A DNA stretch of 30,928 nucleotides from Candidatus Limnocylindria bacterium (GTDB lineage Bacteria; Chloroflexota; Limnocylindria; P2-11E). A model generated the notes under the pieces. It ran no database searches and was not told where the DNA came from. It worked only from the letters and a program-made list of their open reading frames with translations. Of the stretch, positions 1 through 30,928 are shown one piece after another; positions within the stretch are counted from its first letter, which is position 1, and each line of letters opens with the position of its first letter. The DNA lies in NCBI GenBank assembly GCA_036569685.1, contig DATCQC010000102.1, positions 1-30,928 on the forward strand, in the 5' to 3' direction. Position numbers and translations under genes: made by a program.

Positions 1-2
1 CG

Positions 3-848
3 CGACCTCAGGACGTGTGGCTGCGCGTGTCACCCGGGATCGGCGCGGACACCCACCCGCACCTGCGCACCGGCGAGCTCGACAGCAAGTTCGGCGCACC
101 GATCGCCGGCGGCGACGCGCTCGCGCAGTGCCGCGCGATCGCGGCGACGAAGAACCTGCGGCTCGTCGGGATCCACGCGCATCTCGGCACCCAGCTGCAT
201 GAGGCCGAGCGCTATGCCGAGCTTGGTGCGGCCCTCGCGGCCCTTGCGCGAGTGGTGCGCGCGGCGACCGGCGTCGCGCTGAAGGAGATCGGCGTCGGCG
301 GCGGTCTGGCGATCGCGCTGCGCAGCCTGGACCCGGTGCTGGATCTGGTCGCGTACGCCCGCGCGGTGAGCGAGCCCATCCGGTCCGACGAGGCGCTTCG
401 CAAGGTCGTGCTGTATCTCGAGCCCGGGCGCTCGCTCGTGGGACGCGCGGGTGTGGCCTTGTATCGCGTCGTCGGGACCAAGCGCGTCGCCGGCGTGCGC
501 ACGTTCGTCTCGGTCGATGGCGGCATGGGCGACAACATCCGGCCGGCCCTGTACGGCGCGGCGTACACGGCGATCCTCGCGGGTCGGGCGACCGCCGCGC
601 CGACCGAGCACGTCGCGATCGCCGGGAAATACTGCGAGAGCGGCGATCTGCTCATCCGCGACGTCGCGCTGCCCACACCCGAGCCGGACGACGTGCTCGC
701 GATCCCGGCAGCCGGCGCGTACAGCGTCGCGATGGCCTCGAACTACAACCACCACGTGCGTCCCGCGGTCGCGCTCATCGACGGCGGCCGAGCGACGGTG
801 ATCCGCCGGCGCGAGACCCACGCCGACATCTGGCGCCTCGAGCGCTAG
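3..848 (+). CDS. lysA: Diaminopimelate decarboxylase, 5'-truncated by the window edge
   Basis: Frame is open from base 3. Motifs SKFG, HAHLGTQ, GVGGG, EPGRSLV, VDGGMGDNIRPALY, GKYCESGD and GAYSVAMASNYN are diagnostic of the group IV PLP decarboxylase LysA. Stop TAG at 846-848. Confidence 0.93.
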   Translation, partial: RPQDVWLRVSPGIGADTHPHLRTGELDSKFGAPIAGGDALAQCRAIAATKNLRLVGIHAHLGTQLHEAERYAELGAALAALARVVRAATGVALKEIGVGGGLAIALRSLDPVLDLVAYARAVSEPIRSDEALRKVVLYLEPGRSLVGRAGVALYRVVGTKRVAGVRTFVSVDGGMGDNIRPALYGAAYTAILAGRATAAPTEHVAIAGKYCESGDLLIRDVALPTPEPDDVLAIPAAGAYSVAMASNYNHHVRPAVALIDGGRATVIRRRETHADIWRLER

Positions 849-863
849 GGTCCCGAGCCGCAT

Positions 864-1592
864 TCAATCGGCGCGAGGTCGCAGCCAGAGCGACAGGCGC
901 AGCAGAAGCAGATCGCGGATCGCCTTGAGGATGACCTTGGGCGGTGTCCCCTTCGGCTCGTGGTGCATGCGCGGGTGGTGCGGGATGCCCACCTCCCGCG
1001 TGACGATGCCCCTCGCGCGGAGGGTGATGAGCAGCTCGGGCGAGAAGAACGCGCCGTTCGACCGGACGCGCGAGAGGGGCACACGCGTGAACACGTCGGC
1101 CCGGAACAGCTTGAACGCGCAGTCCACGTCCCGCCAGCCGCCGGCGAACAGCATGCGGATCGCCCGGTTGTACACGCGCGACACGACGACGTGCCACCAG
1201 CCGTATTCCAGCGTGAGGCGATAGCCGAGGACCGCATCGACGCCCGGTGTGAGCGCCGCGGCCAGCTTCCCGAAGTCCGCGACGTCGAATTGCTGGTCTC
1301 CGTCCGTGAAGAAGATGAACGGCTGCGTCGCGCTTTCGAGGCCCGCGCGCACGGCCCCCCCATATCCGCGGCCCGGCCGGTGATGGATGACCCGCACGCG
1401 TCCATCCACGCGCGAGAGCGCGTCGGCGAGCTCGCCGGTCTTATCGGTGCTGCCGTCGTCGACGACGATGACCTCGACCGATGCCGCGTACTCGGGAAGG
1501 ACCTCGAGCGCCCGCGCCACCATCGGCGCCACATTCAGCTCCTCGTTCCGCGCGGGAAAGAAGAACGACAGGCCCGGTAGCCGTTCGGTCAC
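864..1592 (-). CDS. GT2 glycosyltransferase, DPM1/Ppm1-like polyprenyl-phosphate sugar synthase
   Basis: 242 aa, GTG start. Motifs FFPARNEE, VVDDGSTD, FTDGDQQFD (DxD) and DVDCAFKLFR. No C-terminal TM pair. The donor sugar cannot be determined from sequence. Confidence 0.85.
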   Translation of the reverse strand: MTERLPGLSFFFPARNEELNVAPMVARALEVLPEYAASVEVIVVDDGSTDKTGELADALSRVDGRVRVIHHRPGRGYGGAVRAGLESATQPFIFFTDGDQQFDVADFGKLAAALTPGVDAVLGYRLTLEYGWWHVVVSRVYNRAIRMLFAGGWRDVDCAFKLFRADVFTRVPLSRVRSNGAFFSPELLITLRARGIVTREVGIPHHPRMHHEPKGTPPKVILKAIRDLLLLRLSLWLRPRAD

Positions 1593-1597
1593 AGCGG

Positions 1598-1615
1598 GAT
1601 AACGCTAGCGTTCTC
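1598..1615. promoter_or_regulatory. Palindromic bidirectional promoter candidate between divergent glycosyltransferase genes
   Basis: GATAACGCTAGCGTTCTC has a perfect 12-bp core AACGCTAGCGTT (1601-1612). It gives a TAGCGT (TANNNT) -10-like hexamer on each strand, 7 nt before GTG 1619 and 9 nt before GTG 1592. Confidence 0.6.
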
Positions 1616-1618
1616 GAC

Positions 1619-2830
1619 GTGGAGCGCCCGCTGCCGACGCGCCCTGCGCCCTCGGAGATCTGGATCGCGGTGGCCCTTGGCTGTCTCGCCGTCCTTGGCT
1701 ACGTCATCGCAGGCTGGGGTGAGCCGACGGTGTACGACTACTACGGTCGCCTCGCCGACGCCTTCGTCCACGGTCGCTACTGGCTGCTGGACGATCCGGC
1801 CTGGCTGAACGAGCTGCTCTCGTGCGGCGACGGCAAGTGGTGCGTGGCGTACCCGCCGCTTCCCGCGATCCTGTCGATCCCGCTTCTCCCGTTCGGGACC
1901 GCGACGGCACAGGACCTCGTCTCGCAGATCTGCGGCGGAGCGTCGGCCGGCGTGCTGTACGTGGCCCTGCGCGCGTACGGCGCGCCGCGCTGGGTTGCGG
2001 TCACAGGCACGCTCCTCTCGGCGTTCGGGACCACCCTTCTCTTCAGCAGCGCGGACGGACGCGCGTGGTTCGCCGCGCATGCCGTCGCGATGCTGTTCAC
2101 CACGATCGCGTTCTTCTTCGCCGCGCGGGGCGGGCCGGCCTGGTGGGTCGGCGTGGCCATCGGGCTCGCGGCGCTCGCCCGCCTGCCGGTGGCCGCCGCG
2201 ACGCCCGCGCTGGCCCTGCTCGCCGCACGCCGCGGCAACACCTCGTTCCGCGCGGCGTTCGCGCGCATCGTCGCGGGCGGCCTGCCGTTGCTCCTCGTGT
2301 ACGTCGCGTACAACGTCGCCCGCTGGGGCACCGTCACCGATGCCGGGTACGCGCGCCTCACCGAGGGCGACTTCTTCTTCGACCACGGACTCTTCTCGCT
2401 CGCCTACCTGCCGCGCCACCTCTACGCGATCTTCATGGAGCCGCCGGACCTCGTCCCGAACGTCTGGTACTTCCTGCGGCCTCACTTCGTGGGGATGAGC
2501 CTGTTCCTCACAACGCCGGCGCTTTTGTTCGTGTTCGCGGGACTGCAGGACGTCCGGCGATCGGTCGTCGTGGCCGCGACCGCGATCGCGGCGGCCCTGG
2601 CCCTCCTGCCAGATGTCACGCACGGCACCGTCGGCTTCGCGCAGTTCGGCTACCGGTTCAGCATCGATGCCCAGCCGTTCCTCATCGCGCTCGCGGTGGG
2701 CGGCGACGCCCTGCGTGATGGCGTTTGGCGCAGGCGTCCGTCCATCCTGTTCCTGCTCGCGTGCGTGATCGCGGTCGTGATCAATGTCTACGCGGCGATC
2801 GCGATCATCCACTACGGATGGTGGCAGTGA
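1619..2830 (+). CDS. Polytopic membrane protein, probable GT-C superfamily glycosyltransferase
   Basis: 403 aa from GTG 1619. Many hydrophobic helices, an acidic first external loop (EPTVYDYY...AYPPLPAIL) and a C-terminal GFAQFGYRFSID motif, in a GT-C-like layout. The stop overlaps the next start (GTGA). Confidence 0.65.
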   Translation: MERPLPTRPAPSEIWIAVALGCLAVLGYVIAGWGEPTVYDYYGRLADAFVHGRYWLLDDPAWLNELLSCGDGKWCVAYPPLPAILSIPLLPFGTATAQDLVSQICGGASAGVLYVALRAYGAPRWVAVTGTLLSAFGTTLLFSSADGRAWFAAHAVAMLFTTIAFFFAARGGPAWWVGVAIGLAALARLPVAAATPALALLAARRGNTSFRAAFARIVAGGLPLLLVYVAYNVARWGTVTDAGYARLTEGDFFFDHGLFSLAYLPRHLYAIFMEPPDLVPNVWYFLRPHFVGMSLFLTTPALLFVFAGLQDVRRSVVVAATAIAAALALLPDVTHGTVGFAQFGYRFSIDAQPFLIALAVGGDALRDGVWRRRPSILFLLACVIAVVINVYAAIAIIHYGWWQ

Positions 2831-4218
2831 CCGATCTTCGGCGGCGGCGCGCGAATATCGCGATCGCCGTCATCATCGTCATCGGCGTCGTGCTGCGACT
2901 GCTCGTCACGCGCGCGCAGGGTTTCCCGTCCGACGTCGGGACGTTCATGGCCTGGGCGGAGAAGCTCGCTGCGGTCGGTCCCGGCCGCTTCTACGAGCCC
3001 GGCTACTTCAGTGATTATCCGCCGGCGTTCCTCTACGTCCTCTGGGCGATCGGGTCGTTGTTCGACGGCGACGCCCTCCGCTTCGCGGTGAAGGCGATCA
3101 GCATCCCGGCCGACGTCGGCATCGTCCTGCTCATCGTCCCGCTCGTGCGCCGCCACGCGGGCAGCGGCGCCGCGATCCTCGCCGCGGGCATCTGGATGCT
3201 GCAGCCCGCGCCGATCTTCGGCGGCCCGTACTGGGGTCAGGTCGACGCGGTCGGCACCCTACCGTTCCTCGCCGCGCTCCTCGCCGCCGGCAGCCGGCGC
3301 TGGGCGATCGCCGGCCTCCTCGCGGGGCTGGCGACCATGACCAAGCCGCAGTTCGGCCTCGTGCTCGGCGTCGTGCTCGTCGCCGCGGCGGTCGAGCTCG
3401 CCCGCGCCCACGACTGGCGGCCGCTCCTGCGATCGGGCGGCGCAGCGCTCGCGACGATGCTGCTCCTCGCGTTGCCGTTCGGGATGACCCCGGGTGCGTT
3501 CATCGGCCTCGTGCGCAGCGCGTCGGAGACGTACCCGTACTCATCGCTGTACGCGTTCAACGGCTGGTCCATCTTCCTCGACTTCTGGACGGACGACGCG
3601 ATGTGGGTGGTGCCCGGCGCCATCCTGCTCGCCGTCGGCATCCTCGCGTCGGTGGTGCCCCTGTGGTGGCGCCGCGACACGGCGGCGCTGCTCGCGGTCG
3701 GAGCAGCGACGGTCATGGCGTTCTACTTCCTCCCGACCCGCGCGCACGAGCGCTACCTCTTCCCGGACCTTGCGCTCCTGCTCCCGTTCGCTGCCACGCG
3801 CCGCCGGATCATCGTGCCGTACCTCATGCTCGCGGGCACCTTCTTCGTGACCCTTTACTTCGCGTTCACGCGCTACCCGCAGAACGATCTGACGGCGCCG
3901 GCCTGGCTCGACGCGACCGTCTTCGGCCGGACCGGCCAGATCGCGATCGCGCTCCTGTTGATCGGGACGGCCGCGCTCATCTGCTGGCGGCTCGCGCGCG
4001 GCGAGGCGCGCCTCGAACCGACGCTCGCCCTCGACGCGGGCGTCGTCGTGACGCTCGAGCCGGCGCCGTCGCGGTGGGCGCTGCCGGCCGGGCTCGGCAT
4101 CGGCGGTCCGGCGCTGCGCCGCGACCTCCTCATCGCCCTCATCGTCGCGCTCGCGGTCCTCGGCACGCGCGGTTTCCGCCTCGATTGGCCGCGCGACATG
4201 TACTTCGACGAGGTGTGA
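2827..4218 (+). CDS. N-terminal fragment: Gpi18-like mannosyltransferase (GT-C) domain plus the start of the PMT domain
   Basis: GTG 2827 overlaps the upstream stop. Motifs GFPSDVGTF, DYPPAFLY, WGQVD, KPQ and RAHERYLFP. Ends at YFDEV (the PMT DE motif) followed by a premature TGA. Confidence 0.75.
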   Translation: MTDLRRRRANIAIAVIIVIGVVLRLLVTRAQGFPSDVGTFMAWAEKLAAVGPGRFYEPGYFSDYPPAFLYVLWAIGSLFDGDALRFAVKAISIPADVGIVLLIVPLVRRHAGSGAAILAAGIWMLQPAPIFGGPYWGQVDAVGTLPFLAALLAAGSRRWAIAGLLAGLATMTKPQFGLVLGVVLVAAAVELARAHDWRPLLRSGGAALATMLLLALPFGMTPGAFIGLVRSASETYPYSSLYAFNGWSIFLDFWTDDAMWVVPGAILLAVGILASVVPLWWRRDTAALLAVGAATVMAFYFLPTRAHERYLFPDLALLLPFAATRRRIIVPYLMLAGTFFVTLYFAFTRYPQNDLTAPAWLDATVFGRTGQIAIALLLIGTAALICWRLARGEARLEPTLALDAGVVVTLEPAPSRWALPAGLGIGGPALRRDLLIALIVALAVLGTRGFRLDWPRDMYFDEV

Positions 4219-4297
4219 TCACGCGCGGACGGCGTTCGAGCTGCTCGCGCAGCGCGAGCCGTACGAGTGGACCCACCCGCACCTCGCGAAAGAGGTC

Positions 4298-6427
4298 ATG
4301 GCCCTTGGCATCCTCGCGTTCGGTGACGACCGGGTGGTCGGGACCGAGGCCGCGCCCACGAATGTGACCGCGTTCAACGTCACGAACGACGGCACCCGGA
4401 TCTTCGGTCTGGCGGACGGCACGATCGAGGTGCGAGCGCGCGATGCCGAGGTGCTGCGCGTCATCGGCCACGTGAGCTCCGCCCCGCGCTGGGTCGGCAT
4501 CGACCAGGACCACGTCTACGTCGTCGCCGACCGAGATCTCGCGGACCTATCGCTCACCCGGCAGCACCCTGACGTGTCTCGACCGCTCACGAGCGCCGTC
4601 ACGGCCGCCGCGTTCATCGGTGGCCGCCTCGTGGTCGGTGGCGCGAATGCGACGTCGGTCTACACGTCGATCGATGCCTCGCCGACGACCGTCGATGTGG
4701 GCGCGATCGGGTTCGCCGCGAAGAACGACGGGAGCGAGGCCTACCTGCTCGACCCGGCCGGCGCGGTGCACGTCATCGAGACCGCGGGCTGGACCGAGAC
4801 GAAGACCTACCCGAGCGTCGCGCCGGAGCGGGCCATCGCGTTCTCGCAGGGACCGAACACGATCGTGCTCGCGCGGGCGGACGAGCCGACCTTGGACTCG
4901 ATCAGCACGGACGACGGCCACCGCGACACGGTGCCGCTCGCGAACGCGCGGACGGGAACGTTCTCGAGCGGCGTCACGGCCATGACCGTCGTCACGCGGA
5001 CGGATTTCCTCTATGCGATCGCGGACGGCCGTGTCGTCGTCGTCGACGTGCACGGCCTCTCGCCGTTCGCGGCCATCCCGACCAGGGCGACCAGCCTGGG
5101 GGTCGACGGCACCGGCGACACGCTGGTCGCGCTCGGCCCGTCCGGCAGCGCCGATCGGATCGAGACCGGCCGGCTCGCGCTCGCCTGGCGCCTCCCCGGC
5201 GTCATCGCCGCCGCGCTGCTTGCGTTCATCCTGGTGCTGCTCGCGCGACGGCTGTTCGCCTCACGGCTCGTTCCGATCATCGTCGGGATCGCGGTCATCC
5301 TCGATGGCTCGATGTACGCGCAGGCCCGGATCGGCATGAACGACATCTACGTGGCCCTCTTCATCGTCGCCGGCTGGTACTTCATCGTCGCGGCGCACCG
5401 CCCGCGGTGGTCCGCGCGCGCCGACATCCTCATCGCGGGGGTGCTCCTCGGTCTGGGCGCCGCGTCGAAGTGGGCGGCGTTCTACACGCTGGCCGGCGTC
5501 CTCGTCGCCGCGCTCGCCGTCACCGCTTATGCCTACGCGAATGGACGTCCCGGCCGGGGCGGTCCGCTCGACTTGTTGGCCGGCAGGGGGAAGAACGCGG
5601 CGCTCCTGTTCCTTTCATTCGCGGTCATCCCGGTCGGGATCTACCTCGCCAGCTACGTGCGGTGGTTCGGCGGCCCGACCGCGCCGTACGGCTGGGACCT
5701 CATCGAGCTCACGAAGCAGATGTACTGGTACCACTCGGGCTTGACCTCGCCGCACCCGGCGGCCTCGCCGTGGTGGAGCTGGCCGATCGTCCTGAAGCCC
5801 GTCTACTGGTACTTCGGCCAGTCCGACGAGGGGAACAACGCGTACATCTACGACGCCGGGAACCTCGCGCTGTTCTGGGCCGCGCTCGTCGCGACGGTGT
5901 GGTGCGCGATCGCCGCGATCCGCGCGCGCTCCGTCGTGCTCGGCTTCGTCGTGTTCGCGTTCCTCGTGCAGTACGTGGCCTGGATCCCGATCTCGCGGGT
6001 GCTGTTCTTCTACCACTTCTTCACGGCGCTGCCTTTCTATCTCCTCCTTCTCAGCGTGTGGCTCGCGTATCTCTGGGAGACCGGCCGGAAGAGCTGGGTG
6101 GTCGGGTACCTTGCCGTCGCCGCGGCGGTGTTCGTGTACTTCTATCCGTTCGTCTCGGGGCAGCCGGTCCCGGGCTCGCAGGCCGCGATGTTCTTCGTGC
6201 TCCCCACGTGGCAGTACGACTGCCAGTTCTACCCATCGTTCGTGTGCCCGCTGAACGCGCCGGCCGACGTGCCGATCGCCGCGGTCGCGCTCCGGGTCGC
6301 CGCGGCCGGCGCCCTGGCGGCCCTCGCGGCCGGTGCGTTCTTCATCGCGCGGTCGCCCGAGCGGGCGCTCGCGACCGCGCGCGACCTTCTAGGGCGAGGC
6401 GCTCGGGGTGGGAGCGACGCTGGGTGA
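4298..6427 (+). CDS. C-terminal fragment: beta-propeller-like insertion + PMT/GT39 membrane domain
   Basis: Homologous reading actually begins at 4220 (HARTAFE...THPHLAK). PMT motifs QARIGMNDIY, GAASKW, YWYHSGLTSPHPAASPWWSWP and RVLFFYHFF. A beta-strand-rich soluble segment spans ~4325-5175. Confidence 0.75.
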   Translation: MALGILAFGDDRVVGTEAAPTNVTAFNVTNDGTRIFGLADGTIEVRARDAEVLRVIGHVSSAPRWVGIDQDHVYVVADRDLADLSLTRQHPDVSRPLTSAVTAAAFIGGRLVVGGANATSVYTSIDASPTTVDVGAIGFAAKNDGSEAYLLDPAGAVHVIETAGWTETKTYPSVAPERAIAFSQGPNTIVLARADEPTLDSISTDDGHRDTVPLANARTGTFSSGVTAMTVVTRTDFLYAIADGRVVVVDVHGLSPFAAIPTRATSLGVDGTGDTLVALGPSGSADRIETGRLALAWRLPGVIAAALLAFILVLLARRLFASRLVPIIVGIAVILDGSMYAQARIGMNDIYVALFIVAGWYFIVAAHRPRWSARADILIAGVLLGLGAASKWAAFYTLAGVLVAALAVTAYAYANGRPGRGGPLDLLAGRGKNAALLFLSFAVIPVGIYLASYVRWFGGPTAPYGWDLIELTKQMYWYHSGLTSPHPAASPWWSWPIVLKPVYWYFGQSDEGNNAYIYDAGNLALFWAALVATVWCAIAAIRARSVVLGFVVFAFLVQYVAWIPISRVLFFYHFFTALPFYLLLLSVWLAYLWETGRKSWVVGYLAVAAAVFVYFYPFVSGQPVPGSQAAMFFVLPTWQYDCQFYPSFVCPLNAPADVPIAAVALRVAAAGALAALAAGAFFIARSPERALATARDLLGRGARGGSDAG

Positions 6428-7261
6428 TGGCGATGGGCTCGGACTCTCGGACGGGGAGGCCGACGCGGACGCGCTCGGCGAAGGCGACAGAGTCGGCGCC
6501 AGCACGGGGGTCGACAGGAGGGCGCCGAGCGCGCCGGCGATCGCGACGAGGATGAGCAGCGCGAGAATGAGGGTGCCCGCGAGGGCGCGCCCCATCGCAG
6601 GCCGCCGTACGGCGAACACGATCACGGTGATGTTGTCCAGGCCGCCGCGGGCCCGCGCGAGCGCCACGAGGGCGTCCGCGGCGCGATCGGGGCGGTCGGC
6701 CATCGCGCTCGCGATCTCGGGATCGGCCACGTGGCGGGTGAGGCCGTCTGAGCACAGGACGAGCCGGTCCGCGGGCTGGAGCGTCTCGACGAAGATGTCG
6801 GGCTGCACGCCACGGGGATCGCCGAGGAACCGGGTGATGCTGCTCGCCTGATCGCCGCTGTGGTCGGTCGTGAGCTGGCGGATGGTCCGTCCGCGGACGA
6901 GGTACGCGCGCGAGTCCCCGAGGTTCGCGACCGCCGCCTCGCGCCCGCGGATCGCGGCGGCGACGAGCGTGGTCGCGGCGCGCGAGAAGCGCTCGTCCTT
7001 CGCGGCCGCGAGGACGGCCGCGTTCGCGTGCTGCACCGCGTCGCCGAGCGCCGTGCGGGCGCTGTCGCGGAACGACGGCGGCGAGAACGACGCCGCGAGG
7101 CCCTCGATCGCCGCGGCGCTCGCGATCTCGCCGCCGGCCTCGCCGCCGACGCCGTCGGCGACCGCGATGAGCGTGACGCCCGCGTAGTCCCGCGCCAGCC
7201 ATCGATCCTCGTTCTGCTCGCGGACGATGCCCGGATCGGTCCGCGCCGCGAGGTTAGTCAC
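6389..7261 (-). CDS. PP2C/PPM-family Ser/Thr phosphatase with C-terminal TM helix and Ser/Pro-rich tail (PstP-like)
   Basis: Motifs EQNED, AVADGVGG, NLGDSRAY, LCSDGL and GGLDNITV. TM segment LAGTLILALLILVAIAGALGALL is followed by (SP/SA)n. GTG start overlaps the kinase stop. Confidence 0.9.
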   Translation of the reverse strand: MTNLAARTDPGIVREQNEDRWLARDYAGVTLIAVADGVGGEAGGEIASAAAIEGLAASFSPPSFRDSARTALGDAVQHANAAVLAAAKDERFSRAATTLVAAAIRGREAAVANLGDSRAYLVRGRTIRQLTTDHSGDQASSITRFLGDPRGVQPDIFVETLQPADRLVLCSDGLTRHVADPEIASAMADRPDRAADALVALARARGGLDNITVIVFAVRRPAMGRALAGTLILALLILVAIAGALGALLSTPVLAPTLSPSPSASASASPSESPSPSPSPSVAPTPSASP

Positions 7262-8472
7262 TGTTTCTTGGCGCAGTTTCCCGACACGATGACCAAGCTC
7301 GCAGTCGAGCCAGATTGGACCACTGTTCCAGCAGCCGGCTGCTGGCTCACGACCGAGCAGGCCTTGCCCTTCGCCTGGGGATCAATCGTCCACGGGATCG
7401 GACCGCGGAAGCCCGCTGCGATGAGGGCCGTCGCGGCCTCATTTACGTCCTTCCCGACGACATCGGGTGTCGCCTGCACTGTCCCGGCCGTCGGCGCGGG
7501 CGTGCCGTTCGTGCCGCCGACGGTCACTGCGGGGAAGCGCGCGAAGAACAGGACGACCGCGACGAGGATCGCGAGCACGACGCCGAGCGCGAGGAGCGTG
7601 TCGAGCCGCGGCCACCGTCGCGACGACGAAGCGATGTTCGGCCGCAGGACCCGGGTGACCGGATCGTTCACCGCGTCCGACAGTGCCCGGGCGAACGCGC
7701 CGGCGGTGGCGTAGCGGCGATCCGGATCGCGCGCCAGGCCCTTCGCGATCACCGCGTCGGCGGTCTCCGAGAGACCGGCGTCGGCCGAGCGGATGTGCGG
7801 CGCGCCGCGCTCCAGCCGGTCGCGCAGGAGATCCTCATTCTCGGCACCGGCGAACGCGGGCTCGCCGGTGAGCAGCTCGTACGCGACGAGCGCGAGGCCA
7901 TACACGTCCGTCCGCGGCGTGACGGGCTTGCCCTCGACACGCTCGGGCGCGATGTACCGGGCCGTCCCGACGAGCTCGCGCTCGTCGCTGTCTCGCGCCG
8001 CCCGCGCGATCCCGAAGTCCGTGAGCTTCGCGTTGCCCGAGCCATCGACGATCACGTTCGCCGGTTTCACATCGAGATGCACGAGGCCGGCCTCGTGGGT
8101 CGCGTCGAGCGCGCCGGCGAGCTGGCGGATGAGCGTCGCGACCTCAGGCGCCGGGAGCGCACCGCGCTCGGTCACGATGTCGCGCAGGGACCGGCCGCGC
8201 ACCTCCTCCATCACGATGAACGCATCGCTCCCGTCCTGGCCCTCGTCGAACACGGTGACGATGTGCGGGTGGCTCACCGCGGCGGCGCGGCGGGCTTCCA
8301 TGGTGAAGCGCTCGCGGAATGCCGGCTCGGCCTCCGCGCCCAGCACCTTCACGGCGACGTCGCGGTCGAGTCGCAGGTCGCGGGCGCGCCAGACCTCGGC
8401 GGTCCCGCCCCGGTCGATCCGTTCGGTCAGGCGATAGCGACCCGCGAGGAGGCGCCCTGTTGGATCGGGCAT
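7258..8472 (-). CDS. Hanks-type Ser/Thr protein kinase with TM helix and a single PASTA domain
   Basis: Motifs VAVK, HLDVKPAN, DFGIARA, GTARYIAPE and DVYGLA. TM segment LLALGVVLAILVAVVLFF. PASTA-like PDVVG...AGF...VVSQQPAAG...GS. ATG 8472 has GAGAGG upstream; alternative ATG at 8484. Confidence 0.9.
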   Translation of the reverse strand: MPDPTGRLLAGRYRLTERIDRGGTAEVWRARDLRLDRDVAVKVLGAEAEPAFRERFTMEARRAAAVSHPHIVTVFDEGQDGSDAFIVMEEVRGRSLRDIVTERGALPAPEVATLIRQLAGALDATHEAGLVHLDVKPANVIVDGSGNAKLTDFGIARAARDSDERELVGTARYIAPERVEGKPVTPRTDVYGLALVAYELLTGEPAFAGAENEDLLRDRLERGAPHIRSADAGLSETADAVIAKGLARDPDRRYATAGAFARALSDAVNDPVTRVLRPNIASSSRRWPRLDTLLALGVVLAILVAVVLFFARFPAVTVGGTNGTPAPTAGTVQATPDVVGKDVNEAATALIAAGFRGPIPWTIDPQAKGKACSVVSQQPAAGTVVQSGSTASLVIVSGNCAKKQ

Positions 8473-8490
8473 GTTGCCTCTCATCGCAAG

Positions 8491-8590
8491 TTTCGTGCGG
8501 CCGGGCCCGGCTTAGCCGGCCCCGGCCGAGTCCCATTCACTTTCGTGCGGCCGGGCCCGGCTTAGCCGGCCCCGGCCGAGCCTCATTCAA
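8491..8590. repeat. Two tandem 50-bp direct repeats, each an imperfect palindrome (REP-like)
   Basis: 8491-8540 and 8541-8590 match at 47 of 50 positions. Each contains CGGCCGGG-C-CCGGC-TTA-GCCGG-C-CCCGGCCG. Confidence 0.9.
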
Positions 8591-8618
8591 ATGGACGGCA
8601 ACTCCGGTGCCGCAGCGC

Positions 8619-9770
8619 CTATGTCAGGGTGACCAGGGCCGCGAGGGCGTCCTCGTAGATCGAGTCGCTCCGCGCGATCGTGAGCTCCTCGCCGAGCAGC
8701 TCGCTGACGCCCGGGCGCCCGAGCGGCACGATGCGCTCGGACATGCCGCGGCCGCCGACCGTGACGAGCGCGGTCGCATGCGTGGTCGCCTCGGACCGCT
8801 TCACGACGAACTCGGCGTGGCGGCCCCCATCCTCGGATTGGATGCGCAGGCCGGAGAGGTCTCCCTCACTGAGCCCCCGGATGAACCGTGGTCGCACGCG
8901 CACGGGGATCTCCTGGCCGTCGGGCCGTCGCATCGCGAACAGCAGGCCGCCGGCCTCGGATGGGGCGAGCGATTCGATCGCGGTCCAACCGAGGCGCGAC
9001 GCGAGCCACGCGATGAACAGGAGCGCCTGCGACGGGTGGATCTCGCGGCCATCCGCATCGACCGCGAACCCGACGCGGATGCCGGTGATGGTGTCCAGGA
9101 ACGGCCGCCACGCAGGAACGTCGAAGAACTGCATGACCAGCTCGCGCCACGGGGTGATGCGCGTCCAGTTGAAATCGGTGACGCCGTACCGTCTGTCGCC
9201 GGCCCGAGCGACGGCATGCAGCCGTGGCAATGTGCGATCCGGCCGCGCGAAATCACCGGAGTCGACGATGAGGCGGTTCGCGAGTCGGAGCAGGTCGTCG
9301 AAGAACGGCAGGTCGAGGGGCGGCGTCTCGGTCCACCAGAGGAACACGGGCAGGTCGGGCAGCAGCAGCGGGATCACGGCGCTCACGAGGCGGCGATCCG
9401 CGGCGCCGCGCGCGCGGATGAGGATCTGCTCGTAGCTCACCTGCTGCGCTCCATCCGGATGTGACAGGTGGCAATGCATCTCGAGCTCGGGCGTGCCACC
9501 GCCCGGTTCGCGGTCGGCGACGATGACGATCGCGCGCGACGGATGGCGCGTCGCGAGCTGATCGATGGTCGCGGCCGCGCGGCGCGCATGGATCTCGCGG
9601 GTGGCGAACACGACGAGATTGAGGACCGACGCGCGCGCGACCGGCACGCCGTGCTCCTTCGCGTGCGCGCCGCTCGATCTGCGGAGTCGCGCGAGCTCTC
9701 GCTCGAGGGCCGACACGCTGTCGGTGCGCGCGCCCCACACGGTCTCATCGATCGTCGACATGACGCTCAT
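8619..9770 (-). CDS. opcA: Glucose-6-phosphate dehydrogenase assembly protein OpcA
   Basis: Motifs RASVLNLVV, RHPSRAIV, LLLPDLPVFLWW, RLIVDS and DFNWTRITPWR. Lies directly downstream of zwf. Start ATG 9770 (or 9761). Confidence 0.88.
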   Translation of the reverse strand: MSVMSTIDETVWGARTDSVSALERELARLRRSSGAHAKEHGVPVARASVLNLVVFATREIHARRAAATIDQLATRHPSRAIVIVADREPGGGTPELEMHCHLSHPDGAQQVSYEQILIRARGAADRRLVSAVIPLLLPDLPVFLWWTETPPLDLPFFDDLLRLANRLIVDSGDFARPDRTLPRLHAVARAGDRRYGVTDFNWTRITPWRELVMQFFDVPAWRPFLDTITGIRVGFAVDADGREIHPSQALLFIAWLASRLGWTAIESLAPSEAGGLLFAMRRPDGQEIPVRVRPRFIRGLSEGDLSGLRIQSEDGGRHAEFVVKRSEATTHATALVTVGGRGMSERIVPLGRPGVSELLGEELTIARSDSIYEDALAALVTLT

Positions 9771-9774
9771 CGCG

Positions 9775-11301
9775 CTACGGCTTCCGCCACGTCCGCCCAT
9801 CCTGGGCGATGAGCAGATCCGCCTCGGCCGGCCCCCACGTCCCGGCTGGGTAGACCGGCACCGCGCTCCGGCCGGCGGCCCAGGCCTGCGCGATCGGGTC
9901 GACGAAGCGCCACTGTTGCTCGACCTCGTCCTGGCGCGTGAACAGCGTCGCGTCGCCACGGAGCGCGTCGAGGATGAGCGTCTCGTACGCGTCGGGCGCG
10001 TCGACCATGAACGACGCTCCGTAGACGAAGTCCATGTTCACCGAACGGATACGGATGCCCTGCACCGGGACCTTCGCCCCGAACTTCAGCGAGATGCCCT
10101 CGTCGGGCTGGATGCGCAGGACGAGGGCGTTCGGCTCCATTCCCTCGGCCGCCTCGCGCGAGAACACCGCGTGTGGCGCCGCGCGGAAATGGATCGCGAT
10201 CTCCGTCGCGCGCTTGGGCAGCCGCTTGCCGGTGCGCAGGTAGAACGGCGTTCCCTCCCACCGCCAGTTGTCGATGAACGCACGGATCGCGAGGAAGGTC
10301 TCGGTCTTCGAGTCCGGCGCGACACCGTCCTCCTCGCAGTAGCCGCGGACCGGGGCGCCCTCGATGAAGCCGGGACCGTACTGGCCGCGGATGACGTTGC
10401 TGTCGGCCTCCTCCGTCCTGATCGGGCGGACCGCCCGCAGCACCTTGAGCTTCTCGTCGCGAACGGACTTCGCGTCGAACGAGACCGGCGGCTCCATGCC
10501 GACGAGCGCCACGAGCTGGAGCAGGTGGTTCTGGACGATGTCCCGGAGCGCGCCCGCCTGCTCGTAGTACGCGCCGCGCTCCTCGATCCCGAGCGACTCG
10601 GCAACGGTGATCTGCACGTGATCGACGTACTGGCGGTTCCAGATCGGCTCGAAGATCCCGTTCGCGAACCGCAGCACGAGGATGTTCTGGACCGTCTCCT
10701 TCCCGAGGTAGTGGTCGATGCGGAAGATCTCGTCCTCGGTGAAGACGCCCTGGAGCTTCGCCGACAGCTCGGTCGCGCTCCCAAGATCGTGGCCGAACGG
10801 CTTCTCGACGACGACGCGCGCGTTCACGTTCTCCGTGAGGCGATGCTCTTTGATGAGGTCCGTGATCGGACCGTATGCCGAAGGGGGCGTCGCGAAGTAG
10901 AACAGCCGGTTCCCGTTCGTCCCGGCGCGGACGTCGAGGTCGGCGAGGGTGTGCCGAAGGGTCTCGTAACCCTCGCCGTCGCGCGTCGAGACGTAGTGGA
11001 CGCTCTCGGCGAAGCTCCGCCAGACGTCCTCGTTGATCGGCTTCGTGCGCGAGAACTTCACGAGATCGGCGTGAAGGCTCTCGCGGAACTGCTCCGATGT
11101 GAGGTCGGCCCGGGCGGCTCCGACGACCGCGAAGGCCGCCGGGAGCAGCCGCTGCAGGGCCAGGTTGTAGAGCGCGGGCACGATCTTCCGCGCCGCGAGG
11201 TCGCCCGTCGCGCCGAAGATCACGAGCGCGCAGGGCTGCGGCGTCCGCGCGAGCCGCGGGCCCGCGCGCAGCGGGTTCGCGAGCGGCGGCGCGACCGTCA
11301 C
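9775..11301 (-). CDS. zwf: Glucose-6-phosphate 1-dehydrogenase
   Basis: Motifs IFGATGDLA, VVEKPFG, RIDHYLGKETVQN, RDIVQNHLLQ and FYLRTGKRL. Confidence 0.97.
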   Translation of the reverse strand: MTVAPPLANPLRAGPRLARTPQPCALVIFGATGDLAARKIVPALYNLALQRLLPAAFAVVGAARADLTSEQFRESLHADLVKFSRTKPINEDVWRSFAESVHYVSTRDGEGYETLRHTLADLDVRAGTNGNRLFYFATPPSAYGPITDLIKEHRLTENVNARVVVEKPFGHDLGSATELSAKLQGVFTEDEIFRIDHYLGKETVQNILVLRFANGIFEPIWNRQYVDHVQITVAESLGIEERGAYYEQAGALRDIVQNHLLQLVALVGMEPPVSFDAKSVRDEKLKVLRAVRPIRTEEADSNVIRGQYGPGFIEGAPVRGYCEEDGVAPDSKTETFLAIRAFIDNWRWEGTPFYLRTGKRLPKRATEIAIHFRAAPHAVFSREAAEGMEPNALVLRIQPDEGISLKFGAKVPVQGIRIRSVNMDFVYGASFMVDAPDAYETLILDALRGDATLFTRQDEVEQQWRFVDPIAQAWAAGRSAVPVYPAGTWGPAEADLLIAQDGRTWRKP

Positions 11302-11308
11302 GGCCGGC

Positions 11309-12208
<900 letters not shown>

Positions 12209-12245
12209 GTCGAGGTCTCCAATCCGCGATCGTCGCCGACAGGCG

Positions 12246-12252
12246 TAGGGTA
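12246..12252. promoter_or_regulatory. Overlapping -10 hexamers of a probable bidirectional tkt/gnd promoter
   Basis: TAGGGT (+, 12246-12251) lies 6 nt before the tkt ATG. TACCCT (-, 12252-12247) points towards gnd. Confidence 0.55.
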
Positions 12253-12257
12253 ATTCC

Positions 12258-14123
12258 ATGGCCACGGCCAGCCAGACGCCCACGAAGGTCGACCTCCATC
12301 GCGAGATCGCACGGCAGCTCCGCGCGGATTCGATCCGCTGCTCGACCGCGGCGGGCTCGGGCCATCCGACCTCGTCGCTCTCCGCCGCAGATCTCATCGC
12401 GGTGCTGCTCGTGACCCACCTGCGGTACGACTGGTCGACGCCGAAGGCTCCGGCGAACGACCACCTGATCTTCAGCAAGGGCCACGCGTCACCGCTGTAC
12501 TACGCGATGCTCCGGGCGGCCGGCGCGATCGACGACGCCGAGCTTGCGACCTTCCGCAAGATGGGCAGTCGCCTCGAAGGGCACCCCACGCCGATCCTCC
12601 CGTGGACCGACGTCGCGACCGGTTCGCTCGGCCAGGGTCTGCCGATCGCGGTCGGCGAGGCGCTCGCCGCGAAGCGCCCGCTGAACGCGCCGTTCCACGT
12701 GTGGACGCTGACCGGCGACAGCGAGCTCGCCGAAGGCTCGATCTGGGAGGGCCTCGACCACGCCGGGCACGAGGGGCTTTCGAACTTCACGGCGATCTTC
12801 GATATCAACCGGCTCGGACAGCGCGGCCCGACGGAGCTCGAGTGGAACGTCGACGCGTATGCGGCGCGCGTGAAGGCGTTCGGCTGCGATCCGATCGTGA
12901 TCGATGGCCACGATGTCTCGGCCATCGACGACGCGCTTGGGCGCGCGCGGCAGGCGGAGCGGCCGACGGTCATCGTCGCGAAGACCGTGAAGGGCAAGGG
13001 CGTGTCCTTCCTCGAGAACAAGGAGGGCTGGCACGGGAAGGCCCTCGACCCCGAGCAGGCGAAGCAGGCCCTCGCGGAGCTCGGCGCGGTCGCTTCGCGC
13101 ACGTTCGCGACGATCAAGCCCGACGCGTGGACGCCGCGACCGACGCCGCCGGCGAAGAAGCCCGAGCTTGCGACGTACACCGAGCCGCTCGCGACGCGGA
13201 AGGCCTACGGGGAGGCGCTCGCCGCGCTCGGCGCCGCGCGCTCGGATGTCGTCGTCCTCGACGCGGAGGTGAGCAACTCGACGCACGCGGAGGACTTCAA
13301 GAAGACCGCGCCGGATCGCTTCTTCGAGATGTACATCGCCGAGCAGCAGATGATCGCCGCCGCGGTCGGCATGCAGGTGCTCGGGCTCGTCCCGTTCGCC
13401 TCGACGTTCGCCGCATTCATGACCCGCGCGTACGACTTCATCCGGATGGCGGCGATCTCGCAGGCGAACATCCGGCTCTCCGGATCGCACGCCGGCGTCT
13501 CGATCGGCGAGGACGGTCCCTCGCAGATGGCGCTCGAAGACCTCGCGATGATGCGCGCGGTCTTCGGCAGCACCGTCCTGTACCCCTGTGATGCGAATCA
13601 GACCGCGCGCCTCGTTGCGCTCATGGCGGACCAGAAGGGCATCAGCTACATCCGCACGACCCGAGAGAAGACGCCGATCCTCTATTCGGACCGGCTCGAT
13701 GACTTCCGCATCGGCGGCTCGCGCATCGTGCGCGGCGGCGGAGCGGACGATGCGGTCGCGGTGATCGCCGCCGGCATCACGGTGCACGAGGCCGTGAAAG
13801 CCGCGGACCAGCTCAAGGATGCAGTGAAGGTCCGGGTCATCGACGCGTATTCGGTGAAACCGATCGACGCCGACGCGCTGGTCGACGCGGTCCAGACCAC
13901 CGGGGGTCTGCTCATCGTCGTCGAGGATCACTGGCCGGAGGGCGGGATCGGCGACGCCGTGCTCGCCGCGCTCGCGGCCGCCGATGTGAGCGGCGAGCTC
14001 GTCCGATTCGTCCATCTGGCGCCGCGCGAGATGCCCGGTTCGGGGAAGCCGGCCGAGCTGCTCGCGGCGGCCGGGATCGACGCGGCCGCGATCGTCGCCG
14101 CGGTCAAGGATCTCACCGGGTAG
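12258..14123 (+). CDS. tkt: Transketolase (single-chain, 621 aa)
   Basis: Motifs GSGHPTSS, FSKGHA, LEGHPTP, TGSLGQG, GDSELAEGSIWE (ThDP-binding), EMYIAEQQM and GEDGPSQM. Confidence 0.95.
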   Translation: MATASQTPTKVDLHREIARQLRADSIRCSTAAGSGHPTSSLSAADLIAVLLVTHLRYDWSTPKAPANDHLIFSKGHASPLYYAMLRAAGAIDDAELATFRKMGSRLEGHPTPILPWTDVATGSLGQGLPIAVGEALAAKRPLNAPFHVWTLTGDSELAEGSIWEGLDHAGHEGLSNFTAIFDINRLGQRGPTELEWNVDAYAARVKAFGCDPIVIDGHDVSAIDDALGRARQAERPTVIVAKTVKGKGVSFLENKEGWHGKALDPEQAKQALAELGAVASRTFATIKPDAWTPRPTPPAKKPELATYTEPLATRKAYGEALAALGAARSDVVVLDAEVSNSTHAEDFKKTAPDRFFEMYIAEQQMIAAAVGMQVLGLVPFASTFAAFMTRAYDFIRMAAISQANIRLSGSHAGVSIGEDGPSQMALEDLAMMRAVFGSTVLYPCDANQTARLVALMADQKGISYIRTTREKTPILYSDRLDDFRIGGSRIVRGGGADDAVAVIAAGITVHEAVKAADQLKDAVKVRVIDAYSVKPIDADALVDAVQTTGGLLIVVEDHWPEGGIGDAVLAALAAADVSGELVRFVHLAPREMPGSGKPAELLAAAGIDAAAIVAAVKDLTG

Positions 14124-14176
14124 CGGTCCCCGCGGGGTCGTCTGGCATCATGTAGCGGTCGCGTAGGGGAGGGCCC

Positions 14177-14743
14177 GTGGACATTTCCATCGTCCTCATC
14201 GTCATCGTCGTCATCCTCGTCCTGTTCCTCGTCACCACCTACAACCGCCTCGTCACGCTGCGGCAGCGGGTGAAAGAGGCCTGGTCGGACATCGACATCC
14301 AGCTGAAGCGTCGTCACGACCTCATCCCGAACCTCATCGAGACCGTGAAGGGGTACGCGGCGCACGAGCGCGGCACGTTCGAGGCGGTCACGAACGCGCG
14401 CGCGCAGGCCGTCGCAGCCGGTGCGTCAGGGTCGCCGCAGCAGATGGCCCAGGCCGAGAATGTCCTGACCGGAGCGCTGCGGTCGCTGTTCGCGGTGGCC
14501 GAGAACTATCCGCAGCTGCAGGCTGTGCAGGAGTTCAAGGATCTGTCGGAGAACCTCACCGCCACCGAGGACAAGATCGCGTTCGCCCGCCGCTTCTACA
14601 ACGGGAACGTCCGTGACTACAACACCGCGCTCCAGACCTTTCCGACGAACATCCTGGCCGGGACGTTCGGCTTCAAGCCGGAGCAGTACTTCGAGCTCGC
14701 GGACCAGACGGACCGCGAGGTCCCGCAGGTGAAGTTCACCTAG
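14177..14743 (+). CDS. lemA: LemA family protein
   Basis: N-terminal TM. Motifs YNRLV, AWSDIDIQLKRRHDLIPNL, AENYPQL, EDKIAFARRFYN and FPTNILA. GGGAGG SD. Confidence 0.93.
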   Translation: MDISIVLIVIVVILVLFLVTTYNRLVTLRQRVKEAWSDIDIQLKRRHDLIPNLIETVKGYAAHERGTFEAVTNARAQAVAAGASGSPQQMAQAENVLTGALRSLFAVAENYPQLQAVQEFKDLSENLTATEDKIAFARRFYNGNVRDYNTALQTFPTNILAGTFGFKPEQYFELADQTDREVPQVKFT

Positions 14744-14747
14744 CGAG

Positions 14748-15689
14748 ATGGCCCAGCCAGGCGGCCAGAGCTTCGTGCCGCGCGTCTCGATGTACGAGGC
14801 GCAGGCCCAGAACCGCTGGCGCACGGTGCTGCTCATCTTCTTCTTCACGCTGATCGTCGTCGCGATCGCGTTCGTGTTCGGTGACATCTTCGGTGGGAGC
14901 TCGAGCGCGGGCGTCGTGTTCATCCCGGTCGCCATCGCGTTCTCCGCAGGCTCGTCACTGCTCTCGTACTTCGCCGGGGACAAGCTCGTGCTCGCGCAGA
15001 GTCACGCGCAGGAAGTGCCGGAGGGCGAGGAGAAGGTCTTGCGCGACGTCGTCGAGACGCTCGCCCTCGGTCTCGGCATCCCGACACCGAAGCTCTACGT
15101 CATCGAGGACCCCGCACCGAACGCGTTCGCGACCGGCCGCGACCCGCAGCACGCGTCGGTCGCGGTGACGCGGGGTCTGCTCGAGACGATGGATCGCTCG
15201 GAGCTCGAGGGCGTGATCGCCCACGAGCTCTCCCACGTAGGCAACCGCGACATCCGCGTGATGCTCCTCGTCACCGTGCTCGTGGGGACGGTCGCGCTTC
15301 TCTCCGACTGGCTCCTGCGATCGATGTGGTGGGGCGGGCGGTCGCGCGACCGCAACAGCAGCGGCGGGGGCGGGATCCTCCTCCTCGTCGGCGTCGTGCT
15401 CGCGATCCTCACGCCGATCATCGCGACGCTCATCCAGCTGGCGGTCTCGCGCCAGCGCGAATACCTGGCCGACGCGTCGGGCGCGTTCCTCACGCGGTAC
15501 CCGGAGGGCCTCGCGAGCGCGCTTCGGAAGATCGCCGCCGACCAGCACGTGCTGAGCGTCGCGAACAAGGCGACCGCGTCGCTGTACATCGCGAATCCGC
15601 TGAAGGACCACCCGTTCGGGTTCGACGGTCTCTTCGACACGCATCCGCCGATCGAGGAGCGCATCAAGCGGCTCGAAGCGATGGCGTGA
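14748..15689 (+). CDS. htpX: HtpX-like membrane zinc metalloprotease (M48)
   Basis: Motifs PNAFATG, AHELSH (HExxH), SRQREYLAD and FDTHPP. Follows lemA. Confidence 0.92.
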   Translation: MAQPGGQSFVPRVSMYEAQAQNRWRTVLLIFFFTLIVVAIAFVFGDIFGGSSSAGVVFIPVAIAFSAGSSLLSYFAGDKLVLAQSHAQEVPEGEEKVLRDVVETLALGLGIPTPKLYVIEDPAPNAFATGRDPQHASVAVTRGLLETMDRSELEGVIAHELSHVGNRDIRVMLLVTVLVGTVALLSDWLLRSMWWGGRSRDRNSSGGGGILLLVGVVLAILTPIIATLIQLAVSRQREYLADASGAFLTRYPEGLASALRKIAADQHVLSVANKATASLYIANPLKDHPFGFDGLFDTHPPIEERIKRLEAMA

Positions 15690-16732
15690 CCGGAGAACAA
15701 CCTCCGGAGCAGCCCCGGCCGTCCTCTGACCAGTCGCTCTTCATCGCCGCCGGAGTCTCCATCGCGCTCGTGGCGGTGGCGATCCTCGGGGGCGTCGGCA
15801 TCTCGCGGCTCGCGCGGGCCCCCACGCCGTCACCGTCCCCGACCCCGACGCCGTTCGTGCGCATCTCCCCGACCGAGCCACCGGACACCGGTCCCCTGGT
15901 GTTCACGCAGCCGCTGTCCGCGGGATGCGCGGCGGGCGACTCGGTGTACGTCGTGTCCGACGGTGGCGGCATCGGCCGGTTCGTGTTCGATCGCTGGCAG
16001 CTCATCGATCCCACCGCGCGTTCGCTCTCGGCGACGGCGTGCCGGGGTGACCAGTTGACCGCCGTCGGTGGCGGCGGCCGGGTCGTCACGATCGACGATC
16101 GTCTCCAGACGATCCGCTCCGACACGGTCCAGTTCGCGGACTTCCTCGGCCTCGCGCCGCTCGCGGATGGGAACCTCGTGGTCGGCAGGATGGGGACGGT
16201 GGAGCGGCAGGACGCGAACGGCTGGGGCCTGTACGCCGGCGGGATCGACGAGGACCTCTACGCGATCGCGGCGTTCAGCCCGACCTCGGCCTGGGCCGTC
16301 GGCGACGCCGGCGTCACGTACCGGCTGGAGTCCGCGGGCTGGCGCCCGGTGGCGACCGGGGTGACCGCGACGCTGCGGGCGATCGCCGCGCGCGCCGTCG
16401 ACGACGCCGTGGTCGTGGGCGACGACGGGACCATCCTCGTGTGGGACGGTACGTGGAAGAGCGTGGTCCCTCCGGTCCATGTCGGCTTCCACGCGGCGCT
16501 CCGGACCGACGACGGCACGTACGTCGCCGGCGATGGCGGCACGCTGCTCCGGTTGAGCGGGACCCCGGCGGCGCCGGCCTTCTCCCGCGTGGATCTCGGC
16601 GCGACCTGCACCCTGCGGGCGCTGTTCGGCCGCGGCACCGACCTCTGGGTCGTCGGCTCGGACGGTGGCCATGCGGGCGTGTGGCGGATCTCGCCCGGAG
16701 GCTCCGTCTTTCACTGGGGGCAATGCGCGTAG
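15686..16732 (+). CDS. Membrane-anchored beta-propeller protein (Ycf48/BNR-like repeats), function unknown
   Basis: GTG overlaps the htpX stop. TM helix, PTPSPSPTPTP linker, then repeats of the type L(Y/R)AI......AW(A/V)VGDxG. Confidence 0.75.
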   Translation: MTGEQPPEQPRPSSDQSLFIAAGVSIALVAVAILGGVGISRLARAPTPSPSPTPTPFVRISPTEPPDTGPLVFTQPLSAGCAAGDSVYVVSDGGGIGRFVFDRWQLIDPTARSLSATACRGDQLTAVGGGGRVVTIDDRLQTIRSDTVQFADFLGLAPLADGNLVVGRMGTVERQDANGWGLYAGGIDEDLYAIAAFSPTSAWAVGDAGVTYRLESAGWRPVATGVTATLRAIAARAVDDAVVVGDDGTILVWDGTWKSVVPPVHVGFHAALRTDDGTYVAGDGGTLLRLSGTPAAPAFSRVDLGATCTLRALFGRGTDLWVVGSDGGHAGVWRISPGGSVFHWGQCA

Positions 16733-16741
16733 CGCCTGGCG

Positions 16742-16768
16742 GGAACGGGCGCATAATCTCGCCGTTCC
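16742..16768 (+). promoter_or_regulatory. Inverted repeat flanking a CATAAT -10-like hexamer upstream of the ABC operon
   Basis: GGAACGG (16742-16748) and CCGTTCC (16762-16768) enclose CATAAT (16752-16757). GGAGG SD at 16783-16787. Confidence 0.45.
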
Positions 16769-16793
16769 GCGGCACGCGGGCGGGAGGATGAAC

Positions 16794-18059
16794 ATGCGGA
16801 AGCTCTCTGCGATCGCGCTCGTGGTGGCCTTCGTAACCGCGGCCTGTGCTGGCACCGCATCGACAGGCGGAGGCCCGACTGGGTCGAGCGCGGCTACGGC
16901 GGCGGCCGTCGCGCCGGGCCCGATCACGATCGGTGCTGTGCTGCCGCTGACCGGGTCGTTCAGCGCGTCCGGCACGTACTTCAAACAGGGCTATGAGCTT
17001 GCGACGAAGGAGATCAACGACGCCGGTGGCTTGGACGTCGGCGGTTCGAAGCACCAGATCACGCTGAACATCTTGGACGACGGCAGCAACGGGACGAAGT
17101 CACGCAGCCTCGTCGAGCAGCTCGTGACGCAAGACAAGGTGACGGCGCTCCTCGGCGGTTACGACACCGGGCTCGTTGAAGCGCAGCAAGCGGTACCCGA
17201 CCAGTACAAGATCCCGATGGTCGAGGGAGGTGGCGCCGCGTCGGCCATCTTCACACGCGGCAACAAGTACCTCTTCGGCACGCTCGCCACGATCGACGTC
17301 CTCGGCAAGAACACCATGGACTTCCTCAAGTATTGGATCGATCAGGGCAAGCTCCCGAAGCCGCTGACGATCGCCCTCGTCTGGGAGAACACCGATCACG
17401 GCAAGGACTACCAGGCTGCGGTCAACCAGGCGGCGAAGGACAGCCCCGACTACTTCAAAGTGGTCCTCGACCAGGGCTTCGAGCTGAACGCCAGCGACTT
17501 CACGTCGCTCCTCACGCAGGTGAAGGCAGCGAACGCTGCCGCGTTCCTGTCGGACGCCCACCTTCCTGACTACATCACGATGCATCGCCAGTACACGCAG
17601 CTCGGTCTCACGCACAAGTTCGTTTCCTATGGCGCCCGCGGTCCGGACCAGAAGGGTCGCGACGCTCTCGCGGCCGCCGCCGACTATCTCGTCGCCGGTC
17701 TGTGGTGGACGCCGGCTCAGCCCGACGCGGGCAGCCAGGCCTTCAGCGCGAAGTGGAAGGCCGCCTACAACGTGACGCCGGACTGGTTCCAGGCCCTCTC
17801 CTACGAGACGGCTCGCGTGCTGTATGCGGGCATGACGAAGGCGGGCTCCCTCGACGGGACGAAGATCCGAGACGCGCTCGCCTCCCTCGATTTCAGCGGC
17901 TCGATCGTGCCTGGTGGCCACATCTCGTTCGATCCCACCGGCAAGCCGAAGACCCAACTCGTCATGACCCAGAACCTCCCCGGAGGCAAGGTGTCGCTCG
18001 TCTGGCCCAAGGGCGTCCAGGGCTACACGGACGCGATCATGCCGTTCCCATCCAAGTAG
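16794..18059 (+). CDS. HAAT-family (Liv-type) ABC transporter substrate-binding lipoprotein
   Basis: Lipobox VTAA-C18. Motifs ITIGAVLPLTG and LDDGS, periplasmic-binding-protein type 1 pattern. Heads a livHMGF-type operon. Confidence 0.88.
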   Translation: MRKLSAIALVVAFVTAACAGTASTGGGPTGSSAATAAAVAPGPITIGAVLPLTGSFSASGTYFKQGYELATKEINDAGGLDVGGSKHQITLNILDDGSNGTKSRSLVEQLVTQDKVTALLGGYDTGLVEAQQAVPDQYKIPMVEGGGAASAIFTRGNKYLFGTLATIDVLGKNTMDFLKYWIDQGKLPKPLTIALVWENTDHGKDYQAAVNQAAKDSPDYFKVVLDQGFELNASDFTSLLTQVKAANAAAFLSDAHLPDYITMHRQYTQLGLTHKFVSYGARGPDQKGRDALAAAADYLVAGLWWTPAQPDAGSQAFSAKWKAAYNVTPDWFQALSYETARVLYAGMTKAGSLDGTKIRDALASLDFSGSIVPGGHISFDPTGKPKTQLVMTQNLPGGKVSLVWPKGVQGYTDAIMPFPSK

Positions 18060-18081
18060 AACGTTGACGGACCGCGAGATC

Positions 18082-18119
18082 GCGCGGCGGGGACCTGCTA
18101 CCGCAGGACCCCGCCGCGC
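18082..18119. other. Intercistronic GC-rich stem-loop between the binding-protein and permease genes
   Basis: GCGCGGCGGGG-A-CCTGC-TACC-GCAGG-A-CCCCGCCGCGC forms 11 + 5 bp stems with an A.A mismatch. No U-tract follows. Confidence 0.8.
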
Positions 18120-18128
18120 TTAGCGCAC

Positions 18129-19028
18129 ATGCTCGATTGGTCGAATCTCGGCACCCTGGCCATCGCCGCCATCTTGACCGCGGGTCTCTACGCGATGATG
18201 TCCTTTGGGCTGGCGCTGGTGTACGGGGTCATGAAGATCATTAACCTGGCCCACGCCGCGACGATGATGCTCGCGGCGTTCACCGTGCTGACACTGAACC
18301 GGTCATTCGGTCTCGACCCGATCATCGGCTCACTCCTCATCCTGCCGCTGTTCTTCATCGCCGGCATGGGCCTGTATCACGTCGCCGTCCGACGGGTGGC
18401 TGCTGTGCCGATCGCGTCGCTGTTGCTGCTGTTCGGTACGTGGCTCGTCGCGCAGAACGCCGCATACCTCATCTGGGGCAGCGAGGATCAATCGATCGTC
18501 ACCGCTTACACGTACTCGACGGTCGACGTGTTCGGCATCCACATCGCCGTGACGCGCATCGTCCCGTTCGTCATGTCATTGTTCATGCTCGGCGTCATGC
18601 GCTGGTTCCTCGGTTCGACGGATCTCGGCCGCGCGATCCGTGCCGTCAGCCAAGATCCGACCGCGGCGCGGCTGGCGGGGATCTGGCCCGAGCGGACGTC
18701 GGGCATCGCGTTCGGCATCGGGACCATGCTGTCCTCGTTCGCTGGCGGGATGTTCACCCTGATCTTCTCGTTCACGCCTGACTTCGGCGGCGTCTTCCAG
18801 CTGAAGAGCTTTGCGATCATCGTGCTTGGCGGACTCGAGAGCTTCCTTGGCGTCGCCCTTGGAGCGCTCGTGCTCGCCACGATCGAGTCGTTCTCGATCC
18901 TCATCCCGGGTTGGCGCGCCAGCCTCGTGAACCTGCTCGCCTTCGGCCTCCTCGTCATCGCTCTGGTCGTCTTACCGGGCGGCATCGCGAGCCTCATCGC
19001 GCGACGGACCGGGCGGGCGGTGCAGTGA
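18129..19028 (+). CDS. livH: HAAT ABC transporter permease (LivH-like)
   Basis: Motifs GLALVYGVMKIINLAH, GRAIRAVSQD and FAIIVLGG. Confidence 0.9.
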   Translation: MLDWSNLGTLAIAAILTAGLYAMMSFGLALVYGVMKIINLAHAATMMLAAFTVLTLNRSFGLDPIIGSLLILPLFFIAGMGLYHVAVRRVAAVPIASLLLLFGTWLVAQNAAYLIWGSEDQSIVTAYTYSTVDVFGIHIAVTRIVPFVMSLFMLGVMRWFLGSTDLGRAIRAVSQDPTAARLAGIWPERTSGIAFGIGTMLSSFAGGMFTLIFSFTPDFGGVFQLKSFAIIVLGGLESFLGVALGALVLATIESFSILIPGWRASLVNLLAFGLLVIALVVLPGGIASLIARRTGRAVQ

Positions 19029-20002
19029 TCATCGACCGCAACCCATATGTGCTGGCGCTCATCGTCGCCGGCGTCTGCGCGATGGTCCCGGTGCTTCGGC
19101 CGGATGACCTGACGATCCTCGGTGTCGGCTTCCTCACGTTCATCTTCGTGACGCAGGCGGTCTCCTGGAATCTCGTTGGCGGCTTCGCGGGCCAGGTTTC
19201 GTTCGGATTCGCGGCGTTCTTCGGGACCGGCGCGTACGTGACTGCGATCCTGTGGTCCCGCTACGGATGGGAGCCTGTCCTGACGCTGCCGGTCGCCGGC
19301 CTCGCGGCGATGGTCGTCGCGCTGCTCGTCGGGCTGCCCTGCTTTCGCCTCTCGGGACCGTACTTCTCGATCGCCACGATCGGTGTCGGCGAGGCCGCCC
19401 GGGTGATCGCGATCAATCTCGACAACATCACCGGCGGCGCGTCCGGCCTTGTCCTCCCGTTCACCGTGCCGGAGAAGTCGTGGTTCTACCGCGCCGGCCT
19501 CATCCTCGCGACGGTCACATTCCTGTGCGCGGTGTGGATCCGGCGGCATCGCTTCGGTCTCGCGTTGTTCTCGCTCCGCATGGACCAGACGGCCGCTGAG
19601 AGCCTGGGCGTCCCGACGGCGCTCTTCAAGAACCTCGCGCACGTGGTCGCCGCCTTCTTCGTCGGGGTGAGCGCGGGCCTCTACGTCGTCTACCTCTCGT
19701 ACGCCCACCCCGATCAGGTGTTCGGGTTCGATCTCTCCATCGGGATGGTGCTCATGAACGTGATCGGAGGCATAGGCACGCTCTGGGGACCGGTGCTCGG
19801 CGCGGTGATCTACTTCCCGATCCGTCAGCTCGTGCTCTCGGACCCGCGCCTCGTCGCGGTCAACCTGCTCGTGTTCGGCGCGCTCCTCATCCTCATCATC
19901 CTGTTCGAGCCGGGGGGCCTGCTCGGCCTCCTCTCTCGCGCGGGGGTCATCGCGCGGAGCGGGCTTCGGCTCCGGCCGGCCGCGGACAAGCGGGCGGAAT
20001 GA
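19025..20002 (+). CDS. livM: HAAT ABC transporter permease (LivM-like)
   Basis: GTGA overlap with livH. Motifs WNLVGGFAGQVSFG, GPYFSIAT and IGGIGTLWGPVLGA. Confidence 0.9.
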   Translation: MIIDRNPYVLALIVAGVCAMVPVLRPDDLTILGVGFLTFIFVTQAVSWNLVGGFAGQVSFGFAAFFGTGAYVTAILWSRYGWEPVLTLPVAGLAAMVVALLVGLPCFRLSGPYFSIATIGVGEAARVIAINLDNITGGASGLVLPFTVPEKSWFYRAGLILATVTFLCAVWIRRHRFGLALFSLRMDQTAAESLGVPTALFKNLAHVVAAFFVGVSAGLYVVYLSYAHPDQVFGFDLSIGMVLMNVIGGIGTLWGPVLGAVIYFPIRQLVLSDPRLVAVNLLVFGALLILIILFEPGGLLGLLSRAGVIARSGLRLRPAADKRAE

Positions 20003-20730
20003 CCGAGCCGCTCCTCGTCATCGAACACGTCAGCAAACGGTTCGGTGGACTCGTCGCGGTGAACGATGTCTCCCTCGAGATCGGACGTGGCGAGATCGTC
20101 GGCATCATCGGCCCGAACGGCGCCGGCAAAACGACGCTCTTCGGCTGCGTGGTCGGCCTCCTCCGTCCGACCGCTGGACGCATCACCTTCGCCGGCGCCC
20201 AGGTCGACGGACTTTCGCAGCACGCGGTGGTCCGTCGCGGCATCTGCCACAGCCACCAGATCCCCGCGCCGTTCCCGTTCCTCGACGTGCGCGACAACAT
20301 CCGGGTCGGCGCGTCGTTCGGCCGCCGCCGCGCCGAGGCCAGAGCTGTGGTGGATGAAGTGCTCGCCCGGACCGGACTCGAGCCGCTCGCGTCGACGCCC
20401 GCGCGCAACCTGTCGGTCGGCAACCTGAAGCTGCTCGAGCTGGCTCGCGCCCTGGCGACCGGACCCGAACTCCTCTGCCTCGACGAAGTCGGAAGTGGCG
20501 TCACACCGGTCGAGCTCGACCGCATGCTCCAACTGATCCGCGACGTCAACGCCGCAGGCGTGACGATCCTCTACATCGAGCACAACATGCAGGCGATCGG
20601 TGCGGTCTGCCAGCGGGTCATCGTGCTCGATTTCGGTCAGAAGATCGCCGAGGGCACGCCCGCGGAGATCGGCGCCGACCCGAAGGTCATCGAGGCGTAC
20701 CTTGGCGCGCCGATCGGCAAGAGCGCATGA
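19999..20730 (+). CDS. livG: HAAT ABC transporter ATPase (LivG-like)
   Basis: Walker A GPNGAGKT, LELARALA, Walker B LCLDE, and C-terminal VIEAYLG. Confidence 0.92.
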   Translation: MTEPLLVIEHVSKRFGGLVAVNDVSLEIGRGEIVGIIGPNGAGKTTLFGCVVGLLRPTAGRITFAGAQVDGLSQHAVVRRGICHSHQIPAPFPFLDVRDNIRVGASFGRRRAEARAVVDEVLARTGLEPLASTPARNLSVGNLKLLELARALATGPELLCLDEVGSGVTPVELDRMLQLIRDVNAAGVTILYIEHNMQAIGAVCQRVIVLDFGQKIAEGTPAEIGADPKVIEAYLGAPIGKSA

Positions 20731-21437
20731 GCCTGCTGTCGGTCGAGGCGCTGTCCGCGGCGTACGGCCGCGTGACGACGCTGTGGGATGTGTCGTTCAC
20801 GGTGGCGGATGGCGAGATCGTGACCCTCATCGGATCGAATGGTGCCGGCAAGACCACGACCCTCCGTGTCCTGTCGGGCCTGCTGCCGGTCCGCGCTGGG
20901 TCGGTCCAGTTTGACGGACACGACCTCTCGCGGCTGCGGAGCGACCAGATCGTCGAGCTCGGCGTGGTGCACGTGCCTGAGGGCCGGCTGCTCTGGCCGC
21001 GGATGACCGTCGAGGAGAACCTCATGCTCGGCGCGTACCTACCGAAAGCGAAGACGAAGCGTGCGGAGAGCCTGGAGCGCGTCTACGGCCAGTTCCCGCG
21101 GCTGCGTGAGCGCCGCAGCCAGCTCGCCGGCACGCTTTCGGGTGGGGAACGGCAGATGTGCGCGATCGCCCGCGGCCTCATGGCGATGCCGCGGTTGCTC
21201 ATGCTCGATGAGCCATCGCTCGGCCTCGCACCGATACTCGTCGCTGAGATCTTTCGGACGATCCTCTCACTGCACGAACAGGGCATCACCGTGCTGCTCG
21301 TCGAGCAGAACGTGCACCGCGCACTCGAGATCGCGCAGCGCGGGTACGTCCTCGAGCTCGGCAGGGTGGCGAAGACCGGCAGCGGGCAGGAGCTCCTCGC
21401 CGATCCGCACATGAAGACCGCGTACCTGGGGCTCTAG
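20727..21437 (+). CDS. livF: HAAT ABC transporter ATPase (LivF-like)
   Basis: Motifs GSNGAGKT, VPEGR, LSGGERQM and LDEPSLGLAP. Confidence 0.93.
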   Translation: MSLLSVEALSAAYGRVTTLWDVSFTVADGEIVTLIGSNGAGKTTTLRVLSGLLPVRAGSVQFDGHDLSRLRSDQIVELGVVHVPEGRLLWPRMTVEENLMLGAYLPKAKTKRAESLERVYGQFPRLRERRSQLAGTLSGGERQMCAIARGLMAMPRLLMLDEPSLGLAPILVAEIFRTILSLHEQGITVLLVEQNVHRALEIAQRGYVLELGRVAKTGSGQELLADPHMKTAYLGL

Positions 21438-21451
21438 GGCGGTCCCGGCGT

Positions 21452-21467
21452 CGACGACGTATCGTCG
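21452..21467 (+). promoter_or_regulatory. Short inverted repeat overlapping a -10-like hexamer of the malic enzyme gene
   Basis: CGACGA-CGTA-TCGTCG contains TATCGT (21460-21465), 8 nt before GTG 21474. Confidence 0.35.
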
Positions 21468-21473
21468 GGTGTA

Positions 21474-22934
<1,461 letters not shown>

Positions 22935-23019
22935 GAAGCCGACCCGGCCCTACCGCCGACCCCCGGGGCGTTTCACTGTTCGCAGCCCGGTTTCCACGTC
23001 GCGCTAACCTCTTGCGCAC

Positions 23020-23055
23020 ATGGCATTCGTCGCCGCCTCGACGCTGCTCTCGTGA
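23020..23055 (+). CDS. Putative 11-aa upstream ORF (MAFVAASTLLS) coupled to the aminotransferase start
   Basis: ATG lies 9 nt after TAACCT (23005-23010). Its TGA (23053-23055) overlaps GTG 23052 as GTGA. Confidence 0.35.
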   Translation: MAFVAASTLLS

Positions 23056-24236
23056 GTGGCAGGCCCTTCCTTCAGATCCCCGGCCCGACCAATGTGCCGG
23101 ACCGCGTGCTTCGAGCGATGGACCGTGGGGTCATCGACCACCGCGGTCCCGCGTTCGCGACGCTCGTCCGCGGCCTGCTCCCCGACCTCGCGCGCGTGTT
23201 CAAAACGGAGCGCGGTCGCGTGATCGTGTACCCATGCTCGGGGACAGGCGCGTGGGAGGCCTCGCTCGTGAACGTCCTGGCGCCGCGCGACCGCGTGCTC
23301 GCCTTTGACTACGGCCATTTCAGCGCCGGGTTCGCCACCGCCGCGCGCAATCTTGGCTTCGCCGTCGACCTCGTGCCCCTGCGCTGGAGCCAGAGTGTGC
23401 CGGCATCAGCGGTCGCAGAGCACCTGCGGCCGGAGCATCGCGCGGTGCTCTTGGTACATAACGAGACCTCGACGGGGGTCCGGACCAATGTCCGCGCGGT
23501 CCGCGATGCGATCGATGCGCAGCGGAGCGGTGCGCTGCTCATCGTCGACACGGTGAGCTCGCTGGGCAGCATGGACTTCCGCTTCGACGAGTGGGGTGTC
23601 GATGTGGCCCTGACCGGAAGCCAGAAGGGCCTCATGCTGCCGCCCGGCCTCGGATTCGTCTGCGCGTCGCCACGGGCGATCGACGTGGCTGCGCATGGAG
23701 GCAGCCCGCGGAACTTCTTCGATTGGCGCCCGATCCTCGAAGACAACGCCGCAGGGTTCTTCCCGTACACGCCCGCCACGCTCGCGCTGTTCGGACTGCG
23801 CGAGTCGCTCGACATGCTGTTCGCCGAAGGTCTCGACCACGTCTTCGCGCGCCACCACCGCCTCGCCGGAGGCGTTCGCGCGGCCGTGCAGGCGTGGGGC
23901 CTCAAGATCCTGTGCGAGGAGCCCGACGCGTACTCGGACAGCCTCACCGCGGTCGTCATGCCGGACGGCGTTGACTCGAACGTGCTCATCGCCCGAGCGC
24001 GCGACCGCTTCGACCTTGCGCTCGGGGTCGGGCTCGGCAGGCTGCGCGGCCGGGCCTTCCGCATCGGCCACCTCGGGGCCTTGAACGAGCTGGAGGTCCT
24101 CGCCACGCTCGGCGGCGTCGAGATGGCCCTTCGCGAATGCGGCGTCGCGGTCTCCGCTGGCGCGGGAGCCGCCGCGGCGCAGGAGCAGTTCGTGACCGTG
24201 GAGAGGACCGCCGAGAAAGTCGCGCTGCGCCAGTGA
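23052..24236 (+). CDS. Class V PLP aminotransferase, serine-glyoxylate/alanine-glyoxylate aminotransferase family
   Basis: Motifs FLQIPGPTNVP, HNETSTG, DTVSSLG, TGSQKGLMLPPG (PLP lysine), PYTP and FRIGHLG. Confidence 0.9.
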   Translation: MSGRPFLQIPGPTNVPDRVLRAMDRGVIDHRGPAFATLVRGLLPDLARVFKTERGRVIVYPCSGTGAWEASLVNVLAPRDRVLAFDYGHFSAGFATAARNLGFAVDLVPLRWSQSVPASAVAEHLRPEHRAVLLVHNETSTGVRTNVRAVRDAIDAQRSGALLIVDTVSSLGSMDFRFDEWGVDVALTGSQKGLMLPPGLGFVCASPRAIDVAAHGGSPRNFFDWRPILEDNAAGFFPYTPATLALFGLRESLDMLFAEGLDHVFARHHRLAGGVRAAVQAWGLKILCEEPDAYSDSLTAVVMPDGVDSNVLIARARDRFDLALGVGLGRLRGRAFRIGHLGALNELEVLATLGGVEMALRECGVAVSAGAGAAAAQEQFVTVERTAEKVALRQ

Positions 24237-24275
24237 CCCGTTCGCGTGGCACCGCCCGTGCAGCCTAGGCAGCGC

Positions 24276-24749
24276 ATGAAGGAACCGGAACACGAGGACG
24301 ACTCGCCACTCCGCGCGGTCGAGGACACTGTGGATGAGACCGACGATGACGCCGACTTCACCGATCAGCCGTTGACCACGGACGCGCAGGCGGTCGTGGA
24401 GGACGGGGACGGGAGCGAGGTCTTCTTCGCGCCGACGGATCCGGTGCTCCGTACGGGCGCGCACGGCGAGCCCGAGATCGCCGGTGGCTTCTCGCCGACG
24501 GCCGAGGCCCCCACGCCGGAACGGTCATCCGACGGCAGCATCGGTGACGAGGCCATCGCCGACGCGGTGCGCGACGCGCTCGCGCTCGATGCGTCGACCG
24601 CGGACCTGCAGCTGAACGTCGAGGTCGACGCCGGCGTCGTTCGCTTGCGCGGGACGGTGTCGTCCATCGAGGACGACGAGAACGCCGAGGCCGTCGCGAG
24701 CGCGGTGCCGGGTGTGACCGAGGTCGCCGACGAGACCGAGCTGGCCTAG
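24276..24749 (+). CDS. Acidic protein with a single C-terminal BON domain
   Basis: C-terminal DEAIADAVRDAL...VEVDAGVVRLRGTV...AVPGVTEV matches BON. The N-terminal half is D/E-rich with no signal peptide. Alternative GTG at 24246. Confidence 0.75.
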   Translation: MKEPEHEDDSPLRAVEDTVDETDDDADFTDQPLTTDAQAVVEDGDGSEVFFAPTDPVLRTGAHGEPEIAGGFSPTAEAPTPERSSDGSIGDEAIADAVRDALALDASTADLQLNVEVDAGVVRLRGTVSSIEDDENAEAVASAVPGVTEVADETELA

Positions 24750-25522
24750 CGACCCTTCCAGACCGGCGCGCGCTTCTCCAGGAACGCGGTCACGCCCTCG
24801 CGGAAGTCCTCTGAGCCGTACGCGAGCCCGACGATGTCCTCGCCCGCGCCCAGGCGCTCGCGCTCCGACTCGAGCACGCGCAGCACGGCGAGCTTCGTCG
24901 CGCGGATCGTGAGCGGCGCGTTCTGGCTGATCCGGTCCGCGAGCGCCGCGACGTGCGCCTCGATCCGCTCGAGCGGCACGACGTCGTTGAATGCGCCGGC
25001 GGCCTGCGCCTCCACCGCCGTCGCGAGCCGGCCGGTGAACAGCAACTCCTTCGTCACCGCGGGTCCCACGATCTGGACGAGCCGAGCGATGTTCCGGAGG
25101 GAGAGCGTGTTGCCGACGGTGCGCGCGATCGGTACACCGAAGCGCGCGTTGTCTGCCGCGATCCGGATGTCGCAGGCGAGGGCAAGGGCCGCACCGCCGC
25201 CCGCGGCGACCCCGCGGATGAGCGCGATCGTCGCCTTCGGCAGCTGCTCGACCGCCGCGATCGTCCGCTCGACGTGCTTCTCATACGCGAGCGCGTCCGC
25301 GAGGCCACGGATCTCGCCGACCTTCCGGATGTCGCTGCCGGAGACGAACGCCTCGTTGCCGCTTCCCTGGAACACAACGACCCGGATCGCGTCGTCCGTC
25401 CCGACGTCGGCGCAGATGTCGAACAGGGTCGAGTACATCTCCTGGGTGAACGCGTTACGCGCCTCGGGCCGGTCGACCGTGACCTGCGCGATCGCGCCGC
25501 GTTTCTCGATCCGGACGGTCAC
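24746..25522 (-). CDS. Crotonase/enoyl-CoA hydratase-fold protein lacking both canonical catalytic glutamates
   Basis: Motifs DRPEARNAF, AFVSGSDI, GGGAALALACDIRIA, FGVPIARTVGN and EGVTAFLEKR. Stop overlaps the convergent BON stop (CTAG). Confidence 0.88.
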   Translation of the reverse strand: MTVRIEKRGAIAQVTVDRPEARNAFTQEMYSTLFDICADVGTDDAIRVVVFQGSGNEAFVSGSDIRKVGEIRGLADALAYEKHVERTIAAVEQLPKATIALIRGVAAGGGAALALACDIRIAADNARFGVPIARTVGNTLSLRNIARLVQIVGPAVTKELLFTGRLATAVEAQAAGAFNDVVPLERIEAHVAALADRISQNAPLTIRATKLAVLRVLESERERLGAGEDIVGLAYGSEDFREGVTAFLEKRAPVWKGR

Positions 25523-26694
25523 AGTGCGTCGATCTCCGCCGCGGGAAGTCCGGCTTCCGCGAGGACCTCACGGGTGTGCTCGCCGAGGAGCGGTGCCGCG
25601 CGGCGCATGACCGGCGGCGTGTCCGAGAGATGCAGCGGCGAGCCGATCGCGCGGATGGAGCCCTGCGTCGGGTGCGGCAGGTCGACGAACAGGCCCCGCT
25701 CGGCGAGGTGCGGATCGGCGAACACCGCGGCGAGGTCGTTGATCCGGCCGCACGGGACGCCGACGTCCGAGAGGGCGGCGATCCACTCATCGGTCGTCCG
25801 CCCAGTCGTCACGGCCTCGATGATGGACGCGAGCTCGGGAGCGCGCTCGTTCCGGGTCGATCCGTCCCGCCAGGCCGGGTCGGCCTCGAGCCGCTCGAGC
25901 CCGGCCACGCGGCAGAAGGACTTCCACGTGGGCGGCGTCGTCGCGCCGATCGCGACGTAGCCGTCGGCGGTCTTGAACGCCTGGTACGGCGCGGTCAGCC
26001 GGTGCGCGGAGCCGAGCGGCCCCGGCACCTCGCCGGTCGTCAGGTAGACGCCCGACTCCCAGATCGCGAGCGACACGCCGCTCTCGATGAGCGAGAGGTC
26101 GATGAGCTGCCCGCGCCCGGTCCGCCCTCGCGCGACGAGCGCCGTGACGATCGCGAACGCGCCATACAGCGCGGAGGCGAGATCCGTCACCGGCACGCCG
26201 ACCTTGACCGGCGGGCGGCCGGGCTCGCCGGTGACGCTCATGAGCCCGCTCTCGGCCTGGAGGATCAGGTCGAGGCCGGCGCGGTCGCGATGTGGACCGG
26301 TCCGGCCGAAGCCGGTGATCGAGCAGTAGATGAGCCGTGGGTGCTTTGGCGCGAGGGCGTCGTAGCCGAGCCCGAGCGCATCCAGCGTCCCGGTCCGGAG
26401 GTTCTCGATGAGCACATCGGCCGTGGCCGCGAGCGTCCGGAACGCACGCACGCCGCGTTCGGACTTCAGGTCGAGCGCGACGCTCCGCTTGTTGCGGTCC
26501 AGGCGCAGGAAACCCGCACCGTCCGGGCTGCCCGCAGCGAACGGGCCGAGCGCGCGCGAGTAATCGCCGCCGGCGGGCGACTCGATCTTGACCACGTCGG
26601 CGCCCATGTCCGCAAGGAGCGTCCCGGCGTAGGGGCCGGCCATGAAGTTCCCGAGCTCGAGGACCCGGATCCCGTCAAGCGCCTCGGTAGGCAC
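25519..26694 (-). CDS. Class III (CaiB/BaiF) CoA-transferase
   Basis: Motifs LDGIRVLEL, AGPYAGTLLADMGADVVKIE, RNKRSVALDLK, PVTDLASA (catalytic Asp position) and PLLGEHT. Confidence 0.93.
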   Translation of the reverse strand: MPTEALDGIRVLELGNFMAGPYAGTLLADMGADVVKIESPAGGDYSRALGPFAAGSPDGAGFLRLDRNKRSVALDLKSERGVRAFRTLAATADVLIENLRTGTLDALGLGYDALAPKHPRLIYCSITGFGRTGPHRDRAGLDLILQAESGLMSVTGEPGRPPVKVGVPVTDLASALYGAFAIVTALVARGRTGRGQLIDLSLIESGVSLAIWESGVYLTTGEVPGPLGSAHRLTAPYQAFKTADGYVAIGATTPPTWKSFCRVAGLERLEADPAWRDGSTRNERAPELASIIEAVTTGRTTDEWIAALSDVGVPCGRINDLAAVFADPHLAERGLFVDLPHPTQGSIRAIGSPLHLSDTPPVMRRAAPLLGEHTREVLAEAGLPAAEIDAL

Positions 26695-27790
26695 CGATGA
26701 CCCTGTCGTAGAAGGCGAGGAGCTGGTCGGTCACGTGCGACCAGTCGAACTCGCGCGCCCGGATCGACCCGCTCTCGCCCAGCTGCTTCCGGAGCGCGGG
26801 CTCGGTCACCAGGCGCTCGAGCGCGCCGCACAACGCGTCCACGTCGCGGGGCTCCACGAGCAATCCGGACACGTTGCGCTGGATCACCTTCTTGTAGCCG
26901 TGGATGTCGCTCGCGATCGCGGCCGTCCCAGCGGCCATCGCCTCGAGCAGCACGATGCCGAACGACTCCTGGCCCGTCGATGGCGCGCAGAAGACGTCCG
27001 CGGTCTTGTAGAAGCGGGCCTTGTCCGTCTCGCTCACCCGGCCCGCGAACAGGACGTCCGGCACGTGCTCCTTGTGGACGAACTCGCGCAGGTCGCCGAG
27101 CTCCGGGCCGCGGCCGCAGATGATCAGGCGCGTCTCGGGGTAACGCCGCTTGAGCTTCGCGTACGCCCGTACGAGGTACAGCGCGCCCTTGCGGGGCTCG
27201 ACCCGGCCGACGAAGAGGATGTTCGTCTTGCCGTCGCGGTATTCGGGGAACGGCTTCGCGCTCGCGAAGAAATCCACATCGACGCCGTTCGGGATGATCT
27301 CGTAATCACCCGGGAAGTAGCGCGAGATGAAATGGCGGGCCGCGCTCGAGACGGCGATCCGCCCGTCGAGCTTGTTCATGTAGCGGCGGGCGATTGGCCG
27401 GCCGAGCCAGTAGCTGAACGAGAAGCCGCCGAACGCATGGAACGTCGCGACCTGCGGGCACGACTTCCGGTCGAGGATCTGGGCCGACAACAGCGGGACC
27501 AGGGGCTCGTGGTGATGGATGATGTCGAACCGCTCACGGTCGAGGATCCGCGTGACCAGGTACTCGAGGCGCGCGGACAGCGTGATCCGGCCGACGCTCC
27601 CGTTGTATGGGACCGCGATCGCCTGGCCGATCTGGATCACGTCCTGCGCCGGCGGGTCATCACCCCACGGGGCCGTGATGATGCGGACCTCGTGCCCGCG
27701 GCGGCGCAGGTTCTCATAGGTCTCGCGGATGTTGTCGTTCGCGCCGCCGGGCCGCGGATACGCGTACGGGCTCACGATGCCGATCTTCAT
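26675..27790 (-). CDS. pimA: GT4 glycosyltransferase, PimA-like (phosphatidyl-myo-inositol mannosyltransferase family)
   Basis: MKIGIVSPYAYPRPGG N-terminus, HEP, ATFH, IIPNGVD, FVGRVEPRKG and GQESFGIVLLEAMAAG. Context with ino1 and PatA-like genes. The symbol reflects family membership, not proven activity. Confidence 0.75.
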   Translation of the reverse strand: MKIGIVSPYAYPRPGGANDNIRETYENLRRRGHEVRIITAPWGDDPPAQDVIQIGQAIAVPYNGSVGRITLSARLEYLVTRILDRERFDIIHHHEPLVPLLSAQILDRKSCPQVATFHAFGGFSFSYWLGRPIARRYMNKLDGRIAVSSAARHFISRYFPGDYEIIPNGVDVDFFASAKPFPEYRDGKTNILFVGRVEPRKGALYLVRAYAKLKRRYPETRLIICGRGPELGDLREFVHKEHVPDVLFAGRVSETDKARFYKTADVFCAPSTGQESFGIVLLEAMAAGTAAIASDIHGYKKVIQRNVSGLLVEPRDVDALCGALERLVTEPALRKQLGESGSIRAREFDWSHVTDQLLAFYDRVIGAYRGA

Positions 27791-28521
27791 GCCGGCCTCT
27801 TCGTCCGCCCGACGCGCCGACGCGCGCGCTTGTACGGGTCGCGGACCATCGAGCGCCACTGCTGCGTGGCGACGCCGTCCAGGTGCTCACGGAGCGTCCA
27901 GGAGCGGCCGAGGGCGCGGGTCGTCCGCGCGCGGATCGCCGAACGGAGCGCGTCGACGCCGTCGCCCGGGAACTCGGTCCAGGCGGTCCCGACGAGCTTC
28001 GCGTGGTGTGCGTCGCTCGAGCCCGTCTCGGCGACGCGGAGGACGTGCTCGTTCAGCTGGCGGGCGCGACCACCGCGGACGCGGCCGGCGTAGCTCGGAT
28101 TGCGGACCTCGATCGCGTCCACGAACGAGACCCTGTCGCCGCGCGCCGCGAGGGTGCGCAGGGCGCGCTCGCCGACGGAGAACGTGAGGTAGGAGAGCGG
28201 ATGCGGCACGATCGCGATCCCGCCCGCGCGGTGGATCGCAATGACGGTCTCGGAAAGGGAACGGAACATCGGGATCTCGTCCTCCACGAAGAGCGCAAGG
28301 AGGTGGCCGGCCCGCGTCGTCACCTCGATGCCGGCGACGACGGTCACCGGCGAGCCCCGCTTCGCGGCGAGATCACGGAGGAGGAACGAGCCGCGGATGT
28401 CGTCGTGATCCGTGAGCGCGATGATGTCGAGGCCCACGGTCTCGGCCGCATCCAGGATCTCCGCGGGCGAGTTGAGCCCGTCGCCGAGATCCGAATGGAG
28501 CTGCAGATCCGCTCTACCCAC
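27787..28521 (-). CDS. PHP-domain metal-dependent phosphoesterase
   Basis: Motifs DLQLHS, ALTDHD, GIEVT, GHLL, PHP, DAIE and GSSDAH. The stop overlaps the pimA-like start (ATGA). Confidence 0.85.
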   Translation of the reverse strand: MGRADLQLHSDLGDGLNSPAEILDAAETVGLDIIALTDHDDIRGSFLLRDLAAKRGSPVTVVAGIEVTTRAGHLLALFVEDEIPMFRSLSETVIAIHRAGGIAIVPHPLSYLTFSVGERALRTLAARGDRVSFVDAIEVRNPSYAGRVRGGRARQLNEHVLRVAETGSSDAHHAKLVGTAWTEFPGDGVDALRSAIRARTTRALGRSWTLREHLDGVATQQWRSMVRDPYKRARRRVGRTKRPA

Positions 28522-28528
28522 GGACGCG

Positions 28529-28534
28529 ACCGTA
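28529..28534 (-). promoter_or_regulatory. -10 hexamer of a probable internal leaderless promoter for the PHP gene
   Basis: TACGGT on the minus strand, 7 nt before GTG 28521, with no SD visible. Confidence 0.5.
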
Positions 28535-28545
28535 GCCCAGCGACC

Positions 28546-29388
28546 TCACCGCCGCCACACCGGCTCGAACACCGACCACTGCTCCGGGGCCTGGCGGATG
28601 TGCCGCTCGAGCACGGGAACCCAGCGGCGCATCGCCTCCTGCACGTCCGCGTCGCGGTCACCGGTCCGCGCTAGCTCGATGGCAGGCTCGAACACCGCCC
28701 GGAGCACGCTCCCGTCGCGGTGCGCGAACGCCGGCATGAGCGCCGCGCCGGTCCGCAGCGCGAGGGCGACATGGGCCGACGGCAGGAGCGCGGGCCGGCC
28801 GAAGAATGGGACGCGCTCGCCGACGCCGGTGACCGCGCGATCGGCGAGCACGCCGAGGATGCCGCCGCGCCTGAGGATGCGGGCGATCCCGAGCGCGGAG
28901 TCAGTCTCGACGAAGCGCAGGCCCATGCGGGTCCGTGCGCGATTGATCGCGCGGGCGAACTCGGTGGTCTCGTTCTCGATCGGGAGCGTGATCTCGTAGC
29001 CGTTGGCCGCGATGATCTGGCCACACACCGAGACCGGCCCGACGTGCGCGCTGGCCAGGATCACCCCGTTGCCCCGCGCGGCCGCGGCGACGAACAGCTC
29101 CCATCCATCGGTGACGACGGTCCGGCGGACCATCTCGTGGTCGAGGCGCGCAAGGCGGAAGATCTCGATGTAGTGCCGTACCTGCTCGACGAACGCCTGC
29201 CTGACGAGGGGCTCCCGGTCCCGCCGCTCCGGAACGACGATCGAGAGGTTCTCGCGCACCGCGGCTCGCGCGCCCGCCGACGCGCGATAGGCGATCGCCC
29301 CGCCCGCCGTTGCGACGGGGAACTCGAGCGCTGACGGGAGAAGGGGCAGCGCTCGCTCGGCGAAGCGAGCCGCCGCGCCGGCGATCAC
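28546..29388 (-). CDS. PatA/LpxL-family (Lip_A_acyltrans) acyltransferase, divergent paralogue 2
   Basis: GTG 29388 overlaps the paralogue 1 stop. Motifs GVILASAHVG, GVLADRA, VPFFG and IRQAPEQW. Confidence 0.8.
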   Translation of the reverse strand: MIAGAAARFAERALPLLPSALEFPVATAGGAIAYRASAGARAAVRENLSIVVPERRDREPLVRQAFVEQVRHYIEIFRLARLDHEMVRRTVVTDGWELFVAAAARGNGVILASAHVGPVSVCGQIIAANGYEITLPIENETTEFARAINRARTRMGLRFVETDSALGIARILRRGGILGVLADRAVTGVGERVPFFGRPALLPSAHVALALRTGAALMPAFAHRDGSVLRAVFEPAIELARTGDRDADVQEAMRRWVPVLERHIRQAPEQWSVFEPVWRR

Positions 29389-30293
29389 GAGCTTGGGGCG
29401 ATGACCGGTGCCGGCCACATCGGCCGGAAGATGTACCACTGGTCCGGCCAGCGGCTGACGAAGCCCTCGAGGCCGCGGGCGATCGATTGCGTCGCCCGCT
29501 GGACGTCCTCCGCGGCCTCCTTCGTCCGTTGCACGAAGATCGGGGGGAGCGCGATGCCCGTGAAGGTGTTGTCGTGCCGGCGGACGCATGCCGACACCAC
29601 GATCGGCGCGCCCGAGACCCGCGCGAGGCTTGCGGCGACGGCCGGGAACGCGGTCGGCGTGCCGAAGAACTCGGCGTCGACGGTGTCGAAGGCCTGAGCG
29701 CGCGGACCGAGGTCCATCATCAGCCCGACCATCTCGTTGCGCCGGAGCGCGCCGAGGACCTTCTTCGCGGCGCCGTCGGGGGAGAGCAGCGTGATGTTCT
29801 TGTGCGCGCGGTTGCCCACGAGCAGGTCCATGAGCCGCTGGTTCTCGAGCTCATCTGCGATGACGTTGAGCGGGATCTCATCGGAGATGCGCGCGCCGCC
29901 GAGCTCGAAGTTGCCGAAGTGGATGGACACGAAGATGACGCCCTTCCCGAGGGCCAGCGCCCCGCGAAGGTGCTCCCAGCCGTCGATGTTCACGAGGCGT
30001 TCGAAGTCCGCGACATCGAGCTTCGGGAACCGCATGATCTCGACGACGTACTTGGCGAAATTGCGGAACGATCGCCTGGCGACCTGAGCGACCTCGGGGT
30101 CCGTCCACGGCCGCCCGAGGACGATCGCGAAGTTGCGCTTCGCGATCTGGCGCTTCGCGGTCCAGGCTACGTAGCCGATCTCCCCGAGGATGACGGCGAA
30201 GGCGTAGAGCGGGCGGGCCGGGAGGCGCTGAGCGATGCGCGCCCCGATCCGCCAGCCCCAGTAGCCGATGCCGTGAGTGATCCGCTCGATCAA
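29385..30293 (-). CDS. PatA/LpxL-family acyltransferase, paralogue 1 (probable phosphatidylinositol mannoside acyltransferase)
   Basis: TTG start overlaps the ino1 stop. Motifs [16 protein letters not shown] (HxxxxE), MMD, EFFG and [12 protein letters not shown]. Confidence 0.85.
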
Positions 30294-30928
30294 GACGCCT
30301 TGCCGGCGAGCGTCTCGTTGTCACGCCCGGCGATGAAGTCCTCGACGCGCTTGCGGGCGATGTCGTCGTGGATCTGCTCGGGGGGCGACTTCATGAAGTA
30401 CGAGGCCGGCGCGACGACCGTCCCGCCGAGGCCGCGGTCGAGCGCGAGCTTGCAGCAGCGGATCGCGTCGATGACGACGCCGGCGCTGTTGGGCGAATCC
30501 CAGACCTCGAGCTTCACCTCGGCGTTGAGTGGCACGTCGCCGAACGTCGTGCCCTCCATCCGGATGTAGCACCATTTGCGGTCGAGGAGCCACGGCACGT
30601 AGTCGGACGGGCCCACGTGCACGTCCTTCGGGTCCATCTCGTAATCCAGCATGCTCGTGACGGCGTTCGTCTTGCTGATCTTCTTCGATTCGAGCCGCTC
30701 GCGTTCGAGCATGTTGAGGAAGTCCGTGTTGCCGCCGAAATTCAGCTGGTACGTGCGGTCAAGCCGGACGCCGCGGTCCATGAACAGCCGCGTGAGCACC
30801 CGGTGGGTGATCGTCGCGCCGACCTGGGACTTGATGTCGTCACCGATCATCGGGACGCCGGCGTCCTCGAACTTCTTGGCCCACACGGGGTCGGAGGCGA
30901 TGAAGACCGGCAGGGCGTTGACGAACGC
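30290..30928 (-). CDS. ino1: myo-Inositol-1-phosphate synthase, 5'-truncated by the window edge
   Basis: Frame is open to base 30928 ([12 protein letters not shown]...). Motifs [44 protein letters not shown] and SYFMKSPP. Confidence 0.95.

What the first reader, a model, noticed from the sequence alone, without database searches (positions are those of the whole stretch)
4325..5175. ~280-aa beta-propeller-like domain inserted into the first external loop of the PMT
In typical bacterial PMTs the HPxLxK...(L/A)FG segment is followed within a few residues by (G/A)WR. Here about 283 aa of Gly/Val/Thr-rich repeating beta-strand sequence (e.g. AFNVTNDGTRIF, FAAKNDGSEAYLLD, LGVDGTGDTLVAL) lie between AFGD and LAWRLPG. 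That size suits a ~7-bladed WD40/YVTN-like propeller, located next to the catalytic DE loop. Eukaryotic PMTs carry a MIR beta-trefoil in a different loop. Inference: an independently acquired substrate-recognition or lectin/chaperone module.
Basis: partly seen in the sequence, partly recalled or inferred. Interest (0 to 1): 0.75.

Follow-up and report, generated by a model that had tools for sequence, protein, structure and literature searches.

The report
Beta-propeller inserted in a bacterial mannosyltransferase
A soil bacterium's protein-mannosylating membrane enzyme carries a seven-bladed beta-propeller spliced into the outside loop next to its active site and is fused to a second sugar-transferring module, so one chain holds parts that in mycobacteria are reported as separate subunits.

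Summary
Window 4325-5173 encodes 283 aa lying between the loop-1 helix (HPHLAKEVMALGILAFG) and the AWR motif that opens TM2 of a PMT (GT39) module.

- The gene is really a ~1,200-aa GT87-like/PMT fusion.
- The window splits it with one extra G at 4217. That G is absent from 5 of 5 relatives and from all spanning contigs of 4 public runs, so it is most likely an assembly error.

Distribution: this propeller family is nearly universal in one family of Candidatus Limnocylindria (63 of 66 sampled genomes). Sister families carry a larger, diverged insert (352-411 aa) at the same site.

Function is inferred, not shown. I read the insert as an extracytoplasmic cap or acceptor-selecting module over the catalytic DE loop. 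It would be the cis counterpart of the separate eight-bladed propeller subunit and GT87-like partner reported for the mycobacterial Pmt complex in a 2026 preprint, and an analogue of the eukaryotic MIR domain.

Verdict: a new variant of a known kind, with a useful "Rosetta-stone" fusion.

The parts
2818..4215 (+). N-terminal GT87-like GT-C module, linker, PMT TM1 and the catalytic DE motif (FDEV 4204-4215; D-E = 4207-4212), all in frame 1. The ORF is open from 2725; the start at ATG 2818 is inferred.
   Evidence: Pfam GT87 E 9.5e-11, 42.3 bits against cut-off 25. The translation ends ...RDMYFDEV*. ATG at 2818. Homologues read DMYFDEVYHARTAF without interruption. The module profile hits GPI mannosyltransferase 1 in the PDB at E 1e-3.
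4217..4217 (+). One extra G that creates the TGA at 4216-4218 and shifts the frame. Most likely an assembly error.
   Evidence: Absent in 5 of 5 aligned relatives (A3). Left out in every spanning contig of 4 public runs from one study: depth with the deletion over total depth is 26.6/26.6, 6.81/6.81, 9.8/9.8 and 7.3/7.3 (table 4). P0003, 99% identical, is an intact 1202-aa protein.
4220..4324 (+). First part of external loop 1 of the PMT module: HARTAFELLAQREPYEWTHPHLAKEVMALGILAFG (predicted helices 2-9 and 22-35).
   Evidence: Translation. DSSP of the AF2 model. The equivalent residues 436-496 of P0003 align with residues 57-115 and 50-111 of solved eukaryotic PMT chains 9i5k_A and 9e61_A.
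4325..5173 (+). Inserted 283-aa seven-bladed beta-propeller.
4931..4963 (+). Most conserved element of the insert: the long loop VPLANARTGTF (domain residues 203-213) between strands 21 and 22. By my register this is the D5-A6 loop.
   Evidence: L205, N207, R209 and T210 are invariant in 45 sequences (A4). Loop conservation is 0.80 against 0.65 overall. The motif PLANARVGEF is kept in an unfused PMT that is 25% identical (P0145).
5174..6427 (+). Remainder of the PMT module: LALAWR..., TM2 to the C-terminus, including PMT_4TMC and the stop codon.
   Evidence: Pfam PMT covers residues 322-477 and PMT_4TMC residues 493-664 of the 4220-6424 translation. It is the only PMT_4TMC match in this 69%-complete genome.
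1481..2830 (+). Context: an upstream polytopic membrane protein (449 aa, GT-C-like) that overlaps the fusion gene's inferred start by 13 nt.
   Evidence: Translation. Weak NCBIfam hit to the LA_3751/LA_3752 putative glycosyltransferase family, E 7e-7 and below cut-off. Found at 62 of 79 related loci.
864..1592 (-). Context: a divergent GT2 gene resembling polyprenol-phosphate sugar synthases, a candidate maker of the lipid-linked donor.
   Evidence: Pfam Glycos_transf_2 E 1.4e-24. PDB sequence hits to ArnC at 6.4e-11, DPMS 5mlz at 2.3e-6 and GtrB-like sll0501 at 3e-6. NCBIfam hits are all below cut-off. Found at 52 of 79 loci.

Best explanation
The segment is a seven-bladed beta-propeller domain inserted into external (extracytoplasmic) loop 1 of the GT39/PMT module of a ~1,200-aa GT87-like/PMT fusion protein from Candidatus Limnocylindria (Chloroflexota).

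The linkers are very short: 3 residues after ...AFG, and about 5 before AWR/TM2. They hold the propeller directly on the outer face of the membrane module, about 37 residues downstream of the catalytic DE motif.

I propose that it caps the active site and selects or presents acceptor polypeptides. In that role it would be the cis-encoded counterpart of the separate eight-bladed propeller subunit (ML0810c/MSMEG1929/Cg0880) reported to sit over mycobacterial Pmt, and an analogue of the eukaryotic MIR domain. The fused GT87-like module would correspond to the GT87-like partner of Pmt, or to a PimE-type elongating enzyme.

Shown: the insertion, its site, its fold (by prediction), its conservation, the fusion, and the intactness of the gene in nature. 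Inferred: the orientation over the active site, acceptor binding, mannose as the sugar, and any hand-off to the GT87 module.
For: Insertion site and PMT identity.

Fold. The nearest language-model clusters are YncE-family (0.93; a lead only).

Extracytoplasmic side. The DE motif and the HPxLxK helix that flank the insert align to solved eukaryotic PMTs, where loop 1 is lumenal (established knowledge, Bai 2019, recalled; cited). The 317 residues before TM2 contain no hydrophobic segment and are net acidic, 39 D/E against 23 K/R.

Selection:
- 265 homologues.
- 63 of 66 genomes of the family.
- Invariant motifs VPLxNxRTG, PRTxFLYA and HGxSPFA.
- The loop motif is kept in the unfused, 25%-identical PMT P0145.

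The domain occurs only in PMT contexts:
- 26 cluster representatives out of 1.84 billion; 7 of the 10 checked carry PMT and the other 3 have no meaningful family.
- The profile search found only PMT fragments plus two weak propeller proteins.

Analogy in the literature:
- Preprint 10.64898/2026.07.15.738315, section 14 read in full. A Pmt-FLAG pulldown recovers a GT87-like protein and a beta-propeller protein. An AF3 model puts the propeller directly above the DE site. GT39-GT87 fusions are noted in Paenibacillus.
- A second preprint lists the PimE-like MSMEG_6899 as a PMT interactor (passage).
- PimE elongates O-mannose chains (PMC12757957 passages).
- How bacterial PMTs compensate for the missing MIR domain is stated as an open question (PMC12331936 passages).
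Against: - No experiment or contact map was available here. Model coordinates could not be inspected, so 'above the active site' rests on linker length and on analogy.
- The whole-PMT model is only moderate: pLDDT 73.4, pTM 0.62, with TM regions partly below 50.
- Sequence kinship with the mycobacterial propeller subunit was not testable, because I had no sequence for it. That subunit has eight blades and this one seven.
- Conservation is concentrated on one sector (blades 5-7 and 1) and on both faces of blade 6. That fits a fixed packing interface at least as well as a ligand site.
- The NCBIfam Pmt equivalog scores 51.2 bits against a cut-off of 800, so the sugar and the acceptor class are not established.
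- The literature support comes from preprints.
Confidence: 0.6

Rival explanations
1. The propeller is mainly an architectural brace. It fixes the geometry between the GT87-like and PMT modules, or mediates oligomerisation, and has no direct role in acceptor recognition.
For: Conservation is sectoral (blades 5-7 and 1) and covers both faces of blade 6, while blades 2-3 are variable and carry indels. The linkers are very short. The GT87-like/PMT fusion with a same-site insert is class-wide. In mycobacteria the two GT-C proteins need bridging factors.
Against: An unfused PMT (P0145, 756 aa, starting at TM1) keeps both the insert and its most conserved loop motif. Bridging to GT87 therefore cannot be the only role.
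Confidence: 0.2
2. The propeller is a lectin-like, product-binding module. It would hold already mannosylated segments to give processivity, or pass the mono-mannosylated acceptor to the fused GT87 module for elongation.
For: [quoted passage not shown] PimE/GT87 enzymes elongate O-mannose. Both Asp residues of the GT87 module's first loop (GFPSDVGTF and FSDYPP) are invariant in 29 and 52 sequences, which suggests a catalytically active module; that reading is inference.
Confidence: 0.13
3. The window's copy is a real pseudogene, broken by the frameshift at 4217, so the insert has no function in this organism.
For: The assembled window has TGA at 4216-4218, and the downstream frame lacks TM1 and the DE motif. 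The gene caller split it into a 709-aa protein (P0002).
Against: Every spanning contig from 4 public runs lacks the extra G, including a 78-nt contig otherwise identical to the window (record 11). Five of 5 relatives lack it. A 99%-identical protein is intact. These are contigs from one study and possibly from the source sample, so the support is not independent.
Confidence: 0.04

Closest known systems
Beta-propeller subunit of the mycobacterial Pmt complex (ML0810c / MSMEG1929 / Cg0880 family), with its GT87-like partner (ML2687c / MSMEG6899); bioRxiv 10.64898/2026.07.15.738315
   Same: A periplasmic beta-propeller associated with a bacterial GT39 PMT and placed over the DE active site, together with a GT87-family GT-C partner. 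It is proposed to act as a gatekeeper or acceptor selector analogous to MIR (section 14 read).
   Different: There the three parts are separate polypeptides and the propeller has eight blades. Here they form one chain, the propeller has seven blades, and it is spliced into external loop 1.
MIR domain of eukaryotic PMTs (Pmt1/Pmt2/Pmt4, POMT1/2)
   Same: A soluble domain inserted into an external loop of the PMT membrane module, capping the catalytic centre and implicated in acceptor handling.
   Different: MIR is a beta-trefoil in EL4. This is a 7-bladed propeller in EL1. No MIR Pfam hit. The acquisition is therefore independent.
YncE / YVTN-type bacterial 7-bladed propellers (PDB 3vgz)
   Different: Only 14% identity. 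The window's insert has no Pfam YNCE, PQQ_2 or WD40 hit. YncE is a free periplasmic protein, not an insert in a membrane enzyme.
GT87-GT39 translational fusions noted in Paenibacillus (UniProt V9WAU2, as cited in the preprint)
   Same: A GT87-family module fused to a GT39 PMT.
   Different: Whether those fusions carry any loop-1 insert is unknown to me and was not tested. The Limnocylindria fusion adds the propeller.
Actinobacterial Pmt (NCBIfam NF058602 PrMnsylTfPmt)
   Same: The DE motif, the HPxLxK helix, the AWR motif and the PMT and PMT_4TMC domains.
   Different: Scores 51.2 bits against the equivalog cut-off of 800. Actinobacterial Pmt has no large periplasmic domain.

Membership tests
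GT39 protein O-mannosyltransferase (Pfam PMT PF02366 + PMT_4TMC PF16192) | Both Pfam domains above their gathering scores | tested here: met
   PMT 50.2 bits (cut-off 22.7). PMT_4TMC 59.1 bits (cut-off 32.4)..
GT39 protein O-mannosyltransferase (Pfam PMT PF02366 + PMT_4TMC PF16192) | Catalytic Asp-Glu motif just after TM1 in external loop 1 | tested here: met
   FDEV at 4204-4215, one frame away from the rest because of the extra G at 4217. It aligns with FDEV of solved PMT chains. It is conserved in the A1 and A5 consensus.
GT39 protein O-mannosyltransferase (Pfam PMT PF02366 + PMT_4TMC PF16192) | Equivalog-level match to characterised bacterial Pmt (NCBIfam NF058602) | tested here: not met
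   51.2 bits against a cut-off of 800. It belongs to the family but is not an equivalog.
GT39 protein O-mannosyltransferase (Pfam PMT PF02366 + PMT_4TMC PF16192) | Transfers mannose from polyprenol-P-mannose to Ser/Thr of proteins | not testable with these tools
   No assay was possible. A neighbouring GT2 resembles polyprenol-P sugar synthases, but its sugar is unknown.
Seven-bladed beta-propeller fold | Seven four-stranded antiparallel sheets arranged around an axis | tested here: met
WD40 repeat family (Pfam PF00400) | WD40 sequence repeats detectable by the profile | tested here: not met
   No WD40 hit even at E<=10. Identity to WD40 structures is 8-16%.
YncE / PQQ_2 / YVTN-type bacterial propellers | Profile match to PF21783, PF13360 or PF10282 | tested here: inconclusive
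   The window's insert has none. The orthologous insert of a sister lineage (L088) scores PQQ_2 27.7 bits against a cut-off of 27.6. The A4 profile hits a Lactonase/PQQ_2/YNCE protein at E 1.7e-8. Atlas leads point to YncE-family clusters.
MIR domain (eukaryotic PMT insert) | Beta-trefoil in EL4 between TM7 and TM8 | tested here: not met
   No MIR Pfam hit. The insert is a propeller in EL1. The stretch between PMT and PMT_4TMC is short: residues 477-493.
GT87 (PimE-type polyprenol-P-mannose mannosyltransferases), N-terminal module | Pfam GT87 above its gathering score | tested here: met
   42.3 bits against a cut-off of 25, residues 98-332 of the 497-aa ORF. 98 of the 120 listed homologues are 1,177-1,240 aa, and most carry PF09594.
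GT87 (PimE-type polyprenol-P-mannose mannosyltransferases), N-terminal module | Catalytic acidic residue in the first external loop retained | tested here: inconclusive
   D39 (GFPSDVGTF) and D66 (FSDYPP) are invariant. No alignment to a characterised PimE catalytic Asp was obtained: there was no PDB hit with the single sequence, and the profile hit to GPI mannosyltransferase 1 starts only at position 88.
Mycobacterial Pmt-complex propeller subunit (ML0810c family) | Sequence or structural homology to that family | not tested
The resemblance is of architecture and position only.

The most novel reading that the evidence does not exclude
The Limnocylindria protein is a natural single-chain version of the bacterial O-mannosylation machine. 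In this reading:
- a catalytically active GT87 elongase, a GT39 initiator and a propeller 'gatekeeper' sit on one polypeptide;
- the propeller's conserved VPLxNxRTG loop contacts the acceptor and hands it from the PMT site to the GT87 site;
- the propeller insert and the free eight-bladed actinobacterial subunit descend from one ancestral PMT-associated propeller. The 352-411-aa same-site inserts of the sister families would be the eight-bladed intermediate.
Probability: 0.25. Interest if true: 0.8.

Novelty: new variant of a known kind. Interest (0 to 1): 0.62.

Why it matters
Bacterial PMTs are described as lacking the MIR domain. How they select acceptors is stated as an open question (PMC12331936).

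A 2026 preprint proposes that mycobacterial Pmt works with a separate propeller subunit and a GT87-like partner. The Limnocylindria fusion puts all three parts on one chain. It is independent, "Rosetta-stone"-type evolutionary support for that functional coupling, from a different phylum.

It also offers a stoichiometrically defined, more hydrophilic single-chain target for cryo-EM and for in-vitro assays of acceptor selection. Such targets are hard to obtain for the very hydrophobic actinobacterial enzymes.

It shows that PMTs have acquired an extracytoplasmic cap at least twice, with different folds in different loops.

Tried and rejected
- Complex prediction, GT87 module (A5, residues 1-425) against the propeller (A4). 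The verdict was 'no answer' (score 0.01, mark 0.32). It is neither evidence for nor against contact. Four earlier hand-ins met a full queue.
- PDB sequence search with the GT87 module alone gave 0 hits at E<=1.
- A crude Kyte-Doolittle TM count produced overlapping segments. It was not used for topology beyond showing that the insert has no hydrophobic stretch.
- An HMM of the family's inserts against the larger same-site inserts of sister families gave only weak, out-of-register blade-type matches. A blade HMM found 5-8 weak units there. Pfam gave only sub-threshold propeller families.
- The stand-alone-propeller idea failed. P0150 (371 aa) looked like a free form but is a truncated, frameshifted gene call that starts at PMT TM1. 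P0146 is an unrelated repeat protein.
- Literature searches found no description of a propeller inserted in a PMT:
  - 'protein O-mannosyltransferase'+propeller+bacterial+'loop 1'.
  - Limnocylindria+mannosyltransferase: 0 papers.
  - GT39+GT87+fusion: 1 irrelevant paper.
  - GT-C+beta-propeller+glycosyltransferase+polyprenol.
  - bioRxiv supplements are closed, so Table S2/S5 of the preprint could not be checked.
- Rejected: a programmed frameshift or a real pseudogene at 4217.
Full report
**What is in the sequence**

- Read from 4220, the same frame gives HARTAFELLAQREPYEWTHPHLAKEVMALGILAFG. It then gives 283 residues rich in G, V, T and D, then LALAWRLPG and a polytopic membrane domain.
- Pfam places PMT (50.2 bits, cut-off 22.7) at residues 322-477 of this 735-aa translation, starting at profile position 84 of 245.
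- Pfam places PMT_4TMC (59.1 bits, cut-off 32.4) at residues 493-664.
- The 283-aa piece alone hits nothing in Pfam or NCBIfam, and nothing relevant at E<=10.
- An ordinary PMT from a sister lineage of the same class reads HPPLGNWLIGIGIRLFGYDEFGWR, so five residues stand where the window has the insert (L087).
- The observation and its coordinates (4325-5173; 5175 is two bases into the next codon) are therefore correct.

- The PMT's TM1 and its catalytic DE motif are not in this frame.
- ORF 2725..4218 (+) ends ...LIALIVALAVLGTRGFRLDWPRDMYFDEV, followed by TGA at 4216-4218.
- The first ~430 residues of that ORF are a GT87-family GT-C module (Pfam 42.3 bits, cut-off 25).
- Homologues read DMYFDEVYHARTAF in one frame (A1 and A5 consensus).
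- A DNA alignment shows one extra G at window 4217 relative to 5 of 5 relatives.
- Logan contigs of four soil-metagenome runs hold near-identical sequence. All spanning contigs leave out one base at 4217. Depth with the deletion over total depth is 26.6/26.6, 6.81/6.81, 9.8/9.8 and 7.3/7.3.
- Those four runs come from one study and may include the source sample, so they are not independent.
- A 99%-identical database protein is an intact 1202-aa fusion (P0003).
- I conclude that the frameshift is an assembly error. The real product is a ~1,200-aa GT87-like/PMT fusion, probably starting at ATG 2818.

**Fold**

- AlphaFold2 on the 735-aa PMT part with a 62-row alignment gave pLDDT 73.4 and pTM 0.62. 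Residues ~39-315 are all-beta at pLDDT ~86-97.
- Foldseek with that model returned G-beta (E 1.8e-12) and WDR61 (TM 0.76 normalised to the target).
- The insert alone, with a 69-row alignment, gave pLDDT 96.0, pTM 0.92 and 28 strands.
- VIA-align against 48,161 PDB representatives gave the following, at 8-16% identity:

|---|---|---|---|---|
| 4aez_A | Cdc20 | 28.1 | 2.6 | 274 |
| 3ow8_A | WDR61 | 28.0 | 2.6 | 272 |
| 3vgz_A | E. coli YncE | 27.1 | 2.5 | 268 |

- Many seven-bladed propellers tie within about 2 Z units, so the fold is certain by prediction but no specific family is indicated.
- From the strand order and the WD40-like pattern, I infer a 1+3 'velcro' closure. The first strand would pair with the last three, bringing the N- and C-termini together on one blade, as an inserted domain needs. 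This register was not checked on coordinates.

**Location and side of the membrane**

- Residues 436-496 of the intact homologue P0003 cover TM1, FDEV and HPHLAK. They align with residues 57-115 of the solved chain 9i5k_A and 50-111 of Pmt4 (9e61_A).
- The whole-sequence E-values are 3.4e-4 and 7.2e-4. The N-terminal stretches taken alone are weak.
- In PMTs this loop is lumenal/extracytoplasmic. That is established knowledge (Bai et al. 2019, recalled); the preprint read describes it the same way.
- The insert has no hydrophobic segment and is net acidic.
- It starts 3 residues after ...AFG, and its last strand ends about 5 residues before AWR.
- Such short tethers must hold it directly on the outer face of EL1/TM2, about 37 residues after the DE motif. 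This is inference from sequence, because I could not inspect model coordinates.

**Distribution**

- A region-restricted search found 265 proteins at E<=1e-3. Of the 120 listed, 98 are 1,177-1,240 aa.
- The precomputed Pfam domains of those 120 include only GT87, PMT, PMT_4TMC and PMT_2, plus one PF02882. Nothing covers the insert.
- Source names for those proteins include Candidatus Limnocylindria and Chloroflexota.
- An exhaustive phmmer search of 1.84 billion cluster representatives found only 26 hits at E<=1e-3.
- Of 10 of those hits scanned against Pfam, 7 carry PMT. One of these, P0145 (756 aa), is an unfused PMT that is 25% identical in the insert. The other 3 have no meaningful family.
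- In GTDB representative genomes, 79 loci were recovered. Nearly all are titled Limnocylindria or Chloroflexi MAGs.
- Of those 79 loci, 64 have the DE motif, the HPxLxK helix and the PMT core in one open frame. 69 have an insert of 278-336 aa.
- Two surveys sampled 201 genomes of the class, including G000:

| Family | Genomes with the insert | Genomes with PMT_4TMC |
|---|---|---|
| f1 | 63 of 66 | 61 of 66 |
| f2 | 1 of 1 | 1 of 1 |
| f3 | 0 of 60 | 60 of 60 |
| f4 | 1 of 66 (E 9.4e-4, spurious) | 64 of 66 |
| f5 | 0 of 7 | 7 of 7 |

- The three f1 genomes without the insert are 76-79% complete.
- Across the whole sample, PMT_4TMC is present in 194 of 201 genomes.
- These tallies include genomes flagged unpublished. 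G151, G067 and G112 are among the f1 positives; without them the f1 count is 60 of 63.
- With a profile (A4), full-length matches among 401 sampled genomes of the phylum occur only in the 3 f1 genomes of that sample. Elsewhere there are only weak partial matches.

**Sister families**

- Five open frames from f3 and f4 were examined (L082-L086). Their PMT_4TMC domain lies in frames of 1,604-2,395 aa. One search lists many more frames of about 1,470-2,400 aa in these families.
- All five carry a homologous GT87-like module (E 5e-42 to 3e-58 in a six-sequence database).
- Four of the five have an insertion of 352-411 aa at exactly the same site.
- The flanks of those insertions resemble the window's...NKVVGGTDLEAP... 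against ...DDRVVGTEAAP..., and ...IDAGSNAFAWR against ...IETGRLALAWR.
- The fifth (L085) also shows a large gap between the DE motif (697) and the point where the PMT profile resumes (1083). My motif script did not delimit it.
- These larger inserts give only sub-threshold hits, all to propeller families. They also give weak partial matches to A4 and YncE-family leads in the ESM Atlas.
- Their fold and blade number remain undetermined.
- f4 additionally has an ordinary ~500-aa PMT without an insert.
- The architecture GT87-like + PMT + loop-1 insert is therefore old in the class. The 7-bladed family described here is its f1/f2 form.

**Conservation pattern**

- Blades 5, 6, 7 and 1 are conserved. 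Blades 2-3 are variable and carry indels.
- Invariant or nearly invariant elements:
  - the long loop VPLxNxRTG (domain residues 203-211; L205, N207, R209 and T210 invariant in 45 sequences);
  - PRT(D/Q)FLYA;
  - HG(L/A)SPFA;
  - D265;
  - the exit ETGR.
- The loop motif survives in the unfused P0145 as PLANARVGEF.
- Both faces of blade 6 are conserved. This fits a fixed interface with the membrane module, with a loop that may reach the active site. It does not prove a ligand site.

**Gene neighbourhood**

Counts are out of 79 loci, many of which are truncated by contig ends.

| Gene | Strand | Loci |
|---|---|---|
| DAP-decarboxylase-like | + | 31 |
| GT2 | - | 52 |
| 449-aa GT-C-like membrane protein, overlapping the fusion's start | + | 62 |
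| PP2C | - | 72 |
| Ser/Thr kinase with PASTA | - | 66 |
| OpcA | - | 64 |

- The GT2 resembles polyprenol-phosphate sugar synthases: ArnC 6.4e-11, DPMS 2.3e-6 and GtrB-like 3e-6. All its NCBIfam hits are below cut-off.
- It is a candidate donor synthase, but its sugar is unknown.

**Comparison with what is known**

- Bacterial PMTs are described as lacking MIR. How they compensate is listed as an open question (PMC12331936, passages only).
- PimE, a GT87 enzyme, elongates O-mannose chains in mycobacteria, and other actinobacteria have GT87 members thought to do the same (PMC12757957, passages).
- A July 2026 preprint (10.64898/2026.07.15.738315; section 14 read in full, supplements closed) reports the following:
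  - M. smegmatis Pmt-FLAG pulls down a GT87-like protein, a beta-propeller protein and a DivIVA-like protein.
  - An AlphaFold3 model places the eight-bladed propeller directly above the Pmt DE site, as a possible gatekeeper analogous to MIR.
  - GT39 enzymes of Paenibacillus are fused to a GT87 module.
- A second preprint lists the PimE-like MSMEG_6899 among PMT interactors (passage).
- The Limnocylindria protein thus unites in cis three components that are reported in trans in Actinobacteria.
- I found no paper describing a propeller inserted in a PMT.
- Whether the two propellers are homologous could not be tested here.

**Verdict**

- The structural interpretation is supported. The functional interpretation is plausible and now has an external analogue, but it is untested.
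- This is a new variant of a known kind: a PMT with an extracytoplasmic cap, here a seven-bladed propeller in EL1 of a GT87-PMT fusion.
- Confidence in fold and site is about 0.95. Confidence in the cap/acceptor-selection role is about 0.6.
- One test gave no verdict and counts for nothing: the predicted GT87-propeller complex.

Noticed in passing
window 4216-4218 (extra G at 4217): A single-base insertion splits a ~1,200-aa GT87-like/PMT fusion gene into two ORFs (2725-4218 and 4298-6427). It is absent from 5 of 5 relatives and from all spanning contigs of 4 public runs, so it is most likely an assembly error in this MAG.
   Followed up: yes
window 1481-2830 (+): A 449-aa polytopic membrane protein with no Pfam hit and a weak NCBIfam LA_3751/LA_3752 putative-glycosyltransferase match (E 7e-7, below cut-off). 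It overlaps the fusion gene's inferred ATG (2818) by 13 nt and occurs at 62 of 79 related loci. It may be a third GT-C-like component of the same operon.
   Followed up: partly
window 864-1592 (-): A 242-aa GT2 resembling polyprenol-phosphate sugar synthases (ArnC, DPMS, GtrB-like). It is divergently placed upstream and found at 52 of 79 loci. It is a candidate lipid-linked donor synthase, with the sugar unknown.
   Followed up: partly
L082-L086 (sister families of the class): Giant open frames of 1,604-2,395 aa hold a GT87-like module and a PMT, with a 352-411-aa insertion at the same loop-1 site delimited in four of the five. Two of them (L083, L086) also have about 600 further N-terminal residues with no assigned family. 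The fold of these inserts was not determined.
   Followed up: partly
L004, L026, L032, L037, L049: Loci titled Candidatus Saccharimonadales, Udaeobacter, Bathyarchaeia or Acidiferrales carry this Limnocylindria-type gene. L004 has the full window synteny. The bins are probably mislabelled or contaminated.
   Followed up: no
window 6389-9959 (-): PP2C phosphatase, Ser/Thr kinase with a PASTA domain, and OpcA lie on the opposite strand directly downstream. They are conserved at 72, 66 and 64 of 79 loci. No link to the glycosyltransferase was examined.
   Followed up: no
window 4274-4291 (HPHLAK): The loop-1 helix motif reads HPHLAK rather than the HPPL(A/G)K seen in the solved eukaryotic PMTs and HPPLGN in the ordinary PMT L087. 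H19 and P20 are invariant and H21 is at least 90% conserved in the 62-row alignment.
   Followed up: no
L063:6001-6975 and L067:5920-6927: Two members of the family have longer inserts (325 and 336 aa) in which the blade HMM finds eight units instead of seven. This could be an extra blade or an extension.
   Followed up: no
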